NCBI RefSeq assembly: GCF_036507355.1
Contig: NZ_AP027877.1
Direction: 5' to 3' (one strand)
DNA length: 64,000 nucleotides
Source: Escherichia coli
Lineage (GTDB): Bacteria > Pseudomonadota > Gammaproteobacteria > Enterobacterales > Enterobacteriaceae
How positions within the stretch are numbered: the first letter of the stretch is position 1; every line of letters begins with the position of its first letter. This document shows, piece after piece, positions 1-64,000 of this stretch. The notes beneath the pieces were generated by a model. It did no database searches. It was not told the DNA's origin and saw nothing but the letters and a program-made list of their open reading frames with translations. Made by a program: the position numbers and the translations under genes.

Positions 1-252
1 AAAAGGCGCTCGGCATCGAATTCAGTCGCGTCGCATGTTTTTTGACAAATTCCTGGAACGCAGAGTGGTAGTGACCATAGCGAATAGAAGCACCAATGAC
101 CACACGGTCATAATTTTCCCATTGTGGTTCTTCAATGCGGTGCACATTGGCGACATCCGTCTGGATCCCCAGTTCTTTCAGTTCCGAAGCCAGGTAGGAG
201 GCAATCTCGCGCGTTTGTCCGTCCCTTGTTGAGAAAAGAATTAATGTTTTCA
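1..252 (-). CDS. hemG: Protoporphyrinogen oxidase HemG, N-terminal part only (gene runs off the window start); GTG start
   Basis: Minus-strand translation reads [31 protein letters not shown]..., matching the flavodoxin-like HemG N-terminus; GGAG RBS upstream of the GTG at 250-252. Confidence 0.85.
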
Positions 253-264
253 CGTATTACTCCA

Positions 265-1716
265 TCATTCACGCCAGAAAGTCGGGGTAAAGAGCACCAG
301 CAATGTAAAGACCTCGAGACGACCAAACAGCATGTTGGCAATCAGGATCCATTTAGCCACCGGGTTCATACTGGTAAAGTTATCAGCAACCACGCCAAGC
401 CCTGGCCCCAGGTTATTCAATGTCGCAACAACTGAGGCAAAGGCAGAAAAGTCATCCACGCCCGTGGCGATAATCGCCAGCATACTGACAATAAACACCA
501 ATGCATAGGCGGAGAAAAATCCCCAAACGGCTTCGAGGATACGTTCCGGCAGTGCGCGATTCCCCAGCTTAATGCTATAGACGGCGTTCGGATGCACCAG
601 TCGTTTCAGCTCACGGTTCCCCTGCTTAAACAGCAGCAGGATGCGGATCACTTTCAGGCCACCGCCCGTTGACCCGGCACAACCGCCGATAAAAGCCGAA
701 CATAAAAGCAGTACCGGCAAAAAGAGCGGCCAGCGGGCAATGCTGTCAGTCGTAAACCCGGCGGTTGTCGCCATCGACACCACCTGGAAAAACGCCTGGT
801 TAATTGTCATCAGCGCCGAACTGTAGACATTATGAAACCACAGTACGAGGGTACAAATAACCACCAGCGTAAACTGTACGCCGATAAACATGCGAAATTC
901 CGGATCGCGCCAATAAACCTTCAGACTACGCCCACTTAACAGTGAAAAGTGCAGACCGTAGTTACAGCCGGAGATCAGCAGGAAGATAGCAATGATAGTG
1001 TTAATAGTCGGGCTATCGAAATAACCGATACTGGCATCATGTGTCGAGAAGCCGCCAATAGCGATAGTCGCAAAGCTATGGCCGATGGCATCAAAGGCAT
1101 CCATTCCGGCAAACCACAACGCCAGCGCACAGGCGACGGTCAGCAAGACATAAATCAACCACAGGGTTTTCGCCGTTTCCGCAATTCGCGGGCGCATTTT
1201 GTTATCTTTCAGCGGGCCGGGCATTTCTGCGCGATAGAGCTGCATCCCACCCACGCCGAGGATAGGCAGTATCGCAACCGCTAACACGATGATCCCCATC
1301 CCGCCAAACCATTGCAGCATCTGGCGATAAAAGAGGATGGCGTGAGGGAGCGAATCCAGCCCCACCAGCGTAGTGGCCCCGGTGGTGGTCAGGCCAGAGA
1401 AAGATTCAAAAAACGCATCGGTAATCGTGAGGTTCGGGCTTTCCGAGAAGATAAAAGGGAGCGCACCGACACTACCCAGCACGGTCCAGAACAGCACCAC
1501 TATCAGAAACCCCTCACGGGATTTCAGTTCGCCCTTCTCTTTGCGGTTCGGCCACCACAGCATAGAGCCAATGGCGAGGGCGACAAAAAAGGTCTGGGTA
1601 AAAGCGCGGCCCGCTCCATCCCGGTAGATGAGTGCTACCAGCCCAGGGATAATCATGGTCCCTGAAAATAAGATGACCAGTAGTCCAACGATTCGGGTAA
1701 TGGCGCGAAAATGCAT
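265..1716 (-). CDS. trkH: Trk potassium uptake protein TrkH
   Basis: 483-aa polytopic membrane ORF starting MHFRAITRIVGLLVILFSG; conserved position next to hemG. Confidence 0.93.
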   Translation of the reverse strand: MHFRAITRIVGLLVILFSGTMIIPGLVALIYRDGAGRAFTQTFFVALAIGSMLWWPNRKEKGELKSREGFLIVVLFWTVLGSVGALPFIFSESPNLTITDAFFESFSGLTTTGATTLVGLDSLPHAILFYRQMLQWFGGMGIIVLAVAILPILGVGGMQLYRAEMPGPLKDNKMRPRIAETAKTLWLIYVLLTVACALALWFAGMDAFDAIGHSFATIAIGGFSTHDASIGYFDSPTINTIIAIFLLISGCNYGLHFSLLSGRSLKVYWRDPEFRMFIGVQFTLVVICTLVLWFHNVYSSALMTINQAFFQVVSMATTAGFTTDSIARWPLFLPVLLLCSAFIGGCAGSTGGGLKVIRILLLFKQGNRELKRLVHPNAVYSIKLGNRALPERILEAVWGFFSAYALVFIVSMLAIIATGVDDFSAFASVVATLNNLGPGLGVVADNFTSMNPVAKWILIANMLFGRLEVFTLLVLFTPTFWRE

Positions 1717-1754
1717 CTCTGCCGCTTCCTTAGTTCTGCAAAACGAAGTGGGGA

Positions 1755-2372
1755 TTATTCTTCAATCGCTAACAATTGCAATGAACCACGGCTAAAATCC
1801 GCCAGCTTTGCGGAAAATTCAGCCACTTTCGCCGCCGGAAGCGCCACCCGCAGCAGAACGAATGCCTGATAATCACTGTTGATAATTTTGCCGTCACACT
1901 GCCCCAGCAACGCTTCAATGCCGGTTAACTGACTATATTCACATTGCAAAGTATATTCGGTTAATGGCGTCTTGCGTTGGGTCGTTAGCTGGCGCAGCGC
2001 CTGATTCACGCCGCCGCCATACGCTTTCACTAACCCACCGGTGCCAAGCAATATGCCGCCGTAGTAGCGCACCACCACAGCGGTAATTTCCCCAACGCCG
2101 CTGCCCATTAGCTGGGCGAGCATCGGTTTACCTGCCGTTCCCGCCGGCTCCCCATCGTCAGAGAACCCCAGCTGTTGTGAATCATCCGGCGCACCCGCCA
2201 CCCACGCCACGCAATGGTGGCGGGCATCGGGGTGTTCTGCCCGCACCGATTCAACAAACGCTTTCGCCGCCTCAACGCCATCGGTATGCGCCAACATCGT
2301 TATGAAGCGGCTTTTTTTGATCTCTTCAACGACCGTGACCGGTGCCGCAGGAATTAACCAGCTTTCCATCAC
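1755..2372 (-). CDS. yigZ: IMPACT-family protein YigZ
   Basis: 205-aa ORF; position between trkH and pepQ; 4-bp overlap with the pepQ stop. Confidence 0.85.
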
Positions 2373-3700
2373 GCCAGTTTCAGATCCCGGGTCATGTTTT
2401 CCACGTTGTTTTCGTGGATCACCACGTTGTCTTCGATACGAATGCCGCCGAACGGTTTCAGTGCTTCAATTTTCTGCCAGTTGAAGTGCTTGCTGAACTG
2501 CCCTTCACGCCACGGTGCCAGTAGCGATTCAATGAAGTAGATACCCGGTTCGATGGTTAACACCATGCCCGGCTGGAGAATACGGGTGCAGCGCAGGTAC
2601 GGATATTTTGCCGGTGCCGCGAGGTGCGTACCGCTATCATCCTGCATAAAACCGGCGACGTCATGCACCTGCAGGCCCAGCGGATGGCCGATACCGTGCG
2701 GCATAAACGGTCCGGTGAGATCGTTTTCGACCATCGCTTCTTCACTCATATCGGTGATGATTTGATGTTTACGCAGCAGTTTGGCGATGCGCTGATGGAA
2801 CTGGATGTGGTAATCCACATAGCTAACGCCAGCTTTCATGGTCGCGATCAGCGCCAGTTGTTCATCATTTACGTCTTTCACCAGCTGTGCGTAGTCGTTG
2901 TCGCTTTTTGCCGACCAGGTACGGGTCAGGTCAGCGGCATAGCCGTTATATTCGGCCCCGGCATCCAGCAGGAAGCTGCGCATCTCTTCCGGCGCCTGAT
3001 GATCCAGTTTGGTATAATGCAGCACCGCAGCGTGTTCGTTGAGCGCCACAATGTTGCTGTAAGGTACGTCGGTATCACGATGACCGGTCGCAGTCAGATA
3101 GGCAATATTGATATCGAACTCGCTCATGCCAGAACGGAACGCTTCTTCTGCCGCGCGATGACCGTTGACCGCCATTTTCTGCGCTTCACGCATACAAGCC
3201 AGCTCGTACTCGGTTTTGAAGGAGCGGTAGTAATGCAGGTAGTCGATAACCCCTTTCGGGTTGATATTGCTGGCCTCAATACCCAGTTGCAGCGCACGTT
3301 CCGGCACCGGACCGATATAACCGATATTGCCGCGCGCAGCAGGCAACAGACTACCAATTCCATCGGCTTTCGGCAGCGCGATCACTTCTACATCTTCAGT
3401 CCAGAAGGAGGTCGGCAGCGGTTCGACGTTGTGCCAGTAATCAACCGGCAGATAAAACCACAGTTTCGGCTTGTTCACGCCATCCACCAACAACCAGCAG
3501 TTTGGCACCTGAGTTACCGGCACCCACGCTTTGAATTGCGGGTTCACTTTAAACGGATAGGGATGATCGTCGAGAAAAACATTGAACAGCTCGCCGGAGT
3601 GAATAAGTAACGCATCCAGCTTGAAGCGCGCCAGCGCATCGCGAGTCCGTTCTTGTAAGGTAGCTATATGATTTTTATAGAGCGAGGCCAGTGATTCCAT
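2369..3700 (-). CDS. pepQ: Xaa-Pro dipeptidase PepQ
   Basis: 443-aa ORF with metallopeptidase M24 character ([13 protein letters not shown]); divergent from fadB. Confidence 0.92.
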
Positions 3701-3847
3701 TTTTTACCCTTCTGTTTTTTTGACCTTAAGTCTCCGCATCTTAGCACATCGTTCATCCAGAGCGTGATTTCTGCCGAGCGTGATCAGATCGGCATTTCTT
3801 TAATCTTTTGTTTGCATATTTTTAACACAAAATACACACTTCGACTC

Positions 3848-3864
3848 ATCTGGTACGACCAGAT
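3848..3864. promoter_or_regulatory. FadR operator palindrome in the fadBA promoter
   Basis: ATCTGGTACGACCAGAT perfect palindrome about 25 bp upstream of the fadB ATG. Confidence 0.75.
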
Positions 3865-3889
3865 CACCTTGCGGATTCAGGAGACTGAC

Positions 3890-6079
3890 ATGCTTTACAA
3901 AGGCGACACCCTGTACCTTGACTGGCTGGAAGATGGCATTGCCGAACTGGTATTTGATGCCCCAGGTTCAGTTAATAAACTCGACACTGCGACCGTCGCC
4001 AGCCTCGGCGAGGCCATCGGCGTGCTGGAACAGCAATCAGATCTAAAAGGGCTGCTGCTGCGTTCGAACAAAGCAGCCTTTATCGTCGGTGCTGATATCA
4101 CCGAATTTTTGTCCCTGTTCCTCGTTCCTGAAGAACAGTTAAGTCAGTGGCTGCACTTTGCCAATAGCGTGTTTAATCGCCTGGAAGATCTGCCGGTGCC
4201 GACCATTGCTGCCGTCAATGGCTATGCGCTGGGCGGTGGCTGCGAATGCGTGCTGGCGACCGATTATCGTCTGGCGACGCCGGATCTGCGCATCGGTCTG
4301 CCGGAAACCAAACTGGGCATCATGCCGGGCTTTGGCGGTTCTGTACGTATGCCACGTATGCTGGGCGCTGACAGTGCGCTGGAAATCATTGCCGCCGGTA
4401 AAGATGTCGGCGCGGATCAGGCGCTGAAAATCGGTCTGGTGGATGGCGTAGTCAAAGCAGAAAAACTGATTGAAGGGGCGATGGCGATTTTACGCCAGGC
4501 CATTAACGGCGACCTCGACTGGAAAGCGAAACGTCAGCCGAAGCTGGAACCGCTAAAACTGAGCAAGATTGAAGCCACCATGAGCTTCACCATCGCTAAA
4601 GGGATGGTCGCACAAACGGCGGGGAAACATTATCCGGCCCCCATCACCGCAGTAAAAACCATTGAAGCTGCGGCCCGTTTTGGTCGTGAAGAAGCCCTAA
4701 ACCTGGAAAACAAAAGTTTTGTCCCGCTGGCGCATACCAACGAAGCTCGCGCACTGGTCGGCATATTCCTTAACGATCAATATGTAAAAGGCAAAGCGAA
4801 GAAACTCACCAAAGACGTTGAAACCCCGAAACAGGCCGCTGTGCTGGGCGCAGGCATTATGGGCGGCGGCATCGCTTACCAGTCTGCGTGGAAAGGCGTG
4901 CCGGTTGTCATGAAAGATATCAACGACAAGTCGTTAACCCTCGGCATGACCGAAGCCGCGAAACTGCTGAACAAGCAGCTTGAGCGCGGCAAGATCGATG
5001 GTCTGAAACTGGCTGGCGTGATCTCTACAATCCACCCAACGCTCGACTACGCCGGGTTTGACCGCGTGGATATTGTGGTAGAAGCTGTTGTCGAAAACCC
5101 AAAAGTGAAAAAAGCCGTACTGGCAGAAACCGAGCAGAAAGTACGCCCGGATACCGTGCTGGCGTCTAACACTTCAACCATTCCTATCAGCGAACTGGCC
5201 AACGCGCTGGAACGTCCGGAAAACTTCTGCGGGATGCACTTCTTTAACCCGGTACATCGGATGCCGTTGGTGGAAATTATTCGCGGCGAGAAAAGCTCCG
5301 ACGAAACCATCGCGAAAGTCGTCGCCTGGGCAAGCAAGATGGGCAAAACGCCAATTGTGGTTAACGACTGCCCCGGCTTCTTCGTCAACCGTGTGCTGTT
5401 CCCCTATTTCGCCGGTTTCAGCCAGCTGCTGCGCGACGGCGCGGATTTTCGCAAGATCGACAAAGTGATGGAAAAACAGTTTGGCTGGCCGATGGGTCCG
5501 GCATATCTGCTGGATGTCGTGGGCATTGACACCGCGCATCACGCTCAGGCGGTGATGGCAGCAGGCTTCCCGCAGCGGATGCAGAAAGATTATCGCGATG
5601 CCATCGACGCGCTGTTTGATGCCAACCGCTTTGGTCAGAAGAACGGCCTCGGTTTCTGGCGTTATAAAGAAGACAGCAAAGGTAAGCCGAAGAAAGAAGA
5701 AGACGCCGCTGTTGACGACCTGCTGGCAGAAGTCAATCAGCCGAAGTGCGATTTCAGCGAGGAAGAGATTATCGCCCGCATGATGATCCCGATGGTCAAC
5801 GAAGTGGTGCGCTGTCTGGAAGAGGGCATTATCGCCACTCCGGCAGAAGCGGATATGGCGCTGGTCTACGGCCTGGGCTTCCCTCCGTTCCACGGCGGCG
5901 CGTTCCGCTGGCTGGACACCCTCGGCAGCGCGAAATACCTCGATATGGCACAGCAATATCAGCACCTCGGCCCGCTGTATGAAGTGCCGGAAGGTCTGCG
6001 TAATAAAGCGCGTCATAACGAACCGTACTATCCACCGGTTGAGCCAGCCCGTCCGGTTGGCGACCTGAAAACGGCTTAA
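3890..6079 (+). CDS. fadB: Fatty acid oxidation complex alpha subunit FadB
   Basis: Start [25 protein letters not shown] with GGAG RBS; the ORF-track start at 3764 is an upstream extension running through the FadR operator. Confidence 0.95.
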
Positions 6080-7252
<1,173 letters not shown>

Positions 7253-7257
7253 CCACT

Positions 7258-7372
7258 TGCCGGATGCGGCGTGAACGCCTTATCCGGTCTACCGATCCGG
7301 CACCAATGTAGGCCTGATAAGACGCGCCAGCGTCGCATCAGGCATCGTGTGCCGAATGCCGGATGCGACATA
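7258..7372. repeat. BIME: cluster of three REP palindromic units
   Basis: Repeated GCCGGATGCGGCGTGAACGCCTTATCCGG-type and GTAGGCCTGATAAGACGCG-type palindromes. Confidence 0.85.
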
Positions 7373-7412
7373 GATCTAAATGCCACTGAATAAAGTTTTA
7401 GTTGCCGTTCTT

Positions 7413-7438
7413 CCCGCCTGTCAGGGGCGGGTTTTTTT
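7413..7438 (+). terminator. Rho-independent terminator after fadA (between convergent fadA and fre)
   Basis: CCCGCC-TGTCAG-GGCGGG stem-loop followed by a run of Ts. Confidence 0.7.
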
Positions 7439-7443
7439 ATATC

Positions 7444-8145
7444 TCAGATAAATGCAAACGCATCGCCAAACAGGCGATCTTCCCGCGCATTACGCTCACT
7501 GCAAAACAGGTCACGGGCAATTTTCGCCATCTCAAAACGTCCGGCAATATAGATATCATGCTCTGCCAGCGTACCGTGATCCTGCAATACCGCCGTTAAC
7601 ACGGTGCCAGTACGCCCACGCCAGCCCGCTTCCGGTTGTTCAACCACCGGCACCACTTGCAGACCAGGATGCTTCAACGAAAGCGCCTCAAGCTCGCAGA
7701 GATCATACAGATGCTGCTCTTCACGCCCGCCCCAGTAAATGGTGATATCACGGTTTGGGTTACGCGCCAACGCTGTCAGCAAAATCGAGCGGGCATAAGA
7801 GAACCCGGTGCCGCCCGCAATCAAAATCATCGGACGCTCTTCATCATCGCGCAGCCACGCTTCTCCGTGGGGAATATCGACCACGATTTGATGATCTTTG
7901 AGGATGCGGTCCATGACTGCTTTCGCGTAAAGGTTGATTTCAGAAGCGCCAATATGCAGCTCGATAAACCTTTTTTCATCCGGCGTCGAAGCCATTGAGA
8001 ACGGACGTTTGTCGCGCTCATCCATCACTACCATCAAATACTGACCAGCACGAAAAGAAAAGGCCGCGTCTGGCACGATGCGGACACGATATACGGTATC
8101 CGTGATAGCTTCTACCGAGGTCACTTTACAGCTTAAGGTTGTCAT
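7444..8145 (-). CDS. fre: NAD(P)H-flavin reductase Fre
   Basis: Start placed at [21 protein letters not shown] (233 aa); ORF track extends 11 codons further upstream. Confidence 0.9.
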
Positions 8146-8190
8146 GCGCTTTCTCTGTCGGATCGATAAATAGGGCAAAACAAACGCGCA

Positions 8191-9684
8191 TCAGGCGCTT
8201 TTACCGTTGTTAAAAATAGCCAGTTCATCCCAGATGGCGTCAATATGCGCGACAACATCTGGATCTTTTTTGATGGGACGTCCCCATTCACGCTGGGTTT
8301 CCCCCGGCCATTTATTCGTGGCATCCAGCCCCATTTTTGAACCCAGCCCGGAGACAGGCGAGGCAAAATCCAGATAATCAATAGGCGTATTTTCTACCAG
8401 AACAGTATCCCGCGCCGGGTCCATACGGGTGGTAATCGCCCAAATCACATCGTTCCAGTCGCGTGCGTTGACGTCATCATCGCAAACGATCACAAATTTA
8501 GTGTACATAAACTGGCGTAAGAACGACCAGACGCCCATCATGACGCGCTTCGCGTGTCCGGCGTACTGTTTTTTGATCGTCACTACCGCCAGACGATAAG
8601 AACAGCCTTCCGGCGGCAGGTAAAAATCGACAATTTCCGGGAACTGTTTTTGCAGAATCGGCACGAACACTTCGTTCAACGCCACGCCCAGTACCGCGGG
8701 CTCATCTGGCGGACGCCCGGTATAGGTGGAATGGTAAATCGCATCTTCACGCTGGGTAATATGCGTCACGGTAAATACCGGGAAACTATCGACTTCATTA
8801 TAGTAACCGGTGTGGTCGCCATACGGCCCTTCCGGCGCAGTTTCGCCTTGTTCGATATACCCTTCCAGCACAATCTCCGCACTGGCGGGCACTTCAAGGT
8901 CATTGGAGATACACTTTACTACTTCGGTTTTGGTGCCGCGTAGCAATCCGGCAAACGCATACTCTGAAAGCGTATCCGGAACGGGGGTGACTGCACCGAG
9001 AATCGTGGCGGGATCGGCACCCAGCGCCACAGAAACCGGGAAACGTTCGCCCGGATGCGCCGCACACCACTCCTGATAATCCAGCGCGCCGCCGCGATGC
9101 GACAGCCAGCGCATAATCAGTTTGTTTTTACCAATCAGCTGCTGGCGATAAATGCCCAGATTCTGCCGCTCTTTATGCGGGCCGCGCGTCACTGTCAGCC
9201 CCCAGGTAATCAGCGGCGCGGCATCTTCCGGCCAGCAGGTCATAATGGGAATGCGATTGAGATCGACGTCATCGCCAGAGACGATTTTTTGTTGGCAGGG
9301 CGCACCACGCAGCCGCTTTGTCGGCATGTTCAATACTTGCTTAAACTGCGGCAGTTTATCAAACAGGTCGCGGAAACCTTTTGGCGGCTCCGGCTCTTTC
9401 AGAAACGCCAATAATTTACCAACTTCACGCAGCGCCGAAACATCTTCCTGCCCCATGCCCATCGCCACGCGCTTTGGCGTACCGAACAGATTGCACAGCA
9501 CCGGCATTGAGTAGCCTTTAGGGTTTTCGAATAACAGCGCAGGCCCACCGGCACGCAAAGTGCGGTCAGCAATTTCAGTGATTTCCAGATGCGGATCCAC
9601 CGGGAGCGTGATACGTTTTAGCTCACCCTGCTGTTCAAGCAGCGTCAAGAAGTCGCGTAAATCGTTATATTTCATGGCGTCCAT
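8191..9684 (-). CDS. ubiD: 4-hydroxy-3-polyprenylbenzoate decarboxylase UbiD
   Basis: 497-aa ORF starting [25 protein letters not shown]. Confidence 0.95.
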
Positions 9685-9805
9685 TGTAGCCTCTTAATCT
9701 GCGCCCATTATACGGCGTTCATCTTTGCGATGCTGTAAATTTGTTAAATTAGCGTGAACTCTGACGGTATAACGCAAACCGGGGAATATAATTAACTTAG
9801 CGTAA

Positions 9806-11130
<1,325 letters not shown>

Positions 11131-11159
11131 ATGACAACCGCCCTGACGGGCGGTTGAAT

Positions 11160-11936
11160 TTATTCTTCAGTTTTTTCGCTTTCTGCTTCAGCGTCGTTTT
11201 CCTCTTCCCGATTTCGCCCTTTACCAACGTAAAAGCGTGAGAAGAAGACACCGATTTCAAACAAACAGTACATCGGGATCGCCAACAGCGTTTGCGAGAA
11301 GACATCCGGCGGCGTCAGCAACATCCCGACAACGAATGCACCAACCAGCACATACGGGCGTTTTTTGCGTAAGTCTTCTGGCGAGGTAATCCCCATCCAG
11401 CACAGCAGCACAATTGCCACAGGCACTTCAAAGGAGACACCAAACGCCATAAACAACGCCATAACGAAGCTTAAATAGCTGGCGATGTCGGTGGATACCT
11501 GCACCCCTTCCGGCGCGGTATTGGCAAGGAAGCCAAATGCCAGCGGAAAGACCACAAAGTAGGCGAACGCCATACCGATATAAAACAGCAGAGAGCTGGA
11601 AACCAGCAACGGCACCACCAGGCGACGTTCATGCTTATACAGCGCTGGGGCGATAAATGCCCACACCTGATAGAGAATCACCGGCGCTGACAGAATCAGC
11701 GACACCATAAAGGTCAGCTTGATCGGCGTAAAGAACGGCGAGGCCACGTCGGTGGCGATCATCGTTGAACCTTGCGGCAACTGCTTGATCAATGGCGCGG
11801 ATACCAGGTGATAGATGTCATTGGCGAAATAGACCAGACACAGGAATATCACGATCACCGCGATAATGCAGTTCAGCAGACGCTTACGCAGCTCAATCAG
11901 ATGCGTGATAAGCGGTTGAGTATCTTCTACAGACAT
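11160..11936 (-). CDS. tatC: Twin-arginine translocase subunit TatC
   Basis: 258-aa polytopic membrane [24 protein letters not shown]. Confidence 0.95.
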
Positions 11937-11938
11937 GT

Positions 11939-12454
11939 TTACGGTTTATCACTCGACGAAGGGGAAGGTGCAGCGGTTTTCGGTTCAGCGTCCGCAGCAG
12001 GTTTTACCACCGGCTCTGGCGTGGTTTCTGGCTTCTGTTCCGGCGAACTGGCCTGCGTTTGTGCAGCGGCAGGCGTTACGCCCTCATGCGCAGCTTCATT
12101 ATCTTTCACCACCGGGTTATGGATGGTGTGCGCTTCATCACTCGCCTTTTCAGGATCGTTTGCAACGTAGGAACGCTTCATCGACTCCGCGGCCTGGCGT
12201 AATTCATCCATCGACGCTTTCAGTTCGGGCGTCAGGTTAGTGAGGCTCGCCTTTTCAACCTTTTTCAGACTGTCCTGAAACTCCTGGAGTTTTAACTCCT
12301 GGGTCAGTTCGTTCTGCACCGTTGTCGCCAGTGAACGCAACGCGCGAATCCAGCCCGCTACCGTTTTTACCGCCACAGGCAGTCGTTGCGGCCCCAGAAC
12401 GACGAGGCCGATGATGAACACCAATAGCAGTTCGCTAAAACCGATATCAAACAC
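11939..12454 (-). CDS. tatB: Twin-arginine translocase subunit TatB
   Basis: 171-aa [29 protein letters not shown]. Confidence 0.95.
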
Positions 12455-12457
12455 GGA

Positions 12458-12727
12458 TTACACCTGCTCTTTATCGTGGCGCTTCGCGTCTTCTGTTTTA
12501 GCCTGTTCCTGATTCGTATCCGCCTGCTTATCGGCGATAGTTTTCGCAGTAAAATCAGCATCCTGACTGGTTTTATCCTGCTTTGGTTCATCATCGCTCA
12601 TTGCTTTTTTAAAGCCTTTGATCGACGCACCAAGATCGGAACCGATGGAGCCGAGCTTTTTGGTGCCAAAAAGCAGTACAACGATGACGGCAATAATCAA
12701 TAACTGCCAAATACTGATACCACCCAT
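12458..12727 (-). CDS. tatA: Twin-arginine translocase subunit TatA
   Basis: Start placed at [27 protein letters not shown] (89 aa); ORF track extends 14 codons upstream. Confidence 0.92.
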
Positions 12728-12805
12728 ACATGTTCCTCTGTGGTAGATGATGATTAAACAAGGCCGCATTATACGTTACACGGCCCGCCTTGAGCGATGA
12801 AAAAA

Positions 12806-15048
<2,243 letters not shown>

Positions 15049-15061
15049 TTCCGGTCTCCTG

Positions 15062-15817
15062 TCAGAACTTATAACCACGATGCAGCGCCACAACCCCTGC
15101 CGTCAGATTGTAGTAGTCGACACTTTCGAATCCGGCATCCTGCATCATGGCTTTCAGGGTATCCTGATCGGGATGCATACGGATGGATTCTGCCAGATAA
15201 CGGTAGCTGTCGGCGTCGTTCGCGACCAGTGAGCCAATACGCGGCAGCACATGGAAGGAGTATGCATCATAGGCTTTGCTCAGCGGCTCGATAATTGGCT
15301 TCGAGAACTCAAGCACCAGCAGGCGGCCGCCGGGTTTCAGCACGCGATACATTGAACGCAGTGCTTTATCTTTGTCGGTGACGTTACGCAGACCAAACGA
15401 AATGGTGATGCAATCAAAGGTGTTATCCGGGAACGGCAGCGCCTCAGCGTTCGCCTGAACATACTCAACGTTGCCAATCACACCGATATTACGCAGCTTC
15501 TCGCGGCCCATTTTGAGCATGGATTCATTGATATCAGCAAGGACCACTTTGCCAGTTTCTCCGACCAGGCGGGAGAATTTCGCTGTCAGGTCGCCGGTGC
15601 CACCAGCCAGATCCAGCACGGTCTGCCCACGGCGTACGCCGCTGCAATCAGTCGTGAATCGCTTCCACAAACGATGAATACCAAATGACATCAAATCATT
15701 CATGACATCGTATTTTGATGCCACGGAATGGAAAACGTGGGCGACCATATCCGCTTTTTGTTCCTTCGCGACGGTCTGAAAACCAAAGTGCGTCGTTTCT
15801 TGTGACTTATCCACCAT
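15062..15817 (-). CDS. ubiE: Ubiquinone/menaquinone C-methyltransferase UbiE
   Basis: 251-aa ORF with SAM-methyltransferase motif [10 protein letters not shown]. Confidence 0.95.
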
Positions 15818-15911
15818 CTCAATGCCTGCTCATCAAAAAATTGTTCCAGAAGTGTAACAGATTGGGCGTCGATGCCCTAGATTTCTACCCGGCTTAACTA
15901 CTCCCAATGGG

Positions 15912-17339
15912 CTAGCGCGACTGCTGATTATATTCATCATCGCGTTGATAAGCTTCATCATTCGGCTGCTCCGGAACCGACCGAAGTCGATAATCTTCAT
16001 CCTGGCTCACCGCCTGTTCAGCCAAATCCGGATTAATCTCGCGTTTAATTTCTACTCCTAAACCGCGAAACGCTTCTGCCTGCGCCAGCACATTTCCGCG
16101 CCCTGAAGAGAGTTTTTTCATTGCCTGCCGATAGTTATCCTGCGCTTTGTCGAGACTTTGACCAATCGCGGACATGTCATCGATGAACAAACGCATCTTG
16201 TCGTACAGCTTGCTGGCACGATCGGCGATTTGCTGGGCGTTGCGGCTTTGATGCTCATAACGCCATAGGTTGGCGATAGTGCGCAGCGCCACCAGCAGCG
16301 TAGTCGGGCTAACCAGCATGATATTGTTTTTCAACGCTTCGGTGATCAGCTCCGGCTGGCGGTCAAGCGCCAGTAAAAAAGCGGGTTCAACGGGAATAAA
16401 CATCAGCACGTAATCCAGAGTTCGCAGCCCCGGCAGCTGTTGATAATCTTTGCGTCCCAGCAAACGGATATGGTTACGCACCGACGCGATATGTTCCTGT
16501 AGCGCGCTTTCGCGGGTGTAGTCGTCTTCGGCGTTAAAATAGCGTTCATAGGCGACCAGCGTCATTTTGGCGTCGATCACCACATCTTTTCCCTGCGGCA
16601 GCCGCACGATGACATCCGGCTGCATCCGCGAGCGGGCGTCATTTTCGATGCTGACCTGGGTTTCATATTCATACCCTTCACGCAGACCGGAAGCCTCCAG
16701 CACCCGCGTCAATACTACCTCGCCCCAGTTGCCCTGGGTTTTATTGTCGCCTTTCAGCGCGCGCGTCAGGTTGATCGCTTCCTGGGCCATTTGCGCGTTG
16801 AGTTGCTGGAGATTGCGAATTTCGTGGGTCAGGGTATGGCGTTCTTGTGCTTCTTTACCGAAGCTGTCCTGAACCTGACGGCGGAAACCGTCCAGTTGTT
16901 CACGTAGCGGCGACAACAGGCTGTTCAGACTCTGACGGTTTTGCTCATCAACCCGGCGATTGCTGTGCTCAAAAATACGGTTGGCGAGGTTTTCAAACTG
17001 CTCACTGAGGCGCTGCTCGCTGTTAATCATCTGGCGAATTTTATCGTCAGCATGTTGCTGTGCGGCTTCCATCCGCGTGGTTACTTCACGCAGATCGGCC
17101 TCCAGAGAGGTGTTAATACTTTGCAGGCTGCGCACTTCGTTATTGAGTAACTCGCACTCTGCACGCCAGTGCTCGCTTTGGGTAATTTGTTGTTTTGCCG
17201 CGCTTAACTCCGCGACCATCTCTTCACGTTCAGCTAATTGCTCGGCTTTTTGCTGCGCATGTTGATAACTGGCAAACAGCCAGCCAATTGCCACACCCAC
17301 CAACGCAATAACTGCGTAAACCATGATTGAGAAATCCAC
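15912..17339 (-). CDS. rmuC: DNA recombination protein RmuC
   Basis: 475-aa ORF with N-terminal TM segment and long coiled-coil region. Confidence 0.92.
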   Translation of the reverse strand: MDFSIMVYAVIALVGVAIGWLFASYQHAQQKAEQLAEREEMVAELSAAKQQITQSEHWRAECELLNNEVRSLQSINTSLEADLREVTTRMEAAQQHADDKIRQMINSEQRLSEQFENLANRIFEHSNRRVDEQNRQSLNSLLSPLREQLDGFRRQVQDSFGKEAQERHTLTHEIRNLQQLNAQMAQEAINLTRALKGDNKTQGNWGEVVLTRVLEASGLREGYEYETQVSIENDARSRMQPDVIVRLPQGKDVVIDAKMTLVAYERYFNAEDDYTRESALQEHIASVRNHIRLLGRKDYQQLPGLRTLDYVLMFIPVEPAFLLALDRQPELITEALKNNIMLVSPTTLLVALRTIANLWRYEHQSRNAQQIADRASKLYDKMRLFIDDMSAIGQSLDKAQDNYRQAMKKLSSGRGNVLAQAEAFRGLGVEIKREINPDLAEQAVSQDEDYRLRSVPEQPNDEAYQRDDEYNQQSR

Positions 17340-17431
17340 AACGCCTCCTGACGCAACAACTTACCCGCACAAAATAGAATTGTGCTGTACAAACGTCCAG
17401 TTGGAAAGGCATTTCCTGCGAGGCGCTACGC

Positions 17432-17462
17432 AAAAATACAAAAGGCCGAACGCGTCGGCCTT
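17432..17462 (-). terminator. Rho-independent terminator downstream of udp
   Basis: AAGGCCGA-CGCG-TCGGCCTT stem-loop followed by a T-run on the minus strand. Confidence 0.7.
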
Positions 17463-17479
17463 CAGACAGGAGAAGAGAA

Positions 17480-18241
17480 TTACAGCAGACGACGCGCCGC
17501 TTCCACCACGATTTTCACCGCTTGGCTTTCAGTTTGTTTCATCGTCTCAGCATTCGGGATCTCTTGCTGGGTGCGGTTAACGATAACACCCGCTACCATA
17601 CCGGCACGCAGGCCCTGACTTGCACACATGGTCAGCAGGGTTGCAGATTCCATTTCATAGTTCATTACGCCCATCGCCTGCCACTCTTCCATAGAACCTT
17701 TAAAGTGACGAACTACGCGACCAGAGTAAGTATCGTAACGTTCCTGACCTGGGTAGAAGGTATCAGAAGAAGCTGTCACGCCAACGTGAGTTGTCGCGCC
17801 AATGGATTTCGCAGCTTCAACCAGCGCAGTCGTACATTCGAAATCAGCGACAGCCGGGAATTCCAGCGGTGCGAAGTGCAGGCTCGCGCCATCCAGACGG
17901 ACAGACGCCGTGGTAACCAGGACATCACCCACATTAATATGCGGCTGAATAGCGCCCGTTGTACCAATACGCAGGAAGGTGCGAATGCCCAGCTGTGCCA
18001 GCTCTTCAACAGCAATAGAGGTAGACGGGCCGCCGATACCGGTAGAGCAGACGATAACAGGTTTACCATCCAGCTCTGCACGCCAGGTAGTGAATTCGCG
18101 GTGAGATGCCAGCTTAACCGGCTTATCCATCAGCGCGGCGATCTTTTCCACACGATCCGGGTCGCCAGGGACGATGGCAAGCGTAGCCCCTTGTAAATCG
18201 TTTTTAGTGAGGCCGAGATGAAAAACATCAGACTTGGACAT
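17480..18241 (-). CDS. udp: Uridine phosphorylase Udp
   Basis: Start placed at [31 protein letters not shown] (253 aa). Confidence 0.95.
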
Positions 18242-18502
18242 ATACAACTCCTCTGTGAATCGGTTTAGTCAGAAGAAGCAAAAAGACACTTTACCGAAGG
18301 GTTTAACATTTTTTCGTGATACTCATCACCATGACGCAAATGCGTTGCATAAATTTACCCACCAAAAGTGATGCAAATCACATAAATCACTCTTCATTCT
18401 GCAGGACTGCATAAAAGATGAGCCGATTCAGGCAATGTGATTTGTTGCATGCTGACTATAGTTAACATTGCGCAACGTTTTTATAAGGGTACGGAGAATA
18501 CC

Positions 18503-19315
18503 ATGGCAACAACACAACAATCTGGATTTGCACCTGCTGCATCGCCTCTCGCTTCGACCATCGTTCAGACCCCGGACGACGCGATTGTGGCGGGCTTCAC
18601 CTCTATCCCTTCACAAGGGGATAACATGCCTGCTTACCATGCCAGACCAAAGCAAAGCGATGGCCCACTGCCAGTGGTCATTGTAGTGCAGGAAATTTTT
18701 GGCGTGCATGAACATATCCGCGACATTTGTCGCCGTCTGGCGCTGGAGGGGTATCTGGCTATCGCACCTGAACTTTACTTCCGCGAAGGCGATCCGAATG
18801 ATTTTGCCGATATCCCCACGTTGCTTAGCGGTCTGGTAGCAAAAGTGCCTGACTCGCAGGTGCTGGCCGATCTCGATCATGTCGCCAGTTGGGCTTCCCG
18901 CAACGGCGGCGATGTTCATCGTTTAATGATCACCGGATTCTGCTGGGGTGGACGTATCACCTGGCTGTATGCCGCGCATAATCCACAGCTAAAAGCCGCA
19001 GTGGCGTGGTACGGCAAACTGACGGGCGACAAGTCGCTGAATTCACCGAAACAACCTGTTGATATCGCAACCGATCTTAACGCGCCGGTTCTCGGCTTAT
19101 ATGGCGGTCAGGATAACAGCATTCCGCAGGAGAGCGTTGAAACCATGCGCCAGGCGCTGCGGGCTGCTAATGCGAAAGCAGAGATTATCGTGTACCCGGA
19201 TGCCGGGCATGCATTCAACGCTGATTATCGCCCGAGCTATCATGCCGAATCTGCGAAAGATGGCTGGCAGCGTATGCTGGAATGGTTTAAGCAGTATGGT
19301 GGGAAGCGGAGTTAG
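18503..19315 (+). CDS. ysgA: Dienelactone hydrolase-family protein YsgA
   Basis: Start placed at MATTQQSGFAPAAS with GGAG RBS; alpha/beta hydrolase. Confidence 0.85.
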   Translation: MATTQQSGFAPAASPLASTIVQTPDDAIVAGFTSIPSQGDNMPAYHARPKQSDGPLPVVIVVQEIFGVHEHIRDICRRLALEGYLAIAPELYFREGDPNDFADIPTLLSGLVAKVPDSQVLADLDHVASWASRNGGDVHRLMITGFCWGGRITWLYAAHNPQLKAAVAWYGKLTGDKSLNSPKQPVDIATDLNAPVLGLYGGQDNSIPQESVETMRQALRAANAKAEIIVYPDAGHAFNADYRPSYHAESAKDGWQRMLEWFKQYGGKRS

Positions 19316-19707
19316 TTTCCTCTTAGTCTATATTTGAGATGGTGAGTGAACGAGTGCGTTTTGCTGCCATCTCTGTCCCCCAAAAAATAATCAGTATGAA
19401 TTGATTGGAGATTACGACTCCGCTATTTGACCTTAAGAAAGTCGGCAAGTCATAGTCATAAATGAGTCTCTTCAATGGAAGACACCTTAGAGATTTACCA
19501 TCCACTCCCATTCACAAACAAACATTAATTATTATCAACACATTCACATTAATTATAAATCATCTCAGACCTTCCTGATAAAAAGATATTAAAGTGAAAC
19601 ATTGTGTTTTTCACATTTTAGTTCATCACTTTTAGGCGTAAATAAAGGTAAAAAAACAACAATACTATTTCTCTTTCACAAAAGAATTAACAAAAGGTTT
19701 TTCAAGG

Positions 19708-20856
19708 ATGAGTGATATTATTTACTTGACCATAACCGGAGAACAACAAGGATGTATTTCCTCTCGTTGTGGAACGAGCGCATCAATAGGTAATCGCTGG
19801 CAGATTGGCCATGAAGATGAAATCTTCGCGTTCTCGCTCTCTAATAGTATTACGAATACAGGCAAAGGGTCACAATTGCATGGCCTTAGTTTCTGTAAAT
19901 TGATTGACAAAAGCTCCCCGTTACTTATTAACGCTATTAACAATAACGAGCAGTTGTTCATGGAGTTTGACTTCTATCGGATCAATAGATTTGGTCGATG
20001 GGAGAAATATTACAACATTCAACTCCGCGGCGCGCTCTTATCAGCAATCAATCACCTGTTTACTGAGAACAATCTGGATACAGAAGCCATCACTGTCAGT
20101 TATGAATATATACTCTCCAGGCATCTGATTGCTAATACTGAATTTAGTTATTTGGCATTTCCCGATAACTACAACCGTCTGTTTATACCACGGCCAAAAA
20201 CTAAAGCTGGTAATGGTTTCAAAACACTTAACAGTAAAGCGGTTGGCAGACTGCTTGCTGCTGGTGGCATATACAATGGGAATATCGAAGGATTCAGGGA
20301 AACAGCAGACAAGTTGGGGGGAGATGCACCTGCTGGTTACGATCAATTTATGGATAACAAAGGGTTACTCATCGCTGGTGCTTCAATAGTTGCTGGAGCA
20401 GTTCTGGGGAGAATGAGACTCCCTGATTTGGAATCACTTGAGCATTTCGGAGCCAGAGGAGCAGTATCAGGAAGACCATTTAATCCCGACCTTGCCGGTG
20501 GTCCAATAGAAAATCTGACGACAGATGGCATAACAATCAACAGGGAAGGTATCGCTATTGTTGAAAAACACATAGCCAGATTTGGTCATGACCCTGTAAA
20601 TGAAGTGATGATCAATAGACTGAAAGACATTGAGAAAGGAAAAATCCCCCCAGAACAAGTAGATCTTAACTTCTATACTCATGAGTGTCGGGAATATCAG
20701 CGTTACTGTAATCTTGGTTGGGAAACAGGACAACCTGATGGTGACGCAGGCTATGCACTCTGGAATCATACGCATACTGCTACTCTAGAAGATTATAAAC
20801 TTAAGGGAGAACTTAATGACTTATACCACCAGGATGCACTTGACTATGATAACTGA
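19708..20856 (+). CDS. Hcp-fold protein with ~210-aa C-terminal extension (candidate 'evolved Hcp' type VI secretion effector); C-terminal domain unassigned
   Basis: N-terminal ~165 aa carry Hcp signature blocks (KLIDKSSPLL; FDFYRINRFG) aligning to KEIDSSSPYL and FKWYRIN of canonical Hcp; AAGGA RBS; gene visibly AT-rich; not in the K-12 ysgA-metE interval. Confidence 0.72.
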   Translation: MSDIIYLTITGEQQGCISSRCGTSASIGNRWQIGHEDEIFAFSLSNSITNTGKGSQLHGLSFCKLIDKSSPLLINAINNNEQLFMEFDFYRINRFGRWEKYYNIQLRGALLSAINHLFTENNLDTEAITVSYEYILSRHLIANTEFSYLAFPDNYNRLFIPRPKTKAGNGFKTLNSKAVGRLLAAGGIYNGNIEGFRETADKLGGDAPAGYDQFMDNKGLLIAGASIVAGAVLGRMRLPDLESLEHFGARGAVSGRPFNPDLAGGPIENLTTDGITINREGIAIVEKHIARFGHDPVNEVMINRLKDIEKGKIPPEQVDLNFYTHECREYQRYCNLGWETGQPDGDAGYALWNHTHTATLEDYKLKGELNDLYHQDALDYDN

Positions 20857-21091
20857 AACTGAAATTATCGTACTGAAAGTTATGGCTGAGAAAGATATAA
20901 ACTGGAACTGGATGAATCTCGATCGCACACTATCCATAAGGCAAATTCCAGGATTCGGTAATGTTGTTAACATTGTTAACAAATTAGCTAACGAGGGTTT
21001 GGTTATTATTGAGGATAGCGGACATAAGTCTATGCCTCACTACCACGTTACTGAAAAGGGATACAATTTCGTGAAAAGTGAGAATAAATAA
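20816..21091 (+). CDS. Small protein immediately downstream of the Hcp-extension gene; candidate cognate immunity protein (possible internal start at 20846)
   Basis: The ATG at 20846 overlaps the upstream stop in an ATGA arrangement; 81-91 aa; same strand; AT-rich. Confidence 0.5.
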   Translation: MTYTTRMHLTMITETEIIVLKVMAEKDINWNWMNLDRTLSIRQIPGFGNVVNIVNKLANEGLVIIEDSGHKSMPHYHVTEKGYNFVKSENK

Positions 21092-21237
21092 CGTAGCGTT
21101 GATTACTGAACAAATCGCTCAGGATTATATTTTGCGTAAAAATGATTCGGTTATTTCTGTATCTGAACGGGCGCAGATAGCAAAATGGCTTCCGGTGATG
21201 GAAGCCATCAGATTATTGGCAAAGTGCGCGTTGTTCA

Positions 21238-21325
21238 TGCCGGATGCGGCGTGAACGCCTTGTCCAGCCAACAAAACCCAAAAATTCAATAAATTGCATA
21301 AATTATGTAGGCCTGGTATCAGGCA
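21238..21325. repeat. REP unit plus IHF-site-like spacer plus partial REP (RIP-type BIME)
   Basis: TGCCGGATGCGGCGTGAACGCCTTGTCC, then AAAAATTCAATAAATTG, then GTAGGCCTGGTATCAGGC. Confidence 0.75.
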
Positions 21326-21375
21326 GTTTTGCCTCTTTCATCGTACTGCAATTTACAGTGACTCGTTAATATTCA

Positions 21376-23637
21376 TCATCCCCGACGCAAATTCTGCGCC
21401 GCCTGCACCATATTCGCCAGTGCTGCGCGGGTTTCTGGCCAGCCGCGCGTTTTCAGGCCACAGTCCGGGTTGACCCACAGGCGCTCTGCCGGAATGCGTT
21501 TTGCCGCTTTCTTCAGCAAGGCTTCAATCCATTCTACGCTCGGTACGTTTGGCGAGTGAATGTCATAGACGCCTGGACCGATTTCATTCGGATAATCAAA
21601 CTCTTCAAACGACTCCAGCAACTCCATGTCGGAACGCGAGGTTTCGATGGTGATGACGTCTGCGTCCAGTGCCGCAATCGAATCCATGATGTCGTTGAAC
21701 TCGCAATAACACATGTGAGTGTGGATTTGTGTGTCATCTTTCGCCACGGCGGCGTTGATACGGAAGGCCTCCACGCCCCACTGGAGATATGCATCCCAGT
21801 CGCTACGACGCAGCGGTAAACCTTCGCGCAGCGCCGGTTCATCAATCTGGATGATGCCAATTCCTGCGGCTTCCAGGTCCGCCACTTCATCACGCAGCGC
21901 CAGCGCAATTTGTTTGGCGATGGTTTCACGGCTGACATCTTCACGCGGGAACGACCAGCAGAGAATGGTCACCGGGCCAGTCAGCATCCCTTTCACCGGT
22001 TTATCAGTCAGAGATTGCGCATACTTCGCCCACTCAACGGTAATCGGTGCCGGGCGGCTAATATCACCAATGACAATCGGTGGCTTCACGCAGCGGGAAC
22101 CATAGCTCTGTACCCAACCGTTTTGCGTAAAGACAAACCCGTCGAGGTGCTCGCCAAAGTATTCCACCATGTCATTACGCTCGGCCTCGCCATGTACCAG
22201 CACATCCAGTCCCAAACGTTCCTGTTCAACAATGGCCTGCCTGATATGTTCTGCAATGCCCGTGCGGTAGTTATTGGCGTCGAGATTGCCCTTTTTGAAA
22301 TCCAGACGCAGGGTACGAATTTCCGTGGTTTGCGGGAAGGAACCAATCGTGGTGGTCGGCCACGCTGGCAGTTTAAAACGCGCACGCTGGGCTTCAGCAC
22401 GCACTTCATAGACATTCGCACGCTGGCTGTCCTGGGCGGTGATCGCCGCCAGACGCTTTTCTACCGCCGGATTATGTACACGAGTAGAGTGACGACGCGC
22501 CTGAATTGGGGCGCTCCACTCTGCCAGAGCTGCCGTGTCACCACTGTTCAGCGCATCGCGCAGCAGTGCCAGTTCATGGCATTTTTGTAGGGCGAAGGCA
22601 AACCAGCTTTTCACTTCTGCATCAAGACGCGTTTCCACGCTCAGGTCGATGGGGCTGTGCAGCAACGAGCAGGAAGATGCCACCCACAAATCACGTTTGC
22701 CGACAATGTCCTTAATTTGCGCATATTTCTCAGTAAGATCGGCGCGCCAGACGTTACGACCATTGATCAGACCCGCAGACAGCAGCCAGTCAGAAGGCAG
22801 GCGCTTGTGCAGTTCAACAACGTCATCTTTACCATGTACAAGGTCCACATGCAGCCCCTGAACAGGCAGCGCAGTAATCGTGTCGAGATTTGGCGTTACG
22901 CCTTCAAAATAGGTGGTCAGCAGCAGTTTCACCTGTCCCTGGAGCGCGTCGTAAGCGGGTTTGTATGCGTCCAGCCACGCCTGTGGTAGTTCCAGTACCA
23001 GCGCGGGTTCATCAATCTGTACCCACTCGATGCCGCGTTTCGCCAGTTCTGCCAGCACTTGCTGATAAACCGGCAGAATGTCGTTCAGCAGGCTAAGGCG
23101 GTCAAACTGTTCACCTTTCACTTTCCCCAGCCACAGCCAGGTAATCGGCCCCAGCAGCACAGGCTTAACGTTGTGGCCCAGCGCCAGCGCCTCGTCCACT
23201 TCCTCCAGCAGCTGCGTCCAGGTTAGTTTGAACTGTTGGCCTTTAACGAATTCCGGCACCATGTAGTGATAGTTGGTGTTAAACCATTTGGTCATTTCCG
23301 CTGCCGCCGCAGGTTCGCCAGTCGGCGCACGTCCACGACCAATACGGAACAGGGTGTCGATATCTACCGAACCGTCTTTGTTCTGATGACGCGCCGGAAC
23401 GTTACCCAGCAGCAGACTGGTGGTCAGAACATGATCGTACCAGGCAAAATCGCCCACCGGCAGCAGGTCGATACCCGCTTGCTTTTGTTGATCCCAGTGA
23501 CGAGCACGCAATTCACGCCCTACCGCCAGCAGTTCTTCACGCGTGGAGTTCCCCGCCCAATAACTCTCTTGCGCTTTTTTCAGCTCGCGACGCAGGCCAA
23601 CGCGAGGGAAACCGAGGGTGTGATTCAATATTGTCAT
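21376..23637 (-). CDS. metE: Cobalamin-independent methionine synthase MetE
   Basis: 753-aa [32 protein letters not shown]. Confidence 0.96.
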
Positions 23638-23785
23638 TTTTCTTCCTCTAATTATATGTAAATCCTATGGATTTTGAATTTAGGGAAGGCGGCAAGTTTA
23701 TTCATCCCTGGGAGCTTACTGAAGTAAGTGACCGGGGTGGAGAAACGCAGCCAACGTACCATAAATTTAAAAGACGAAGGATTTT

Positions 23786-23809
23786 AGCCGTCCAGATGTT
23801 TACACATCC
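23786..23809. promoter_or_regulatory. Tandem met-box-like 8-mers (candidate MetJ operator) in the metE-metR divergent control region
   Basis: AGCCGTCC-AGATGTTT-ACACATCC resemble tandem imperfect AGACGTCT boxes. Confidence 0.5.
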
Positions 23810-23872
23810 ATAATTGGCGGTTACTGTATATTCCTCAAGCGCAAATTATTCATGCCGAAGTGAAGGACTTTC

Positions 23873-24826
23873 ATGATCGAAGTAAAACACCTGAAAACGC
23901 TACAAGCGTTGCGGAACTGCGGCTCTCTCGCAGCCGCTGCGGCGACGTTGCATCAGACGCAATCCGCCCTGTCTCACCAGTTTAGCGATCTGGAACAACG
24001 CCTTGGCTTCCGGCTATTTGTGCGTAAGAGCCAGCCGCTACGCTTTACACCGCAGGGAGAAATCCTGTTGCAACTGGCAAACCAGGTGCTGCCGCAAATC
24101 AGCCAGGCACTGCAAGCCTGCAATGAACCGCAGCAGACGCGTCTGCGCATTGCCATTGAGTGCCATAGCTGTATTCAGTGGCTGACGCCCGCGTTAGAAA
24201 ATTTCCATAAGAACTGGCCGCAGGTAGAGATGGATTTTAAATCGGGCGTGACGTTTGACCCGCAGCCCGCGTTGCAACAGGGCGAGCTGGATCTGGTGAT
24301 GACCTCCGATATTCTGCCGCGCAGTGGCCTGCATTATTCGCCGATGTTCGATTATGAAGTACGCCTGGTGTTAGCACCTGACCATCCACTGGCGGTGAAA
24401 ACGCGTATTACACCGGAAGATCTCGCCAGCGAGACGCTGTTGATTTATCCGGTGCAGCGTAGCCGACTGGATGTCTGGCGGCATTTTCTTCAGCCGGCAG
24501 GCGTCAGCCCGTCACTGAAAAGCGTCGATAACACCTTATTGTTGATTCAGATGGTTGCCGCGCGGATGGGTATTGCCGCGCTACCACATTGGGTAGTAGA
24601 GAGTTTTGAGCGCCAGGATCTGGTGGTGACCAAAACCCTGGGCGAAGGCTTGTGGAGCCGGCTGTACGCCGCCGTGCGCGATGGCGAGCAGCGTCAGCCG
24701 ATTACAGAAGCATTTATTCGCTCAGCGCGCAATCACGCCTGCGATCATCTGCCGTTTGTGAAGAGCGCGGAGCGACCCACTTACGATGCACCCACAGTGA
24801 GGCCAGGATCACCAGCGCGCCTGTAA
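23873..24826 (+). CDS. metR: LysR-family transcriptional activator MetR
   Basis: 317-aa [48 protein letters not shown] with N-terminal HTH. Confidence 0.95.
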
Positions 24827-25613
24827 TAAACGTTGGCCAGTGCGGCTGTTGGTGCCAGATAGCCAGGTTTACCAGCAGCCCTGCCGGAACGTGCATATTA
24901 TTCATAATGCCCAGCGTTCCGGCGTCCACCTGCGTCGCGCCGTAGTTCCACATAAAGTAGCCAATCCCGGAAGCCACCACGCCAAGAAACACCAGAATGC
25001 CCCATTGCAACGTGGTTTGCGGCATTTTCTGCGCATTTCCCAGCAAGAACCATGCAATTACCGCCACCAGGAACGCGCCAAGATAGAACCACGCAAAGGC
25101 GTTATGCTGCGGCATCGGGCGAGTTTCCATCAGGCGTTTGTAACCCACCATGCCGATGGCAAAAGTGATATTGGAGAGTTGCACCAGCAGCAAGCCAGTC
25201 CAGAAATGGTCGGTGACCTGATCATAGCGAATAATCCCGGCACCAATCACCGCCAGCAAGGCGCTAAAAGCATAGCCCCAGCGCAGACGGCGCTTACTCA
25301 TGATGTCATAAATCAGCGTGATGTAGAGCGGCGTCAGTACGGTGAACAGCAGCAGTTCGGAGACCGTCAGGTAGAGATACGCGCGGAAACTCAGCATATA
25401 CATCACGCCGAGCTGCATCGCGCCCACCAGCATATACAGGCCGACCGTTTTCAGGCTATTGCCACGGGTACGCAGAAACGGCAGAAAAACGAGTGCCGCC
25501 AGGCCAACGCGCACCAGCACCGCAAAATAGCTATCGACGTGCCCCGCAAGGTACTCGCCATAAAAGCTAAAGGAGAAGGCCCACAGAATCGTGGTGATGA
25601 TAAGTAGCGCCAC
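24714..25613 (-). CDS. yigM: EamA/DMT-family inner membrane transporter YigM
   Basis: 299-aa polytopic ORF; 3' end overlaps the metR 3' end convergently. Confidence 0.85.
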
Positions 25614-25688
25614 AATGGAAAACTCTTTGATTAACGAGTATCCATTGTAGCGAAGTATCAGGTTGACAACTGACCAAATAAAGAACGA

Positions 25689-26489
25689 TTACGATAAATA
25701 GAGTTTACGCAGATAATGCGGCACCGCGTCTTCGGCATTAGTACCAATCACTTCCAGCTCGGGATGAAGGTCTTTCAGACGCTGGTGCGCACTGCCCATA
25801 ATGCAGCCTTTCCCCGCCATCGACAGCATTTCGGCATCGTTCATCCCGTCACCAAACGCAATACAATCCTTCAGGCTGTAGCCCAGTTTCTTCGCCACCG
25901 CTTCCAGCGCATGGCCTTTTGAAACGCCGCCCGCCATCACTTCCAGACAGGTTAAGGTAGAGAAACTGACGTTGACGCGATCGCCCCAACGAGCGTTAAT
26001 CGCCTGCTCCAGCGGCAGCAGTTGTTCATGGGAATCGCAGGTGAAGAACACTTTGCTGACACCTTCCGGCTCCAGTAATCCAGGCTCATACAGCGCATAT
26101 TTGAACACCGCTTCTTTAAAAAAGCGCATCTCTTCCGGGCGATGGCGATTCATAAACCATTCGTCGTCGCGATAAACGTTAGTAATGATGTCTGGATTGT
26201 CGTTGACTACGCCAAACAGATCGCTGGCAATGTCGCGATCCAGGTTATGAGCAAAAATCAGATTACCATCCAGATCGTGAACGCGCGCACCATTGGAGGT
26301 AATCATGTAAGACTTAATCTCCAGATTATCGCGAATTTGCCCCACATCAACGTGGTGACGACCGGTCGCAAACACAAAGTTGATGCCGCGCGCGGTGAGC
26401 AGCTTCAGAGTTTCTTTGGCGTAAGGGGATAACGTATGGTCGGGAGAAAGTAACGTGCCATCTAAATCAGACGCAACAACCTGGTACAT
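25689..26489 (-). CDS. yigL: HAD-family sugar phosphatase YigL
   Basis: Start placed at MYQVVASDLDGTLLSPDH (HAD motif I DxDGT); 266 aa. Confidence 0.9.
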   Translation of the reverse strand: MYQVVASDLDGTLLSPDHTLSPYAKETLKLLTARGINFVFATGRHHVDVGQIRDNLEIKSYMITSNGARVHDLDGNLIFAHNLDRDIASDLFGVVNDNPDIITNVYRDDEWFMNRHRPEEMRFFKEAVFKYALYEPGLLEPEGVSKVFFTCDSHEQLLPLEQAINARWGDRVNVSFSTLTCLEVMAGGVSKGHALEAVAKKLGYSLKDCIAFGDGMNDAEMLSMAGKGCIMGSAHQRLKDLHPELEVIGTNAEDAVPHYLRKLYLS

Positions 26490-26496
26490 AAGAAAT

Positions 26497-27519
26497 TTAA
26501 ACCTCTGTAGAGCGGTTTCCGCTGGGTGAGTTATGCCTGTTGAAAAAATCAACGATGGCGTGGAGCGCGACTGAGCGCATTGCGTCCTTTTCAAAAAGGA
26601 TCTCATGGTAAGCACCTTTAATTACCAACGGCCGTCCTCCTTCGACAGGATGGCCCGCGGCGGTGCGGAGTTCACAAAAACGGTCATGCATGCGGTTATC
26701 CACCACGCGTTCCTCTTCAGCCTGCAAGAGAAGCGTTGGCGTGGCGTCATCACCCGCACCGGCTAACACCTGTTCGCCAGCCAGAATACTTTCGCGTACC
26801 CAATGGTAGGTCGGCCCACCGACGCGAATCGTTGGGTCATCAGCATAGAAGCGTAAGTTACGTCGATATCGCTGTCTGCTGTGGGTCAGTACGTTGATAG
26901 CAAACGGCAACGCGCGCCAGCGCCCGGTGCCTATTGCATAGCCATCACGGAAACGTGGATGCGCTTCGGCCCAGTTGAGGATCTGCCGTGCCATAAATGA
27001 CGGCATACGAATCACGATCCCAAACATTGGCGCAGTTAGCGCAATGGCGTCACATACACCTGGATGGCGTTGCAGAAATAATGTGGAGATCGCACCGCCC
27101 ATCGAATGTGCCAGTATATAGCGTTTACGCCACGGACCGGGCTGGACCTCCTGTTGCCAGAATGCCGCCAGATCATCAACATAATCATTAAAGCGATTAA
27201 CATGCCCGAGATGCGGATCGGCTAACAGGCGACCGGAACGTCCCTGCCCGCGATGGTCGATGATTAAGACATCAAACCCCAAATGGAACAAATCGTAGGC
27301 CAGTTCCGCATATTTTACGTAGCTCTCAATACGCCCCGGGCAGATGACTACCACCCGGTCATGGTGCTGTGCGCGAAAACGGACAAAGCGCACCGGAATG
27401 TCATCCACACCAGTAAACTCTGCTTCATCACGCTGACGCCAGAAATCAGTCAGCGGTCCCATGGTAAAAGCAGCAAACGCGTTTTCTCTTGTTTCCCAGT
27501 CTTTTTGCTGCTGAAACAT
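26497..27519 (-). CDS. pldB: Lysophospholipase L2 PldB
   Basis: 340-aa alpha/beta hydrolase ORF with GHSMG nucleophile elbow. Confidence 0.92.
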   Translation of the reverse strand: MFQQQKDWETRENAFAAFTMGPLTDFWRQRDEAEFTGVDDIPVRFVRFRAQHHDRVVVICPGRIESYVKYAELAYDLFHLGFDVLIIDHRGQGRSGRLLADPHLGHVNRFNDYVDDLAAFWQQEVQPGPWRKRYILAHSMGGAISTLFLQRHPGVCDAIALTAPMFGIVIRMPSFMARQILNWAEAHPRFRDGYAIGTGRWRALPFAINVLTHSRQRYRRNLRFYADDPTIRVGGPTYHWVRESILAGEQVLAGAGDDATPTLLLQAEEERVVDNRMHDRFCELRTAAGHPVEGGRPLVIKGAYHEILFEKDAMRSVALHAIVDFFNRHNSPSGNRSTEV

Positions 27520-27629
27520 CGGGTAATCTGCCTCTTAAACCACGTAAAATCGTTTTTTTTAGCGTGCCTGACACAACGCTGCGACAGTAGCGTATTGTGG
27601 CACAAAAATAGACACACCGGGAGTTCATC

Positions 27630-28250
27630 ATGACCTTAGAATGGTGGTTTGCCTACCTGCTGACATCGATCATTTTAAGCCTGTCGCCAGGCTCTGGTGC
27701 AATCAACACTATGACCACCTCGCTCAACCACGGTTATCGCGGCGCGGTGGCGTCTATTGCTGGGCTTCAGACCGGACTGGCGATTCATATTGTGCTGGTT
27801 GGCGTGGGGTTGGGGACGCTATTTTCCCGCTCAGTGATTGCGTTTGAAGTGTTGAAGTGGGCAGGCGCGGCTTACTTGATTTGGCTGGGAATACAGCAAT
27901 GGCGCGCCGCTGGCGCAATTGATCTTAAATCGCTGGCCTCTACTCAATCGCGTCGACATTTGTTCCAGCGCGCAGTTTTTGTGAATCTCACCAATCCCAA
28001 AAGTATTGTGTTTCTGGCGGCGCTATTTCCGCAATTCATCATGCCGCAACAGCCGCAACTGATGCAGTATATCGTGCTCGGCGTCACCACTATTGTGGTC
28101 GATATTATTGTGATGATCGGTTACGCCACCCTTGCTCAACGGATTGCTCTATGGATTAAAGGACCAAAGCAGATGAAGGCGCTGAATAAGATTTTCGGCT
28201 CGTTGTTTATGCTGGTGGGAGCGCTGTTAGCATCGGCGAGGCATGCGTGA
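27630..28250 (+). CDS. rhtB: Homoserine/homoserine lactone efflux protein RhtB (LysE family)
   Basis: 206-aa [30 protein letters not shown]. Confidence 0.93.
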
Positions 28251-28259
28251 AAAATAATG

Positions 28260-28289
28260 TCGGATGCGGCGTAAACGCCTTATCCGACT
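28260..28289. repeat. Single REP palindromic unit
   Basis: TCGGATGCGGCGTAAACGCCTTATCCGACT. Confidence 0.75.
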
Positions 28290-28311
28290 TACTCTGAAGA
28301 CGCGTCTGGCA

Positions 28312-28932
28312 TCACCGCGAAATAATCAAATGAATGCCAAATCCGGCAAATAACGCCCCGGCAAAACCATCAATCCACTTCGCCAGACGTTGATAACCAC
28401 GGCGCATTTGCGGCAGGGCAAACAGGCTGGCAACGACGGTAAACCACGCCAGTGTTTCGACAATGATCAGCGCAAAAATGCCCCAGCGCGCGGTAGTGCC
28501 AACGTTATTACCGACAAACAATGAGAACACCGAGCCAAAGTAGATAATCGCTTTCGGATTAGCGAGATTGGTCAGTAAACCTTTCAGGAAACTGCGCCCA
28601 CTTTTCGCCAGCTCGACCTGTGGCGCAGGTGCAGAAACCGCCTCTTTTTTCAGCGCGCCGCGCAGCATCTGGTAACCCATCCAGCAGAGATACAGGCCAC
28701 CGCCAACCATAATCAGCGTATGCAGCCAGGCCATTTTTTCGATAATCAAATGCAGGCCAAGCAACGCAATCCCTGCCCAAACCATAACGCCGCAGGTAAT
28801 ACCCAGCACGCCCATCATCGCTTCTTTACGGGAACGACTGACAGCGGTCTGAGAGACAAAAAAGAAATCGGGACCGGGACTCATAAGCGCCACAATGTGC
28901 ACCATGGCGACGGTGAGAAATAACATCAACAT
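28312..28932 (-). CDS. rhtC: Threonine efflux protein RhtC (LysE family)
   Basis: 206-aa ORF MLMLFLTVAMVHIVALMSPGPDFFFV. Confidence 0.93.
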   Translation of the reverse strand: MLMLFLTVAMVHIVALMSPGPDFFFVSQTAVSRSRKEAMMGVLGITCGVMVWAGIALLGLHLIIEKMAWLHTLIMVGGGLYLCWMGYQMLRGALKKEAVSAPAPQVELAKSGRSFLKGLLTNLANPKAIIYFGSVFSLFVGNNVGTTARWGIFALIIVETLAWFTVVASLFALPQMRRGYQRLAKWIDGFAGALFAGFGIHLIISR

Positions 28933-28995
28933 ACATTTGACTCGCGGGGGAAACGTTTACGGAGTCTTCATCCTGGCACTTTTTTATGCTGCTGA

Positions 28996-30825
28996 CTACT
29001 CTTCGTCGTCGCCATCGACATGCGCACGAATCAGCGCCATAAACGGTTTACCAAAGCGTTCCAGCTTGCGCATCCCAACGCCGTTAACGCTGAGCATTTC
29101 GCTGGCGGTGATCGGCATCTGTTCAGCCATCTCAATCAAGGTTGCGTCGTTAAACACCACGTACGGCGGGACATTACTTTCATCGGCAATCGATTTACGC
29201 AGTTTGCGTAATTTGGCGAACAGTTTGCGATCATAGTTGCCGCCGAACGATTTCTGCATCGCTTTCGGTTTGAGCGCCACGATACGCGGCACGGCAAGTT
29301 GCAAAGAGGATTCGCCGCGCAGCACCGGGCGCGCGGCCTCTGTCAGTTGTAGGGCAGAATGCTGGGCAATATTTTGCGTCACCAGGCCGAGGTGAATCAG
29401 CTGGCGGATCACGCTCACCCAATGTTCATGGCTTTTATCACGGCCCATGCCATAGACTTTCAGTTTGTCATGACCATAGTCGCGGATACGCTGGTTATTA
29501 GCACCACGAATCACTTCCACCACATAACCCATCCCAAACCGCTGATTCACACGACCAATGGTGGAAAGGGCAATCTGAGCATCGGTTGAACCATCGTATT
29601 GTTTCGGCGGATCGAGGCAGATATCGCAGTTCCCGCACGGCTCCTGCCGCCCTTCGCCAAAATAGTTCAGCAATACCAGACGACGGCAAGTTTGCGCTTC
29701 GGCAAACGCGCCCATCGCATTGAGTTTGTGGCGCTCGATATCCTGCAACTGCCCCTGCGGCTTCTCTTCCAGACAACGGCGCAGCCACGCCATATCAGCC
29801 GGATCGTAAAACAGCATCGCTTCCGCAGGCAGGCCATCACGCCCGGCGCGACCGGTTTCCTGATAATAGGATTCGATATTGCGCGGAATATCAAAGTGGA
29901 CCACGAAGCGAACGTTTGGTTTATTGATGCCCATGCCGAACGCCACCGTCGCCACCACAATTTGCAGGTCATCGCGCTGGAATTTCTCCTGCACGTCGGC
30001 GCGGACATTATTTTCCAGCCCGGCATGATAGGCCGCCGCGCTAATACCCTTGCTTTGCAGGCGCGCAGCGGTGTCTTCTACTTTCGCCCGGCTGTTGCAG
30101 TAGATAATGCCGGACTTACCGCGCTGTTCCTGCACGTAGCGCATCAACTGATCGAGCGGTTTGAATTTCTCCATCAGCATGTAGCGAATATTCGGACGGT
30201 CAAAACTGCTGATTTGAATCAGCGGATCGTTCAGCCCCAGCAGGCGCACGATATCCTGGCGCGTGGTGTCGTCGGCTGTGGCGGTCAGCGCCATAAACGG
30301 CAGCGTCGGGAACCGCTGGCGCAACTGACCGAGCGCGGCATATTCCGGGCGGAAATCGTGGCCCCATTGGGAGATACAGTGCGCTTCATCAACGGCTAAT
30401 AACACCGGATTCCAGTGCGCCAGATGCTCAAGAAAGTTATCCAGCATCAGGCGTTCCGGGGCGATATAAAGCAGACGAATTTGCCCGGTGCGGCAGCCTG
30501 TCATCACTTCAAGTTGCTGTTCGCGGGTTTGCGTCGAGTTAAGGCACGCCGCCGCCACGCCGTTGGCTTGCAGTTGATCCACCTGATCTTTCATCAACGA
30601 AATCAGCGGTGAAACAACCACGGTAAGGCCGTTTAGCAATAAGGCAGGAATTTGATAGCAAAGGGATTTTCCGCCACCGGTGGGCATGACGACCAGGCAA
30701 TCGCGACCGGAAAACACAGTGTCGATAATTTCTTCCTGGCCGGGGCGAAACTGTTGGTAGCCAAAGGTTTCTTGTAAAACCTGTTTAGCTCCGGACTCCA
30801 GATTCAACACTTCCGCCTGCGCCAC
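28996..30825 (-). CDS. recQ: ATP-dependent DNA helicase RecQ
   Basis: Helicase motifs (VMPTGGGKS; DEAH) and HRDC C-terminus; start placed at the GTG giving (M)[11 protein letters not shown], 609 aa. Confidence 0.93.
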
Positions 30826-30844
30826 ATTCACCCCGATTGCCTGA

Positions 30845-30874
30845 AATAAAAACAGGCGCTATTTTCAGCGCCTG
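30845..30874 (-). terminator. Rho-independent terminator after pldA
   Basis: CAGGCGCT-GAAAAT-AGCGCCTG hairpin followed by TTTTTATTT on the minus strand. Confidence 0.7.
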
Positions 30875-30957
30875 CGCGAGAAACTGCAATGCTTTTAGTC
30901 TCTGAGAGGGTAATCCTGGATGCTGGATTCCAGATTTGCCAACCACTCAACCGTTCA

Positions 30958-31827
30958 TCAAAACAAATCGTTTAGCATAACCCCCACACCGACACGGGTC
31001 TGGTTGAAGTTATAGTCGATGAGCGATTCGCCATAGCCGCTGTAAACCTGAGTATAAAGGCGCACATGTTTGGTGATCGGGTAACTTAAGCCTAATTCCG
31101 CGCCGCCGTAGCCGGTGTTCCAGTTGTACTGTCCTTTCGCACTGAGCACCGCATCACCGAGGTGATAGCCGATTTTAAGCTGGTAGTAACCCATATATTT
31201 GGTGATATCCGGGTTATCGTCAGTATTACCCACCACATACCACGGCTTCACTTCTACCAGCCAGTTACCGTTTTCTGCCATCAGGCGAGTATAAAGGCGG
31301 TTCCAGCTGCGGGAGGTCGGGTCTGAACGCCCGTTAGAGTCGTGGTTATACCCCATCTCCACATCGCGCAGCGTCCAACCTGCAAAACGGTAATCGGTGG
31401 CAAAACCGAGGAACAATTGCGGTTCGTAGTTGGTTTCACGAAACGGTGAAGACTCTTCGCTATTGGACAGTTGCCACCAGGATTTTTGCGTATAAGACGC
31501 ACCCAACACCGAGTTCGGGCCTAAAATCCCACGCCACAGTGGAAATGCCAGGCTCAACTGAAACTTTACTTCATCCTTACGCGCATTTTCCGCCCAGTCG
31601 TAACTGGCAATCGCTTCTTTGTTCAGATCGCTGGTTTGGGTGTAGATGAGGTAGTTGGTGTCATAAGGATAGAGCGTGAACGGATTGTCATGCTCCTGCA
31701 GCATATTGGCGATAATACTGCCACGCACCGCTGGCGCGTCATGCACCTCTTTCACCGTTGCCTCTTGTGCATATACTGCCATAGGCAACATAAACACCGG
31801 CAACAACCAGCCCTGCAGAGTCCGCAT
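30958..31827 (-). CDS. pldA: Outer membrane phospholipase A PldA
   Basis: 289-aa ORF with signal peptide MRTLQGWLLPVFMLPMAVYA. Confidence 0.93.
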   Translation of the reverse strand: MRTLQGWLLPVFMLPMAVYAQEATVKEVHDAPAVRGSIIANMLQEHDNPFTLYPYDTNYLIYTQTSDLNKEAIASYDWAENARKDEVKFQLSLAFPLWRGILGPNSVLGASYTQKSWWQLSNSEESSPFRETNYEPQLFLGFATDYRFAGWTLRDVEMGYNHDSNGRSDPTSRSWNRLYTRLMAENGNWLVEVKPWYVVGNTDDNPDITKYMGYYQLKIGYHLGDAVLSAKGQYNWNTGYGGAELGLSYPITKHVRLYTQVYSGYGESLIDYNFNQTRVGVGVMLNDLF

Positions 31828-31991
31828 CGGTCGTGTTCTCCGTAACGAATTATTGATAAGGTGAATGTTTTTCTGCGGGCTATTTTACATACTTAACTCC
31901 ATTGCCGTTAGTTATCCCTTCCTAAAGTAGAAACCAACAACAAAGAAGCATAAAATCAACATTTCATTAACCAATGAAGTGTAAGGATGAT

Positions 31992-32459
31992 ATGTCTGCC
32001 GTACTGACCGCTGAACAAGCCCTGAAATTAGTGGGTGAGATGTTTGTTTATCACATGCCATTTAACCGCGCATTGGGGATGGAACTGGAGCGTTACGAAA
32101 AAGAGTTCGCACAGCTGGCCTTTAAAAATCAGCCAATGATGGTGGGCAACTGGGCGCAAAGCATTTTGCACGGCGGGGTCATTGCGTCGGCGCTGGATGT
32201 CGCCGCCGGTCTGGTGTGCGTGGGAAGTACCTTAACCCGCCACGAAACCATCAGTGAAGATGAACTACGCCAGCGGCTATCGCGGATGGGGACCATTGAT
32301 CTTCGCGTTGATTATCTGCGCCCAGGCAGGGGCGAGCGTTTTACTGCAACCAGTAGCCTGTTGCGTGCAGGCAATAAAGTCGCCGTCGCCCGCGTTGAAT
32401 TACACAATGAAGAACAGCTTTATATTGCCAGTGCCACCGCCACCTATATGGTAGGTTGA
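31992..32459 (+). CDS. yigI: Hotdog-fold acyl-CoA thioesterase YigI
   Basis: Start placed at [18 protein letters not shown] (155 aa). Confidence 0.85.
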
Positions 32460-32510
32460 AGACATAAAAGCAGGTAAACTGCTGTTACCAATTAAAAATG
32501 AGTATTCCCG

Positions 32511-33401
32511 ATGGATGCAAAACAAACGCGGCAGGGCGTATTACTCGCTCTTGCCGCTTATTTTATTTGGGGTATAGCCCCAGCGTACTTCAAGTTGATT
32601 TACTACGTGCCCGCCGATGAAATCCTGACGCATCGCGTGATCTGGTCGTTTTTCTTTATGGTGGTGCTGATGAGCATTTGCCGCCAGTGGTCCTATTTAA
32701 AAACGCTGATTCAGACGCCACAGAAAATTTTTATGCTTGCAGTCTCTGCCGTGCTGATTGGTGGCAACTGGCTACTGTTTATCTGGGCGGTGAACAATCA
32801 CCATATGCTGGAAGCGAGCCTTGGTTACTTTATTAACCCGCTGGTGAACATTGTGCTGGGGATGATTTTCCTCGGCGAGCGATTCCGCCGGATGCAATGG
32901 CTGGCGGTGATTCTGGCGATATGTGGCGTGTTGGTTCAGCTGTGGACTTTTGGTTCACTGCCGATCATCGCGCTGGGACTGGCATTTAGTTTTGCCTTCT
33001 ACGGTCTGGTACGCAAGAAGATTGCCGTTGAAGCGCAAACCGGCATGTTAATCGAAACTATGTGGCTGCTGCCCGTGGCGGCAATTTACCTGTTTGCTAT
33101 TGCCGATAGCTCAACCAGCCATATGGGGCAAAACCCGATATCGCTGAATTTACTGCTGATCGCTGCCGGTATTGTCACTACCGTACCGCTGTTGTGTTTT
33201 ACTGCAGCTGCGACACGCCTGCGTCTCTCAACGTTAGGCTTTTTCCAGTACATTGGCCCGACGCTGATGTTCCTGCTGGCTGTGACGTTTTATGGTGAAA
33301 AACCGGGTGCCGATAAAATGGTGACTTTCGCCTTTATTTGGGTGGCGCTGGCAATTTTTGTGATGGATGCAATTTATACTCAACGTAGAACGTCCAAATA
33401 A
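32511..33401 (+). CDS. rarD: EamA/DMT-family transporter RarD
   Basis: 296-aa polytopic ORF MDAKQTRQGVLLALAAYFIWGIAPAYFKL. Confidence 0.92.
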   Translation: MDAKQTRQGVLLALAAYFIWGIAPAYFKLIYYVPADEILTHRVIWSFFFMVVLMSICRQWSYLKTLIQTPQKIFMLAVSAVLIGGNWLLFIWAVNNHHMLEASLGYFINPLVNIVLGMIFLGERFRRMQWLAVILAICGVLVQLWTFGSLPIIALGLAFSFAFYGLVRKKIAVEAQTGMLIETMWLLPVAAIYLFAIADSSTSHMGQNPISLNLLLIAAGIVTTVPLLCFTAAATRLRLSTLGFFQYIGPTLMFLLAVTFYGEKPGADKMVTFAFIWVALAIFVMDAIYTQRRTSK

Positions 33402-33435
33402 AAAATAAATATATTCTGAAAAAATATGCCGACTC

Positions 33436-33813
33436 TTGCATGAGAGTGGGCATATTGCCATGCTGACAGGAGACTCACACAAGGATGTAAAATTTATGTT
33501 ACGTATGTTTATCCCAACATCTAACGGTAAGATTTCCAGACGCCGTTATATATTTTCATTTATTTTAATAAACTTCATTTTTGCCTTTCTTATTATCTTT
33601 TTTAACGATGGAGAAGCAGGTTTTCTTGTTATAGTCTCTACCATCTTACTCCATTATCTCGTCATCAATCTGAATTGCCAACGACTCCGTGATAGTGGTT
33701 TCGTCTATATAAAAACTTATGTTTTTGGTACATTAGCAGTATATATCATCTCTATCATCACAATGATAGCCGAAGATTTTGCCTGTTCAGGCAATGGTTC
33801 GATGATTTTTTAA
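33436..33813 (+). CDS. yigG: Small inner membrane protein YigG
   Basis: 125-aa ORF with two hydrophobic helices; position after rarD; AT-rich. Confidence 0.6.
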
Positions 33814-33888
33814 TTTGTTATTTTTCCACTTTCAGTATGCTAATGCTTGCACCTACTGATTCATCAAAACAATAGTTATGGAGTATTT

Positions 33889-34269
33889 ATGAGTAAGGAA
33901 TATATGAACGATGGTTCATTAAGTGAAAAATGGAAATACCGATTTAATTTTTATGATCAACATGGTTTTCCTGGATTCTGGGGGGCAACACCAGAATATA
34001 AAGCAGCATTTAAAGCATTAAAAGTAAGACAACGCTTAACTATTCAAATGAATTTCATTGCTTTCTTCTGTTCCTAGATATATTTATTTGTCCTGGGGTT
34101 ATGGAAAAAAGCAATTATAGTTCTATTACTTGGTATTCTATCTCTATTTGTTGGTGCACTAATTGGCGTTAACATTCTGGGTATTGCCGTAGCAGCCTAT
34201 GTTGCTGTTAACACGAACAAATGGTTCTATGAGAAAGAAGTAAAAGGGTTAAATACCTGGAGCCTTTGA
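33889..34269 (+). pseudogene. yigF: yigF (DUF2628-type small membrane protein) interrupted by an in-frame amber codon at 34075-34077
   Basis: MSKEYMNDGSLSEKWKYRFNFYDQHGFPGFWG... stops at TAG after 62 codons, then the same frame stays open for 63 more protein-like hydrophobic codons to TGA at 34267-34269. Confidence 0.6.
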
Positions 34270-34309
34270 ATAAGAGGTGGCTTAGCCAGGCTAAGCCACC
34301 GCCTTCTTT

Positions 34310-34445
34310 TTACAACCAGTTCTTGCGCTTAAAGTACAGATACGGTGCCAGGCCCGCGAGGATCATAAAGATAATCGCGCCTGGGTAGCCGAAACTCCAC
34401 TTCAGTTCTGGCATAAACTCAAAGTTCATGCCATAGCTGGAGGCA
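34310..34445 (-). repeat. Orphan near-identical copy of the corA 3' end (direct repeat of 36017-36150)
   Basis: Encodes ...[43 protein letters not shown], the CorA C-terminus including the GMN motif; only a few mismatches to the intact corA 3' end. Confidence 0.85.
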
Positions 34446-34637
34446 ATCCGCGTAGGAAAAAGTTTCCTAATCGGTAAATTCAACATATTGTTATTAACAA
34501 TGGGCAAAACCAATCAATAACGAGATTCCCTTCGGAATGTAATAAAAATGTGAAGTGTACTTCTTTTTTAAAATTTTTTATCCTAGCATTTGTTCTCAAA
34601 TTGATATTGAGCTTAAATATAACCAAGGAAAATGTAA

Positions 34638-35345
34638 ATGAATAACACATTACTTCCATCAATTAATATTCCCTGTACACTTTTCGAAACTATTAGTTTA
34701 TTTGATGATTATTCTGCTGATGATATGCAATATGGTGATATGGTAGAACAAGATTTTCTCTCACTCGGCCTAAGCGATATCTCAGCAAAAGTTGATCCTT
34801 ACAGACTTATTAAATACCATTTCCCTGGCCCAGGTTCTGTTAATGTTGTTTTTAGTGCCTCAAGTTCCGGAACAAAAATATCACAACGTGAATGCACTGA
34901 TATTTTATTTGCAGAAATGAAAGAACTAGCAAAAAATTTTTCCTTTTTTGGACAATATAAAACACTTATCGAAGATCTGATTGAACATTTTAGATATGGA
35001 AATGGCAGCAATTTTCATAGCCAACAATTAAATTTATCTTTTCATGAAAAGATAAATAAATATGGTTATAATAGTCCAATACGAATAATCAAAGAATGTA
35101 TCGAAAATGGCATTAATTCAACTCCCTCGACAGGATACCAACCTCTTATCCTGCAAAGCATTAAAACCAAATTACTTTCATCAAGACTAAATAAATTTAA
35201 TGACTTCGAGGACAGTTTTAATGGCTTAGGAATCAGTATTCATGATATTTCAGCTCAAAAAAATATCTCTTTTAAGCTTTCAAAAATACGCTATAGGGTG
35301 GAGTGCGACAATTCATTTTGTAGCACAGGACCACTTCGGTCTTGA
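34638..35345 (+). CDS. Hypothetical protein in the AT-rich corA-adjacent insert; probably frameshifted (alternative frame continues to 35487)
   Basis: 235-aa ORF with no match recalled; AT-rich; an A7 tract at 35260-35266 lies where a second frame opens and runs to a TGA overlapping the next gene start. Confidence 0.45.
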   Translation: MNNTLLPSINIPCTLFETISLFDDYSADDMQYGDMVEQDFLSLGLSDISAKVDPYRLIKYHFPGPGSVNVVFSASSSGTKISQRECTDILFAEMKELAKNFSFFGQYKTLIEDLIEHFRYGNGSNFHSQQLNLSFHEKINKYGYNSPIRIIKECIENGINSTPSTGYQPLILQSIKTKLLSSRLNKFNDFEDSFNGLGISIHDISAQKNISFKLSKIRYRVECDNSFCSTGPLRS

Positions 35346-35483
35346 TGTAACTGATATCAAAAACAAGACTTACAGCAAATATAGATTTTTTCGCATATGG
35401 TTCTTTTTACAACGGCATAAAGGCTTTGCTTTCAAACCTTTTTTCACCAATTTTAACACTATCGAAAGAATCGAAAATTATCT

Positions 35484-35975
35484 ATGAAAAGCAAACGCCA
35501 GAAAATTATATTATGTTTATTTCTTCTATGCTGTATCTATAATTTATGGACATTGCGTCCTGTACAGATTTTGTATACATACTCTGATGCTGGCAATTCA
35601 GTCTTTCTGGTCGTTGATCATCTGCCATGGACTGACAGCGATAAAATAAATTGGTATCTGAAGCATCAGAATGAAATTAAAAATCAACATCCCCTACCAG
35701 AAGGTAGTTGGCATACCTGGTATGTCATTGATATCGGTAATGGCTTCACTGACTATAAAAAATATATCGAAGGGCCGTATGAAGATCTCTACTGTTTCCC
35801 GACAATTAAGAGCAATGATAATTGCATCGTGAAAAATTACTTAATGGTTATTAATGAATACCCTTATCGTAACACTCATATTGGTATTAACGATTTTACT
35901 GAGTATCAATTAACACAAGAAAATAAAATAGAGCGAGTTTTCAATCCGCATGACTTTAAAAAAGACAATTTTTAG
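35484..35975 (+). CDS. Hypothetical small membrane-anchored protein (N-terminal signal/TM segment), second gene of the insert
   Basis: 163-aa ORF MKSKRQKIILCLFLLCCIYNLW...; Trp/Tyr-rich; AT-rich; followed by a GCCGGATAAA...TTTATCCGGC hairpin. Confidence 0.5.
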   Translation: MKSKRQKIILCLFLLCCIYNLWTLRPVQILYTYSDAGNSVFLVVDHLPWTDSDKINWYLKHQNEIKNQHPLPEGSWHTWYVIDIGNGFTDYKKYIEGPYEDLYCFPTIKSNDNCIVKNYLMVINEYPYRNTHIGINDFTEYQLTQENKIERVFNPHDFKKDNF

Positions 35976-36016
35976 AAATAAGCCGGATAAAAAAATAGCT
36001 TTATCCGGCACTCATA

Positions 36017-36967
36017 TTACAACCAGTTCTTCCGCTTAAAGTACAGATACGGTGCCAGGCCCGCGAGGATCATAAAGATAATCGCGCCTGGGTAGCCGAA
36101 ACTCCACTTCAGTTCTGGCATAAACTCAAAGTTCATCCCGTAGCTGGAAGCAACCAGCGTTGGCGGCAGGAACACGACGGATACCACCGAGAAAATTTTG
36201 ATGATGCGGTTCTGCTCGATGTTGATAAAACCCATTGCCGCCTGCATCAGGAAGTTCACCTTCTGGAACAGGGATTCGTTATGCGGCAGCAGGGATTCGA
36301 TATCTCGCAGGATTTCACGCGCCTGCTCCAGTTGCCCACCCGGTAAGCGTGCTTTACGTACCAGGAAGTTGAGAGCGCGCTGGGTATCCATCAGACACAG
36401 GCGAACTTTCCAGCCGATATCTTCCAGTTCCGCCAGAGTGGAGAGCGCCTCGTCGTACTCATCGCCCTGATGCCCTTCCATAATCACCCGGCTCAATTGC
36501 TCCAGGTCGCTATAGATATTTTCAATTTCATCTGCCAACTGTTCGATTTTGGTTTCGAACAAATCCAGCAGCAACTCGTAGGCGTTACCGTCTACCATCG
36601 ACTGGCTACGGGCACGCATACGATATAGACGAAAAGCGGGCAGTTCACGCTCACGCAGAGTAAACAGACGACCATCACGGATGGTAAATGCCACAGTGGA
36701 GTTACCGGCGTGATCTTCCGCATCTTCAAAGAAGAAGAAGGAGTGAATATGCAGGCCGTCATCGTCTTCAAAGAAACGTGCCGATGCTTCGATGTCTTCC
36801 AGTTCCGGGCGGGTTGCCAGGCTCTGGCCAAGTTCAGATTGTACGCGCAGTCGCTCGTCGTCGTCCGGTTCGACAAGATCAATCCATACTGCATTTACAA
36901 GGGGTTGTGACTCTTCGACTTCCAGCCGGGTCAGTCGGTTATTTTCCAGTTGAAATGCGCTCAGCAT
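36017..36967 (-). CDS. corA: Magnesium/cobalt transport protein CorA
   Basis: Start placed at [31 protein letters not shown] (316 aa); GMN motif and C-terminal TM helices. Confidence 0.95.
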
Positions 36968-37336
36968 GACCGGGACTCCCAATGCTTAAAATATCGGACA
37001 GTTCGGTGGGCACACAGAAACAAATTGGGTTTCAGACCATTAAACAGCCTGACTCAGCGCGACGGGAAAAATTGAGGTCGCTGACAACCGCTAAGGCTAT
37101 CAGCAAAAAGGGATAGCCTTAGGAGTTGATCCTGGATGACAGGATAGTGAGCCAGTATCTACTGGGTGTGTCCAAGGCGAATGTCCTCTTAGAGTGATCG
37201 TGCGCGCATGTTACGCCAGCAAAATTTTGCCGTCAACACGCAACAGAACACCACAGAACAATAGTTGAACTTCGCGCTTTTTGGTACTCGTCAAGGTCGC
37301 TAACAGGATAAAAAAATCCCACATCCAGGACCTATA

Positions 37337-38101
37337 ATGGCGCATCGGCTACTCATTGGTAAAGGAATGATCACCTTGAATCTCAAACGGATTTTTCTCG
37401 CCCTCACCTTACTTCCCTTGTTTGTTGTTGCCGCTGATGATTGCGCACTCTCAGATCCGACGCTGACCGTACAGGCGTATACCGTTAATCCTCAAACAGA
37501 GCGGGTGAAAATGTACTGGCAAAAAGCCAATGGCGAAGCGTGGGGAACTTTACATGCTCTGCTGGCGGATATGAATAGTCAGGGTCAGGTGCAGATGGCG
37601 ATGAACGGCGGCATCTATGATGAAAGCTATACGCCGCTCGGTTTGTACATCGAAAACGGTCAGCAGAAGGTGGCGTTAAATCTCGCTTCAGGTGAAGGGA
37701 ATTTCTTTATCCGTCCTGGCGGCGTGTTTTATGTCGCGGGAGATAAAGTCGGCATCGTTCGTCTGGATGCCTTCAAAACCAGTAAAGAGATTCAGTTTGC
37801 GGTGCAGTCAGGGCCAATGTTGATGGAAAACAGTGTAATTAATCCGCGTATTCATCCCAACGTCGCCTCACGTAAAATTCGTAACGGTGTTGGGATTAAT
37901 AAACATGGGAATGCCGTGTTTTTGTTGAGCCAGCAGGCGACAAATTTTTATGATTTTGCCTGTTATGCCAAAGCGAAACTGAACGTTGAGCAGCTGCTTT
38001 ATCTTGATGGCACGATTTCACATATGTATATGAAAGGCGGGGCAATCCCGTGGCAACGCTATCCTTTTGTCACCATGATTTCCGTCGAGCGGAAAGGTTA
38101 A
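37337..38101 (+). CDS. yigE: Secreted protein YigE
   Basis: 254-aa ORF with N-terminal signal sequence; position between corA and uvrD. Confidence 0.8.
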   Translation: MAHRLLIGKGMITLNLKRIFLALTLLPLFVVAADDCALSDPTLTVQAYTVNPQTERVKMYWQKANGEAWGTLHALLADMNSQGQVQMAMNGGIYDESYTPLGLYIENGQQKVALNLASGEGNFFIRPGGVFYVAGDKVGIVRLDAFKTSKEIQFAVQSGPMLMENSVINPRIHPNVASRKIRNGVGINKHGNAVFLLSQQATNFYDFACYAKAKLNVEQLLYLDGTISHMYMKGGAIPWQRYPFVTMISVERKG

Positions 38102-38183
38102 GCATTGTACACTCGAGGAGGCCAGACAAACTGGGGCTGGCTACACAGCTGGAAAATCATCAGATAAATGAAGGGAAACAAAA

Positions 38184-39086
38184 ATGAAAAAAACGCTCGC
38201 AACGTTATTTTTATTAACGTGTCTGGGATCATCATCCGCTTATGCGGATAACGCTTTGATTTTACAAACGGATTTTAGCCTGAAAGATGGCGCCGTCTCG
38301 GCGATGAAAGGGGTCGCATTCGGTGTTGACCATAATCTTAAAATATTTGATTTAACACACGAAATTCCACCGTATAACATCTGGGAAGGCGCATACCGCC
38401 TGTATCAGACCGCCAGCTACTGGCCGCAAGGTTCGGTGTTTGTCAGCGTGGTCGATCCGGGCGTGGGGACTGACCGTAAATCGGTGGTGCTGAAAACCAA
38501 AAACGGTCAATACTTCGTTTCACCGGATAACGGTACGCTCACTTTGGTGGCGCAATCGCTGGGTATTGAGAGCGTCCGGCAAATCGATGAAAAAACCAAC
38601 CGCCTGAACGGTTCCGAAAAGTCATATACCTTCCACGGTCGTGATGTGTATGCCTACACCGGTGCGCGTCTGGCTTCCGGGGCGATCACGTTCGAACAGG
38701 TGGGGCCAGAGCTTCCTGCAAAAGTTGTCGAACTGCCTTATCAGAAAGCCAAAGCAACAAAAGGTGAAGTAAAGGGCAATATCCCGATTCTCGATATTCA
38801 GTACGGCAACGTCTGGAGCAATATCAGCGACGAGTTGCTGAATCAGGCAGGAATCAAACTCAACGATACGTTATGTGTGACCATTTCCGAAGGTTCCGAG
38901 AAAAAATACGAAGGGAAAATGCCGTATGTCGCCAGCTTCGGCGATGTGCCGGAAGGACAGCCGATGGTGTATCTGAACAGCTTATTGAATGTTTCCGTGG
39001 CGCTGAATATGGATAATTTCGCGCAGAAACATCAGGTTGCGTCTGGTGCTGACTGGAATATTGATGTGAAGAAATGTGATAAGTAA
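38184..39086 (+). CDS. Signal-peptide-bearing SAM hydroxide adenosyltransferase-like (DUF62 / fluorinase-chlorinase fold) protein
   Basis: Signal peptide MKKTLATLFLLTCLGSSSAYA, then LILQTDFSLKDGAVSAMKGV matching the DUF62 N-terminal signature (xxLxTDFGxxDxYVGxMKGV); not in my recollection of the K-12 yigE-uvrD interval. Confidence 0.6.
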   Translation: MKKTLATLFLLTCLGSSSAYADNALILQTDFSLKDGAVSAMKGVAFGVDHNLKIFDLTHEIPPYNIWEGAYRLYQTASYWPQGSVFVSVVDPGVGTDRKSVVLKTKNGQYFVSPDNGTLTLVAQSLGIESVRQIDEKTNRLNGSEKSYTFHGRDVYAYTGARLASGAITFEQVGPELPAKVVELPYQKAKATKGEVKGNIPILDIQYGNVWSNISDELLNQAGIKLNDTLCVTISEGSEKKYEGKMPYVASFGDVPEGQPMVYLNSLLNVSVALNMDNFAQKHQVASGADWNIDVKKCDK

Positions 39087-39130
39087 GGTGCTGATGCCGG
39101 ATGCGGTGTGGCGCACCGCATCCCGCAACG

Positions 39131-41293
39131 TTATACCGTCTCCAGCCGGGCGTATGCCGCCACCAGCCATTTAATACCCTGGCCCTGGAATGCCACCTGC
39201 AAACGGCTATGCTCGCCGCTGCCTTCCATATTGACGATAGTGCCTTCACCAAACTTAGCGTGGCGTACACGCTGGCCGAGCTTGTAGCCGCTGTCGTTCT
39301 CGACCATCGGCGTACCCATACGCTGATGGCTGACCGGGCGGCTTACCGTGGCGCGCAGGCGCACCTCTTCCACACACTCTTCCGGCAACTCACCGATAAA
39401 GCGCGACGGGCGATGGTAAACCTCTTTGCCATACAGACGGCGAGTTTCCGCGTAGGTCAGCGTCAGTTTCTGCATCGCGCGGGTTACGCCAACGTAGGCC
39501 AGACGGCGTTCTTCTTCCAGACGACCGCCTTCATCCAGCGACATCTGGCTTGGGAACATGCCCTCTTCCATACCGACGATAAACACCTGCGGGAACTCCA
39601 GCCCTTTCGCCGAGTGTAGCGTCATCAACTGCACCGCGTCCTGCCAGGTATCCGCCTGCCCCTCGCCCGCTTCCAGCGCCGCATGGGAGAGGAATGCCTG
39701 CAGCGGCATTAAATCTTCGTCTTCTTCGTTGTAGCTGAACTGGCGCGTTGCCGTCACCAGTTCCTCCAGGTTTTCGATACGCGTCTGACCTTTTTCGCCC
39801 TTCTCCTGCTCGTACATGGTGCGCAGGCCGGAGTCTTTAATTACCCGGTCAGTCTGTACATGCAGCGGCATATCGGCAGTTTCCTGCGCTAAGGCGTCGA
39901 TCAGTTCCATAAACCGCTGTAAGGCGCTGGCAGCACGTCCGGCGAGGGCTTTTTCCTGCAACAGTTCACGACATGCCTGCCAGAGTGTTAACTGGCGATC
40001 GCGCGATGTCTGACGTACCACGTCCAGCGTCCGGTCACCAATACCCCGCGTTGGCGTATTCACCACACGCTCAAAGGCCGCGTCGTCGTTGCGGTTGGCA
40101 ATCAGGCGCAGATACGAGAGCGCATCTTTGATTTCCTGGCGTTCGAAGAAGCGCATCCCGCCGTAAATACGGTACGGCATACTGGCCTGCAATAACGCCT
40201 CTTCGAGCACCCGCGACTGGGCGTTGCTGCGGTAGAGAATGGCGCACTCGGCAAGCGCTCCGCCGTTGTCCTGCCAGGTTTTGATGCGGTTAACCACAAA
40301 ACGCGCTTCATCGAGTTCGTTAAAAGCGCAATAGAGGGAAATAGGCTCACCGTCCGCGCCATCGGTCCACAGTTTTTTACCCAGACGCCCGTTATTGTTT
40401 TCAATCAGGGCGTTAGCGGCGCTCAGAATATTGCTGGTAGAGCGGTAGTTTTGCTCCAGACGAATAGTTTCAGCACCGGGGAAATCATTGAGGAAACGCT
40501 GAATATTCTCTACCTGCGCCCCGCGCCAGCCGTAGATTGACTGGTCGTCATCACCGACGATCATCACTTTGCCGGTGTCGCCCGCCAGCAGGCGGATCCA
40601 CGCGTACTGAATGTTGTTGGTATCCTGGAATTCGTCCACCAGGATATTGGTAAAACGTTCGCGGTAGTGTTGCAGGATATGCGGCTTGTTAAGCCACAGT
40701 TCGTGGGCGCGCAGCAGCAGCTCGGCGAAATCCACCAGACCCGCGCGGTCACACGCTTCCTGATACGCCTGATACACCTTCTGCCAGGTCTGCTCCACCG
40801 GATTACCGTAGCTTTGAATATGATGCGGACGTAAGCCTTCATCTTTCTGGCTGTTGATGTACCACATTGCCTGGCGCGGCGGCCACTGCTTCTCGTCGAG
40901 GTTCATCGCCTTGATCAAACGCTTAAGCAGGCGCAGCTGGTCTTCACTGTCGAGGATCTGGAAATCCTGCGGCAGATTGGCGTCCATATGGTGCGCACGC
41001 AGCAGGCGGTGCGCCAGCCCGTGGAAGGTGCCTACCCACATGCCGCCCTGGCTGGTGCCCATCAGTTGCCCGATACGATGACGCATTTCCGCCGCCGCTT
41101 TGTTGGTAAACGTCATCGCCATAATCGAGTATGGCGAGCAGTTTTCCACGCTCATCAGCCAGGCGATACGATGCACCAGTACGCGCGTCTTACCACTGCC
41201 CGCGCCCGCCAGCACCAGAAGGTTGCTGCGTGGCGCGGCCACCGCTTCGCGCTGTTTGTCATTAAGGCTGTCGAGCAGGTAAGAAACGTCCAT
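39131..41293 (-). CDS. uvrD: DNA helicase II UvrD
   Basis: Start placed at MDVSYLLDSLNDKQREAVAAPRSNLLVLAGAGSGKTRV (720 aa); the ORF-track 63-codon extension overlaps yigB and is discounted. Confidence 0.95.
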   Translation of the reverse strand: MDVSYLLDSLNDKQREAVAAPRSNLLVLAGAGSGKTRVLVHRIAWLMSVENCSPYSIMAMTFTNKAAAEMRHRIGQLMGTSQGGMWVGTFHGLAHRLLRAHHMDANLPQDFQILDSEDQLRLLKRLIKAMNLDEKQWPPRQAMWYINSQKDEGLRPHHIQSYGNPVEQTWQKVYQAYQEACDRAGLVDFAELLLRAHELWLNKPHILQHYRERFTNILVDEFQDTNNIQYAWIRLLAGDTGKVMIVGDDDQSIYGWRGAQVENIQRFLNDFPGAETIRLEQNYRSTSNILSAANALIENNNGRLGKKLWTDGADGEPISLYCAFNELDEARFVVNRIKTWQDNGGALAECAILYRSNAQSRVLEEALLQASMPYRIYGGMRFFERQEIKDALSYLRLIANRNDDAAFERVVNTPTRGIGDRTLDVVRQTSRDRQLTLWQACRELLQEKALAGRAASALQRFMELIDALAQETADMPLHVQTDRVIKDSGLRTMYEQEKGEKGQTRIENLEELVTATRQFSYNEEDEDLMPLQAFLSHAALEAGEGQADTWQDAVQLMTLHSAKGLEFPQVFIVGMEEGMFPSQMSLDEGGRLEEERRLAYVGVTRAMQKLTLTYAETRRLYGKEVYHRPSRFIGELPEECVEEVRLRATVSRPVSHQRMGTPMVENDSGYKLGQRVRHAKFGEGTIVNMEGSGEHSRLQVAFQGQGIKWLVAAYARLETV

Positions 41294-41376
41294 TGGCACC
41301 GCCGCGTAAAAATAGGTTGGGCGGAGAAGCGCAACGCCCTCCGCCAAAAAGCTGGGTATATATACAGATTTGCTGA

Positions 41377-42093
41377 TTATATCAGCGAGGTCAGAGATGC
41401 CAACCGGGAAATTTCCAGATGCGGCAGTAAACGGCTGTCCCAGGTTTGCATCAGATCGCCATTTTCCGGTCTGATCCAACAAGCCTGCATTCCGCTGCGA
41501 ATTGCCCCACCCACGTCAGTGGTGAGATCGTCCCCGACATGTAAGATCTCGCCGATCGGCACGTTGAGTTTTTCCGCAGCCAGAAAGTACATATCGCTGA
41601 ACGGTTTTGAGCGCCCGTGCGGGCCAGCGCGCAGCACAAACTCAAAATAATCCCCCAAACCAAACAGTTCCGGCTGGGCGTTACCGTTGGTGATCGCCAC
41701 CAGCGGCCATTTCTTCGCCAACTGTTTTAAGGTGTCGTGAGTTTGCTGCGGGACGTCGATTCGGCTGCGCCATTTGGCAAAGTTAATCATTGCTGCGTGT
41801 GCGCCTGCACTGGCTTCTTCGGCACTCAGCCCGGCGTCGAGCATCGCTTGTTCAATCGAACGAAAACGCCAACGCGTCACGTCGTGATAAATCTCGGGTT
41901 CCGCTTCCCGTACCGCCTGGCGCAGGCGTTGCAGATCTTCATTCTGGAAGCTGCGCAGCGCCGGATGATAATTTTGCACAAAGGTAAGCGCCTCTCGCTC
42001 GGTGCGCAAAATCACCGGACGGTTATCGTAAAGGGTATCATCCAGGTCAAAGGTGAGCGCCGAGATGCGCCCCAAAGGCCGGTAAAAACGCAT
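41377..42093 (-). CDS. yigB: HAD-family phosphatase YigB
   Basis: 238-aa ORF with HAD motif [12 protein letters not shown]. Confidence 0.9.
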
Positions 42094-42989
42094 TATTTCC
42101 CCCGTTTGGCGCGTGGATGCGCCGCATCGTACACCGAGGCAAGGTGTTGAAAATCAAGATGAGTATAGATTTGCGTGGTGGAGAGGTTGGCATGACCCAG
42201 CAGCTCCTGCACACCACGAAGATCGCCGCTCGACTCCAGCATATGCGTAGCGAACGAGTGACGTAATTTATGCGGGTGAACGTGATTATTCAGCCCTTGT
42301 TTTATGCCCCATTCGGCAAAGCGTTTCTGCACATTACGCGCGGAGATACGCTTGCCCAGTTTCGACAGAAAAAGCGCGTCGTCTTCGCTACCAAACAGGT
42401 CGCGCAAATCAAGCCAGTGCTCAATCCACGCCACAGCGTTGCGACCAATCGGCAGGCGGCGCTCTTTGCTGCCTTTCCCCATTACCCACACTTCACCAGA
42501 CTCCAGGTCGAGGTGTTTGATATCCAGCCCCACCAGCTCGGAAAGACGCAGACCCGCGCCGTACATCACTTCCAGCATTGCACGGTCGCGTACAGCGAGG
42601 GGATCGTTGATATCAATATCCAGCAGCCGATTCATATCGTCGACGTCGATGTTTTTCGGCAGATGACGCGGCGCTTTCGGTGCCGAAACACCTTTCGCCG
42701 GGTTAGCTTTGAGTTCGTTCTGGCTGACCAGCCAGTCAAAAAAGCTACGTAGCGCAGAAAGCCGTAACGCGAGGCTTGCTGCTCCCAGCCCTTTACGGCG
42801 ACTGCGTACAGCAAAATTGCGTACCATCGCTGCATCGCATTGTTGCCAGCTTTGCAGGCCGTTTTCGCTGGCAAAATTGATGATCGCCTCAAGCTGACGC
42901 TGGTAGTTAAGTAGGGTTATCGGGCTAAGCTGACGCTCCACGCTCAGATAACGTAGGTAGCGTTCTACATCGGTGTGTAAATCGGTCAT
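42093..42989 (-). CDS. xerC: Tyrosine site-specific recombinase XerC
   Basis: 298-aa ORF with integrase motifs ([12 protein letters not shown]; C-terminal Tyr). Confidence 0.95.
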
Positions 42990-43693
42990 ACGCGTTCAAT
43001 CCAACGCTCCAGAAGCTCCGGCAACATCAGCGCAATTTCATGAAGTAACTGCGTTCCCTGCCCTTGTTGATAGTGACTGGCATCGCGACTGGTAAACAGC
43101 ACGACACCCAAATCAGCATCGCTTCCCAGCATCGACATCGCCACCGATCCCACCGCTTTCGCTTCCGGTAGCACCACCAGCAGCTCCGGTCCGTTAAGCG
43201 GCCCAAGATAGTGCTGTTCCTGCCCCAAACGCTGAATACGCAGCGGTTCGAAAGACTGACGGCTTAATGCCAGATGAGTGTGGTTCGACGGCGCACCTAA
43301 GCGCCAGCGATCTGGAAACAGGCGCAGACTCGCACCAGCCAGGCCGAGATCGCGCGCCCAGCGGTGAAAGCGCATCAGCATATCGTCGAGACTGCTGGCG
43401 GCGGTGAGACTGCGCTGCAGGTAGAGTAGGCGATAAAACAGGCCTTCGTTGGCGATAGCCTGTTCCATCAACAGCGCCATGTTCTCTTCCAGAACATGAA
43501 TATGATTACGTGCGCGGGCCATGTGCCACTCGACCAACGAAACGGTGCCGCGTACCGGATGCGGCACACGTATCGCTTCTACTGCGCGCGCATTGCGGAT
43601 AAAAAACTCAGGATTTTTAATCAGATAATCGACAACCGCCCGGTCATCAAGCTCCGTGAGTGTTTCCTGCAGTTCTTCCCCTGGTTGCTTCAT
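42986..43693 (-). CDS. yigA: DUF484-family protein YigA
   Basis: 235-aa ORF, 4-bp overlaps with dapF and xerC in the conserved dapF-yigA-xerC-yigB operon. Confidence 0.88.
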
Positions 43694-44514
43694 AGATGAA
43701 TAAATCCGTCGTAGACATGTACCGCCGGGCCAGTCATATATAACGGGTGACCCGGACCTTTCCAGGCGATATCAAGACGACCGCCGGGGAGTTCCACGCG
43801 TACTTCTTCGGCCAGCAAACCTTGCTGAATCCCTACTGCAACCGCCGCACACGCGCCGCTGCCGCAGGCCTGGGTTTCTCCTGCCCCACGCTCATAAACG
43901 CGTAAACGAATATGCTCGCGCTTAACCACTTGCATAAAACCGATATTGGCTCGCTCCGGAAAACGCTCGTGGCTTTCCAGAACAGGACCAAGCGTTTCTA
44001 CCGCCGCGGTATCGACATCATCGACCTGAATCACGCAATGCGGATTTCCCATCGACACCACGCCGCATAAGATTGTCTGCTCGGCGGCGCGCATAATATA
44101 GGTCTTTTCCGCTTTGTTAGCGCGAAACGGCACAGCGGAAGGTTCGAAGTTGGGTTCGCCCATATTTACGCGGACCAGATCATCATCGGTGACGGTCAGA
44201 ACCATCCGCCCGTTGGCGGTGCTGACGCGGATATCGCGCTTATTGGTCAGCCCTTTCAGGCGCACAAAACGGGCAAAGCAGCGCGCACCGTTGCCGCACT
44301 GCGCCACTTCACTGCCATCAGCATTGAAAATGCGATAGTGAAAATCCAGTTCAGGATCATACGGCGGCTCAACCACCAGCAGCTGGTCAAACCCTACCCC
44401 CAGGTGCCGATCCGCCAGGCGACGAATCAGCTCCGGTGAAAAAAAGACATTCTGCGTTACCGCGTCGACGACCATAAAATCGTTGCCAAGGCCATGCATT
44501 TTCGAGAACTGCAT
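43690..44514 (-). CDS. dapF: Diaminopimelate epimerase DapF
   Basis: Start placed at [21 protein letters not shown] (274 aa). Confidence 0.95.
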
Positions 44515-44550
44515 CATTTACTCCAATCACGCGGGTACAGAAACTGACTT

Positions 44551-44754
44551 TTAGTAATTCACCTGGGATGGACCATCGCCAGTGGCGCGATCGTTTTTAT
44601 CCGGCACCGTGGATTGCGTTTGCGTCTCTACCGGTTTGGTCGGCGGCGGTGCGTTTTTATCTGCAGGCGGGAAATAGAGCGGACCTTTCAGACCGCAGCC
44701 CGTCAGGCTGAAGAGAGTAAGTAATACAGTGAGTGCCTTAAACACGTTTTTCAT
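44551..44754 (-). CDS. yifL: Small lipoprotein YifL
   Basis: 67-aa ORF with lipobox MKNVFKALTVLLTLFSLTGC. Confidence 0.85.
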   Translation of the reverse strand: MKNVFKALTVLLTLFSLTGCGLKGPLYFPPADKNAPPPTKPVETQTQSTVPDKNDRATGDGPSQVNY

Positions 44755-44942
44755 TATGGATTGCCTGTAAAGTTCATCGCTTTCTGCTTTCTATCATCGC
44801 AGGAGAAGGCGTAAAAGCAAGCGTTTAGCGACTCTTTATGAAGTCTGAAAAGTGAGGAAATGCTGCGAGTATAACGCTTACTCGTGGGGATTTATGTTTT
44901 GCTGGTAGTTTCGTGATCGGCACCTCGCGCCAGGATGGCTTT

Positions 44943-46421
44943 ATGCACTATCGCAATGTGGTTTGTTTGTTGGCTTGTTCGTTGTTTTTATCGTCGGCAT
45001 GGGGATGTCGGCTTTCCGCACCTGAACATAATATTTACCAGAAACAGGGAAAAGGCGTGGTGTACCTGCGCCCTTATAAAGAAACAAATCTTTCTCTACC
45101 TGACGTGAATTACAAGAGTTTGCGTCGGTTACCCAATTTATTAATAGACCCGACAACACTAGACGAATGGGATAAAGAACCGCCTCAGACTGATTTGACA
45201 ACCGACTACCTCTATGAGGGCGCACAGGCCTGGTATCCTCATTATTCCTGGTATAGCGATGGTCGCAATATCCTCTACGCGGGTGAAGTTGTGCAAAACC
45301 CTCCCGGCACACCTCCCGTCGATGTCGCCTCGTTCAAGGCATGGGGTGATTTTGCTGCAGATAAACACAGTCTCTATTTTGAAGGCAAGCGCACCGATGA
45401 CAATGGTGGGAGAAATAGCTTAGATATCAAAACGCTGCATCAGGTGGAATTCCGGCCTCCCTGGGCTCCTGACTTACTGGGGCTGATATTACGTGACGCT
45501 AATTTCTTGTATATCAATGGGCATCGCCTCGCTGACCCCGAGAGTTTCCGTGTGCTGGCGCAGAAGTCCTGGGATCAGCGAGGAAAGTTTTCCACCACGT
45601 TTAACCCCTGCGTTGCCGTACCATTCGGCCCCTGGGATACCCTGGCTCGTACACGGACCAAAATCCTGATCAACGGCGAACAGCTTGATGCCGACCCGGA
45701 CACCTTTTCCGTCGTGCGCTGGATGCCCGGCTCACTCTTGACCTGGCGTGATAAAAACGGGCTACAGCGTAAAGTCCTCGACAAGGAAAATCTGGCGTGG
45801 GATGAGGATTTAACAAAGCACTGTCTGGATTTTTCTCTGCTGGAAAAGAAAGTGTTCTGGCGTCAGGGGCCTGACTGTAAACAGGAAGAATTACCGGGAC
45901 TCGATCCGGAACAGTTTCACCCCATCAGTGATGCTGTCGCACAGTATCAGGACTCGCTTTATACCATCATCGAAACAGAGTCTGGTGACCGCAAGCTGGA
46001 GATCGTGAAACTTGATGATCCCAATCTTATTATCAACAAACGTTTCAACGCCGGGAAACGCCACGGCTATTTACTTACGCGTGCCGAAGGGTGGCCATAC
46101 CATTCCGGTTTACACGTGTTTGAATCTGACGGACCGCTGATCTTACTGGATAACCGCTCTCCGGATGAACGCGAAGCCCATCTTAATGACCATCCCTTTT
46201 TGCGCAGATGGTATGCCCGCGATAACCGCTACGTTTACAGCTTTGATGGCGCGCAGCTCTGGCGATACCGCACCGCGGATCCGAAACAAGTTCGCTTAAT
46301 CTGGAAGGAACAACATTCGGGATATGGCTACGGGGTAAATTACAAAACGGGATATCTGGACGGAAAAATTACCGATGACGGCGAATTTATTCCTGCCCCG
46401 CGCAATGAGGCGACAAAATGA
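44943..46421 (+). CDS. Secreted repeat protein, paralog 1 (DKNYY-like repeats); alternative GTG start at 44913
   Basis: ATG at 44943 with AGGA RBS gives signal-like N-terminus MHYRNVVCLLACSLFLSSAWGC; repeated D-x-x-x-(L/V)Y-(F/Y)-x-G ... ADP-x-(S/T)F motifs; not in my recollection of the K-12 yifL-cyaY interval. Confidence 0.6.
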   Translation: MHYRNVVCLLACSLFLSSAWGCRLSAPEHNIYQKQGKGVVYLRPYKETNLSLPDVNYKSLRRLPNLLIDPTTLDEWDKEPPQTDLTTDYLYEGAQAWYPHYSWYSDGRNILYAGEVVQNPPGTPPVDVASFKAWGDFAADKHSLYFEGKRTDDNGGRNSLDIKTLHQVEFRPPWAPDLLGLILRDANFLYINGHRLADPESFRVLAQKSWDQRGKFSTTFNPCVAVPFGPWDTLARTRTKILINGEQLDADPDTFSVVRWMPGSLLTWRDKNGLQRKVLDKENLAWDEDLTKHCLDFSLLEKKVFWRQGPDCKQEELPGLDPEQFHPISDAVAQYQDSLYTIIETESGDRKLEIVKLDDPNLIINKRFNAGKRHGYLLTRAEGWPYHSGLHVFESDGPLILLDNRSPDEREAHLNDHPFLRRWYARDNRYVYSFDGAQLWRYRTADPKQVRLIWKEQHSGYGYGVNYKTGYLDGKITDDGEFIPAPRNEATK

Positions 46422-47743
46422 ATGGTCAAATAATCACTGTTGCACTCATCCTGTTGGGGCACATATTTCTGACGCCTGCTGTACAGGCCATAGGGTTCGA
46501 CTATTACAATGATCACGGTGTTATGTCTTACGGTAAAGGTTATGGGGAGGATGAGAAAATCATTGCCCAATTTCCGAAGATGAACAGAGCCGATTTGCGC
46601 CTTGTGACAAATATATCCGGGGAGCGGGAGTTAGTGGAAGGCTATATACCCACCGATGAAATAAGCATAAAAAATGAGGAATACCACTGGGTGACAGACG
46701 GCCGCGTTATTCTCTGGCGTGGCAAAATCGTTAGCAATCCACCGGGAACACCCACTGTCGATATTGCCAGCTTTCAGGCTATGGGCCGCTTCGCGGTCGA
46801 TAAATATAGCCTCTATTTTGATGGACAGCGCACCGAAAGTAATAGCGGCGCGTCACGTGTTGATCTGGCGACACTAAAAGCTATCGAAGGTAACTCTACC
46901 ACGCTGGTGGATAGTAAAAATCTCTATTTGTCCGGTCGACGTCAGGGGAGCAGCAGTAATGTTACTGTATTAGAAAAAAGATGGTGGGGTATTAATCCAC
47001 GTCTTATGAGTGTAAACAGAAATTTGTATTCCAATGATCTGCTTATCCGCAGTGGGCAGAATATTTATTTAAATGCCGTTCACCTTACAGCGAATGCAGA
47101 CTCATTTGAGATAATTCGCTGGATATCTCATTCACTGCTGGTTTTTCGCGACAATAAGGGTCTGCATCGTTATCCCTTTGGGCAATTGTCTGGCAAAGCG
47201 ATACCCGTAGATGATGACGTCTCTTTTGAAGTAGGGGAAAGTCGCGTTCGCTGGCGTAAACAGCTCACGCCCGACCGTCAGTGGAGCAAGTGGATAGACC
47301 TACCAGGTATTGAACCTGAACAATTTCATCTGATTACTGGCAATATTGCGCAATATAAAGATCGGTTGTATGTAACAAAATTATCGACATTTGGTGAAGA
47401 CCAGCTTGAGATAATCCCGCTGGATACGCCAGACCTGGTCATTGATCACTCATTTAATAGCGGCAAACAGCATGCTTATTTTATCCGCCAATTACGGTCA
47501 AAGAGCGTGCAAATTATTCCAGTTAACGGTCCGCTAACTAAAAACGATCGCTTCGCTTATGACGATCGCAATGTTTATACATGGACCGATACAGAGGTAA
47601 GGATTACACCCTCCCCCTGCCCGGCGAAAACACGCGTCAGAGAAGAGAATGTGCGCGAACTTCACAACAGAGACATTATTATTCCGTTGACGGATGAATC
47701 ATGCCGTAACGCAGCCGCAGAGGTGCAAACTTTGAAGCCCTGA
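46418..47743 (+). CDS. Secreted repeat protein, paralog 2 (DKNYY-like repeats), translationally coupled to paralog 1
   Basis: ATGA start/stop overlap; signal peptide MNGQIITVALILLGHIFLTPAVQA; shares blocks with paralog 1 (NPPGTP(P/T)VD(V/I)ASF; (D/E)PEQFH; LEI(V/I)(K/P)LD). Confidence 0.6.
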   Translation: MNGQIITVALILLGHIFLTPAVQAIGFDYYNDHGVMSYGKGYGEDEKIIAQFPKMNRADLRLVTNISGERELVEGYIPTDEISIKNEEYHWVTDGRVILWRGKIVSNPPGTPTVDIASFQAMGRFAVDKYSLYFDGQRTESNSGASRVDLATLKAIEGNSTTLVDSKNLYLSGRRQGSSSNVTVLEKRWWGINPRLMSVNRNLYSNDLLIRSGQNIYLNAVHLTANADSFEIIRWISHSLLVFRDNKGLHRYPFGQLSGKAIPVDDDVSFEVGESRVRWRKQLTPDRQWSKWIDLPGIEPEQFHLITGNIAQYKDRLYVTKLSTFGEDQLEIIPLDTPDLVIDHSFNSGKQHAYFIRQLRSKSVQIIPVNGPLTKNDRFAYDDRNVYTWTDTEVRITPSPCPAKTRVREENVRELHNRDIIIPLTDESCRNAAAEVQTLKP

Positions 47744-47790
47744 CCCCATGCCGCTATACTGCCGCCATCACTTAAAAACAGGATACAACA

Positions 47791-48111
47791 ATGAACGACA
47801 GTGAATTTCATCGCCTGGCTGATCAACTGTGGCTGACCATTGAAGAGCGTCTGGACGACTGGGATGGCGACAGCGATATCGACTGCGAAATCAACGGCGG
47901 CGTGCTGACCATTACCTTTGAGAATGGCAGCAAAATCATTATCAACCGCCAGGAACCGCTGCACCAGGTATGGCTGGCAACCAAACAAGGCGGCTACCAT
48001 TTTGATCTGAAAGGCGATGAGTGGATTTGCGATCGCAGCGGCGAAACCTTCTGGGATTTGCTGGAACAGGCGGCGACGCAGCAGGCGGGTGAAACAGTCA
48101 GTTTCCGCTAA
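47791..48111 (+). CDS. cyaY: Frataxin homolog CyaY
   Basis: 106-aa [66 protein letters not shown]. Confidence 0.96.
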
Positions 48112-48150
48112 GATTGCATGCCGGATAAGCCTCGCTTTCCGGCACGTTCA

Positions 48151-50697
48151 TCACGAAAAATACTGCTGTAATAGCGGCGTATCGTGATCCTGATTGGCAG
48201 GCGGCATGTTACCGATAGATTTTGTGCGGAACGGAATCACCTGTTCACGACCATCAACCTTCACAATCTGATAGAACTGCGGCAGGTTGAAGTTGATGAA
48301 GCTTGAGCCGTAGGTAAAACGGTCATGCGATGACGAGTAGAAGCGACTGACGTCACGTACCAGCTCCTCTTTGCTGCCTTCGCAGTGGTGATACACCTCA
48401 ACCCGGTTGCTTTCGTCGAGAATGTAGATATTAAAGCCATTCTCGTCTTGCGTTTCTTCGAAAAAGAACTGGATGATCCCTTCGCTGGCAAAGCCGTCCA
48501 CCACCGCCGGTAATTTGACGTGATTGGTTTCAACCTGCACTGACAGGCCGTGCAGTTTGTTATGCGAAATCGCGCCATAAAACTCGATGGCGTTTTCCAG
48601 TTTCTGTACCGATACATTCAGGCGTTCGAAGAACAACCCCCAGGTTTGACCAGAAACGCGCAGCGCCTTGAAACGCCCGGTTTCCTGGCGGGTGCTGGAA
48701 AGGCGCAGTTCAATACACTCAGAAACCAGTTGCTGCACGCGAGTACGGATTAACCCGCGCAGATGCTGGCTATAACAGAAGACTTCCACGCTATCTGGCG
48801 GTGCGGCGTCCTGATGCATTTTGCCGAGAATAGTTTTCAGGGCTTCGATCATCGATTGCTCGCCGTTGAAGTGCAGCGTACGCACTTCGTTCCACGAGTT
48901 GCGGTACAGCAGGTCAACGCTACCTACCAGGCAATTTTGATTCTCGCCAAAGCTGAAGACATCCAGCTTACGGAAATCGAAATGCACCACCTGATTGCGG
49001 AACGCAGCTGTCGGGTCATATTCCAGGTTAACGATAATCGCCAGATGGCGGATCTCACACGGACTGTAGAGCGCCTTCGGTGTCGGTGCAGGTAAGCGCA
49101 GCGGGAAATGGTGCGACACGTCGGCGACCATCTCCTGCAACTTAGGCAAATCGACAATGCCGTTACCTTTAATATACAAGCGGGTGCGCGAGGTCAGCAG
49201 GCCGTTAAACCATGCCCACGCCACCAGTTTATTCAGGTAACGGTTATATTCCAGCGGCTGATGGCTGATGATCGACTCAATATTTGGCGCGCGGTTATAC
49301 AGATACCAACCTGAACGGTTAGCACGGCCCGGCGGCACATAAATAAAGGTCAGATTCGGTTCCGAGAGATCGGGCGAAATCTGCGGGTTTACCAGCGTCA
49401 CTTTACCTGGCAATGCTTCAAACGCGGCATACAGTTTACGCGTCAGTACGCCGATATCCTGCGGACTGGCGGAGACGCTAAGGTTATTGCGACGCGCAAA
49501 GCGGATCAGATTACGGTAGCTCTGCATCATCGCGTCGAGCAGCTCGTTGTGCGCCTCACGCACCTGATCAATCTTCCAGTTAGCACGGTTATCGAGCATT
49601 GCCAGACGAGCTTCGTCCCAACCCCACTCGCTCACTAACTGGCTCAACACTGCGCGACGCCAGCCTACGCAGGCGCGTTCACGGCTGAGCTTTTCGCACA
49701 CTTTTAAATAGAAGCAGCGACGTACTAAATCCAGACGGGTAAAATCTTCAATCGCCGTCAGGTATTCAGTAACACGCTCCAGCATCATGCAGTATGGATC
49801 GAGGCCAAACGATACAATCTCGCCATCGTGCAAACGCTGTTTGATATCTTTCGCCAGCAGACGTGGGTTCGGGTATTCCCAGGAATAGGCTTCCAGCAGC
49901 AGTGTTTTCAGCACCGCTTTGTATGGGGAATCGATACTCTTGTAGAGCTGCCAAAGGCTGGCACCAAAGTACTCTTCAGCAGAAAGCGAGCTTAAGCCAC
50001 CGAGATCCAGCCATTCATTTGGCGTCAGCACGCCCTGCGCGTAAAGCGTCATCACATAGTCGTCGTAATGCTCTTCTTCGTCGCACGGCACCATATTCCA
50101 CAGAATACGCTTACCGGCGAGACGCACGGCGGTACGATAAAATTCGTCAAGCAACAGTATATGCTGGGTGGAGCCACAATCTTCGCCCCCCAGACTGCCA
50201 CTTTCATTATGACGGAAACGGTTTTCATCAATCAGGAAGAAGCTGACTTCCACACCCAGCGAGGCGGCCCAGCTTTCCAGCAGACTACATTTACGTTGTA
50301 GCAACTGGCGCTCTTCGCTATCGAGCCAGGATTGATGACAGACCCAGATATCCAGGTCAGAGGAACAACTTTGCCCTACGGACGAGGTGCTGCCCATGGT
50401 GTATACACCAGTAATTGGAAGCTCACCTTTCGGCGGGTCCTGTACTGACATTCCACGATACAGTTCAAGCTCGTTCAGGTAGTGGCGTTGAGTTTCATCA
50501 GGCGTGTAAAGGCAAATGCCTTTGGGAACGTTACCATCAAGGTAACCCGGCATTAGCGGATGGTGATAGTGCAACAATGTCGGCAGTAGACTGTAGACCT
50601 GTTGGAATGCAGGCCCCATAGCAGCAAGCGCGCGATCCACTCGCAATTGATTTATGGCATCCAGTCTCTGTTTCAGAGTCTCAATATAGAGGTACAA
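48151..50697 (-). CDS. cyaA: Adenylate cyclase CyaA (TTG start codon)
   Basis: 848-aa [32 protein letters not shown]; initiation codon is TTG (revcomp of CAA at 50695-50697), as known for cyaA. Confidence 0.96.
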
Positions 50698-51083
50698 GAC
50701 GTATCGCCTGATTTGCTACCCGTCATGACTGTGATTCCGCCAACATCAACGGTAACACGCGGCATTCGGGATATTTCGTATGTCAAAGGTAACCGTTACC
50801 ACTTTTCGCGCCTGGTTTTTTTAGTTTCACGACGAAAAAATGGTCTAAAACGTGATCAATTTAACACCTTGCTGATTGACCGTAAAGAAAGATGCGCTAC
50901 ATACAAGTGTAGCACCGTTTATTCTCTGTAAATTCCTTATTACGACGGCGTGAAACGCCTGTCAGGATCCACTGCCAGACCTCATTTTACGGTTTGCGCA
51001 GGCGTCTACGTTTCACCACAACACTGACATCACTCTGGCAAGGATGTTAGGATGGACCACGGATGATAATGACGGTAACAAGC

Positions 51084-52025
51084 ATGTTAGACAATGTTTT
51101 AAGAATTGCCACACGCCAAAGCCCACTTGCACTCTGGCAGGCACACTATGTCAAAGACAAGTTGATGGCGAGCCATCCGGGCCTGGTCGTTGAACTGGTA
51201 CCGATGGTGACGCGCGGCGATGTGATTCTTGATACGCCGCTGGCGAAAGTAGGCGGAAAAGGCTTATTTGTAAAAGAGCTGGAAGTCGCGCTCCTCGAAA
51301 ATCGCGCCGATATCGCCGTACACTCAATGAAAGATGTGCCGGTTGAATTCCCACAAGGTCTGGGACTGGTCACTATTTGTGAGCGTGAAGATCCTCGCGA
51401 TGCCTTTGTGTCCAATAACTATGACAGTCTGGATGCGTTACCGGCAGGCAGTATCGTCGGGACGTCCAGTTTACGTCGCCAGTGCCAACTGGCTGAACGC
51501 CGCCCGGATCTGATTATCCGCTCCCTGCGCGGCAACGTCGGCACTCGCCTGAGCAAACTGGATAACGGCGAATACGATGCCATCATTCTTGCCGTAGCCG
51601 GACTAAAACGTTTAGGTCTGGAGTCCCGCATTCGCGCCGCGTTGCCACCCGAGATTTCTCTTCCGGCGGTAGGGCAAGGTGCGGTGGGCATTGAATGCCG
51701 CCTTGATGATGCACACACTCGCGAGCTGCTCGCCGCGCTGAATCACCACGAAACTGCACTGCGCGTTACCGCCGAACGCGCCATGAATACCCGTCTCGAA
51801 GGCGGATGTCAGGTGCCAATTGGTAGCTACGCCGAGCTTATTGATGGCGAAATCTGGCTGCGTGCGCTGGTCGGCGCGCCGGACGGCTCGCAGATTATTC
51901 GCGGTGAACGCCGCGGTGCGCCGCAAGATGCCGAACAAATGGGGATTTCGCTGGCAGAAGAGCTACTGAATAACGGCGCGCGCGAGATTCTCGCTGAAGT
52001 CTATAACGGAGACGCCCCGGCATGA
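51084..52025 (+). CDS. hemC: Porphobilinogen deaminase HemC
   Basis: Start placed at [20 protein letters not shown] (313 aa); upstream in-frame ATGs at 51063/51069 are alternatives. Confidence 0.93.
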
Positions 52026-52762
52026 GTATCCTGGTCACCCGCCCGTCTCCCGCTGGAGAAGAGTTAGTGAGCCGTCTGCGCACACTGGGGCAGGTGGCCT
52101 GGCATTTTCCGCTGATTGAGTTTTCTCCGGGTCAACAATTACCGCAACTTGCTGATCAACTGGCAGCGCTGGGGGAGAGCGATCTGTTGTTTGCCCTCTC
52201 GCAACACGCGGTTGCTTTTGCCCAATCACAGCTACATCAGCAAGATCGTAAATGGCCCCGACTACCTAATTATTTCGCCATTGGACGCACCACCGCACTG
52301 GCACTACATACCGTAAGCGGACAGAAGATTCTCTACCCGCAGGATCGGGAAATCAGCGAAGTCTTGCTACAATTACCTGAATTACAAAATATTGCGGGCA
52401 AACGTGCGCTGATATTACGTGGCAATGGCGGTCGTGAGCTAATTGGGGATACCCTGACGGCGCGCGGTGCTGAGGTCACTTTTTGTGAATGTTATCAACG
52501 ATGCGCAATCCATTACGATGGTGCAGAAGAAGCGATGCGCTGGCAATCCCGCGAGGTGACGACGGTCGTTGTTACCAGCGGTGAAATGTTGCAGCAACTC
52601 TGGTCGCTGATCCCACAATGGTATCGTGAGCACTGGTTACTACACTGTCGACTATTGGTCGTCAGTGAGCGTTTGGCGAAACTCGCCCGGGAACTGGGCT
52701 GGCAAGACATTAAGGTCGCCGATAACGCTGACAACGATGCGCTTTTACGGGCATTACAATAA
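52022..52762 (+). CDS. hemD: Uroporphyrinogen-III synthase HemD
   Basis: 246-aa ORF with 4-bp overlap on the hemC stop. Confidence 0.93.
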
Positions 52763-52783
52763 CTCTCATAACAGGAAGCCATA

Positions 52784-53977
52784 ATGACGGAACAAGAAAA
52801 AACCTCCGCCGTGGTTGAAGAGACCAGGGAGGCCGTGGACACCACGTCACAACCTGTCGCAACAGAAAAAAAGAGTAAGAACAATACCGCATTGATTCTC
52901 AGCGCGGTGGCTATCGCTATTGCTCTGGCGGCGGGCGTCGGTTTGTATGGCTGGGGTAAACAACAGGCCGTCAATCAGACCGCCACCAGCGATGCCCTGG
53001 CTAACCAACTGACGGCATTGCAAAAAGCCCAGGAGAGCCAAAAAGCCGAGCTGGAAGGCATTATTAAGCAACAAGCTGCACAGCTTAAGCAGGCGAATCG
53101 TCAGCAAGAAACGCTGGCAAAACAGTTGGATGAAGTCCAACAAAAGGTCGCCACCATTTCCGGCAGCGATGCTAAAACCTGGCTGCTGGCTCAGGCCGAT
53201 TTTCTGGTGAAACTCGCCGGACGGAAGCTGTGGAGCGATCAGGACGTCACGACCGCTGCAGCGTTGCTGAAAAGTGCAGACGCCAGCCTGGCGGATATGA
53301 ATGACCCAAGTCTGATTACCGTTCGTCGGGCAATTACCGATGATATCGCCAGCCTTTCTGCAGTATCGCAGGTGGATTATGACGGCATCATCCTTAAGCT
53401 TAATCAGCTTTCAAATCAGGTAGATAACCTGCGTCTGGCCGATAATGACAGCGATGGTTCGCCGATGGATTCCGACGGTGAAGAGCTTTCCAGTTCCATC
53501 AGCGAATGGCGTATCAATCTGCAAAAAAGCTGGCAGAACTTTATGGACAACTTCATTACGATTCGCCGTCGTGATGACACCGCCGTACCGCTGTTAGCGC
53601 CAAATCAGGATATCTATCTGCGCGAAAATATTCGCTCTCGCCTGCTGGTCGCAGCACAAGCTGTACCGCGTCACCAGCAAGAGACTTATCGCCAGGCGCT
53701 GGAGAACGTCTCCACCTGGGTACGTGCTTACTACGATACTGATGATGCCACCACCAAAGCGTTCCTCGACGAGGTGGACCAGTTAAGCCAGCAAAATATC
53801 TCGATGGATCTTCCGGAAACCCTGCAAAGCCAGGCGATGCTGGAAAAACTGATGCAGACTCGCGTGCGTAACCTGCTGGCACAACCGGCAGCGGGGACAA
53901 CGGAAGCTAAACCTGCACCTGCACCGCAAGCTGCACCGCAAGCTGATACTCCGGCAGCCGCGCCGCAAGGAGAATAA
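52784..53977 (+). CDS. hemX: HemX membrane protein
   Basis: 397-aa ORF with TM segment and Gln/Ala-rich coiled coil; Pro/Ala-rich C-terminus. Confidence 0.9.
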
Positions 53978-53979
53978 CC

Positions 53980-55176
53980 ATGCTAAAAGTGTTATTGCTC
54001 TTTGTGTTGCTGATTGCGGGGATCGTGGTTGGCCCGATGATTGCCGGTCATCAGGGTTATGTGCTGATCCAGACCGACAACTACAATATCGAAACCAGCG
54101 TCACGGGCCTGGCGATCATATTGATTCTGGCGATGGTAGTGCTGTTTGCCATTGAGTGGCTACTGCGGCGGATCTTCCGCACTGGCGCGCACACCCGTGG
54201 GTGGTTTGTCGGGCGTAAGCGTCGCCGTGCACGTAAGCAGACCGAACAGGCGCTGCTGAAACTGGCGGAAGGCGATTATCAGCAAGTTGAAAAGCTGATG
54301 GCGAAAAATGCCGATCACGCTGAACAACCGGTGGTGAACTATCTACTGGCTGCCGAAGCCGCGCAACAACGTGGTGATGAAGCGCGCGCCAACCAACATC
54401 TGGAACGCGCAGCGGAGCTGGCCGGCAATGACACCATTCCGGTAGAAATCACCCGTGTACGTCTGCAACTGGCCCGTAATGAAAACCATGCTGCACGCCA
54501 CGGCGTGGATAAGCTGCTGGAAGTTACGCCACGCCATCCGGAAGTATTACGTCTGGCGGAACAGGCGTATATCCGCACAGGTGCATGGAGTTCGCTGCTG
54601 GATATTATCCCATCAATGGCGAAAGCCCATGTTGGTGATGAAGAACATCGTGCAATGCTGGAACAACAGGCATGGATTGGCCTGATGGATCAGGCGCGTG
54701 CCGATAACGGTAGCGAAGGTTTGCGTAACTGGTGGAAAAACCAAAGCCGGAAAACGCGTCATCAGGTAGCGTTGCAGGTGGCAATGGCGGAACATCTTAT
54801 TGAATGTGACGATCATGATACTGCCCAGCAAATTATCATCGATGGCCTGAAACGCCAGTACGACGATCGCCTACTGCTGCCGATTCCTCGACTGAAAACA
54901 AACAATCCGGAACAGCTGGAAAAAGTGCTGCGCCAGCAAATCAAAAACGTCGGCGATCGCCCGCTGTTGTGGAGCACACTGGGCCAGTCACTGATGAAGC
55001 ACGGAGAATGGCAGGAAGCATCGCTCGCCTTCCGCGCAGCGCTGAAACAACGTCCGGACGCCTACGATTACGCATGGCTTGCCGACGCGCTGGACAGACT
55101 GCACAAGCCGGAAGAAGCTGCAGCGATGCGTCGCGACGGTTTGATGTTAACGTTGCAGAACAACCCACCACAGTAG
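53980..55176 (+). CDS. hemY: HemY TPR-containing membrane protein
   Basis: 398-aa ORF MLKVLLLFVLLIAGIVVGPMIAGHQGYVLIQTDNYNIETSVTGLAIILILAMVVLFAIEWLLRRIF. Confidence 0.93.
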   Translation: MLKVLLLFVLLIAGIVVGPMIAGHQGYVLIQTDNYNIETSVTGLAIILILAMVVLFAIEWLLRRIFRTGAHTRGWFVGRKRRRARKQTEQALLKLAEGDYQQVEKLMAKNADHAEQPVVNYLLAAEAAQQRGDEARANQHLERAAELAGNDTIPVEITRVRLQLARNENHAARHGVDKLLEVTPRHPEVLRLAEQAYIRTGAWSSLLDIIPSMAKAHVGDEEHRAMLEQQAWIGLMDQARADNGSEGLRNWWKNQSRKTRHQVALQVAMAEHLIECDDHDTAQQIIIDGLKRQYDDRLLLPIPRLKTNNPEQLEKVLRQQIKNVGDRPLLWSTLGQSLMKHGEWQEASLAFRAALKQRPDAYDYAWLADALDRLHKPEEAAAMRRDGLMLTLQNNPPQ

Positions 55177-55223
55177 TTCCTTCTCACCCGGAGGCAAGCA
55201 CCTCCGGGGCCTTCCTGACACAT

Positions 55224-55430
55224 AAAAAAACGCCTGCTCTTATTACGGAGCAGGCGTTAAAACAGGTCTGTATGACAACAAGTGGGTGCTTCACTCAACG
55301 TTGTGTCCATGGTGTCTGATGAGGCATAAGCGACATCTGTCAGTGGACGATAAGCACCGTAAACGGCTCTGCGTCATTCCGGAGTTTATGAGGCACTAAG
55401 GCGAACATAAGAGATGGAATGAGCATCTAC
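55224..55430 (-). ncRNA. glmZ: GlmZ small regulatory RNA
   Basis: Minus strand reads GTAGATGCTCATTCCATCTCTTATGTTCGCCTTAGTGCCTCATAAACTCC...AACGCCTGCTCCGTAATAAGAGCAGGCGTTTTTTT, matching GlmZ as recalled, in the expected hemY-aslA spacer with its terminator. Confidence 0.88.
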
Positions 55431-55854
55431 TCGTTTATTATGCCACAGAGAATCGGGAAATAACATCCCTTAACACTTGTTATGAGATAATTCTGTAATC
55501 CTCTTTGCTTCCTGAGTAATAACTTCCTGAGTGAACATTTAACCTGAGCTTGATCCTACACATACTTATTATGAATGATAAAATTCATTCAATTAATAAC
55601 ACATATATTAATTGCCGTTAAAACTAAAAACATCATTAATAATCAACGCGATATAATAAACCTGCCTTACATATCAACTGCGCCAGAGGTAGGATTGAAA
55701 ACGCTCTCCTGATTTTTAAATTCATTTCTTGGATAAATAAATAATTTATTTTTATCACTATTATTTATGTAATCATCCTGTCAGGGAGAGGGATCTCAAT
55801 TATCAATGCTTAATTACGTCATCATTTTGTTGACATGAAACCGGAGCATTTTGC

Positions 55855-57510
55855 ATGGAATTTTCGTTTTCACCCAAACGTCTTGTTGTTGCTGTCGCCG
55901 CCGCTCTTCCTCTCATGGCCAGCGCAGCAGATACCCCGTCAACTGCCACCGCACGCAAAGGCTTTGCCGGATACGATCACCCAAACCAGTATCTGGTTAA
56001 ACCGGCGACCACTATTGCCGACAATATGATGCCAGTAATGCAGCATCCGGCGCAGGATAAAGAAACCCAGCAGAAGCTGGCAGAACTTGAGAAAAAAACC
56101 GGTAAGAAACCGAATGTGGTTGTTTTCTTGCTGGACGATGTGGGCTGGATGGACGTCGGTTTTAACGGTGGCGGCGTGGCGGTGGGTAACCCTACACCAG
56201 ATATCGACGCCGTTGCCAGCCAGGGGCTGATTTTAACTTCGGCGTATTCTCAACCAAGCTCTTCCCCAACCCGCGCCACCATTCTCACCGGACAATACTC
56301 CATCCACCACGGCATTCTGATGCCGCCAATGTACGGGCAACCGGGCGGGCTGCAAGGGTTAACCACGCTGCCGCAGTTGCTGCACGATCAGGGCTACGTC
56401 ACTCAGGCCATCGGGAAATGGCATATGGGGGAAAACAAAGAGTCGCAGCCGCAGAACGTTGGCTTTGATGATTTCCGTGGCTTTAACTCGGTGTCTGATA
56501 TGTACACCGAATGGCGCGACGTTCACGTAAACCCGGAAGTGGCCCTGAGTCCGGACCGTTCTGAATACATCAAGCAATTACCATTTAGCAAAGATGACGT
56601 TCATGCGGTGCGCGGCGGCGAACAACAGGCCATTGCCGACATTACGCCGAAATATATGGAAGATCTGGATCAACGCTGGATGGAATATGGCGTTAAGTTC
56701 CTCGACAAGATGGCGAAGAGTGATAAGCCTTTCTTCCTCTATTACGGCACTCGCGGCTGTCACTTCGATAACTACCCGAACGCCAAATATGCGGGTAGCT
56801 CTCCGGCACGCACCTCGTATGGCGACTGCATGGTGGAAATGAACGATGTGTTCGCTAATCTGTATAAAGCACTGGAGAAAAACGGTCAGCTTGATAACAC
56901 GCTGATTGTCTTTACCTCCGATAACGGACCGGAAGCCGAAGTACCGCCGCACGGACGCACACCGTTCCGTGGTGCGAAAGGATCTACCTGGGAAGGCGGC
57001 GTTCGCGTTCCGACTTTCGTGTACTGGAAAGGGATGATCCAACCGCGTAAATCTGACGGTATTGTCGATCTGGCAGATCTCTTCCCTACCGCGCTGGATC
57101 TGGCAGGGCATCCTGGCGCGAAAGTGGCGAATTTAGTGCCGAAAACCACCTTTATCGATGGTGTGGACCAGACATCTTTCTTCCTGGGAACAAATGGTCA
57201 GTCTAACCGTAAGGCCGAGCACTACTTCCTCAACGGTAAACTCGCTGCTGTGCGTATGGATGAATTCAAGTATCACGTCCTGATTCAGCAACCTTACGCT
57301 TATACCCAGAGCGGATATCAGGGTGGATTCACCGGCACAGTAATGCAAACAGCCGGATCGTCGGTGTTTAACCTGTACACCGATCCGCAGGAGAGCGACT
57401 CCATCGGCGTGCGCCATATTCCGATGGGTGTACCGCTACAGACCGAAATGCACGCGTATATGGAGATCCTGAAAAAGTATCCACCACGCGCGCAGATTAA
57501 ATCTGATTAA
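55855..57510 (+). CDS. aslA: Arylsulfatase AslA (signal peptide)
   Basis: 551-aa ORF with signal peptide and sulfatase features ([11 protein letters not shown]...[10 protein letters not shown]). Confidence 0.93.
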
Positions 57511-57546
57511 GCCGGCGATATCGCTACATCGGGCCACACTGACCTT

Positions 57547-57652
57547 GCCGGATGCGGCGTGAACGCCTTATCCGGCCTACAAGCCTTGCAAATTCAATAA
57601 ATTGTAACGTTCTGTAGGCCGGATAAGATGCGGTCAGCATCGCATCCGGCAA
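57547..57652. repeat. RIP element (REP - IHF-site spacer - REP)
   Basis: GCCGGATGCGGCGTGAACGCCTTATCCGGCCTAC ... GCAAATTCAATAAATTG ... GTAGGCCGGATAAGATGCGGTCAGCATCGCATCCGGCA. Confidence 0.85.
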
Positions 57653-57676
57653 TCAACCGCAGGCGGCCGCCGATTT

Positions 57677-58822
57677 CTACTTACTCACCACCAGCAAATG
57701 CGCCTGCATAATGTCGCTGGCCGGGCGACCGTGCGCCAGCAAATCAGCCATTGCTTTAAGATATGGCGGTAGATGGCGGAAATAACGCTGATACCCGGCA
57801 CACAAATAATTCAGCCCCGGTTTGCCGCTGGCATCGAGCATGAAGCGGTGTTTCGGGCAGCCTCCCCAACATGCTTTTAACACGTTACAACTGCGACACT
57901 GCGCCGGTAACTGCTTAAATTTATCTTCACCAAACACCTGCTGTTGCGGGGAATCGATCATTTCTGCAATTGTTTGCTGGTGCATATTCCCCAGTCGATA
58001 TTGCGGATAAACATAGTGATCGCAGGCGTAAACGTCGCCATTGTGCTCAACAATCACCGAGCGCCCACAGGTTGGCTGATGATGGCAAACCGCACCCGGC
58101 GCACCGACAAAATTGGCAAACGCCCATTCGATATTCATCACGAAAATCTTGCCGACGTCGCATTTGATCCAGTGGTCGAATATCGCCACCAGAAATTCAC
58201 CAAATTCATCGGGGCGCACCGACCATTCCGTCAGTTCCCCCTGAATATCACCAGGCGCATGTAGTTTCAGTCCATCGCGGGCAGCTGTTTCATCAGCCAG
58301 GCGCTCGACCACCGGAATAAACTGGATGAATTCGACTCCCGCATCGCACAAAAAATCATATACCTGCAACGGTTGCTGCGCGCTGGTGCGATTAACGCAG
58401 ACCAGCACGTTATAGTCGACATGATGTTTTTGCAGGAACGTCAGGGCACGCATCACCAGCTTATGCGTGGGTCTGCCACCTTTAGTCACGCGATATTGAT
58501 TGTGGATCTCAGCCGGACCATCCAGCGATAACCCAACAAGAAAATGATTTTCTGCCAGAAATGCACACCATTCATCATCGAGCAGCACGCCGTTAGTCTG
58601 GAAGCTGTTACTTATCTTCCTGCCAGCACCATATTTCGCCTGTAGCGCTACGGCACGGCGGTAAAACTCCAGCCCGAGTAGCGTTGGTTCGCCGCCCTGC
58701 CAGGTAAAAGCCACTTCGTTTTGCGGTTCGCTGGCAGCGATATAGTGACGGACATACGCTTCCAGCGTGTCATCGTCCATATGCGTGACTGGCTTTTCGC
58801 GGTAAAGGGATTGTTTTTCGAG
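57677..58822 (-). pseudogene. aslB: Anaerobic sulfatase-maturating enzyme AslB, 3' portion (codon 31 onward), separated from its 5' end by an IS insertion
   Basis: Minus strand reads LEKQSLYREKPVTHMDDDTLEAYVRHYIAASEP... directly abutting the IS end; the radical-SAM CxxxCxxC start of the gene lies on the other side of the IS. Confidence 0.88.
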
Positions 58823-59892
58823 GCTGAATTTACAATCCAAGTGCAACAAAAAAAGAAGTACTCATCAACTAGAATATAATTTTGTTTCCACACAAAAACC
58901 ACTTCCAAATGATGAGTACTTCCTACCGACATCTTACAATAAACGAGCGAGAAAAGATAATGATTTTACTCGCACAGGGCAAAAAACAAGCAGAAATTGC
59001 CAAAGCACTGGGACGTAGCTCCAGCACCATTTCTCGCGAGCTGAAACGACACGCTCTAGAAAGCTACAGTGCAACGAACGCACAAAACAGCTATTTGAAG
59101 CATCGTCAAAATAGCAAAGCACAGCGCAAATTAGAGCAGCCTGAATATTTCAATTTGGTGCAAGAAAAGTTTCTGACAGAAAACTGGTCGCCCGAACAAA
59201 TCAGCGCACGATTAAAATTGGAAAAATCTGAATTATCCATTAGTTATTCAACCATTTATCGTGGTATTTATTCAGGGTTGTTTGATATAGGCGAACGCAA
59301 AGCCAGTCGCAAACTGCGCCACAAAGGCAAAACACGGCATACAAAAAATCATCATGAAAAACGTGGCAAAATTCAGATATCCAACCATTTGAACGACCGT
59401 CCCATTTCGGCGCAAAATCGCAGTCGCTTTGGACATTGGGAAGCCGATACCGTACTGGGTAAAGCGGGTGGAGCTTGTTTGCTGACGCTGACGGAACGCA
59501 AAAGTCGTTTTGAGTTGGTGAAGAAAATTCCTGCCAAAAAAGCCGAAGCAGTCCAAAAAGCCATGATTGAATTGCTGGATTCACATATATTGCGGTCAAT
59601 TACGCCAGACCGTGGTAAAGAATTTGCCCAACATCGTTTGGTAACAGAAGCACTGGGTGTAGAATTTTACTTCCCCGAGCCGCATCAACCGTGGACACGG
59701 GGAACGAATGAAAATACAAATGGGTTACTTCGTGAATACTTTCCGAAGCACCAAGACATCAATCAGTGGAGCGAAGTTGATATTCAACAGGTGATCAATA
59801 AACTGAATTTACGACCACGTAAATGTTTAGGTTGGAAAACACCTTATGAAGTTTACTTCAAAAAATCGTTGCACTTGGTTTGACAATTCAAG
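58823..59892 (+). mobile_element. IS30-family insertion sequence, 1070 bp, ISApl1-like by size and 2-bp target duplication
   Basis: Imperfect terminal inverted repeats (left TGAATTTACAATCCAAGTGCAAC; right revcomp TGAATTGTCAAACCAAGTGCAAC); flanked by AG at 58821-58822 and 59893-59894; removing the element plus one AG restores aslB ...CDYCFYLEKQSLY... Confidence 0.85.
58909..59883 (+). CDS. IS30-family DDE transposase
   Basis: MMSTSYRHLTINEREKIMILLAQGKKQAEIAKALGRSSSTISRELKRH (HTH) ... GHWEADTV ... PWTRGTNENTNGLLREYFPK, typical of IS30-family transposases. Confidence 0.88.
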   Translation: MMSTSYRHLTINEREKIMILLAQGKKQAEIAKALGRSSSTISRELKRHALESYSATNAQNSYLKHRQNSKAQRKLEQPEYFNLVQEKFLTENWSPEQISARLKLEKSELSISYSTIYRGIYSGLFDIGERKASRKLRHKGKTRHTKNHHEKRGKIQISNHLNDRPISAQNRSRFGHWEADTVLGKAGGACLLTLTERKSRFELVKKIPAKKAEAVQKAMIELLDSHILRSITPDRGKEFAQHRLVTEALGVEFYFPEPHQPWTRGTNENTNGLLREYFPKHQDINQWSEVDIQQVINKLNLRPRKCLGWKTPYEVYFKKSLHLV

Positions 59893-59984
59893 AGATAAAA
59901 ACAGTAGTCACAGTTCAGATTACAATCGGAACCGCTCGGTTTCGCCATCACATGAAAAGCACGCGTTGGAACCTGTTGCAGCAT
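59893..59984 (-). pseudogene. aslB: aslB 5' fragment (first ~30 codons) stranded by the IS insertion
   Basis: Minus strand reads MLQQVPTRAFHVMAKPSGSDCNLNCDYCFYL, including the radical-SAM CxxxCxxC motif, then runs into the IS right end. Confidence 0.85.
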
Positions 59985-60094
59985 GGTCGCTCCTTGCCTG
60001 AAGTCATCCTTCAATACGTTAAGGGCGAAATCATACCGTGGGGCAATGAGTTATTACGGGCGTTTATTGCGAAGGGAGGGTGACGAAATGCACA

Positions 60095-60124
60095 GAAAAC
60101 AAAAAACCCCGCCGAAGCGGGGTT
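60095..60124 (-). terminator. Rho-independent terminator of the argX-hisR-leuT-proM tRNA operon
   Basis: Minus strand CCCCGC-TTCG-GCGGGG hairpin followed by TTTTTTGTTTT, immediately 3' of proM. Confidence 0.8.
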
Positions 60125-60130
60125 CAAAAT

Positions 60131-60207
60131 TGGTCGGCGAGAGAGGATTCGAACCTCCGACCCACTGGTCCCAAACCAGTTGCGCTACCAAGCTGCGCTA
60201 CTCGCCG
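60131..60207 (-). tRNA. proM: tRNA-Pro
   Basis: Minus strand reads CGGCGAGTAGCGCAGCTTGGTAGCGCAACTGGTTTGGGACCAGTGGGTCGGAGGTTCGAATCCTCTCTCGCCGACCA. Confidence 0.95.
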
Positions 60208-60249
60208 AAATACTGCTTTTTGAATTTTTAGTTCAATTCTTTAAAGTCG

Positions 60250-60336
60250 TGGTGCGAGGGGGGGGACTTGAACCCCCACGTCCGTAAGGACACTAACACC
60301 TGAAGCTAGCGCGTCTACCAATTCCGCCACCTTCGC
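60250..60336 (-). tRNA. leuT: tRNA-Leu (long variable arm)
   Basis: Minus strand reads GCGAAGGTGGCGGAATTGGTAGACGCGCTAGCTTCAGGTGTTAGTGTCCTTACGGACGTGGGGGTTCAAGTCCCCCCCCTCGCACCA. Confidence 0.95.
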
Positions 60337-60356
60337 ATTGTCACAACTTCTAATAA

Positions 60357-60433
60357 TGGGGTGGCTAATGGGATTCGAACCCACGACAACTGGAATCACA
60401 ATCCAGGGCTCTACCAACTGAGCTATAGCCACC
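60357..60433 (-). tRNA. hisR: tRNA-His
   Basis: Minus strand reads GGTGGCTATAGCTCAGTTGGTAGAGCCCTGGATTGTGATTCCAGTTGTCGTGGGTTCGAATCCCATTAGCCACCCCA. Confidence 0.95.
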
Positions 60434-60490
60434 ACTACAAATCTTGTTACGCGGTATTACTACCACCGCAGCTCAAGCGCCGGGACTAAA

Positions 60491-60567
<77 letters not shown>

Positions 60568-60669
60568 TTAGCGCCGTTGCGGGGGTGGATAATACGGACT
60601 TCCCACCCCTCTGTCTAGTCCCTTTTTAAATAAATTGCGCGTTTGGTTACGGTTTGTGCGTTTTGTTGC

Positions 60670-62055
60670 TTATTCCTCCAGTTTATGCGCTTTCCCGTGG
60701 CGATTAAGGCCAAAAACTTTATAAATCGCCGTCACCGCCAGCATAAAGATGATGCCAACAAACAGCGACATACGCGTATCTTCATTAAAGTACATGCCGA
60801 TCAAAACGCAAATCAGGAATGCCATTGTTACGTAGTTGGCCCACGGGAACAGGATTGAGCGGAACGGATGGCTGGCAATCGCCGCTTTATGTGCACGCCG
60901 AAAACGCAGCTGGCTTATCAATATCACAAACCATGGCACCATCCCCGGAAGCACGCTGGCACTGTAGACGTAGACAAACACACGCTGCGGATTGGGAATG
61001 ATGTAGTTCAGGCATGAGCCAATTAGCAGAATAGCAATAGATACTGCCACACCCGCAACTGGTACGCCGTGACGGGAAACTTTCGCCATCGCCGCCGGTA
61101 ACTGACGGTTTTTCGCCAGTGCGTAGAGCATACGTCCGCAACTGTACATGCCGCTGTTACAGCCAGAGAGCGCAGCCGTCAGCACCACAAAGTTGATAAT
61201 GCCCGCCGCTGCGGTAATACCGATTTTGGCAAAAGTCAGTACGAACGGGCTGCCGTTGCTGCCTATTTCATTCCACGGGAAGATGGTGACGATAACGAAA
61301 ATCGCGCCTACGTAGAAAATCAGGATCCGCCACAGCACCTTGCCTACGGCACTGCGCAGCGTCACCTGCGGATTCTTCGCTTCACCGGCAGTAATGCCAA
61401 TCAGCTCCACGCCCTGGTAGGACGCCACCACAATACACAGCGCGGTCAGGAACCCTTTCCAGCCACCCGCAAAGAAACCGCCATGCTCTGTGAGATTGCT
61501 AAAACCAATCGACTGCCCGCCATTGCCAAAGCCAAAGAAAATCACGCCCAGGCCAATGACAATCATCACGATAATCGTGGTGACTTTGATCATCGCGAAC
61601 CAGAACTCGATTTCGCCGTACAACCGCACCGCCGCCAGATTCGCCAACGCCACCAGCGCCACTGCGATCAATGCGGGTATCCACTGCGCCATCTCCGGGA
61701 ACCAGAACTGGACATAAACGCCAATGGCGGTGATTTCAGAGATCCCCACCGCCATCCACATAAACCAGTAAGACCAGGCGGTGAGATAGCCAAAGAACGG
61801 GCTCATATAACGATGCGCATAAACGGCGAACGAACCGGTAACCGGTTCGAGGAACAACATTTCGCCCATTGAACGCATGATGAAAAAGACGAACAGCCCG
61901 GCGATGATATAGGCCAACAATACGGATGGCCCGGCCCATTTCAGGGTACTGGCGGCCCCCATAAACAGGCCGACGCCAATGGTGCCCCCCAGGGCGATGA
62001 GTTCGATATGTCGAGCTTCCAGCCCACGCTGTAGCTCTGGTTTGTTATCTGCCAT
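60670..62055 (-). CDS. yifK: APC-family amino acid permease YifK
   Basis: 461-aa polytopic [39 protein letters not shown]. Confidence 0.92.
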
Positions 62056-62245
62056 AAATCCTCGTGTTGTGTTTGCATGCTTTCCGGTGTTACCGGTTAT
62101 CGTTATGGGTACATCGAGTGTTGCGAATGTTTTCGTAATTCAGGAGAAATGGCAAATAAAGCATTAAAAATTTGAATGCTTTGTGTAATAAAAAAGCAGA
62201 CAGGCGACGGAGTGACCACTCCGTCGCTTTACAAAGAGAGGAAAA

Positions 62246-62986
62246 TCAGAGGTTGCCGGTGTAGTGCCAGCGTAAATAACGCAGCAAACGAAGCTGACGC
62301 TTAATGCGGCTCGGCTGCGAAAGCAGGCGGTAGAGCCACTCCAGTCCCAGCGTTTGCCAGATTTTCGGTGCGCGTTTTACGTGACCGGTGAAAACATCGT
62401 AAGTCCCGCCAACGCCCATATACAGCGCATCTGGATGCACCAGACGGCAGTCGCGCATGAAGATCTCCTGCTTTGGCGATCCCATCGCAACGGTGACGAT
62501 TTGCGCTCCGCTGGCATGAATGCGTTCAAACAGCGCCTGACGCTGCTCGGGTTTAAAATAACCATCCTGACTGCCAACGATATTCACATTCCATTGGTTG
62601 CGCAGTTTAGCTTCAGTTTGCGCCAGCACTTCAGGTTTACCGCCCACAAGAAATACCGGCGTCCCTTCTTTGCCTGCGCGCGCCATCAGCTCTTCCCAGA
62701 GATCGGCACCGGCAACGCGGGAAACCTGCGCCTGCGGGTACTTTTTACGTACTGAACGTACAACGCTGATGCCATCCGCATATTTAAATTCGGCAGCGTT
62801 AATTAACTCCCTGACCTCGGCGTTATCTTCAATGGTCAGCATTTTTTCAGCATTAATGGCAACCAGCGTTCCCTGCTTAAGCTGCCCGTCAGCAAACAGA
62901 TAATCGAGGGCGTGCTGCATATCACGCCAACCAATCAACTGTAAGCCACGCAGCGTATAGGTCGGTGCCGTGGTGTTGTTATTCAT
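62246..62986 (-). CDS. wecG: UDP-N-acetyl-D-mannosaminuronic acid transferase WecG (ECA biosynthesis)
   Basis: 246-aa ORF; start overlaps the wzyE stop region. Confidence 0.9.
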
Positions 62987-62988
62987 TG

Positions 62989-64000
62989 TTATCCTTCAAC
63001 CTGCGTCCGGAGCGATGATTTTGTACGTTTATGAATGAGTCCGGCGCTTTCAAAAAGCCAGTACAACAGTTTTGCGATCATCAGACATGCGCCGAAGACC
63101 ACGATAAAAAAGACTACGCGTGAGACAAACGAATCCAGCCCTTCACGTGCCAGCACGATCATATTGAAGATCGCCCCAAAGCAGAAACTGTGCAATATCG
63201 CAGCCTTATAGCGATTAGTCTCGCGGTTGCCCAGCTCATACAGCCAGTCGAACCATTTGATGATCAGTCCAACCACAATCGCCCCGAGCGGGATGAACAA
63301 CGCGCCGCCCATCACCACCAGTGAGCCTATAAGCGTAGGCGAGATCGCCAGTCCGGAGTGGTTATTCAGCACTTCCCAGGTAAAGTAGTTGGCTGAGTTC
63401 AGCACCATACTCGGGCGACCCGGCCACAGCCAGGAAGGGATAAAGACATAGAAATCGCGGACAATTGGAGCCAGGCCCTGGAAGTCGATGTTGTCGTAGT
63501 TCTGCAACAGCAACGCCAGATTCTCCCACGGCGAGAAGGTGTCGCGAGTGAGATAGAGAAACGTATAGAACGCTTCATCGCCGCTCACATTCATTCCATA
63601 GCGTTTTAGCGCCAGCCAGAACATGCCAACAATCCCCAGCACGCCCGCCGCCGCCAGCATCCACAACGAAATCCAGCCGCGAATAATGCCAATAAACAGG
63701 AAGATAGCGAATGCGATGATGATATTGGCGCGAGTGCCGCCGACAATCATATAAGTCAGCAAGCCAAAGGCGACCGTGCTGACGAGGAAAAACAGCCACG
63801 CTTTGCTGTCCTGGCGCAGAAAATAGACCACCAGCATCGCCGGGATGAAAAAGTAAAAGAAGCGTTTTAACGCCACGCCGGAGACTTCACTGGAAAAGAT
63901 CTGACTGTAGGAGTTAAGCCGGAACAGCAAAAAGCCGTTGTGCATGAAGAAGATGCCGACGCTTACCAGCGCGATACCCATCAGGATCACCCACATAAGA
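62989..64000 (-). CDS. wzyE: ECA polysaccharide polymerase WzyE, C-terminal part (gene continues past the window end)
   Basis: Polytopic membrane ORF open to the window edge; the M at 63996 is internal. Confidence 0.85.

Follow-up and report, generated by a model that had tools for sequence, protein, structure and literature searches.

A DUF3289-family gene split at an A7 tract upstream of an intact DUF943 gene in one Escherichia coli assembly

The closest described counterparts of the locus analysed here are effector-immunity pairs of the T6SS. T6EC1 of Yersinia pseudotuberculosis carries a DUF3289 domain in a PAAR fusion, is toxic in the periplasm of E. coli, where it causes cell rounding, and is neutralised by a neighbouring DUF943 protein that is membrane-anchored and faces the periplasm (Geller et al. 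2024, PMC11148199). The same study proposed homology to colicin M via PaeM (4G76) and the targeting of periplasmic cell-wall precursors. In Aeromonas jandaei, an orphan DUF3289 protein is a T6SS-delivered antibacterial effector with a downstream immunity gene (PMC12135965), and a Klebsiella survey recovered the same DUF3289-DUF943 linkage.

The pair described here lies in the window, the whole 64,000-nt stretch of E. coli DNA that was analysed. It resembles T6EC1/T6IC1 in that both domains are full-length, the effector gene precedes the immunity gene and the immunity protein has an N-terminal membrane anchor, and the predicted fold of the E. coli protein matches 9jdi_A and, weakly, PaeM. It differs in having no PAAR fusion, in forming an orphan cassette adjoining corA rather than part of a T6SS operon, and in the frameshift that its effector gene carries here; T6SS delivery and toxicity have been shown for homologs and are predicted for the E. 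coli pair. The Aeromonas jandaei pair shares the orphan, stand-alone DUF3289 effector and the small membrane immunity gene downstream, but its immunity protein has 95 aa and three transmembrane helices and is not called DUF943 in PMC12135965, and its effector is intact. For colicin M and PaeM, a catalytic fold in common with the family and a common periplasmic targeting have been proposed in the literature. Colicin M and PaeM are lipid II-degrading bacteriocins, whereas an enzymatic activity of DUF3289 proteins is only putative, and the window protein has neither the translocation nor the receptor-binding domain of a colicin.

One gene in two reading frames

The initial annotation had described a 235-aa ORF (ORF1), a second frame open for 81 codons and a stop codon of that frame overlapping the start of a 163-aa gene; all of these are present in the ORF list and in the letters themselves (Table 1). 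The second frame is +1 relative to ORF1, so that the split is explicable by a one-base insertion or a two-base deletion. By chance, a frame would stay open for 81 codons with P ~0.002 at the base composition of the gene (32% GC), and homology argues far more strongly than this figure for a single split gene. ORF1 matches TIGR03034 (YPO3983 family) over profile positions 1-215 of 274 with E=7e-89, its 297.9 bits exceeding the curated cut-off of 156.45 bits without help from the second frame, and the 81-aa frame matches positions 201-274 with E=8e-36. Since both match the profile in succession, the two ORFs are consecutive pieces of one protein.

Table 1. Features of the split gene, its partner and the flanking corA sequences, in window coordinates
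Feature	Position	Strand	Remarks
corA 3'-end remnant, left edge of insert	34310-34453	-	direct repeat of 36017-36160, 138/144 identical (~96%)
ORF1 as it stands	34638-35345	+	235 aa; 207 native codons, then 28 out-of-frame codons and TGA (35343-35345)
Predicted effector gene, whole	34638-35487	+	850 nt here vs 849 nt intact; +1 A insertion
+1 frame, 81 codons	35242-35487	+	native C-terminal 75 residues from codon 8 (ISLLSFQKY...)
A7 homopolymer, frameshift site	35257-35263	+	alignment vs intact homologs and clone-mates
ATGA, effector stop/DUF943 start overlap	35484-35487	+	translational-coupling arrangement; annotated likewise in intact strains
DUF943 gene, 163 aa, N-terminal hydrophobic anchor, intact	35484-35975	+	PF06092 match; immunity role from PMC11148199
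GC-rich palindromic hairpin, terminator-like, between convergent DUF943 and corA genes	35982-36009		consensus scan only
corA, intact, right flank of insert	36017-36982	-	ORF list and annotated relatives

Deletion of one A yields a 282-aa protein that matches PF11692 (DUF3289) over positions 2-270 of 272 (E=2.8e-84) and differs from the O145 protein at four residues, none of them downstream of the tract. A single 849-nt ORF whose stop overlaps the DUF943 start is found in E. coli O145 RM9872, O157:H7 ECP19-2498, EC7072022 (EC707) and BL21, and these four homologous sequences align to the window without gaps except for A6 in place of A7. An ancestral ORF of about 282 codons, coupled to the downstream gene, had been proposed from the window by itself, and the uninterrupted ORF with its ATGA in the homologous cassettes of intact strains bears this out. 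A native end of the family at 235 aa was also looked for. Instead, homologs in Salmonella, Enterobacter, Trabulsiella and Lelliottia have 278-283 aa and align end to end at 55-65% identity.

The frames join at the A7 homopolymer, which is A6 in the intact homologs and in the clone-mates described below. The initial annotation had put an A7 run at this join, as the homolog alignments, gapless except for one A, confirm, and had placed it at 35260-35266, 3 nt away from its real position. Alignment with homologs shows that ORF1 departs from the native frame after ...HDISAQK. The intact tract is read as CAA AAA ATA (Gln-Lys-Ile); in the window, 28 unrelated residues (NISFKLSKIRYRVECDNSFCSTGPLRS) are appended to the 207 native ones, and the 75 codons 3' of A7 are without any further damage.

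The part of the protein that is separated in this way is the C-terminal core of the family, AQDHFGLD...FRFFRIWFFLQRH.DFAFKPFFTNF, which includes FRFFRIWFFLQ and is near-invariant in the homolog alignment. In the window this core sits in the +1 frame after A7, so that no single ORF of about 280 aa contains it, and such an ORF is regained only after one A is removed. When the family sequence profile was compared with the PDB, 9jdi_A was matched only over query positions 180-272 (E=8.5e-6), and the region of the 81-codon frame is the sole part with sequence similarity to this solved DUF3289 protein. Because 9jdi_A is matched only there, the stretch straddling and following residue 207 is where the family is most conserved, with similarity reaching as far as Bacteroides. 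The window copy is a pseudogene of the DUF3289/YPO3983 family, or a mis-called copy. GenBank lists its two products, BED24473.1 and BED24474.1, as separate 'hypothetical proteins', where a single entry is called for: a frameshifted DUF3289 effector pseudogene or, should the extra A be an error, an intact gene.

Predicted function and setting of the cassette

An AlphaFold2 model of the E. coli protein, built on a 26-sequence alignment, has a mean pLDDT of 76.5 and a pTM of 0.74. The top match in a Foldseek search of the PDB was 9jdi_A (E=1.4e-10, prob 1.00), from a B. fragilis T6SS effector-immunity complex, which the depositors named 'DUF3289 family protein'; a search under the names BtpeA, BtapC and BtpiA found no paper describing the activity of 9jdi. 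The fold of a solved DUF3289 effector is thus recovered with 9jdi_A by both the model and the profile, and the second Foldseek match, the colicin-M-like PaeM (4g76), is weak (E=0.09, TM 0.26). Directly downstream of the effector ORF, and overlapping it by ATGA, lies the cognate immunity gene of the pair. Its 163-aa product matches PF06092 (DUF943) over positions 1-150 of 151 (E=4e-27), and the identical protein is present on at least 17 contigs. By analogy with the published pairs, the split gene is predicted to encode a small, colicin-M-like T6SS effector acting in the periplasm, and the next gene its DUF943 immunity protein. BL21, the host of the published DUF3289 toxicity and DUF943 rescue assays, has an intact chromosomal pair of its own (BL21-Gold(DE3), NC_012947.1, 2887-4223). 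Its native immunity evidently gives no protection against the Yersinia toxin, which implies immunity specificity.

The order of the locus is rarD - yigG - yigF - corA 3' remnant - DUF3289 - DUF943 - corA. The insert, of about 1.7 kb, is AT-rich (GC 32%, vs 51% for the window), and the equivalents of the corA remnant in other strains are annotated by PGAP as a partial CorA pseudogene. A 1.45-kb cassette, annotated 'YPO3983/DUF3289 family protein | DUF943 family protein', is present in 2,757 of 5,426 complete E. coli genomes, or about half. The pair forms a small cassette that was gained by horizontal transfer and integrated at the 3' end of corA.

The window contains no core cluster of a T6SS. 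An Hcp/TssD-family gene lies 15 kb upstream of the cassette at 19708-20856 (+); its product matches TIGR03344 at positions 1-147 and PF05638 at residues 6-135 and is extended at its C-terminus by about 235 aa that match no Pfam family. A small overlapping ORF follows at 20816-21091, and together the two resemble an orphan fusion of Hcp and a toxin, accompanied by its immunity gene. At this site BL21 carries another island, of about 8 kb. On the strength of the Hcp-family gene with its extension, the strain carries other orphan T6SS cargo, and the same gene hints that the strain may use a T6SS.

Origin of the extra A

The length of the tract was surveyed in complete genomes with queries of 95-121 nt spanning it, which were read via identity bands and alignment spans. 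No complete genome matched the 121-nt segment of the window at 99% or above. This allele group comprises about 1,800 complete genomes, of which XYEH3934 alone was found to have A7, in a gene already disrupted at another site. Among about 15 billion proteins, the 235-aa and 81-aa products are confined to a single contig, and the repaired 282-aa protein is found verbatim on at least five other contigs.

Clone-mates of the isolate were reached via the exact DUF943 protein, the repaired effector, the Hcp-extension protein and a neighbouring ORF. GCA_016660925.1, GCA_047852605.1 and GCA_021425525.1 match the window exactly over 3.4-5.5 kb, the extra A aside, and GCA_905398585.1 differs by the extra A and one SNP; all these assemblies carry A6 and the intact 282-aa ORF. 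Because clone-mates that otherwise match have A6, the break is private to this assembly. Over window positions 9708-57743 (48,036 nt), the comparison with GCA_016660925.1 yielded three substitutions and the single A indel. The substitutions, at 18200 (udp K14N), 28509 (no codon placed) and 50641 (cyaA R19, synonymous), are private with respect to all clone-mates examined, corresponding to a private divergence of about 6e-5 per bp. In the same 48 kb, 56 of 57 homopolymers of at least 6 nt have the same length as in GCA_016660925.1, as do 183 of 184 runs of at least 5 nt. All 31 homopolymers in core coding sequences have the length found in BL21, and the three other runs that do differ lie between genes or in yigG. 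Two of these, one in yigG and one upstream of the effector gene, fall within the loci compared with the clone-mates and are shared with them, which makes them real lineage traits.

The proposal that slippage in the A tract split the gene agrees with these comparisons, in which one A is the sole indel relative to homologs and the repaired protein recurs verbatim in clone-mates. We favour a real and very recent slippage mutation over a base-calling error, with a probability of roughly 0.6, because homopolymer errors are not widespread in the assembly and private changes have accumulated in the isolate. Replication slippage in this isolate would have taken the tract from A6 to A7. Translation would then keep to the native frame up to residue 207, continue through 28 unrelated codons and terminate at 35343-35345, and the product would be without the C-terminal 75 residues, the most conserved block of the family. 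The 235-aa product is very probably inert and non-toxic, because this conserved block is lost. Since clone-mates with otherwise identical sequence over tens of kb lack it, the event would be very recent.

The extra A could instead be a homopolymer error of the consensus, the isolate itself having A6 and an unbroken effector gene; this possibility we take seriously and still rather doubt. The same clone is represented by at least four independent assemblies with A6, otherwise essentially identical across 3.4-20.8 kb, the frameshifted products are confined to one contig, and a single-base homopolymer difference in one assembly is the classic type of long-read error. The downstream frame has no secondary decay, which would be expected of an error and fits a very recent event equally. 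However, no other homopolymer of at least 6 nt (56 in number) differs across 48 kb, a result with which one isolated error is still compatible, all but one of the runs of at least 5 nt agree with a short-read clone-mate, and no core gene in the window is frameshifted. The three private substitutions in the same 48 kb show that real private changes exist. In nanopore data, homopolymer errors are more commonly deletions than insertions, which also counts against an artefact.

A functional role of the tract was also weighed, in two forms. The initial annotation had raised programmed frameshifting, in which A7 would be a designed site of +1 ribosomal frameshifting or transcriptional slippage, so that a full-length protein is made alongside the short one. 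If tRNA-Lys slipped by +1 on AAA-AAA-A, or if the mRNA lost one A, the native ...AQKISLL... would indeed be restored, and the next 82 nt have a better predicted fold than shuffled sequences (z=-3.0). However, the A7 tract and the two-frame layout are not conserved: intact relatives, clone-mates included, have A6 and one ORF, and the only other A7 among the roughly 1,800 complete genomes is that of XYEH3934, in a gene already broken. In the 0 frame the slip site is followed by AAT, a codon that is neither a stop nor rare, the first hairpin begins 26 nt downstream, a distance probably too great for a classical stimulator, and no Rfam element was matched. We consider such a programme barely credible; read-through of A7 is conceivable as incidental leakiness, if it occurs at all. 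A -1 frameshift on A_AAA_AAT was ruled out as well, the -1 frame meeting TAA within five codons.

A reversible contingency locus, at which A6 and A7 alternate to toggle the toxin while immunity is kept, would account for the fact that A6 became A7 at least twice, on the different allele backgrounds of the window and XYEH3934, and that a second homopolymer of the gene (T6) is also altered in other strains. Against this, the tract is short, A7 occurs in about 1 in 1,800 complete genomes with no appreciable polymorphism of tract length, the clone-mates (at least four assemblies) uniformly have A6, and the A7 of XYEH3934 stands in a gene already dead and looks like neutral decay. Phase variation is therefore very improbable. 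A broader version holds that A6 and T6, about 120 nt apart, are hot spots at which an orphan T6SS toxin is reversibly silenced with immunity kept, generating 'immune non-producer' variants in E. coli clones, with a low level of full-length toxin made from A7 by transcriptional or +1 ribosomal slippage; this we offer as a long shot.

Immunity gene, other disrupted alleles and neighbouring differences

The DUF943 ORF is whole. With the effector frame broken, ribosomes stop 138 nt before its ATG, so that the ATGA stop/start coupling to the effector gene is lost, which may affect expression of the immunity gene. A promoter scan gave fewer sigma-70-like sites than shuffles did (5 vs 7.9) and hence no grounds for claiming an internal immunity promoter. 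If the extra A is real, the isolate would be immune to one colicin-M-like T6SS toxin without producing it, a state that is common and to be expected as effector-immunity modules turn over. Comparison with clone-mates allows a break of this sort to be dated as recent and private.

Other strains have disrupted alleles of the same gene at the same locus. XYEH3934 (NZ_CP110978.1, 924-1772) has the identical change from A6 to A7 and, about 120 nt downstream, a change from T6 to T5; FDAARGOS_1277 (3080-3927) has only the T6 to T5 change, in common with XYEH3934, and PGAP flags both genes as 'frameshifted'. As in the window, homopolymer frameshifts have broken these genes while DUF943 is intact downstream; they differ in that T6 to T5, with or without A7, lies on another allele background, whereas the window allele has A7 only. 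The pattern in these two strains suggests stepwise homopolymer decay of a gene already dead. The A7 and T5 of XYEH3934 were also considered as a compensated double frameshift, which was ruled out, since the TGA (35343-35345) precedes the T tract.

Further disruptions comprise IS1 insertions in the gene (H38 and H78), in-frame deletions of 35 aa and a form ending early at ...DHFD. Sporadic loss of the toxin with immunity kept is a recurrent background process at this locus. The case adds nothing new in kind, the DUF3289/DUF943 class being published and frameshifted alleles being already annotated in RefSeq; its practical yield is a corrected annotation. The initial annotation had likened the locus to a decaying toxin/immunity module. 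Its kind was correctly recognised, DUF3289 and DUF943 being a published T6SS pair; 'decaying' was an overstatement, the break being private to one assembly and the clone-mates intact. The window holds an ordinary recent pseudogene or a sequencing error, and 'just broken, or mis-called' fits better than 'decaying module'.

Several features elsewhere in the window were recorded in passing. Two adjacent RNA hairpins are predicted at 35290-35344 (+), within the part of the gene that codes for the conserved C-terminal block (MFE -23 kcal/mol, z=-3.0 vs shuffles). In yigF (33889-34077), a SNP at 34076 changes TGG to TGA (W63*) and leaves 62 aa vs 126; the 62-aa product is widespread (295 index blocks), including in strains without the insert. 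In the 3' part of yigG (33806-33811), T6 for the T7 of BL21 shifts the end of the gene, a difference common to the clone-mates, and the yigG of BL21 has an internal stop. The interval between aslB and the tRNA-Pro/Leu/His/Arg cluster holds an IS30-family transposase ORF (58882-59883, +; NF033563, E=3e-92), which is not found at the corresponding site of BL21. Between lptM and cyaY are two long overlapping ORFs (44913-46421 and 46418-47743, both +) of 502 and 441 aa with no NCBIfam match; in related genomes a 'DKNYY family protein' is annotated in this interval, and BL21 has only a fragment there. At 53926-53931, hemX has a net in-frame length difference of 12 nt relative to BL21 in a short GC-rich repeat (CTGCACCGCAAG...).

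Follow-up and report, generated by a model that had tools for sequence, protein, structure and literature searches.

DUF62 proteins have so far been known as cytoplasmic hydrolases of S-adenosylmethionine (SAM) and as the ancestors of the fluorinases and chlorinases; the characterized family members are slow and their physiology is debated (PMC12120602). Substrate binding in the family is attributed to an Asp (FDAS D16) and to the motifs PxNGL and IDxxFGN (the latter with FDAS N215), while an Asp-Arg-His triad that is thought to activate water (D68, R75, and H127 of PH0463) defines the hydrolases (PMC4859513). The halogenases FlA/FDAS, SalL, ClA1, and ClA2 replace this triad, with Y70 and G131 in SalL and T80 and S158 in FDAS, and the fluorinases carry an extra loop. 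DUF62 enzymes are homotrimers whose active sites lie at the subunit interfaces. The DUF62 proteins that have been characterized or solved have no signal peptide, are cytoplasmic, and are proposed to remove (R,S)-SAM.

Outside this family, UshA (5'-nucleotidase/UDP-sugar hydrolase), CpdB (2',3'-cyclic phosphodiesterase), AphA, and Agp are scavenging hydrolases of the periplasm, Sec-exported soluble enzymes that make a porin-permeable compound importable. The E. coli DUF62 protein described here is proposed to follow the same logic, although these hydrolases have unrelated folds and act on phosphoester substrates. The literature searched describes no periplasmic enzyme with SAM as its substrate, discusses no exported DUF62 protein, and reports no assay of one.

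The E. coli protein has the fold and Pfam domains of PH0463 (Pyrococcus horikoshii), MJ1651, StDUF62 (Salinispora tropica), SaciSAMH, HvSAMH, and 2zbu. With the (R)-SAM hydrolases it has in common the ribose-binding Asp, the PxNG and xDxx[FY]GN motifs, and the Asp-Arg-His triad, from which the expected chemistry is the conversion of SAM and water to adenosine and L-methionine. It differs from the characterized DUF62 proteins in a predicted cleavable signal, a Cys pair, and an identity of just 30-34%. The halogenases are homologous in fold (TM 0.77-0.81) and share the adenosyl-binding motifs, but the triad that they replace is intact here.

The DUF62 gene and its locus in E. coli

The window analyzed is a 64,000-nt stretch of E. 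coli DNA (assembly GCF_036507355.1, contig NZ_AP027877.1). A first-pass annotation of its letters had described a 300-aa ORF with a signal peptide and a DUF62 N-terminal signature between yigE and uvrD, and this was confirmed on the + strand at 38184-39086, with the sequence as quoted. The features of the locus are as follows.

37337..38101, + strand: yigE, the upstream neighbor, with a signal-like peptide; homolog of the phosphodiester glycosidases (Pfam NAGPA/DUF2233); context only
38102..39086, no strand assigned: segment polymorphic in E. coli (MG1655 alignment), full in 2413 genomes
38102..38183, + strand: 82-bp spacer from the yigE stop to the DUF62 start, with an SD-like GAAGGGA 8 nt 5' of the ATG
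38184..39086, + strand: DUF62/SAM hydrolase-like gene, 300 aa, complete, stop codon included (ORF list, Pfam, dN/dS about 0.05)
39092..39130, no strand assigned: GC-rich hairpin between the convergent DUF62 gene and uvrD, about -24 kcal/mol on both strands (RNA fold)

The ORF opens with ATG and encodes a protein with the N-terminus MKKTLATLFLLTCLGSSSAYA, followed after the predicted cleavage site by DNALILQTDFSLKDGAVSAMKGV. RefSeq places a CDS at the same position in strain S51 under the generic name "SAM hydrolase/SAM-dependent halogenase family protein". Judged by dN/dS values of 0.04-0.06 against Escherichia and Helicobacter orthologs, the gene is real and under strong purifying selection, and a chance ORF is excluded. 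The neighboring yigE had been described as coding for a secreted protein, and its product does have a signal-like N-terminus and, further, a Pfam match to NAGPA (phosphodiester glycosidase). Because the + strand of the spacer contains no terminator-like site and only a weak fold (RNA fold), co-transcription of the DUF62 gene with yigE is possible. The hairpin beyond the DUF62 gene is probably a bidirectional terminator, and its right half is common to K-12. Adjacency to yigE is limited to Escherichia and absent around non-Escherichia homologs; yigE is context and not a conserved partner.

Of 5426 complete E. coli genomes, 2413 carry the gene in this position, and the others (about 56%, K-12 among them) match the flanks only. 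The first-pass annotation did not place the gene in the K-12 yigE-uvrD interval, and alignment to MG1655 agrees: the interval there is just 146 bp, with no DUF62 gene. In this alignment the left breakpoint of the segment is the yigE stop and the right one lies approximately at the DUF62 stop codon. Essentially none of the 2413 carriers has a disrupted reading frame, and no second DUF62 gene was found at this site in E. coli. Since K-12 does without the gene and has no other DUF62 gene at the site, the distribution does not resemble that of a cytoplasmic housekeeping function in this context.

In place of the segment, K-12-type genomes carry some 105 bp that are unrelated to it and look, by eye, like a REP element. 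The allele of strain HS-02, 79% identical, was considered as a pseudogene and rejected, as the region is full of homopolymer errors and the disruption is an assembly artifact.

Fold, active site, and export signal

HMM, sequence, and fold searches agree, and the protein is thus firmly a member of the DUF62/SAM_HAT family, as had been proposed. The positions of the domains and of the active-site residues are given below.

38259..38705, + strand: N-terminal alpha/beta domain SAM_HAT_N (PF01887), residues 26-174, Pfam E 3.5e-53
38271-38273, + strand: D30, ribose-binding Asp, equivalent to FDAS D16 (PMC4859513)
38454-38456, + strand: D91, triad Asp, equivalent to PH0463 D68
38475-38477, + strand: R98, triad Arg, equivalent to PH0463 R75
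38523-38534, + strand: P114-D-N-G motif, conserved in the exported and cytoplasmic groups
38634-38636, + strand: H151, triad His, equivalent to PH0463 H127, placed via the conserved FHGRD motif in alignments
38775..39056, + strand: C-terminal beta domain SAM_HAT_C (PF20257), residues 198-291, Pfam E 1.3e-18

The Pfam scores were 179.7 bits for SAM_HAT_N (cut-off 26.3) and 67.5 bits for SAM_HAT_C (cut-off 25.5), and sequence matches in the PDB were to DUF62 proteins, SalL, ClA1, PH0463, MJ1651, and fluorinases (E 1.8e-43 to 5e-20). An AF2 monomer model reached a pLDDT of 94.8 and, searched with Foldseek, matched 2zbu (the DUF62 protein of T. maritima), SalL, FlA, and PH0463 (E 1e-32 to 1e-24, TM 0.75-0.81); all 40 Foldseek matches in the PDB at E <= 0.001 were DUF62, chlorinase, or fluorinase structures (E 1e-32 to 2e-18). 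The NCBIfam equivalogs for (R)-SAM hydrolases were not reached (132.5 against 350 bits for NF058624 and 114.9 against 470 bits for NF053629), and scores so far under the cut-offs imply that the protein is not an ortholog of the characterized archaeal or Thermus-type enzymes. Domain fusions were uninformative as to function, with mixed partners (Y_phosphatase3, alpha/beta hydrolase, M15 peptidase, emfourin).

All of the family's active-site elements are kept, namely D30, D91-PGVG, R98, PDNG, F-H151-GRD, and LDxxYGN, and each is found in at least 85% of 120 exported-like sequences and of cytoplasmic relatives; D91, R98, and H151 are conserved in 85-97% of exported-clade sequences. D91 and R98 are separated by 7, as in PH0463. 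In P114-D-N-G-T a Thr replaces the Leu of PxNGL, as it does throughout the exported clade, and L203-D-I-Q-Y-G-N209 in SAM_HAT_C is the counterpart of IDxxFGN with conservative I-to-L and F-to-Y changes (motif check). At the D91, R98, and H151 positions the alignment gives Y, T, and Y for SalL. With the water-activating triad retained, the enzyme is, by its residues, hydrolase-type rather than halogenase-type.

The export signal and the two cysteines of the mature protein lie at the following positions.

38184..38246, + strand: signal peptide, residues 1-21 (MKKTLATLFLLTCLGSSSAYA), predicted SPase I cleavage after A-Y-A
38874..38876, + strand: Cys231 codon, one of just two mature-protein cysteines, paired with Cys298
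39075..39077, + strand: Cys298 codon, partner of Cys231, co-occurring with it in the proteobacterial subclade

By inspection and hydropathy, the signal divides into an n-region MKK with K2 and K3, a 12-residue h-region TLATLFLLTCLG with a mean Kyte-Doolittle value of 1.97, and a c-region SSSAYA that places A-Y-A at -3 to -1, before D. In the AF2 model residues 2-14 form a detached helix (pLDDT 64-69) and the domain begins at residue 24. A hydrophobic N-terminal extension is present in 80 of the 80 closest genome loci, which span Pseudomonadota, Campylobacterota, Bacteroidota, Verrucomicrobiota, Synergistota, Bacillota, Fusobacteriota, Thermotogota, and Planctomycetota, and it is also found in the H. 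pylori and Aeromonas orthologs. The signal is, on this prediction, a canonical Sec/SPase I signal, and export is predicted. The clear signal peptide of the first-pass annotation thus stands, with its tripartite layout and its conservation in orthologs. Its remark that an exported DUF62 protein is unusual applies to the characterized or solved enzymes, none of which has a signal peptide, but not to nature, where export signals are common (the 80 loci above, and 49 of 76 full-length representatives at 50% identity). Lipoprotein processing at L-L-T-C13 was considered and rejected, as the -1 residue is Thr and neither H. acinonychis nor some of the H. pylori sequences have Cys13.

All 33 sequences of the proteobacterial subclade (down to 60% identity) contain both Cys231 and Cys298, and these are the only two Cys of each mature protein; elsewhere, a single sequence has one of the two alone and 86 exported sequences have neither. 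Proteins of the exported clade have no Cys at all in 48 of 87 cases, against a median of 3 in the cytoplasmic relatives. The protein shows the pattern expected in an oxidizing compartment, in which Cys are absent or paired, and we infer a disulfide between Cys231 and Cys298.

Relatives in Helicobacter and MetJ boxes in Aeromonas

The H. pylori protein HP0709, also 300 aa long, is an ortholog with 88-92% identity and shares the signal layout, the triad, and the Cys pair. In our tree it groups with Escherichia at 200/200 support inside the gammaproteobacterial group, and the dN/dS of this comparison is 0.055, with values of 0.04-0.05 within Escherichia. Together, the identity, the tree position, and the dN/dS indicate a transfer between phyla, linking the Escherichia-type and Helicobacter genes, a striking case for two phyla that share the human gut. 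The HP0709 DNA is 82.7% identical to the E. coli gene and has a GC content of 44.5% against 38% in its surroundings, so that it appears partly ameliorated. The E. coli and H. pylori loci are homologous only as far as the ends of the ORF, and the context of HP0709 (rsmH-HP0708-[HP0709]-homA-like OMP) is unrelated to that in E. coli. The gene is core-like and fixed in H. pylori and H. acinonychis, and one cluster at 90% identity has 2579 members. HP0709 has been listed in the H. pylori OMV proteome, in a list that also contains many cytoplasmic proteins and thus lends weak support to export (PMC8756444), and it was a gastric-cancer GWAS hit with "conflicting annotations", listed as "adenosyl-chloride synthase" (PMC6090961). 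Neither of two candidate vectors for the transfer was retained: the "plasmid" matches were chromosomes mislabeled in PLSDB, and the Helicobacter "phage" match was a prophage record including a flanking bacterial gene, consistent with PMC11321410.

Gene neighborhoods gave little further guidance. When 538 flanking ORFs from the 80 loci were clustered, only genus-level synteny emerged, with no cross-phylum partner and no transporter or salvage gene as a conserved neighbor.

A probable regulatory link was found in Aeromonas. MetJ, the SAM-corepressed methionine repressor, is functional in Aeromonadales (PMC3228920). Gammaproteobacterial genes of its regulon have at least two 8-bp metboxes (AGACGTCT) in tandem near the promoter. 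Aeromonas orthologs have a conserved promoter followed immediately by tandem metboxes. In A. caviae these read GGACGTCCAAACGTCT; in the A. caviae group they lie directly behind a -10-like hexamer, match the consensus at 13 of 16 positions, and closely resemble the operators of metJ/metB (AGACGTCTAAATGGCT) and metF (AGACGTCCAAACATCC) in the same genome; across about 279 kb of Aeromonas DNA, all matches of at least 13/16 sit at the DUF62 gene, metJ, or metF. These metboxes point to a link with methionine/SAM physiology that is independent of homology. Switching on a SAM-cleaving enzyme at low SAM is sensible only where the target is an external pool, and the MetJ boxes would thus favor an exported role. 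In some Aeromonas species there is also a PurR-like GTAAACGTTTTC within or near the divergent upstream ORF.

Searches elsewhere were negative. Upstream of the E. coli gene and of yigE the best metbox score was 9/16 in both regions, and no MetJ, PurR, CRP, CytR, Fur, or DeoR box was found there; nor was there a metbox upstream of the Edwardsiella, Pasteurellaceae, Thorsellia, or H. pylori orthologs. Rfam gave no match in 36900-39300 of the window (two sub-threshold matches to miRNA families were taken as chance), and no riboswitch for SAM or any other ligand was found at 24 loci from Bacillota, Fusobacteriota, Synergistota, Thermotogota, Bacteroidota, and Verrucomicrobiota.

Proposed function and its alternatives

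We propose, with a probability of roughly 0.55, that the protein hydrolyzes SAM in the periplasm to scavenge methionine and adenosine. SAM (398 Da) can pass porins, and E. coli is not known to carry it over the inner membrane. As a Sec-exported, soluble periplasmic enzyme, the DUF62 protein would hydrolyze exogenous S-adenosyl-L-methionine (one sulfonium epimer or both) at C5', yielding adenosine and L-methionine, which would then be taken up through existing nucleoside and methionine transporters. A non-importable metabolite would in this way become importable nutrients, as with UshA and CpdB. The model assumes that SAM is available outside cells in the gut, the stomach, or water, and the substrate, products, stereoselectivity, localization, and physiological benefit are all things that we infer. 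Against it stand the distance from the (R)-SAM hydrolase equivalogs, the slowness of the characterized enzymes, the negative searches for a metbox or SAM riboswitch at the E. coli gene and for a conserved transporter or salvage neighbor, and the many E. coli genomes that lack the gene.

A wider reading is tentative and, taken as a whole, falls somewhat short of even odds. In it, exported DUF62 enzymes would be a widespread and previously unrecognized means, spread over many phyla, of harvesting extracellular SAM for methionine (sulfur) and a purine nucleoside; the Aeromonas gene would have been wired into the MetJ methionine-starvation regulon; and an Escherichia-type copy would have changed phylum, entering the lineage ancestral to H. 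pylori and H. acinonychis, and become fixed there. H. pylori needs external methionine and purines, and SAM is chemically stable at acid pH. Fixation in Helicobacter would, on this reading, be due to this auxotrophy and to an acid habitat in which SAM is stable, and adenosine released locally from host SAM as a by-product could also modulate host responses.

If a large exported branch of the family is real, SAM, which is treated as a strictly intracellular cofactor, would also be an environmental nutrient under bacterial competition. A function would be gained for HP0709 (core, OMV-listed, and associated with gastric cancer by GWAS), the Aeromonas MetJ regulon would gain a new member, and one of the clean presence/absence differences between K-12-type strains and O157, ST131, ST69, and Shigella-type strains would be explained.

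An exported enzyme might use the same SN2 chemistry at C5' on a different natural substrate, another 5'-substituted adenosine or adenosyl-onium compound such as decarboxylated SAM, a SAM-derived natural product, or a nucleoside antibiotic, with a role in detoxification or use. We consider this unlikely. The unreached (R)-SAM hydrolase equivalogs are in keeping with it, as are the differences in residue preference between the exported and cytoplasmic groups at K42, A70, N209, and D35 and the confinement of methionine/SAM regulatory signals to Aeromonas. So is Leu267, at the position aligned to SalL Arg243, which presumably contacts the methionine carboxylate; the DUF62 protein of T. maritima, however, also lacks an equivalent of this Arg (it has Ala), and the position is therefore not discriminating. 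The family-wide active-site residues are all unchanged, alignments of the exported and cytoplasmic groups revealed no clade-specific swap of a conserved pocket residue, and the Aeromonas MetJ boxes point specifically to methionine supply.

It is very improbable that the protein is not, or only partly, exported and serves as a cytoplasmic (R,S)-SAM "repair" hydrolase like StDUF62 and the archaeal SAMHs, even though removal of the inactive (R)-sulfonium epimer is the sole role demonstrated in the family. Translation of a signal-less form from the in-frame TTG at codon 25 is conceivable, but no SD-like sequence lies 5' of this codon. The signal has been kept in all orthologs over hundreds of millions of years, during which its sequence drifts and its hydrophobicity stays, and the cysteines follow the pattern of exported proteins. 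Moreover, MetJ control that induced the destruction of cytoplasmic SAM at low SAM would be counter-productive.

We give still less credence to the notion of a dispensable accessory gene that has no current function in E. coli and has just not yet been deleted in some lineages. The many genomes without the gene, K-12 included, would suit this explanation, as would the lack of any dedicated regulatory signal among those sought in E. coli; yet the intact frames of the carriers, the dN/dS of 0.04-0.05 within Escherichia, and the fact that the sole apparent pseudogene comes from an assembly with many homopolymer errors all argue for a gene in use.

An exported SAM-dependent halogenase making 5'-chloro- or 5'-fluoro-5'-deoxyadenosine, tempting for chloride-rich gastric juice and suggested by the RefSeq family name, by SalL and ClA1 among the best structural matches, and by the "adenosyl-chloride synthase" label of HP0709 (PMC6090961), is the least credible of these explanations and was rejected on residues, since D91 occupies the position of SalL Y70 and FDAS T80 and R98 and H151 complete an intact triad, the score against the fluorinase equivalog TIGR04507 is 81.8 bits for a cut-off of 400, and characterized enzymes with the triad do not halogenate (PMC4859513; PMC12120602).

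The locus and its history in Escherichia

The first-pass annotation had placed a 300-codon ORF for an exported DUF62 protein between yigE and uvrD. The ORF stands, and its N-terminus (MKKTLATLFLLTCLGSSSAYA-DNALILQTDFSLKDGAVSAMKGV) is identical to the one quoted there. The gene is already known to RefSeq, under the generic name 'SAM hydrolase/SAM-dependent halogenase family protein' only. No terminator was found between yigE and the DUF62 gene; corA lies further left of yigE.

Features of the locus (window coordinates)
34638-35345: DUF3289 protein, low-GC island (RefSeq 'YPO3983 family')
35484-35975: DUF943 membrane protein, low-GC island (RefSeq 'DUF943 family')
37337-38101, + strand: yigE, upstream neighbour of the DUF62 gene
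8 nt upstream of the DUF62 gene ATG, + strand: SD-like sequence GAAGGGA
38184..39086, + strand: DUF62 gene, 300 codons, ATG start
39092-39130: hairpin by RNA folding (about -24 kcal/mol), between the DUF62 gene and uvrD
from 39131, - strand: uvrD, convergent with the DUF62 gene

Of 5426 complete E. coli genomes, 2413 carry the full-length gene at this same position, among them O157:H7, ST131-type, ST69 and ATCC 25922 strains, and Shigella copies were found by protein search. The remaining genomes, including K-12 derivatives and UMNK88, matched the flanks only. K-12 does lack the gene here: the MG1655 yigE-uvrD interval (L002 6147-6292) is just 146 bp. Divergence starts at the yigE stop codon and stops about at the DUF62 gene stop codon, with ~105 bp of unrelated sequence in place of a 985-bp gene segment. 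This 'empty' allele is no simple deletion, and by eye the replacement resembles a REP sequence (GCCGGATGCGGCGTAAACGCCCTATCCGGC). The order yigE-gene-uvrD is unchanged in a cryptic-clade Escherichia, and a 72%-identical orthologue in Edwardsiella piscicida adjoins recQ-pldA-rarD-corA, the same chromosomal neighbourhood; this synteny suggests long residence in the Enterobacterales with repeated loss. The allele in the window is uncommon: 7 genomes match it at 99% identity or more, and most at 95-96%. A copy in E. coli HS-02 (NZ_CP172818.1; L006 4786-5812), annotated as a frameshifted pseudogene with 79% identity, has G/A/T homopolymer runs throughout, so that sequencing errors left uncorrected seem a better account of it than allelic divergence.

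Two features nearby were also observed. YigE of the S51/window-type allele (37337-38101) was just 93-94% identical to that of two divergent Escherichia representatives (L007 and L008, a cryptic-clade strain and strain SCPM-O-B-8794), whereas CorA and UvrD were 99-100% identical across the same strains; yigE is therefore evolving faster than its flanks. Directly left of corA, a low-GC island (33500-36000; 31-33% GC vs about 51% window-wide) encodes an 81-aa ORF besides the two proteins listed. Among 5426 complete E. coli genomes, just 301, BL21 derivatives and E. coli C included, covered 80% or more of a query spanning it (32000-36000).

Family, active site and predicted export

Pfam matched the protein to SAM_HAT_N (E 3.5e-53) and SAM_HAT_C (E 1.3e-18). 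The best phmmer match among PDB sequences was the T. maritima DUF62 protein 2zbu (E 1.8e-43), with further matches to SalL, ClA1, PH0463, MJ1651 and fluorinases. An AlphaFold2 model built from a 106-sequence alignment had a mean pLDDT of 94.8, with a globular part from residue 24 and the signal peptide (residues 2-14) as a detached helix of lower confidence. Foldseek returned 40 PDB matches with E <= 0.001 (1e-32 to 2e-18; TM up to 0.81), every one a DUF62 protein, chlorinase or fluorinase. NCBIfam scores stayed short of the equivalog cut-offs for fluorinase and for both (R)-SAM hydrolase models, which makes the protein a member of the family without being orthologous to any enzyme that has been characterised.

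DUF62 proteins share an Asp equivalent to FDAS D16 and the motifs PxNGL and IDxxFGN, and the residues that tell them apart are D68-R75-H127 for hydrolases, T80/S158 for fluorinase and Y70/G131 for SalL (PMC4859513). The window protein carries D30, P114-DNG-T, L203-DIQYG-N209 and the triad residues D91, R98 and H151, with the same D-to-R spacing of 7 as PH0463. In an alignment of 120 exported-like and 27 cytoplasmic-like relatives, these residues and motifs were 85-100% conserved in both groups alike, and no replacement of a conserved pocket residue was specific to the exported group. By its triad and motif conservation the protein is hydrolase-type, not halogenase-type. A halogenase, the other activity in the RefSeq name, is barely credible and was rejected, since the triad is intact where SalL has Y, T and Y.

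At the N-terminus, a basic n-region (K2, K3) is followed by a hydrophobic core of 12 residues (mean KD 1.97), and A-Y-A precedes the site of predicted cleavage. A lipoprotein is unlikely, as Thr precedes Cys13 and Cys13 is not conserved. In a homologue scan with one genome per species, a hydrophobic signal- or lipoprotein-like extension preceded the first beta-strand in all of the best 80 loci, which came from Escherichia, Helicobacter, Aeromonas, Edwardsiella, Pasteurellaceae, Thorsellia and Neisseriales, and from Chitinophagaceae, Cytophagales, Verrucomicrobiota, Synergistota, Tissierellia, Fusobacteriales, Thermotogota, Planctomycetota and Brocadiia. Among full-length 50%-identity representatives, those closest to the query split into 49 exported-like and 27 cytoplasmic-like proteins. 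Predicted export is a property of the whole clade, not a peculiarity of the window gene. In the proteobacterial subclade (60% identity and above), all 33 sequences have exactly two mature cysteines, at positions 231 and 298 and always together; 48 of the 87 remaining exported sequences have none, and the median among cytoplasmic relatives is three. This pattern fits export, and C231 and C298 probably form a disulfide. The signal layout, the clade-wide extensions and the Pfam, PDB and Foldseek matches bear out the claim of a DUF62 protein with an export signal.

Other architectures were seen among the relatives. Exported DUF62 proteins of about 640 aa in Fervidobacterium MAGs (L076 5971-7890, L078 5953-7875) contain one more SAM_HAT_C-like stretch and end in a Y_phosphatase3 domain (tyrosine-phosphatase family), and further metagenomic relatives are fused to alpha/beta hydrolase, M15 peptidase or emfourin domains. 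About 185 bp downstream of the homologue in Neisseriales/Burkholderiales MAGs (L022/L024/L038), on the opposite strand, lies an ORF that by eye we take to be phosphopentomutase (DeoB, nucleoside catabolism) and that is confined to these three loci, which are closely related.

The Helicobacter orthologue

After Escherichia/Shigella, the best proteins were those of H. pylori and H. acinonychis (300 aa, 88-92% identical), with signal peptide, triad and Cys pair as in E. coli. The H. pylori gene is HP0709 (L003 8001-8903; O25413), flanked by rsmH/HP0708 and a homA-like OMP gene. Next came Aeromonas (72-77%), Neisseriales and Burkholderiales MAGs, Pasteurellaceae, Edwardsiella and Thorsellia, with homologues in other phyla at 55-66% identity. 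A neighbour-joining tree joined Escherichia and Helicobacter in 200/200 bootstraps (each genus monophyletic in 192/200 and 190/200, respectively) and nested the pair within the gammaproteobacterial group, beside Edwardsiella. DNA identity between the E. coli and H. pylori genes was 82.7% (89/96/62% by codon position), and the gene is under selection (dS about 1.1, dN/dS 0.055). The H. pylori gene is richer in GC (44.5%; GC3 0.47-0.49) than the DNA around it (38%; GC3 0.31-0.43), with its GC content partly ameliorated; the E. coli gene is close to yigE in GC. Homology is limited to the ORF and ends at its ends.

We infer one ancient transfer from an Escherichia-lineage donor to the H. pylori/H. 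acinonychis ancestor, this direction being likely, and then fixation, for which one 90% cluster holds 2579 members. A search for a plasmid or phage carrier of the gene found none. PLSDB NZ_AP026896.1, NZ_CP134663.1 and NZ_CP141089.1 are whole 4.9 Mb A. caviae/E. coli chromosomes filed as 'plasmids' and therefore give false plasmid matches for chromosomal genes. No description of the transfer was found in the searchable literature, where mention of HP0709 was confined to an OMV proteome list and a gastric-cancer GWAS match whose annotations are admittedly conflicting.

MetJ boxes in Aeromonas and a candidate function

Upstream regions of orthologues from 17 Aeromonas species, once aligned, share a -35-like TTGCAA and, 16-17 nt further downstream, a -10-like hexamer that is directly followed by a conserved 18-mer. 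Within the A. caviae group the 18-mer is GGACGTC[CT]A[AG][AG]CGTCT, ending about 20 nt upstream of the ATG and matching two tandem MetJ boxes at 13/16. Operators in the A. caviae KAM479 chromosome (the mislabelled PLSDB plasmid), where metJ and metF were found by tblastn, are TCTAGACGTCTAAATGGCT (metJ) and AGACGTTTAGACGTCCAAACATCC (metF). GACGTCCAAAC is common to the A. caviae element and the metF operator, and the element of most other species, CTGGATGTCTAAATGGCT, matches the metJ operator at 16/18 positions. In about 279 kb of Aeromonas sequence, all tandem matches of at least 13/16 lay upstream of the DUF62 gene (6 loci) or at metJ or metF.

Tandem MetJ boxes at Aeromonas orthologues (coordinates of each comparison locus)
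L090 (A. caviae KAM479): 2158-2173
L014: 1176-1191
L015: 5941-5956
L028: 5942-5957
L016: 2888
L031: 5923

MetJ is functional in Aeromonadales, with SAM as corepressor, and the DUF62 gene is not among the published gammaproteobacterial MetJ regulon members (PMC3228920). For the E. coli, Edwardsiella, Pasteurellaceae, Thorsellia and H. pylori genes, the upstream regions had no MetJ box (best 9/16), and neither the window nor 24 loci from other phyla had a SAM riboswitch ahead of the gene. Induction of a SAM-cleaving enzyme in methionine/SAM shortage makes sense only with an external pool and a yield of methionine.

We favour, at roughly 55%, a periplasmic SAM scavenging hydrolase. The protein would be exported by Sec, cleaved and then folded in the periplasm, probably as a trimer like its relatives and, in proteobacteria, probably disulfide-stabilised. 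SAM would enter by diffusion via porins, and triad-activated water would attack its C5' to give adenosine and L-methionine, both for uptake. Of this scheme, the analysis itself supplies family, fold, catalytic residues, export signal, selection and the Aeromonas MetJ boxes; substrate, products, localisation and benefit are proposed. The signal peptides of monoderm Tissierellia argue for an external substrate, not a periplasm-specific one. Action on another extracellular adenosyl substrate is the alternative to be taken most seriously, at a minor share of the probability; the Aeromonas MetJ boxes point to methionine supply. A cytoplasmic or dual (R)-SAM repair enzyme is improbable. SAM hydroxide adenosyltransferases/(R)-SAM hydrolases are the closest class, whose fold and residue features the protein shares; unlike them, it is below the equivalog thresholds and predicted to be exported, and is therefore an exported variant outside the characterised orthologous groups. 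That the gene has no current function in E. coli, where many genomes have only the flanks, is more doubtful than the cytoplasmic reading. The original interpretation, a DUF62 enzyme in a compartment unexpected for SAM chemistry, holds.

SAM is more stable at acid pH. The scavenging hypothesis fits H. pylori well and would supply a function for HP0709, with a physiology open to direct testing: every H. pylori strain known is auxotrophic for methionine (PMC2923134), and the species cannot make purines de novo and depends on salvage (PMC13328217). Fold and chemistry are not new; what appears to be new is how widely the exported clade extends, along with the cysteine signature, the Aeromonas MetJ link, the E. 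coli/H. pylori transfer and the scavenging hypothesis itself.

Some Aeromonas (A. veronii/A. finlandensis group; L012, L020) also carry a PurR-box-like sequence, GTAAACGTTTTC, roughly 180 nt upstream from where the gene starts (near locus position 5793); it falls within or close to the beginning of the divergent ORF upstream.

Follow-up and report, generated by a model that had tools for sequence, protein, structure and literature searches.

The interval between hemY and aslA in the 64,000-nt stretch of Escherichia coli DNA analyzed here (the window) very probably comprises the hemY terminator, the gene for the GlmZ small RNA, and a 424-bp divergent control region common to glmZ and aslA. The locus is already known, and the 424 bp that an earlier reading of the letters alone (the sequence-only reading) had called unexplained form a divergent control region of the ordinary kind, neutral in its middle. 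Work published in 2011 dissected its glmZ side; the map of constraint along the spacer is new here. In K-12, whose sequence is identical over this part, glmZ is driven by one constitutive sigma70 promoter that reaches no further than 40 bp upstream, the DNA beyond being unneeded. We propose that the 280 bp adjoining aslA may hold a weak or regulator-dependent aslA promoter, operators and a short leader, and that the AT-rich tract may keep aslA quiet via H-NS under laboratory conditions. Comparison between genera shows this tract to be the glmZ-proximal end of an aslB-aslA segment that displaced a GlrR/sigma54 control region.

In the ORF list of the window, hemY ends at 55176 and the 551-aa aslA ORF begins at 55855, which leaves a 678-bp spacer (55177-55854) and, beyond glmZ, the 424 bp at 55431-55854. 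The coordinates given earlier for the end of hemY, for GlmZ (55224-55430, minus strand) and for the start of aslA are exact. The 424 bp have a G+C content of 31.6%; the window as a whole has 51.2%, and no more than 0.86% of its 424-bp windows reach so low a value. The spacer carries both the TAATAA and the ATAAATAAATAA tracts that had been described, and its AT-richness is far above chance. Other strongly AT-rich stretches of the window lie at 33546-35930, 19312-19735 and 20764-21187 (28.5-36.6% G+C per 424-bp window), two of the three being below the glmZ-aslA spacer in G+C.

Of 5426 complete E. coli genomes, 5423 contain the glmZ-aslA spacer, which is covered to at least 80% in 5407 and is single copy (a median of one place per genome). 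An exact match is absent from all 5426; the nearest spacers, at 99.3%, are those of O157:H7 strains, with three substitutions (55537, 55634 and 55638), so that the strain behind the window is closely related to the O157:H7 lineage and lies outside the genomes sampled. The spacer does not behave as a repeat or mobile element (REP, MITE or IS remnant), being single copy with short inverted repeats at chance level, and the O157 and K-12 RefSeq records contain no annotation within it. On its far side lies aslA (55855-57510, plus strand), identified by its ORF and by annotation in O157:H7 and K-12 as an arylsulfatase-like protein of 551 aa. The aslA sulfatase is implicated in E. coli K1 invasion.

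The 3' untranslated end of hemY occupies 55177-55223 on the plus strand and includes a G+C-rich hairpin, CCCGGAGG-CAAGCA-CCTCCGGG, at 55187-55208. In K-12, the primary 3' end of the hemY mRNA was mapped by Term-seq to 3986647 (minus strand), which corresponds to position 55215 of the window (Term-seq supplement, PMC7815308). The same K-12 data contain a bicyclomycin-sensitive, that is Rho-dependent, 3' end antisense to glmZ at 3986596 (minus strand), or about 55266 on the plus strand of the window; because of this end, hemCDXY read-through past the hemY hairpin would be stopped by Rho inside glmZ, short of the spacer and aslA. The gap between hemY and glmZ is 47 bp in both the window and K-12, whereas E. 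coli 98218 (NZ_CP173493.1) has an extra annotated gene there for a 196-aa hypothetical protein (WP_001260227.1), at 1005-1595 of the locus compared.

The identity of glmZ is plain from Rfam: the whole of the GlmZ_SraJ model (RF00083, positions 1-214) aligns to the minus strand at 55224-55430, scoring 218.4 bits where the gathering score is 60 (E = 1.6e-57). The gene, with its transcription start at 55430, is 100% identical to glmZ of K-12 and O157 and ends in an intrinsic (Rho-independent) terminator hairpin found at 55229-55258 by a terminator scan. It is convergent with hemY on the opposite strand, and this synteny is kept in all enterobacterial loci examined. Term-seq places glmZ-internal 3' ends in K-12 at 3986582/3 (PMC7815308), or about 55280 in the window, from which the 3' end of the RNase E-processed GlmZ can be set at about 55279-55280.

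The sequence-only reading held that the spacer contains the glmZ promoter, and this is well founded. The K-12 spacer (3986008-3986431) has the same 424-bp length and is 97.9% identical to the one studied here; the nine substitutions fall mostly at 55634-55754 and at 55831, with none in the mapped glmZ promoter, and the 106 bp nearest to glmZ on its upstream side are 100% identical, including the -10 and -35 hexamers. Goepel et al. (2011, NAR 39:1294, PMC3045617) made a lacZ fusion to the K-12 spacer (-424 to +32) and shortened it in steps; DNA upstream of -40 was dispensable for glmZ expression, mutation of either the -35 or the -10 hexamer abolished it, and expression, which came from a single constitutive sigma70 promoter, was independent of rpoN and glrR. 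By identity to K-12, the core promoter lies at 55431-55470 on the minus strand, with CATAAT as the -10 (-12 to -7; 55437-55442), preceded by TGG in the manner of an extended -10, and ATGTTA as the -35 (55461-55466), 18 bp apart. In E. coli PSS-16 (NZ_AP027713.1), an IS1A insertion with an adjacent deletion (4001-4817 of the locus compared) has removed the equivalent of about 55481 onwards, so that of the spacer just the 50 bp next to glmZ are retained and the rest is gone together with the 5' part of aslA, whose annotated remnant is 735 bp; this deletion agrees with the published -40 limit of the glmZ promoter.

The spacer might instead be seen as an enhancer of glmZ, with GlrR sites, IHF bends and a sigma54 promoter. 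Such an architecture is present at glmY and at the glmZ genes of Salmonella and Yersinia (PMC3045617) and of most Enterobacteriaceae, and the spacer does contain four one-mismatch matches to the IHF consensus WATCAANNNNTTR, which are likely to occur by chance in AT-rich DNA. However, aligned with Salmonella-type promoters the spacer lacks the -24 element; the sigma54 pattern TGGCAC-N5-TTGCA (-24/-12) does not occur at the glmZ start, its best match in the spacer lying elsewhere with 3 of 11 positions mismatched, and the best match to the GlrR site TGTC-N10-GACA has 3 of 8 mismatches. In K-12, moreover, GlrR did not bind the -424 to +32 fragment in EMSA, and neither loss of rpoN or glrR nor deletion to -40 had an effect (PMC3045617). 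An enhancer of this kind is thus refuted for K-12 by that work, and with the promoter-proximal 106 bp identical in the window we see practically no chance of one here.

To map constraint, hemY through aslA was aligned for nine sequences (the window, K-12, O157, the B2 strain Nissle, three divergent E. coli, E. albertii and L025, a third Escherichia species), with the 4-fold degenerate sites of hemY and aslA as a neutral yardstick. At these sites identity is 58-65% with E. albertii and 67-73% with L025, and all nine sequences agree at 41-47% of them. Constraint was measured, in 20-bp bins, as the share of alignment columns that are invariant. By this measure the spacer has three parts. The stretch nearest glmZ (55431-55496) is constrained, with 70-90% invariant columns; its outer part (55471-55496, 75-90%) is conserved beyond what the published glmZ deletion series requires. 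There follow about 80 bp of indel-prone filler (55497-55576) with 17-45% invariant columns, at or below the neutral baseline. The remainder, 55577-55856, is again constrained (50-100% invariant columns per bin). Pairwise identities give a similar picture: the bin 55501-55630 is 65% identical to E. albertii and 58% to L025, against 58-73% at 4-fold sites, while identity with both species rises to 84-89%, like coding DNA, in the bins 55631-55720 and 55721-55854. As judged from this alignment, the roughly 280 bp adjoining aslA are under purifying selection and the central 80 bp or so drift neutrally, with indels.

Within E. coli, the spacer is 89-93% identical to that of the window in B2-type and other divergent strains. 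Its neutral segment contains a 15-bp tandem duplication, CTTCCTGAGTAATAA / CTTCCTGAGTGAACA, at 55508-55537, one copy of which is missing in A134_1EC and P19_598, giving 409-bp spacers. An exact 10-nt direct repeat, CTTCCTGAGT, present twice, was considered as a conserved binding site and rejected as part of this polymorphic duplication. Another duplication, of 7 bp (TCAATTA) and near 55796, occurs in strain QML220614. As for the flanking genes, aslA (55855-57510) is a local hot spot of diversity: when the window is compared with a B2 strain, 81% of its 4-fold sites are identical, against 89.5% for hemY (53980-55176).

This map bears on a simpler view, in which everything beyond the glmZ core promoter is functionless AT-rich junk, left where a horizontally moved aslB-aslA segment ends. 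Several laboratories use the glmZ-aslA spacer as a neutral integration site, the isolate PSS-16 is viable with its IS1 deletion, the central 80 bp are unconstrained, and the spacers of different genera are unalignable save near the aslA start. However, 55577-55854 is conserved at 84-89% between Escherichia species where 4-fold sites reach only 58-73%, some of its 20-bp blocks are 100% invariant, and over 99.6% of the complete E. coli genomes retain the spacer. We therefore regard junk throughout as very unlikely and retain a divergent control region with a neutral middle as the preferred explanation.

Because 55577-55854 is constrained, it presumably contains the promoter, operator sites and 5' leader of aslA on the plus strand, a placement that rests on conservation. 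The expectation that the spacer must also hold the aslA control region gains weight from the purifying selection on these 280 bp. In the nine-sequence alignment, invariant or nearly invariant blocks stand out at 55683-55713 (CCAGAGGTAGGATTGAAAACGCTCTCCTGAT), 55735-55752, 55796-55818 (TCAATTATCAATGCTTAATTACG) and 55834-55856, the last including the Shine-Dalgarno GGAG (55843-55846). Just upstream of the aslA Shine-Dalgarno is an imperfect hairpin or palindrome (55818-55823 with 55829-55834), which in K-12 is a perfect inverted repeat, GTCATC-N5-GATGAC, and has one or two mismatches in other strains, the window included. E. albertii keeps the repeat by a double change (GACATC...GATGTC). This element could be a leader hairpin or an operator, a single compensatory event being too little to choose between the two.

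Pattern scans of the spacer gave little that would place the aslA promoter more closely. A sigma70 scan returned four sites, no significant excess over the 1.9 +/- 1.6 expected, and two of the four point away from glmZ and aslA alike. The constrained aslA-side region contains no canonical -35/-10 pair kept across the alignment, and because of this the aslA promoter is probably weak or regulator-dependent. Consensus scans of the spacer for CRP, FNR, Fur, ArcA, ArgR, Lrp, Fis, CpxR, NarL and PhoP stayed at chance level; the best regulator match, a PhoP box at 55657-55673, has two mismatches, is lost in B2-type strains and was rejected. A sigmaS-type -10 (cAATGCTtaa, 55804-55813) was likewise dropped, since the aslA probe stands in the E-sigma70-preferring ROMA table: in run-off transcription of naked K-12 DNA in vitro, read out by microarray, E-sigma70 gave 2.5-fold more signal from it than E-sigmaS (PMC3141248, Table 2). 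Term-seq recorded, in one condition, an abundant RNA 3' end inside aslA, 1108 nt into the ORF, at K-12 3984899 (minus strand), or 56963 on the plus strand of the window (PMC7815308); this end shows that K-12 transcribes aslA on at least some occasions.

The conserved block that extends past the glmZ core promoter contains a candidate extended -10, TGaGATAAT (55483-55491, plus strand), pointing toward aslA. It is possible, though rather doubtful, that aslA or an upstream non-coding transcript starts there, back-to-back with the glmZ promoter. A start so far upstream would yield an AT-rich leader of about 360 nt with more C than G, attenuated by Rho and H-NS, and would be an addition to the main explanation, not a substitute for it. 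The pattern TGNKATAAT is rare, with six occurrences in 128 kb (both strands of the 64-kb window), the candidate lies in a block conserved past the needs of glmZ, and A2 and T6 of its -10 are kept in both E. albertii and L025. Shimada et al. predicted an aslA promoter at the same place (TTAACA-18-TGTAAT, 55470-55499; PMC3946193), and the G-C skew of the plus strand downstream (-0.29 to -0.48 at 55500-55650) is rut-like. However, this divergent promoter is pattern-based only; its TG is lost in E. albertii and its T3 in L025. In addition, the 80 bp directly downstream drift neutrally with indels, which is unusual in a functional leader, Term-seq gives no 3' ends in the spacer, and the RNA polymerase SELEX signal is inseparable from that of the strong glmZ promoter 50 bp away. 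That 55471-55496 would be the divergent promoter of a plus-strand transcript (an aslA leader of about 360 nt or an ncRNA suppressed by Rho and H-NS) and, jointly, the 280 bp a multi-input switch for aslA is a combination that we consider unlikely.

The sequence-only reading had also raised a further small transcript hidden in the spacer, and a small RNA or small-protein gene might be sought there since the spacer is unusually long, includes a mechanical ORF of 45 aa (55575-55712), has a 10-codon frame (55806-55838, plus strand) intact in all nine sequences, and shows minus-strand folds with z scores of -3.6 and -3.9. None of these holds up as a gene. The spacer contains 17 mechanical ORFs of at least 9 codons, the longest being that of 45 aa, so the earlier statement that it has no ORF does not stand literally; it does stand in the sense that none is conserved apart from two trivial frames. 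Every frame of 12 codons or more is broken in at least one of the nine Escherichia sequences; the 45-aa ORF loses its ATG in B2-type strains, E. albertii and L025 and acquires stops in L025. Only the 10-codon frame and an 11-codon frame on the minus strand are intact in 9/9, and these lie in a highly conserved stretch, have no Shine-Dalgarno and carry non-synonymous substitutions. No spacer ORF therefore combines a conserved frame, a Shine-Dalgarno and synonymous bias.

Evidence for an RNA gene is no better. Rfam gave no family other than GlmZ at E <= 1 in 54000-57000, and the terminator scan found no second terminator-like site in the spacer besides that of glmZ. A sliding RNAalifold scan with column shuffles yielded no convincing conserved fold; the two minus-strand windows with z below -3 (55531-55635) are weak AT palindromes of -6.6 to -8.8 kcal/mol that lie partly inside the neutrally drifting segment. 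In the K-12 Term-seq data (PMC7815308) the consecutive 3' ends are 3984899, 3986582/3 and 3986647, with none inside the spacer on either strand. The spacer thus offers neither a terminator or stable 3' end nor a strong conserved structure by which an independent sRNA gene would be recognized. With the K-12 RefSeq annotation also silent, a hidden small gene is already largely refuted, and we hold one to be highly improbable.

The spacer had further been likened to curved DNA of the H-NS or IHF type, and here the three components fare differently. H-NS binding is supported in vitro: in the genomic SELEX of Shimada et al. (2014, PMC3946193) the entry 'aslA < HNS > glmZ' is among the divergent spacers bound by both H-NS and RpoD holoenzyme, and the spacer is as AT-rich as such a region should be (31.6% versus 51.2% G+C). 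The promoter hexamers of that study are pattern predictions, and the one for glmZ misses the mapped promoter (PMC3946193). Within a conserved AT tract, TGGATAAATA (55730-55739, plus strand) matches the H-NS nucleation motif TCGATAAATT with two mismatches, a candidate site that is weak by itself as the window contains 95 such matches. IHF-type DNA is not borne out, since Goepel et al. detected no IHF sites for E. coli glmZ (PMC3045617) and only one-mismatch matches occur here. Nor is curvature: by AA/TT helical phasing at 9.5-11.5 bp, a crude proxy for intrinsic curvature, the spacer does not exceed chance, as 36% of dinucleotide shuffles reach the observed maximum (p about 0.36).

To see how this arrangement arose, we turned to other genera. 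A scan with a glmZ pattern, using one genome per species, returned at least 120 stretches, and 95 of those listed match glmZ. Among the matches listed, aslA lies upstream of glmZ only in three Escherichia species, Superficieibacter, Kluyvera and Pseudocitrobacter. Most other Enterobacteriaceae have the argX-hisR-leuT-proM operon next to glmZ, with a sigma54/GlrR promoter between; the operon ends 145-330 bp before glmZ in Salmonella, four Citrobacter species, Enterobacter, Raoultella, Kosakonia, Pluralibacter and Atlantibacter. The first 400 bp upstream of glmZ have 30-34% G+C where aslA is the neighbour and 42-51% in the other Enterobacteriaceae among these matches, and the six proM-glmZ intervals extracted have 42-47%. 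Sites of the form TGTC-N10-GACA are visible in the intervals of Salmonella, Citrobacter koseri and Enterobacter, and TGGCA(C/T)-N5-TGC(A/G)ATAAT is present in all extracted intervals except those of Raoultella and Pluralibacter. Salmonella-type intervals contain both TGGCAC-N5-TGCAATAAT and TGTC-N10-GACA, both of which are absent from the spacer studied here.

Comparison of K-12 with Salmonella shows where the exchange took place. The 39 bp after proM, which contain the terminator of the tRNA operon, are 100% identical, and then nothing is shared until about -18 of glmZ. The aslA-type spacers, for their part, are unalignable between genera save for the glmZ -10 and the last 50 bp or so before the aslA start. 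By these alignments, an aslB-aslA segment of about 3.6 kb has taken the place of everything between a point 39 bp past proM and about -18 of glmZ, and has brought a new -35 hexamer for glmZ; Superficieibacter, Kluyvera and Pseudocitrobacter have such a segment at the same site. The segment displaced the ancestral activator region and the -24 element, which explains why E. coli glmZ kept just its sigma70 -10 element. Variability upstream of glmZ, and the failure of E. coli-type promoters to align with the rest, had been pointed out by Goepel et al. (PMC3045617); since that variability was already on record, the replacement proposed here is a refinement and not a discovery.

Raoultella ornithinolytica has 189 bp between proM and glmZ, with no aslA insertion, and its -24 element reads TTCCAC instead of TGGCAC. 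It belongs with the Klebsiella group, which has been described as sigma70-only for glmZ (PMC3045617). Because the -24 is broken there without an aslA insertion, sigma54 control of glmZ was probably lost independently, by mutation, in the Klebsiella and Raoultella lineage.

What follows from this analysis has little significance beyond housekeeping. The conservation map points to 55577-55854 as the place in which to look for the control elements of aslA and marks the 80 bp at 55497-55576 as probably safe to disrupt. It is accompanied by a clear structural reason for the escape of E. coli glmZ from sigma54 and GlrR, namely that the aslB-aslA segment replaced everything above about -18.

Set beside known systems, the spacer resembles the type-A spacers of Shimada et al. 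that carry the HNS mark, in its 31.6% G+C, in the poorly expressed gene that borders it and in its several promoter-like hexamer pairs. It departs from what would be expected of H-NS-type spacers in having no significant A-tract phasing, and from the H-NS-marked type-A spacers in that the glmZ promoter is strong and constitutive despite the mark. Compared with the sigma54/GlrR-dependent glmZ promoters of Salmonella and Citrobacter, positions -18 to -1 are homologous, including an overlapping sigma70 -10 (TGTG-CAATAAT versus TGTGGCATAAT), and GlmZ itself is 90% identical, whereas the aslB-aslA segment with its AT-rich end stands here in place of the -24 element, of all three TGTC-N10-GACA sites and of the proM operon next to them.

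Follow-up and report, generated by a model that had tools for sequence, protein, structure and literature searches.

ISApl1 was first described in Actinobacillus pleuropneumoniae AP76. As an earlier sequence-only reading of the present locus had stated, it is an IS30-family insertion sequence that makes 2-bp duplications and mobilises mcr-1; it does so in Tn6330 (PMC5404521, PMC5821093). Its inverted repeats (IRs) have been published as 27-bp sequences with six mismatches (PMC5404521), and its published target is T-rich upstream and A-rich downstream, with a duplicated pair that is less AT-rich (PMC6349718, PMC5404521). In Escherichia coli 17MR471, 12 ISApl1 copies are reported to self-circularise, including one cloned with the same flanks as the copy studied here, and the transposase residues D163, D217 and E251 are experimentally needed for circle formation (PMC10916398). 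IS30 has natural hot spots, which are nearly palindromic ‘LHS’-type targets. To our knowledge, no hot spot has been experimentally defined for ISApl1.

Here we analysed a 64-kb stretch of E. coli DNA (the window) in which ISApl1 interrupts the chromosomal gene aslB. The element is already known and only the location of this copy is particular; the unexpected point, and the new finding, is that the same site is reused in other genomes. The copy resembles Tn6330, the composite transposon ISApl1-mcr-1-pap2-ISApl1, in that the insertion sequence and the target rules are the same (PMC5821093, PMC6349718). Unlike Tn6330, it adjoins no second ISApl1, mcr-1 or pap2, and aslB sequence borders it directly on either side, where the duplication matches. 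Coordinates of all features are collected in Table 1.

Table 1. Features of the interrupted aslB locus, in window coordinates
Feature	Position	Strand	Remarks
aslB 3′ fragment, codon 31 to stop	57677..58822	-	translation: TIGR03942 anaerobic sulfatase maturase
T5 arm of symmetric target TTTTT-CG[AG]AT-AAAAA	58814..58818	.	ends 2 bp before the duplicated AG
Target-site duplication AG, left copy	58821..58822	.	from sequence
Complete ISApl1	58823..59892	+	1070 bp; full-length 100% identity
IRL, 27 bp	58823..58849	+	GCTGAATTTACAATCCAAGTGCAACAA; identical to oligonucleotide ‘ISApl1-F-IRL-27’ (PMC10916398 Table S2)
Transposase CDS, RefSeq-style	58909..59883	+	324 aa + stop; sole ORF; span as RefSeq WP_012478345.1 in L001
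IRR, 27 bp	59866..59892	+	reverse complement CTTGAATTGTCAAACCAAGTGCAACGA is the published IRR primer
Target-site duplication AG, right copy	59893..59894	.	from sequence
aslB 5′ fragment, codons 1-31	59893..59984	-	from translation; includes CX3CX2C motif CNLNCDYC
A5 arm of symmetric target TTTTT-CG[AG]AT-AAAAA	59897..59901	.	starts 2 bp after the duplicated AG
Intrinsic terminator of tRNA operon	60125-60104	-	context only
tRNA-Arg/His/Leu/Pro operon	60131-60567 (with terminator 60104..60567)	-	context only; outside the element

Identity and boundaries of the element

The sequence-only reading had called the element ISApl1-like; it is in fact ISApl1 itself. All 1070 bases are identical (0 mismatches) to ISApl1 in more than 400 plasmid records and 231 complete E. 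coli genomes, the A. pleuropneumoniae AP76 plasmid NC_010942 carries one full-length 100% match, and its two termini agree base for base with the oligonucleotides IRL-27 and IRR-27 of PMC10916398. Matching copies are annotated as ‘IS30-like element ISApl1 family transposase’, and the 1070-bp length that the sequence-only reading gave for ISApl1 agrees with these full-length matches. The extent first read from the sequence, 1070 bp with AG on both sides, was confirmed, while the IRs of ‘~23 bp’ proposed at that time describe the well-matched core at positions 3-25 but not the full repeats, which are 27 bp long and match at 21 of 27 terminal positions. This equals the 27-bp repeats with six mismatches in the literature (PMC5404521). 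The single IS30-family transposase was likewise read correctly: the only ORF, on the plus strand, matches NCBIfam NF033563 (IS30 family transposase; E = 3.3e-92, 309 bits, cut-off 80), contains an N-terminal HTH_38 domain and an rve domain (DDE core), and retains all three catalytic residues; the 307-aa version found in the literature starts at 58960. TACAAT at 58831-58836 inside IRL and an outward-facing TTGACA at 59880-59885 inside IRR are the -10 and -35 halves of the promoter of the circular intermediate, and the joined element ends read TTGACA-17 bp-TACAAT.

The left junction reads ATTGTTTTTCG-AG followed by the element start GCTGAATTTACAATCC, and the right junction reads the element end GGTTTGACAATTCAAG followed by AG-ATAAAAACAG. 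On its own the window copy fits two boundaries, AG with a 1070-bp element or GAG with a 1069-bp element. Because the aslB copy in strain EPSSH018 has the same ends with CG/CG flanks, and because the IRL-27 and IRR-27 oligonucleotides match exactly, a 2-bp duplication with 1070 bp is the correct assignment and the 3-bp alternative is ruled out; empty sites in other genomes also agree with a duplication of 2 bp. A 2-bp repeat by itself is weak evidence, since it arises by chance in 1 of 16 cases. The insertion is strongly evidenced because the empty site can be reconstructed, more than by the AG repeat: deletion of 58823-59894, that is, of the element and one AG, gives a 411-aa AslB frame that has no internal stop and reads CNLNCDYCFYLEKQSLYREK, so that the earlier claim of a restored gene holds. 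The reconstructed sequence aligns without gaps over 5670 bp to nine empty-site genomes (GATTGTTTTTCGAGATAAAAACAGTAG) at 98.2-99.1% identity, and in all nine aslB is intact with 411 aa.

Two readings that would make the element or its position only apparent carry next to no weight. A reading of the element as another member of the IS30 family, or as a defective ISApl1 remnant, could appeal only to the general similarity among IS30-family elements, and was rejected on the absence of any mismatch in 1070 bases and on the intact ORF, IRs and DDE residues; true defective relatives look unlike the window copy, being internally deleted to 411 bp in Actinobacillus indolicus and carrying a 37-bp deletion with 10 mismatches in Moraxella pluranimalium. 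A collapsed or misjoined repeat that set the element into aslB during assembly is equally hard to credit. Multi-copy IS elements do break short-read assemblies, and three draft contigs with the same insertion all stop inside the IS; against this, both junctions are present here, the duplication matches and the target can be rebuilt exactly, and independent complete assemblies show the same junctions.

Within the window ISApl1 is a solo copy without cargo, as had been proposed: one IRL core and one IRR core were the only ISApl1 ends in the 64 kb, with no second ISApl1 end, and no mcr-1 start was found in the same stretch. Instead of the two direct ISApl1 repeats around mcr-1 and pap2 by which Tn6330 is recognised, aslB lies on both sides of the IS. 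In many other sampled chromosomal ISApl1 copies, pap2 is present on the IRL side.

The disrupted aslB and its untouched surroundings

The insertion splits aslB directly after CX3CX2C, leaving 31 residues, with the radical-SAM cluster motif among them, on one side and the other 380 on the other. Hence the allele is most likely null, as judged from gene architecture, and the inactivation claimed by the sequence-only reading is reasonable to suppose, as is its claim that the insertion is recent. Translation of the 5′ fragment continues into IRR for 12 foreign codons and then meets a stop (MLQQ...CFYL-LNCQTKCNDFLK*). The 3′ fragment is cut off from the start codon and the Fe-S cluster motif; it matches TIGR03942 with E = 6.7e-140 over profile positions 22-362 of 363, and the equivalent fragment in 17MR471 is a pseudogene according to RefSeq. 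When the truncated AslB was looked up exactly, in versions of 390 and 367 aa, there was no match. What AslB does physiologically in E. coli K-12 is uncertain, and the phenotype of the insertion may therefore be nil; the disrupted gene is probably dispensable and the cellular consequence is likely small.

The insertion leaves the tRNA operon, its terminator and the convergent aslA gene physically intact. The element had been described as lying just upstream of the tRNA operon terminator, which is correct in plus-strand coordinates; the operon is on the minus strand, however, and in the direction of transcription the IS is downstream, 212 bp beyond the terminator. A hybrid outward promoter made of the -35 half in IRR and the aslB flank was considered and rejected, as no promoter-like site spanning the right junction came out of a consensus scan. 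The best -10 that we could pick out by eye at a spacing of 17 bp is AGTAGT, and no gene lies downstream in the outward direction from this junction.

Reuse of the aslB site and target preference

At least seven further public E. coli genomes have ISApl1 in the same 4-bp spot of aslB, namely 17MR471, E423, EPSSH018, three draft assemblies and GCA_949281895.1. At least five of the further copies are at the same AG, in both orientations, and one (EPSSH018) is shifted by 2 bp to CG. In 17MR471 and the three drafts the site, orientation and duplication are as in the window; in E423 and GCA_949281895.1 the IS is in the opposite orientation. Altogether the insertions of eight genomes fall inside 4 bp; they show three configurations and lie on at least six flank haplotypes, counts that come from a small sampling. 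The junction query gave no 100% match among complete RefSeq E. coli genomes, and the best match to the 6.8-kb flank was only 98.6%. Look-ups of the chimeric 32-aa peptides expected at the CG site returned no match, a result of little weight since such short ORFs are rarely called as genes.

The copy in 17MR471 (NZ_CP051158.1) is ‘ISApl1-2’ of PMC10916398, with the same dinucleotide, orientation and duplication, and the cloning primers agggattgtttttcgaggct and tgactactgtttttatctctt of that study match both window junctions. The two sequences show no difference over the IS, the 95 bp to its left and the 122 bp to its right, whereas the surrounding background differs by 64 SNPs in 1140 bp of aslB on the left and 29 SNPs in 1950 bp on the right. 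The gene is not named as aslB in PMC10916398 and reuse of the site is not remarked on. Our literature search found no paper joining ISApl1 with aslB, and the aslB site is absent from the supplements of PMC6349718 and PMC5404521.

We compared the site with a target matrix of 58 independent half-sites, none of them from aslB, taken from 18 E. coli chromosomal copies, from metagenome and species-representative loci, and from primer-derived flanks of 17MR471; the metagenome IRL scan gave four loci, which alone are too few for a target logo. The outward consensus of this matrix is NN-(A/T)-T-AAAAA. Scored on it, the AG site in aslB comes 7th among the 62,908 positions of the window, and the site also fits the T-rich and A-rich pattern published for ISApl1. 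On the sense strand it reads TGTTTTTAT-CT-CGAAAAACA and encodes the conserved C-F-Y-L-E-K-Q just past the radical-SAM motif. It resembles the hot spots of IS30 in being an imperfect palindrome, with the duplicated pair at its centre, and it receives the IS in either orientation; the ISApl1 consensus obtained in this analysis, for its part, is short and AT-rich (TTTTA-N-NN-N-TAAAA). As an explanation of the recurrence, matrix fit alone seems insufficient, although the statistics are weak: three of four control sites (L033, L017 and L034) outscore aslB and are occupied in their source strain or clone only, and no independent reuse was found at any of the four. On balance we lean towards codon 31 of aslB being a natural ISApl1 hot spot, used in both orientations, in unrelated lineages and more often than a simple AT-rich consensus would predict. 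We regard this as a modest lead.

Origin of the insertion and its implications

An intact, predicted transposition-competent ISApl1 was almost certainly inserted into codon 31 of chromosomal aslB by simple transposition. We infer the pathway by analogy with IS30 and with the published ISApl1 experiments, and we also infer the reason for the site preference. ISApl1 uses copy-out-paste-in transposition. A donor copy elsewhere in the cell, plasmid-borne or chromosomal and possibly within Tn6330, would have formed a circle or IR-IR junction with a 2-bp spacer, and this junction would assemble the TTGACA-17 bp-TACAAT promoter and raise transposase expression. The transposase would then cut the IR tips and attack the two strands of the target, with a 2-bp offset, in the middle of its symmetric and AT-rich sequence, and host repair would leave AG duplicated.

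The agreement of the window with 17MR471 and the three drafts in site, orientation and duplication, and the identity of the window and 17MR471 copies over ~1.3 kb around the IS, would also be expected if the aslB::ISApl1 allele had been imported from another E. coli by short-patch homologous recombination, with no transposition in this lineage. We consider such an import very improbable. The patch would be at most ~1.3 kb, of which 1.07 kb is the non-homologous IS, and the opposite-orientation and 2-bp-shifted copies need independent transpositions in any case; moreover, E423 and one draft (L046) have identical flanks and yet opposite IS orientation. It is also unlikely that the recurrence reflects selection for, or tolerance of, aslB loss in ISApl1-carrying strains in place of a transposase preference. 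The apparent dispensability of aslB, the loss of most of aslA as well in EPSSH018 and the higher-scoring controls that are not reused are all in keeping with it, but selection for gene loss would scatter insertions over the 1.2-kb gene, and all eight insertions fall in a single 4-bp stretch, which is among the top 0.01% of matches to the target consensus. Tolerance of aslB loss probably contributes and cannot fix the position.

ISApl1 is present in 234 of 5426 complete E. coli genomes (4.3%), and in a scan of species-representative genomes it was found in Actinobacillus, [Haemophilus] felis and Moraxella only. This carriage and occurrence, together with a G+C of 41.7% compared with ~52% for the chromosome around it, indicate that the element is foreign to E. 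coli. Given the tight linkage between ISApl1 and mcr-1, a lone copy in the chromosome suggests a strain that hosts or once hosted Tn6330, and an active transposase may be present in it. As the copy is intact and an identical junction has been published as circularising, it could excise and seed further rearrangements. If the hot spot is true, an extra determinant would be at work, for example the DNA shape of the T5/A5 tracts, occupancy by nucleoid proteins or the heavily transcribed tRNA operon ~200 bp away; the site would then be a defined native target on which in vitro integration could be assayed, and a sentinel locus, readable by one PCR, of ISApl1 activity in mcr-1 surveillance. One 4-bp site reused in at least eight genomes would, if confirmed in an unselected library, be the first defined native hot spot of ISApl1, and such a native hot spot would help the study of target choice by IS30-family transposases.

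Identity and boundaries of the element

The element in aslB is an already known one, whose ends, target rule and mechanism are all in print: over its full 1070 bases it shows 100% identity to annotated ISApl1 copies, so that the assignment to an ISApl1-type IS30-family element by the sequence-only reading holds. ISApl1 belongs to the IS30 family, has 27-bp inverted repeats (IRs) with six mismatches, makes 2-bp duplications and mobilises mcr-1 in the composite transposon Tn6330 (PMC5404521, PMC5821093). In the window copy, the IRs are identical at 21 of 27 positions, its two ends have the sequences of the IRL-27 and IRR-27 oligonucleotides (Table S2 of PMC10916398), and G+C is 41.7% compared with ~52% over most of the window. 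The one long ORF, on the + strand, scores 309 bits with NF033563 (cut-off 80) and keeps D163, D217 and E251 (307-aa numbering), residues whose mutation left ISApl1 circular products absent (PMC10916398). The copy had also been described as solo and without cargo, and our search of the 64-kb window likewise found a single IR core of each kind, left and right, and no match to the mcr-1 start at ≤3 mismatches.

Features of the window
Feature	Position	Strand	Details
Hcp-like ORF	19708-20856	+	382 aa; first 147 residues match Hcp/TssD type VI secretion tube protein, TIGR03344, E = 1.6e-36
rarD-like gene	32511-33401		
YPO3983-family ORF	34638-35345		TIGR03034, E = 6.7e-89, profile positions 1-215 of 274 only
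163-aa ORF	35484-35975		no NCBIfam match
corA	36017-36982		
ISApl1	58823-59892		1070 bp; flanked by AG at both 58821-58822 and 59893-59894; read from sequence
Transposase ORF	58909-59883	+	324 aa; NCBIfam NF033563 'IS30 family transposase', Pfam HTH_38 and rve
tRNA operon terminator	60125-60104	-	
tRNA-Arg/His/Leu/Pro operon	60131-60567	-	

IS30-family elements transpose by copy-out-paste-in: a circular or dimeric form arises in which a 2-bp spacer joins the IRs, and the transposase then attacks target strands 2 bp apart, repair of which makes the duplication (PMC9333248). ISApl1 is itself reported to self-circularise, with a 2-bp spacer at the junction, and its transposase to bind the IRs (PMC10916398); IR-IR junctions with 2-bp spacers are reported too (PMC6349718). 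Joining the ends of the window copy in silico created TTGACA-17 bp-TACAAT, a predicted near-consensus promoter from which transcription would enter the transposase gene.

Across the insertion the sequence runs GGGATTGTTTTTCG-AG, the element GCTGAATTTACAATCCAAGTGCAAC...TTGCACTTGGTTTGACAATTCAAG, and AG-ATAAAAACAGTAG. Taken alone, the window copy fits either an AG duplication with a 1070-bp element or a GAG duplication with a 1069-bp one; the latter is ruled out because the aslB copy of strain EPSSH018 carries CG on either side of these same ends and so sets the duplication at 2 bp and the element at 1070 bp. The clean AG duplication of the earlier reading thus stands, and so does its claim that removing the element and one AG restores aslB: deletion of 58823-59894 in silico gave a 411-aa AslB without internal stops. 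We also located public assemblies through the window AslA protein, and in all nine places among the matches listed aslB was intact (411–421 aa), the reconstructed aslA-thrP segment (5670 bp) aligned without gaps across the site at 98.2–99.1% identity, and the empty site GATTGTTTTTCGAGATAAAAACAGTAG was present. A 2-bp repeat arises by chance 1 time in 16, and the empty-site reconstruction is much stronger evidence of insertion.

The 1070 bases matched 449 plasmid records, 403 of them with a near-full-length copy, including A. pleuropneumoniae AP76 (NC_010942) and Pasteurella plasmids. Among 5426 complete E. coli genomes, 234 had a match (231 near full length). Matches lie at 929 places, of which 634 are on chromosomes, with a median of 2 and a maximum of 41 copies per genome. 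Variant copies occur in other genera. On an Actinobacillus indolicus 46K2C contig (L011, 1937-2347), a 411-bp derivative joins bases 1-227 to 880-1070, retaining both ends and lacking the transposase core, and the contig also bears an entire copy further on; the derivative is possibly a non-autonomous, MITE-like element. In Moraxella pluranimalium CCUG 54913 (L009, 443-1475), from a genus proposed as the mcr-1 source, a copy lacks 37 internal bp (bases 209-245) and has 10 mismatches over the rest; it is a diverged and probably defective relative.

Effect on aslB and other features of the window

The aslB gene lies on the minus strand, and the cut falls within codon 31, with the CNLNCDYC cluster motif immediately before it. 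What remains at the 5′ end encodes 31 AslB residues and 12 IS-derived residues before a stop; the alignment of the 3′ fragment to the anaerobic sulfatase maturase model begins at profile position 22. Because this 3′ fragment has neither the cluster motif nor its own start codon, the split gene is likely a null allele. The convergent aslA is unaffected, and the promoter scan gave no promoter-like site across the right ISApl1-aslB junction. The placement of the element just upstream of the tRNA operon terminator is correct in + strand coordinates only; operon and terminator are on the minus strand, and ISApl1 sits beyond the latter at a distance of 212 bp. What AslB does in E. coli K-12 is not well defined and AslA activity is cryptic, hence the phenotype may be slight. 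The location is unremarkable and probably neutral.

Elsewhere in the window, a low-G+C island (33400-36000, 32–40% compared with ~52%) lies between the rarD-like gene and corA, and its YPO3983-family ORF looks truncated or frameshifted. In a second such stretch (19000-21000, ~42%), the Hcp-like ORF continues for ~235 residues beyond the profile match and looks like a C-terminally extended Hcp that may be an effector. The hemD/hemX/hemY-aslA-aslB segment (52000-58822) had nothing above 98.6% over its full length among complete RefSeq E. coli genomes, unlike the AslA protein, which is widespread in public assemblies.

Repeated occupation of the aslB site

Three further strains in the complete-genome collection carry ISApl1 at the aslB site: 17MR471 (AG, orientation as in the window), E423 (AG, opposite) and EPSSH018 (CG, 2 bp to the left, opposite). 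Exact look-up of chimeric AslB-IS peptides added four genomes, the drafts GCA_020168995.1, GCA_045952475.1 and GCA_014892455.1, configured as in the window, and GCA_949281895.1 (AG, opposite). Pairs among the four long loci are separated by 25–69 SNPs over 1140 bp of aslB, and the 1900-bp thrP-side flanks of the eight genomes form at least six haplotypes 5–39 SNPs apart. In E423 and a draft assembly (L046), the IS lies in opposite orientations between identical flanks. E423 and GCA_949281895.1 may share one event, because only 1 flank SNP and 1 IS SNP separate them; the E423 copy (L002, 3151-4220) is one base off canonical ISApl1 (99.9%), and that of GCA_949281895.1 is 100% canonical. The three configurations (AG in window orientation, AG opposite, CG opposite) require at least three separate events, and the number is probably about seven. 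In EPSSH018 (NZ_CP125889.1), aslA is down to a 138-nt remnant adjoining hemY (L003, 1760-1897); given the aslB insertion as well, the asl locus as a whole is decaying in this strain.

PMC10916398 lists the aslB copy of 17MR471 as 'ISApl1-2', one of 12 cloned copies that it reports to circularise; the primers used to clone it, agggattgtttttcgaggct and tgactactgtttttatctctt, match both window junctions. A search of the accessible literature for aslB together with ISApl1 found no paper, so reuse of the site does not seem to have been remarked on. The outer flank ATACAAATTATAAATA beside IRR is common to EC590 (right flank) and the 17MR471 primers ISApl1-4-R and ISApl1-6-R, so that these two strains share the position of an ISApl1 or Tn6330 end, which may reflect shared descent or another reused site.

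Target preference and the hot-spot question

A target matrix was built from 58 distinct non-aslB half-sites of other copies (18 E. coli chromosomes, metagenome contigs, species-representative contigs and 17MR471 primers). Its outward consensus, NN-(A/T)-T-A-A-A-A-A with 66–74% A at positions 5–8, agrees with the published pattern of T upstream and A downstream (PMC6349718). In the reconstructed window, the aslB AG site ranked 7 of 62,908 positions and the CG site 39; the former scores 12.2 bits, and six duplication-verified simple insertions span 9.9–14.2. Moreover, the target is an imperfect palindrome, TTTTT-CG[AG]AT-AAAAA, with the duplicated pair central, a symmetry that fits occupation in both orientations.

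Roughly 500 sites per genome (extrapolated) would score as well as the AG site. We compared four control junctions, of which three outscore aslB (the four are orgA in DC71, a hypothetical gene in SA186, dosC in SC516 and an intergenic site in PT62). Each was occupied in its source strain or its clone only, whereas aslB, by the same query design, was occupied in three genomes, which points to a true hot spot, alone or combined with tolerance of aslB loss. By a rough estimate, the excess would have p ~1e-3 under plausible assumptions and is not significant under the most generous; with four controls and a crude matrix, these statistics are not firm. Selection alone is unlikely to explain the recurrence, since every insertion is confined to 4 bp of a 1.2-kb gene. 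The apparent hot spot is the sole lead from this ISApl1 insertion worth pursuing.

Follow-up and report, generated by a model that had tools for sequence, protein, structure and literature searches.

An inverted repeat over the transposase start codons of ISApl1 is predicted to fold in long transcripts and probably also provides the body for a small antisense RNA

The window, by which we mean the whole 64-kb stretch of Escherichia coli DNA that was analysed, carries a copy of the IS30-family element ISApl1 within aslB, the two halves of which lie on either side of the insertion. Both ends of the element are flanked by the duplicated target AG (58821–58822 and 59893–59894), and its left boundary was placed by GCTGAATT, a sequence common to the relatives L001–L003 with differing flanks. 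A repeat search detected the terminal repeats as 58812–58847 and 59868–59903; according to the literature, those of ISApl1 are 27 bp long and the target duplication is 2 bp (PMC10916398). By sequence search, the ISApl1 copies on at least 403 plasmids are 100% identical over 1070 bp, and A. pleuropneumoniae AP76 is among those matching at 100% over 1070 bp. The colistin-resistance gene mcr-1 was mobilised by ISApl1 (Tn6330), and the way in which transferable colistin resistance spreads and is fixed is shaped by how active this element is and by its loss.

The transposase, named 'IS30-like element ISApl1 family transposase' in RefSeq, matches the Pfam models HTH_38 from residue 5 (E = 2.7e-16) and rve (E = 1.3e-6; 29.1 bits, under the Pfam cutoff of 32.6). 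By these matches, it has a helix-turn-helix at its N-terminus and a core of the DDE (rve) type, as expected for the IS30 family. A 927-bp coding region has been cited for ISApl1 (PMC10916398); translation would then begin close to an internal ATG at 58960, which the stem described below does not reach. We rejected this position as the main start, as RefSeq uses 58909, HTH_38 begins at residue 5 and an N-terminal M-x-x-Y-x-HLT motif, which in Firmicutes relatives has GGAGG just before it, aligns with the upstream ATG. The coordinates of all features are collected in Table 1.

Table 1. Features of ISApl1 and of its left-end module, with positions in the window.
Feature	Position	Strand	Remark
ISApl1 (IS30 family), 1070 bp	58823–59892	+	Insertion in E. 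coli aslB
IRL (left terminal inverted repeat)	58823–58849	+	Pairs with right end
TACAAT, −10 half of junction promoter	58831–58836	+	Within IRL
A7 tract	58848–58854	.	Adjoins 5′ arm; on the minus strand, U7 directly 3′ of the hairpin
Predicted antisense small RNA, ~70–77 nt	58848–58924	−	Start ~58924; from fold, covariance model and geometry
Upstream (5′) arm, GAAGTACTCATCA	58855–58867	+	Exact reverse complement of 3′ arm; covaries
Predicted antisense stem	58923–58910 paired with 58867–58854	−	Followed by U7 tail, 58854–58848
Predicted −10 TATAAT of the transposase's own promoter (IS10 pIN equivalent)	58875–58880	+	In the loop, between the arms
Predicted native start (~58887–58888) and leader	58887–58908	+	Start 7 nt past the −10; leader C/A-rich, without Shine-Dalgarno
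Transposase gene, 324 aa	58909–59883	+	ORF; RefSeq WP_012478345.1
Tandem ATG ATG, transposase start codons	58909–58914	+	In frame with the 324-aa ORF; RefSeq CDS start
Downstream (3′) arm, TGATGAGTACTTC	58910–58922	+	Exact reverse complement of 5′ arm
Predicted antisense −10 TAAGAT (IS10 pOUT equivalent)	58931–58936	−	Inside His-Leu codons CAT CTT A
Weak candidate antisense −35 TTATCT	58955–58960	−	3/6 matches; 18-bp spacer
IRR (right terminal inverted repeat)	59866–59892	+	Pairs with left end
TTGACA, −35 half of junction promoter	59880–59885	+	Within IRR

The initial annotation had recognised an inverted repeat at this place and had noted that its second arm contains the transposase start codons, an observation borne out by the sequence (ATGATG at 58909–58914, arm at 58910–58922) and by the RefSeq start. 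Its first arm stands as given (58855–58867), while the second, given as 58911–58923, is one base off when read on the sequence, and the end given for the feature, 58917, falls inside this arm and cuts it. The 3′ arm begins at the U of the first AUG and runs through the entire second AUG to 8 nt beyond it, and a repeat search extends the repeat to 31-nt arms that are 74% complementary (58855–58885 and 58892–58922). Chance is excluded as its origin: Markov-1 simulated windows hold on average 0.225 perfect inverted repeats of at least 13 bp with arms at most 120 nt apart per 64 kb, and when the local 140 nt were simulated 4000 times, no 13-mer repeat arose. There is one other repeat of this kind in the window, a REP-like palindrome at 57567–57627.

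A stable structure, on which the initial annotation had made its idea depend, is predicted for the plus strand: RNA spanning 58840–58935 folds with −22.4 kcal/mol (z = −6.5), and 0 of 200 shuffled sequences were equally stable. Opening the region from −12 to +13 around the AUG is computed to cost 17.7–19.8 kcal/mol in transcripts starting at 58609, 58789, 58823, 58843 or 58845, as opposed to 2.2 kcal/mol in transcripts starting at 58886–58890, while native-type RNA (58888–58970) folds with only −2.5 kcal/mol (z = +0.8) and is predicted to be unstructured. The comparison of read-through with native transcripts suggested earlier hence comes out in the direction foreseen, with about 18–20 against about 2 kcal/mol, and in these models the start-region hairpin is stable in long transcripts and absent from native ones. 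An intrinsic terminator on the plus strand was rejected; the stem is followed 3′ of 58922 by CTACCGACATC, in which there is no U-run, and the terminator scan called none.

In order to follow the module through evolution, we compared 38 distinct relatives with 35–82% protein identity, ranging from Pasteurellaceae to gut Firmicutes. These are phylogenetically linked and many come from metagenome-assembled genomes, so that the counts given here overstate the number of independent events. In the alignment of the 38 sequences, T-A-n-A-A-T in the loop and ATGA are the sole invariant columns. The loop hexamer is TATAAT in 23 relatives, TAGAAT in 14 and TAAAAT in one; it lies 0–6 nt 3′ of the end of the 5′ arm in all 38, and the TG at −15/−14 of an extended −10 accompanies it in 29. 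In ISApl1 itself, there is no convincing −35 and no TG at this putative promoter, the consensus promoter scan did not call the site, and a TAGAAT at 58870–58875 overlaps the −10. With this invariant −10 between the arms, which the initial annotation had overlooked, the element's own mRNA is predicted to begin near 58888 and not to include the upstream arm, and this is why native transcripts would escape the stem and read-through transcripts would not. The leader that follows contains a motif, ACCACACAA, that is conserved in the relatives. The scan did call a plus-strand CTTACA-17-GATAAT within the coding region, which we discarded since it is not conserved in the relatives.

In all 38 relatives, the Shine-Dalgarno/AUG region pairs with sequence immediately 5′ of the −10 in the loop, over a mean of 16 bp and with a mean of −19 kcal/mol (z from −3.1 to −9.0 versus shuffled upstream arms). 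The changes are compensatory, as exemplified by GAAGTACTCAT/ATGAGTACTTC versus GAAGTGTTCAT/ATGAACACTTC. In the aligned plus-strand helix 77.6% of the cells are paired, compared with 27–35% when the arms are slid; 9 of its 13 pairs have changed on both sides, and equally good shuffles were found in 0 of 500. As far as computation goes, the sequestration of the start codons in read-through transcripts that had been proposed initially is therefore upheld by the stable stem, the opening cost and the conserved pairing. As an account of what the stem is aimed at, read-through is incomplete, for the minus strand shows features of an RNA-OUT-like antisense gene.

The minus-strand RNA of ISApl1 folds with −32.2 kcal/mol (z = −7.9), and across the relatives 94.2% of the cells of the minus-strand helix are paired (equally good shuffles, 0 of 500). 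The predicted antisense start falls on nucleotides 1–3 of the stem in 38/38 relatives, and in 36/38 a T-rich tail (at least 5 T in 8) comes after the minus-strand stem; the terminator scan called no terminator here, and the 42-nt interior of the hairpin is atypical for an intrinsic one. When both predicted starts are used, the mRNA and the antisense RNA would overlap by 32–42 nt (median 37), with the ribosome-binding site included. CATCTTA, which carries the predicted antisense −10, is invariant at synonymous sites in all 38 relatives, while CTT makes up 18% of the Leu codons elsewhere in the same ORFs; likewise, the Thr codon at this place is ACC in 30 of 37, against 12% of the Thr codons elsewhere. 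A minus-strand −35 with at least 4/6 matches at 17 bp is found in 29 of the 38 relatives and a TG in 32. Firmicutes relatives have TAGACA or TATACA as antisense −35 at 17 bp together with a TG extended −10, which by sequence makes for a strong antisense promoter (TAGACA-17-TGnTAAGAT), and in the relative L040 the promoter scan calls TAGACA-17-TAAGAT with TG. In ISApl1, the −35 has only 3/6 matches with an 18-bp spacer and no TG, and the consensus scan of the left end did not call an antisense promoter; this candidate −35 is the weakest part of the antisense case in ISApl1 itself.

A covariance model, R1, matches the minus strand of ISApl1 at 58842–58918. In 66 of 80 loci it likewise has a minus-strand match where the transposase gene begins; about 28 of these loci are outside its training set, and several other IS30-family relatives were missed. 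By this sequence evidence the module is confined to one clade of the family, with carriers in Pasteurellaceae, Moraxella, enterococci, lactobacilli and many gut Clostridia and Bacilli. Rfam searches of the window and of 8 relatives gave no match at or above the gathering score of a family, and we dismissed the sub-threshold minus-strand matches to Ms_IGR-7 (26.7 of 45 bits) and mir-513 as generic hairpin matches. The resemblance to RNA-OUT thus appears to be mechanistic only, homology to RNA-OUT or to a curated family being unsupported by these searches. Taken together, these features make it probable that the repeat is the body of a small antisense RNA in ISApl1. The literature lends this indirect support: in S. 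pneumoniae, candidate antisense sRNAs have been reported at the 5′ end of transposase genes of the ISL3 or IS30 family (PMC11601373), and gut metatranscriptomes show an enrichment of antisense transcription at transposase genes of the IS30 family (PMC4555090).

The substitutions that depart from Watson-Crick pairing fit the minus strand slightly better. Over the nine shared pairs, the minus strand has 17 broken cells and the plus strand 29, G·U pairs number 32 on the minus versus 17 on the plus strand, and the minus-strand fold is lower in energy than the plus-strand fold in 29 of the 38 relatives. This pattern is suggestive only, because few events underlie it, these are linked by phylogeny, and a strand rich in G and U folds better in any case; as the asymmetry is small, we set aside G·U versus A·C substitutions as a way of assigning the strand. 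Still, together with the minus-strand features the wobble pattern means that protection from read-through cannot, on its own, take the credit for the selection of the stem.

Transcripts may also reach the module from the joined ends of the element. When the ends of ISApl1 meet with the 2-bp spacer known from their junctions (PMC6349718, PMC10916398), the two promoter halves come to lie 7 + 2 + 8 = 17 bp apart and give a near-consensus promoter, TTGACA-N17-TACAAT. TAnAnT is conserved at the IRL position in all relatives, and those relatives with a right end recovered all have TTGACA (TTGATA in L007) equally far from the tip. By sequence, ISApl1 therefore has a predicted junction promoter as in circle-forming insertion sequences. 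The arrangement of a right-end −35 and a left-end −10 joined by a short spacer is that of the Pjunc of IS30, IS911 and IS2; what differs in ISApl1 is that the junction start, at about 58843, would lie upstream of the 5′ arm. Junction transcripts are accordingly among those predicted to be translationally closed, and the division drawn in the initial annotation between read-through and native transcripts is too simple. A junction promoter has been stated for ISApl1 in general terms, and the usual view is that such a promoter boosts transposase synthesis (PMC5821093). The predicted silencing conflicts with this view and the conflict is unexplained; we found no published discussion of it in the literature searched. 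We see a small chance that, in this clade of IS30-family elements, the junction promoter yields no translatable transposase mRNA at all and that its transcripts serve as a decoy for the antisense RNA, de-repressing the native mRNA only for as long as a circle or tandem junction exists. Such transcripts could titrate or occlude the antisense RNA because they are complementary to all of it and convergently transcribed, and the result, if true, would be an RNA switch by which the supply of transposase is tied to the transposition intermediate being formed.

On balance, we lean towards reading the repeat as a conserved hairpin module of about 70 nt, arranged like the pIN/pOUT region of IS10, that would act through both strands by fold-back and antisense. 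A weak promoter of the element, with its −10 at 58875–58880 between the arms, would give rise to native mRNA from near 58888, without the upstream arm and with a leader that is C/A-rich and open. Transcripts starting farther upstream would carry both arms and have their AUGAUG buried; this fold-back inhibition would reach read-through from host DNA as well as junction-promoter transcripts of circles and tandem dimers. On the minus strand, the −10 TAAGAT (58936 to 58931) would set the start of an RNA to about 58924, right at the foot of the stem, and termination would come from the hairpin with U7 (58854–58848). The resulting antisense RNA of about 70–77 nt would be complementary to roughly the first 37 nt of the native mRNA, start codons included, and would block ribosome binding in trans in the manner of RNA-OUT, which would make the inhibition dependent on copy number. 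What the analysis establishes is the repeat with its computed stability, conservation and covariation, together with the geometry and the invariant hexamers; we infer both start sites, the termination, the existence of the antisense RNA and the effect on translation from the sequence. The weakness by consensus of both promoters in ISApl1 itself counts against this explanation, and so do the atypical interior of the hairpin and the conflict over the junction promoter.

It is rather unlikely, in our estimate, that the stem works by cis fold-back only, silencing incoming plus-strand transcripts, with the minus-strand features being relics or the result of coding constraint. The poor antisense promoter of ISApl1 (3/6, 18-bp spacer, no TG) speaks for such a restricted role, as do the way in which any transcript with the upstream arm buries the start codons and the escape that the invariant loop −10 offers to native transcripts; yet CATCTTA, frozen at synonymous sites in 38/38 relatives, would be left unexplained and the A-tract adjoining the 5′ arm (the T-rich minus-strand tail of 36/38) unaccounted for. 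Moreover, the helix ends on its outer side where the minus-strand RNA is predicted to start and not at a fixed distance from the AUG, and plus-strand A·C mismatches, which are G·U on the minus strand, outnumber plus-strand G·U pairs.

Conversely, the repeat may have been selected as the stem and terminator of an antisense RNA only, the plus-strand fold-back being a by-product without a role, which we regard as improbable. The helix boundaries do agree with the predicted start and the U-tail, the nine shared pairs are broken less often on the minus strand (17 cells versus 29), and the minus-strand fold is the more stable one in ISApl1 (−32.2 versus −22.4 kcal/mol) as in 29/38 relatives, although G/U-rich minus strands fold better by composition alone. 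Since the 3′ arm always lies over the Shine-Dalgarno sequence and/or the AUG, a plus-strand transcript with both arms must fold, and a by-product so strong, with 18–20 kcal/mol needed to open it, cannot be neutral. In addition, IS10, the model system, is said to use both mechanisms.

Only a slim chance is given to a constitutive leader hairpin of the IS200 type, in which the real promoter would lie upstream of the 5′ arm (for example, the TACAAT of IRL with a chance −35 in flanking DNA) and every mRNA would be poorly translated. IS200 itself uses constitutive sequestration (PMC4513863), the conserved C/A-rich stretch of the loop could be a ribosome toehold as suggested for IS200, and the loop −10 of ISApl1 is without a −35 and was missed by the promoter scan. 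Against this stands TAnAAT as the sole invariant non-coding feature of 38 diverged leaders, with a TG extended −10 in 29/38 and a position 0–6 nt past the 5′ arm in all of them that is hard to explain unless a promoter fires downstream. A DNA-level feature (a split site for the transposase or a host protein such as HU, or a cruciform) or chance, with no role for RNA, is most improbable: HU and the transposase do bind the left-end region of ISApl1, but the binding required IRL itself and maps to this 27-bp repeat and not to 58855–58922 (PMC10916398), the simulations exclude chance, and the arm sequences vary among relatives while their complementarity is kept, which is the signature of a base-paired nucleic acid and not of a protein recognition sequence.

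IS10/Tn10, like ISApl1, has an inverted repeat at the 5′ end of its transposase gene, and its transposase promoter lies inside the antisense gene, as predicted here. Davis, Simons and Kleckner (1985) reportedly found that the outside transcripts of IS10 hold both repeat halves and bury the start codon, and that the element uses both fold-back and antisense. The IS10 antisense RNA of about 70 nt is essentially one stem-loop, and the same is predicted for ISApl1; in both cases the overlap with the mRNA 5′ end covers the ribosome-binding site, over 35 nt in IS10 and a predicted median of 37 nt here. The published figures for IS10 are a 35-nt mRNA overlap and a 69-nt RNA-OUT, and pIN mutations destabilise RNA-OUT (PMC5006887). 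On the other hand, the transposases are unrelated (IS4 family versus IS30 family), IS10 moves by cut-and-paste whereas ISApl1 uses copy-out-paste-in with circles, and the two modules have no sequence or Rfam relationship. The promoter region of ISApl1 also differs in having no Dam (GATC) site, its split junction promoter with hairpin-bearing transcripts has no IS10 counterpart, and, unlike the well-studied IS10, the ISApl1 module is known here only from computation.

The left end of IS200 (tnpA leader stem-loop and the antisense sRNA art200) resembles that of ISApl1 in that an inverted repeat sequesters translation signals and a C/A-rich single-stranded stretch lies 5′ of the start (PMC4513863). 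In IS200, a separate terminator hairpin blocks impinging transcription, and repression is constitutive because both arms lie within the native 5′ UTR, whereas in ISApl1 an invariant −10 lies between the arms and the native mRNA is predicted to escape. Within the IS30 family, IS30 proper carries an additional N-terminal domain, and its leader is different. RNA-C of IS30 (Arini, Keller and Arber 1997) is, in the accounts of it given by two later sources, an antisense RNA that lowers transposase translation (PMC8450116, PMC11601373); on these accounts it shares both the family and the effect with the antisense RNA predicted for ISApl1, and the module described here differs from it in sitting on the start codon and in being found in one clade.

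The searchable literature on ISApl1 regulation covers the transposase and HU at IRL and a generic junction promoter, and RNA-level control is absent from it. In the literature searched, we came upon no account of a hairpin, a start site or an antisense RNA in ISApl1, and no transcript, start-site or reporter data on the proposed module. If the favoured reading is true, neighbouring transcription would be kept from driving ISApl1 expression, an insulation of the element, the presumed role of the junction promoter would need another look, and the control logic of IS10 would have evolved convergently in an unrelated transposase family. As the module is common to a large clade, results on one element would inform many. 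ISApl1 would also be under copy-number-dependent antisense inhibition, which is relevant to many-copy strains; the E. coli strain 17MR471 has 14 matching places.

The inverted repeat is located at the left end of an ISApl1 copy that interrupts aslB, a gene coded on the minus strand. Its N-terminal fragment lies to the right of the IS and the rest to the left, with an AG target duplication, and the break falls between the CxxxCxxC-motif N terminus and the remainder of the gene. Among 5,426 complete E. coli genomes, this aslB insertion was found only in 17MR471, the strain in which PMC10916398 studied the ISApl1 mechanism; the window and 17MR471 are identical across the IS but differ at 18 flanking positions. 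Just past the aslB start, four tRNA genes are clustered on the minus strand (Pro-TGG, Leu-CAG, His-GTG and Arg-CCG; 60131-60567), followed by the thrP (yifK) transporter gene. The arms of the repeat are exactly complementary, as the initial annotation had stated, while its second arm had been placed one base too far right. When the whole 64-kb window was screened for perfect repeats of 13 bp or more whose arms lie no further than 120 nt apart, just one other turned up, a REP-like palindrome; the mean in simulated windows is 0.225, and 0 of 4000 local simulations yielded such a repeat. The repeat is no chance feature, and plus-strand RNA of the region has a stable predicted structure (-22.4 kcal/mol, z = -6.5). 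The other perfect repeat (57567-57627; 15-bp arms, CTTATCCGGCCTACA and its complement) sits in the intergenic region of the convergent genes aslA and aslB and resembles a REP element.

Features of the ISApl1 left end and its surroundings, with the pairing arms of three relatives (L004-L006)
Feature	Position	Strand	Sequence or basis
ISApl1 insertion sequence, 1070 bp	58823-59892	+	100% identical to copies on mcr-1 and Pasteurellaceae plasmids
aslB flanks of insertion	57677-58822 and 59893-60014	-	anaerobic sulfatase maturase gene
Transposase ORF, 324 aa	58909-59883	+	HTH_38 plus sub-threshold rve match; same start in RefSeq
Tandem start codons of transposase	58909-58914	+	sequence
Exact inverted-repeat arms	58855-58867; 58910-58922	+	GAAGTACTCATCA; TGATGAGTACTTC (sequence)
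ISApl1 arms			upstream GAAGTACTCAT; at start codon ATGAGTACTTC
L004 arms			upstream GAAGTGTTCAT; at start codon ATGAACACTTC
L005 arms			upstream GTGTTCAT; at start codon ATGAACAC
L006 arms			upstream CTCATAAT; at start codon ATTATGAG
Loop hexamer TATAAT in ISApl1	58875-58880	+	invariant T-A-n-A-A-T column
U7 tail in ISApl1	58854-58848	-	sequence
Predicted antisense RNA in ISApl1	~58924 to ~58848	-	-10/stem/U-tail geometry
Junction promoter -35 TTGACA	59880-59885	+	right end
Junction promoter -10 TACAAT	58831-58836	+	left end

A single scan of representative genomes recovered 80 loci that code for related transposases (35-100% identity); they derive from Actinobacillus, Aggregatibacter, Moraxella, enterococci, lactobacilli and staphylococci, along with numerous Clostridia and Bacilli assemblies from the gut. 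In their leaders we observed that complementarity is kept while the arm sequences differ; among Firmicutes relatives, GGAGG and the AUG both pair with the upstream arm, over 15-20 bp. The best duplex formed by the start region with the segment lying 5' of the loop hexamer has a mean of 16 bp and -19 kcal/mol over 38 distinct leaders, with z-scores of -3.1 to -9.0 when compared to shuffled upstream arms. When these leaders were aligned with MAFFT, 77.6% of the helix cells were paired in the ISApl1 register, versus 27-35% with the partner slid; both-side changes occur in 9 of 13 helix pairs and the covariation was matched by 0 of 500 shuffles, but because the relatives share phylogenetic history and many of them are bins from metagenomes, these counts do not amount to independent events.

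The only invariant columns of this alignment are ATGA at the start and a T-A-n-A-A-T hexamer between the arms. The hexamer reads TATAAT in 23, TAGAAT in 14 and TAAAAT in 1 of the 38 sequences, follows the end of the upstream arm by 0-6 nt, and in 29 of them has TG ahead of it at -15/-14. On its simplest reading it would be the -10 of the element's own promoter, promoters being assessed here by consensus and conservation only; no recognisable -35 was found for it in ISApl1, and a consensus promoter scan made no call there. With the hexamer as -10, the native mRNA would start about 7 nt downstream (~58887-58888), in the loop and without the upstream arm. In folding predictions, transcripts that start at 58609, 58789, 58823, 58843 or 58845 require 17.7-19.8 kcal/mol to open the region from -12 to +13 around the AUG, versus 2.2 kcal/mol for starts at 58886-58890, and the RNA 58888-58970 is nearly unstructured (-2.5 kcal/mol, z = +0.8). 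This comparison, which the initial annotation had called for, supports its proposal that the start codon could be sequestered in read-through transcripts, and predicts it to be accessible in those from the native start.

The start choice matters because the stem holds the upstream start only. A 927-bp ISApl1 coding region, cited in PMC10916398, would put the start close to the internal ATG at 58960; we rejected that as the main start, as RefSeq and the conserved N-terminal motif place the start at 58909 (975 bp including the stop). No Shine-Dalgarno sequence precedes the start codon in ISApl1 and its Gram-negative relatives (CCACTTCCAAATG, 58888-58908), unlike in Firmicutes relatives, whose leaders carry GGAGG. 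Close to the predicted 5' end of the mRNA, both groups share the C/A-rich motif ACCACACAA, which would double as the apical loop of a predicted antisense RNA.

Since the minus-strand fold is better than the plus-strand fold in 29 of the 38 leaders, the minus strand was examined. The His-Leu codons of the N-terminal His-Leu-Thr (HLT) motif read CAT CTT A in 38/38, where CTT makes up just 18% of the Leu codons in the rest of those ORFs; for the Thr codon that comes next, ACC is used in 30 of 37 (12% elsewhere). On the minus strand these codons read TGG-TAAGAT, a putative extended -10. In 29 of 38, a putative -35 (TAGACA or TATACA) is present 17 bp upstream on that strand; Cys-Leu or Cys-Ile codons make it up, among them a rare CTA that is fixed. 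An independent promoter scan called TAGACA-17-TAAGAT with TG in one relative (L040). ISApl1 itself has a poor antisense -35 (TTATCT, with an 18-bp spacer and no TG), which makes the antisense half less certain here than for the Firmicutes relatives. A start 7 nt past the antisense -10 would coincide with nt 1-3 of the stem in all 38 leaders, even though the distance from the AUG varies by group; with three extra codons before HLT, the ISApl1 stem reaches correspondingly further into the gene. At the other end, an A-tract always adjoins the upstream arm, giving on the minus strand a U-tract directly after the hairpin (five or more T in 8 positions, seen in 36 of 38 relatives), where we infer termination. 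The antisense RNA that these features predict for ISApl1 has a computed fold of -32.2 kcal/mol (z = -7.9), and the predicted overlap between mRNA and antisense RNA is 32-42 nt (median 37).

In the minus-strand alignment, 94.2% of helix cells are paired, versus 29-43% when slid. For the nine pairs that the two alignments have in common, broken cells number 17 for the minus strand and 29 for the plus strand, and several plus-strand A.C mismatches are G.U pairs on the minus strand, a strand assignment by wobble pairs that involves few events. A covariance model (R1) built from the minus-strand alignment matched the transposase 5' end at 66 of the 80 loci, ~28 of them outside its building set, and once in the window (58842-58918). 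Among the 80 loci, it found no match in the staphylococcal, some enterococcal and the Chloroflexi relatives, and therefore the module belongs to a clade and not to the whole IS30 family. Weaker plus-strand R1 matches (31-39 versus ~63-74 bits) in eight relatives (L058, L051, L049, L071, L077, L050, L063 and L080), offset ~17 nt to the right of the minus-strand matches, probably reflect the near-palindromic hairpin. In two Staphylococcus relatives (L011 and L012, ~40% identity), which retain CATCTTAC in the HLT codons and are without an R1 match, another upstream segment, ATTGGCACT, pairs with AGTGCCAAT directly 5' of the ATG, overlapping the Shine-Dalgarno; these elements may carry a diverged form of the device.

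Fold-back combined with antisense control is classic for IS10, whose outside transcripts, as Davis, Simons and Kleckner reportedly described in 1985, fold back via the inverted repeat of its own control region. The control region predicted here resembles that of IS10 in that the transposase promoter lies within the antisense gene, the antisense RNA (~70 nt) consists essentially of a single stem-loop, and the two RNAs share a ~35-nt overlap over the translation initiation region (PMC5006887). This layout leads us to propose a two-function module for ISApl1, for which the present analysis, all of it computational, establishes the repeat, its covariation, the invariant hexamers, the geometry and the predicted energetics. 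As to expression, we infer that plus-strand transcripts starting upstream of 58855 would be silenced in cis by fold-back, and that an RNA-OUT-like antisense RNA would inhibit in trans. Related devices are carried by IS200 (PMC4513863); the IS30 antisense RNA, cited in PMC8450116 and PMC11601373, is not at the start codon. In Rfam, no family scored above its gathering cutoff for the window or for 8 relatives, and the searchable ISApl1 literature makes no mention of the hairpin, the start site or an antisense RNA. Antisense transcription at IS30-family transposase genes has indirect support in pneumococcal sRNA screens (PMC11601373) and in gut metatranscriptomes (PMC4555090). The proposed control is of a known kind, here in an element of clinical importance and in a large clade.

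All relatives with a recovered right end carry TTGACA in that end (TTGATA in L007) and TAnAnT in the left end; each motif keeps a constant distance from its tip in relatives ranging from Pasteurellaceae to Clostridia, and it is precisely at the TTGACA/TACAAT bases that the two terminal repeats show systematic differences. When the ISApl1 ends are joined through the 2 bp that PMC6349718 and PMC10916398 report as spacer in its circles and dimers, the result is TTGACA-N17-TACAAT, a junction promoter of the type generally assumed to drive transposase synthesis (PMC5821093). Its predicted start (~58843) is 12 nt upstream of the 5' arm, and therefore junction transcripts are predicted by folding to be as closed as read-through ones. 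We found no discussion in the literature of this conflict between hairpin and junction promoter, for which several outcomes can be envisaged: little of the transposase may come from the junction promoter, the effect of the hairpin may be only to damp that promoter's output, or junction transcripts may serve another role, such as titrating the antisense RNA.
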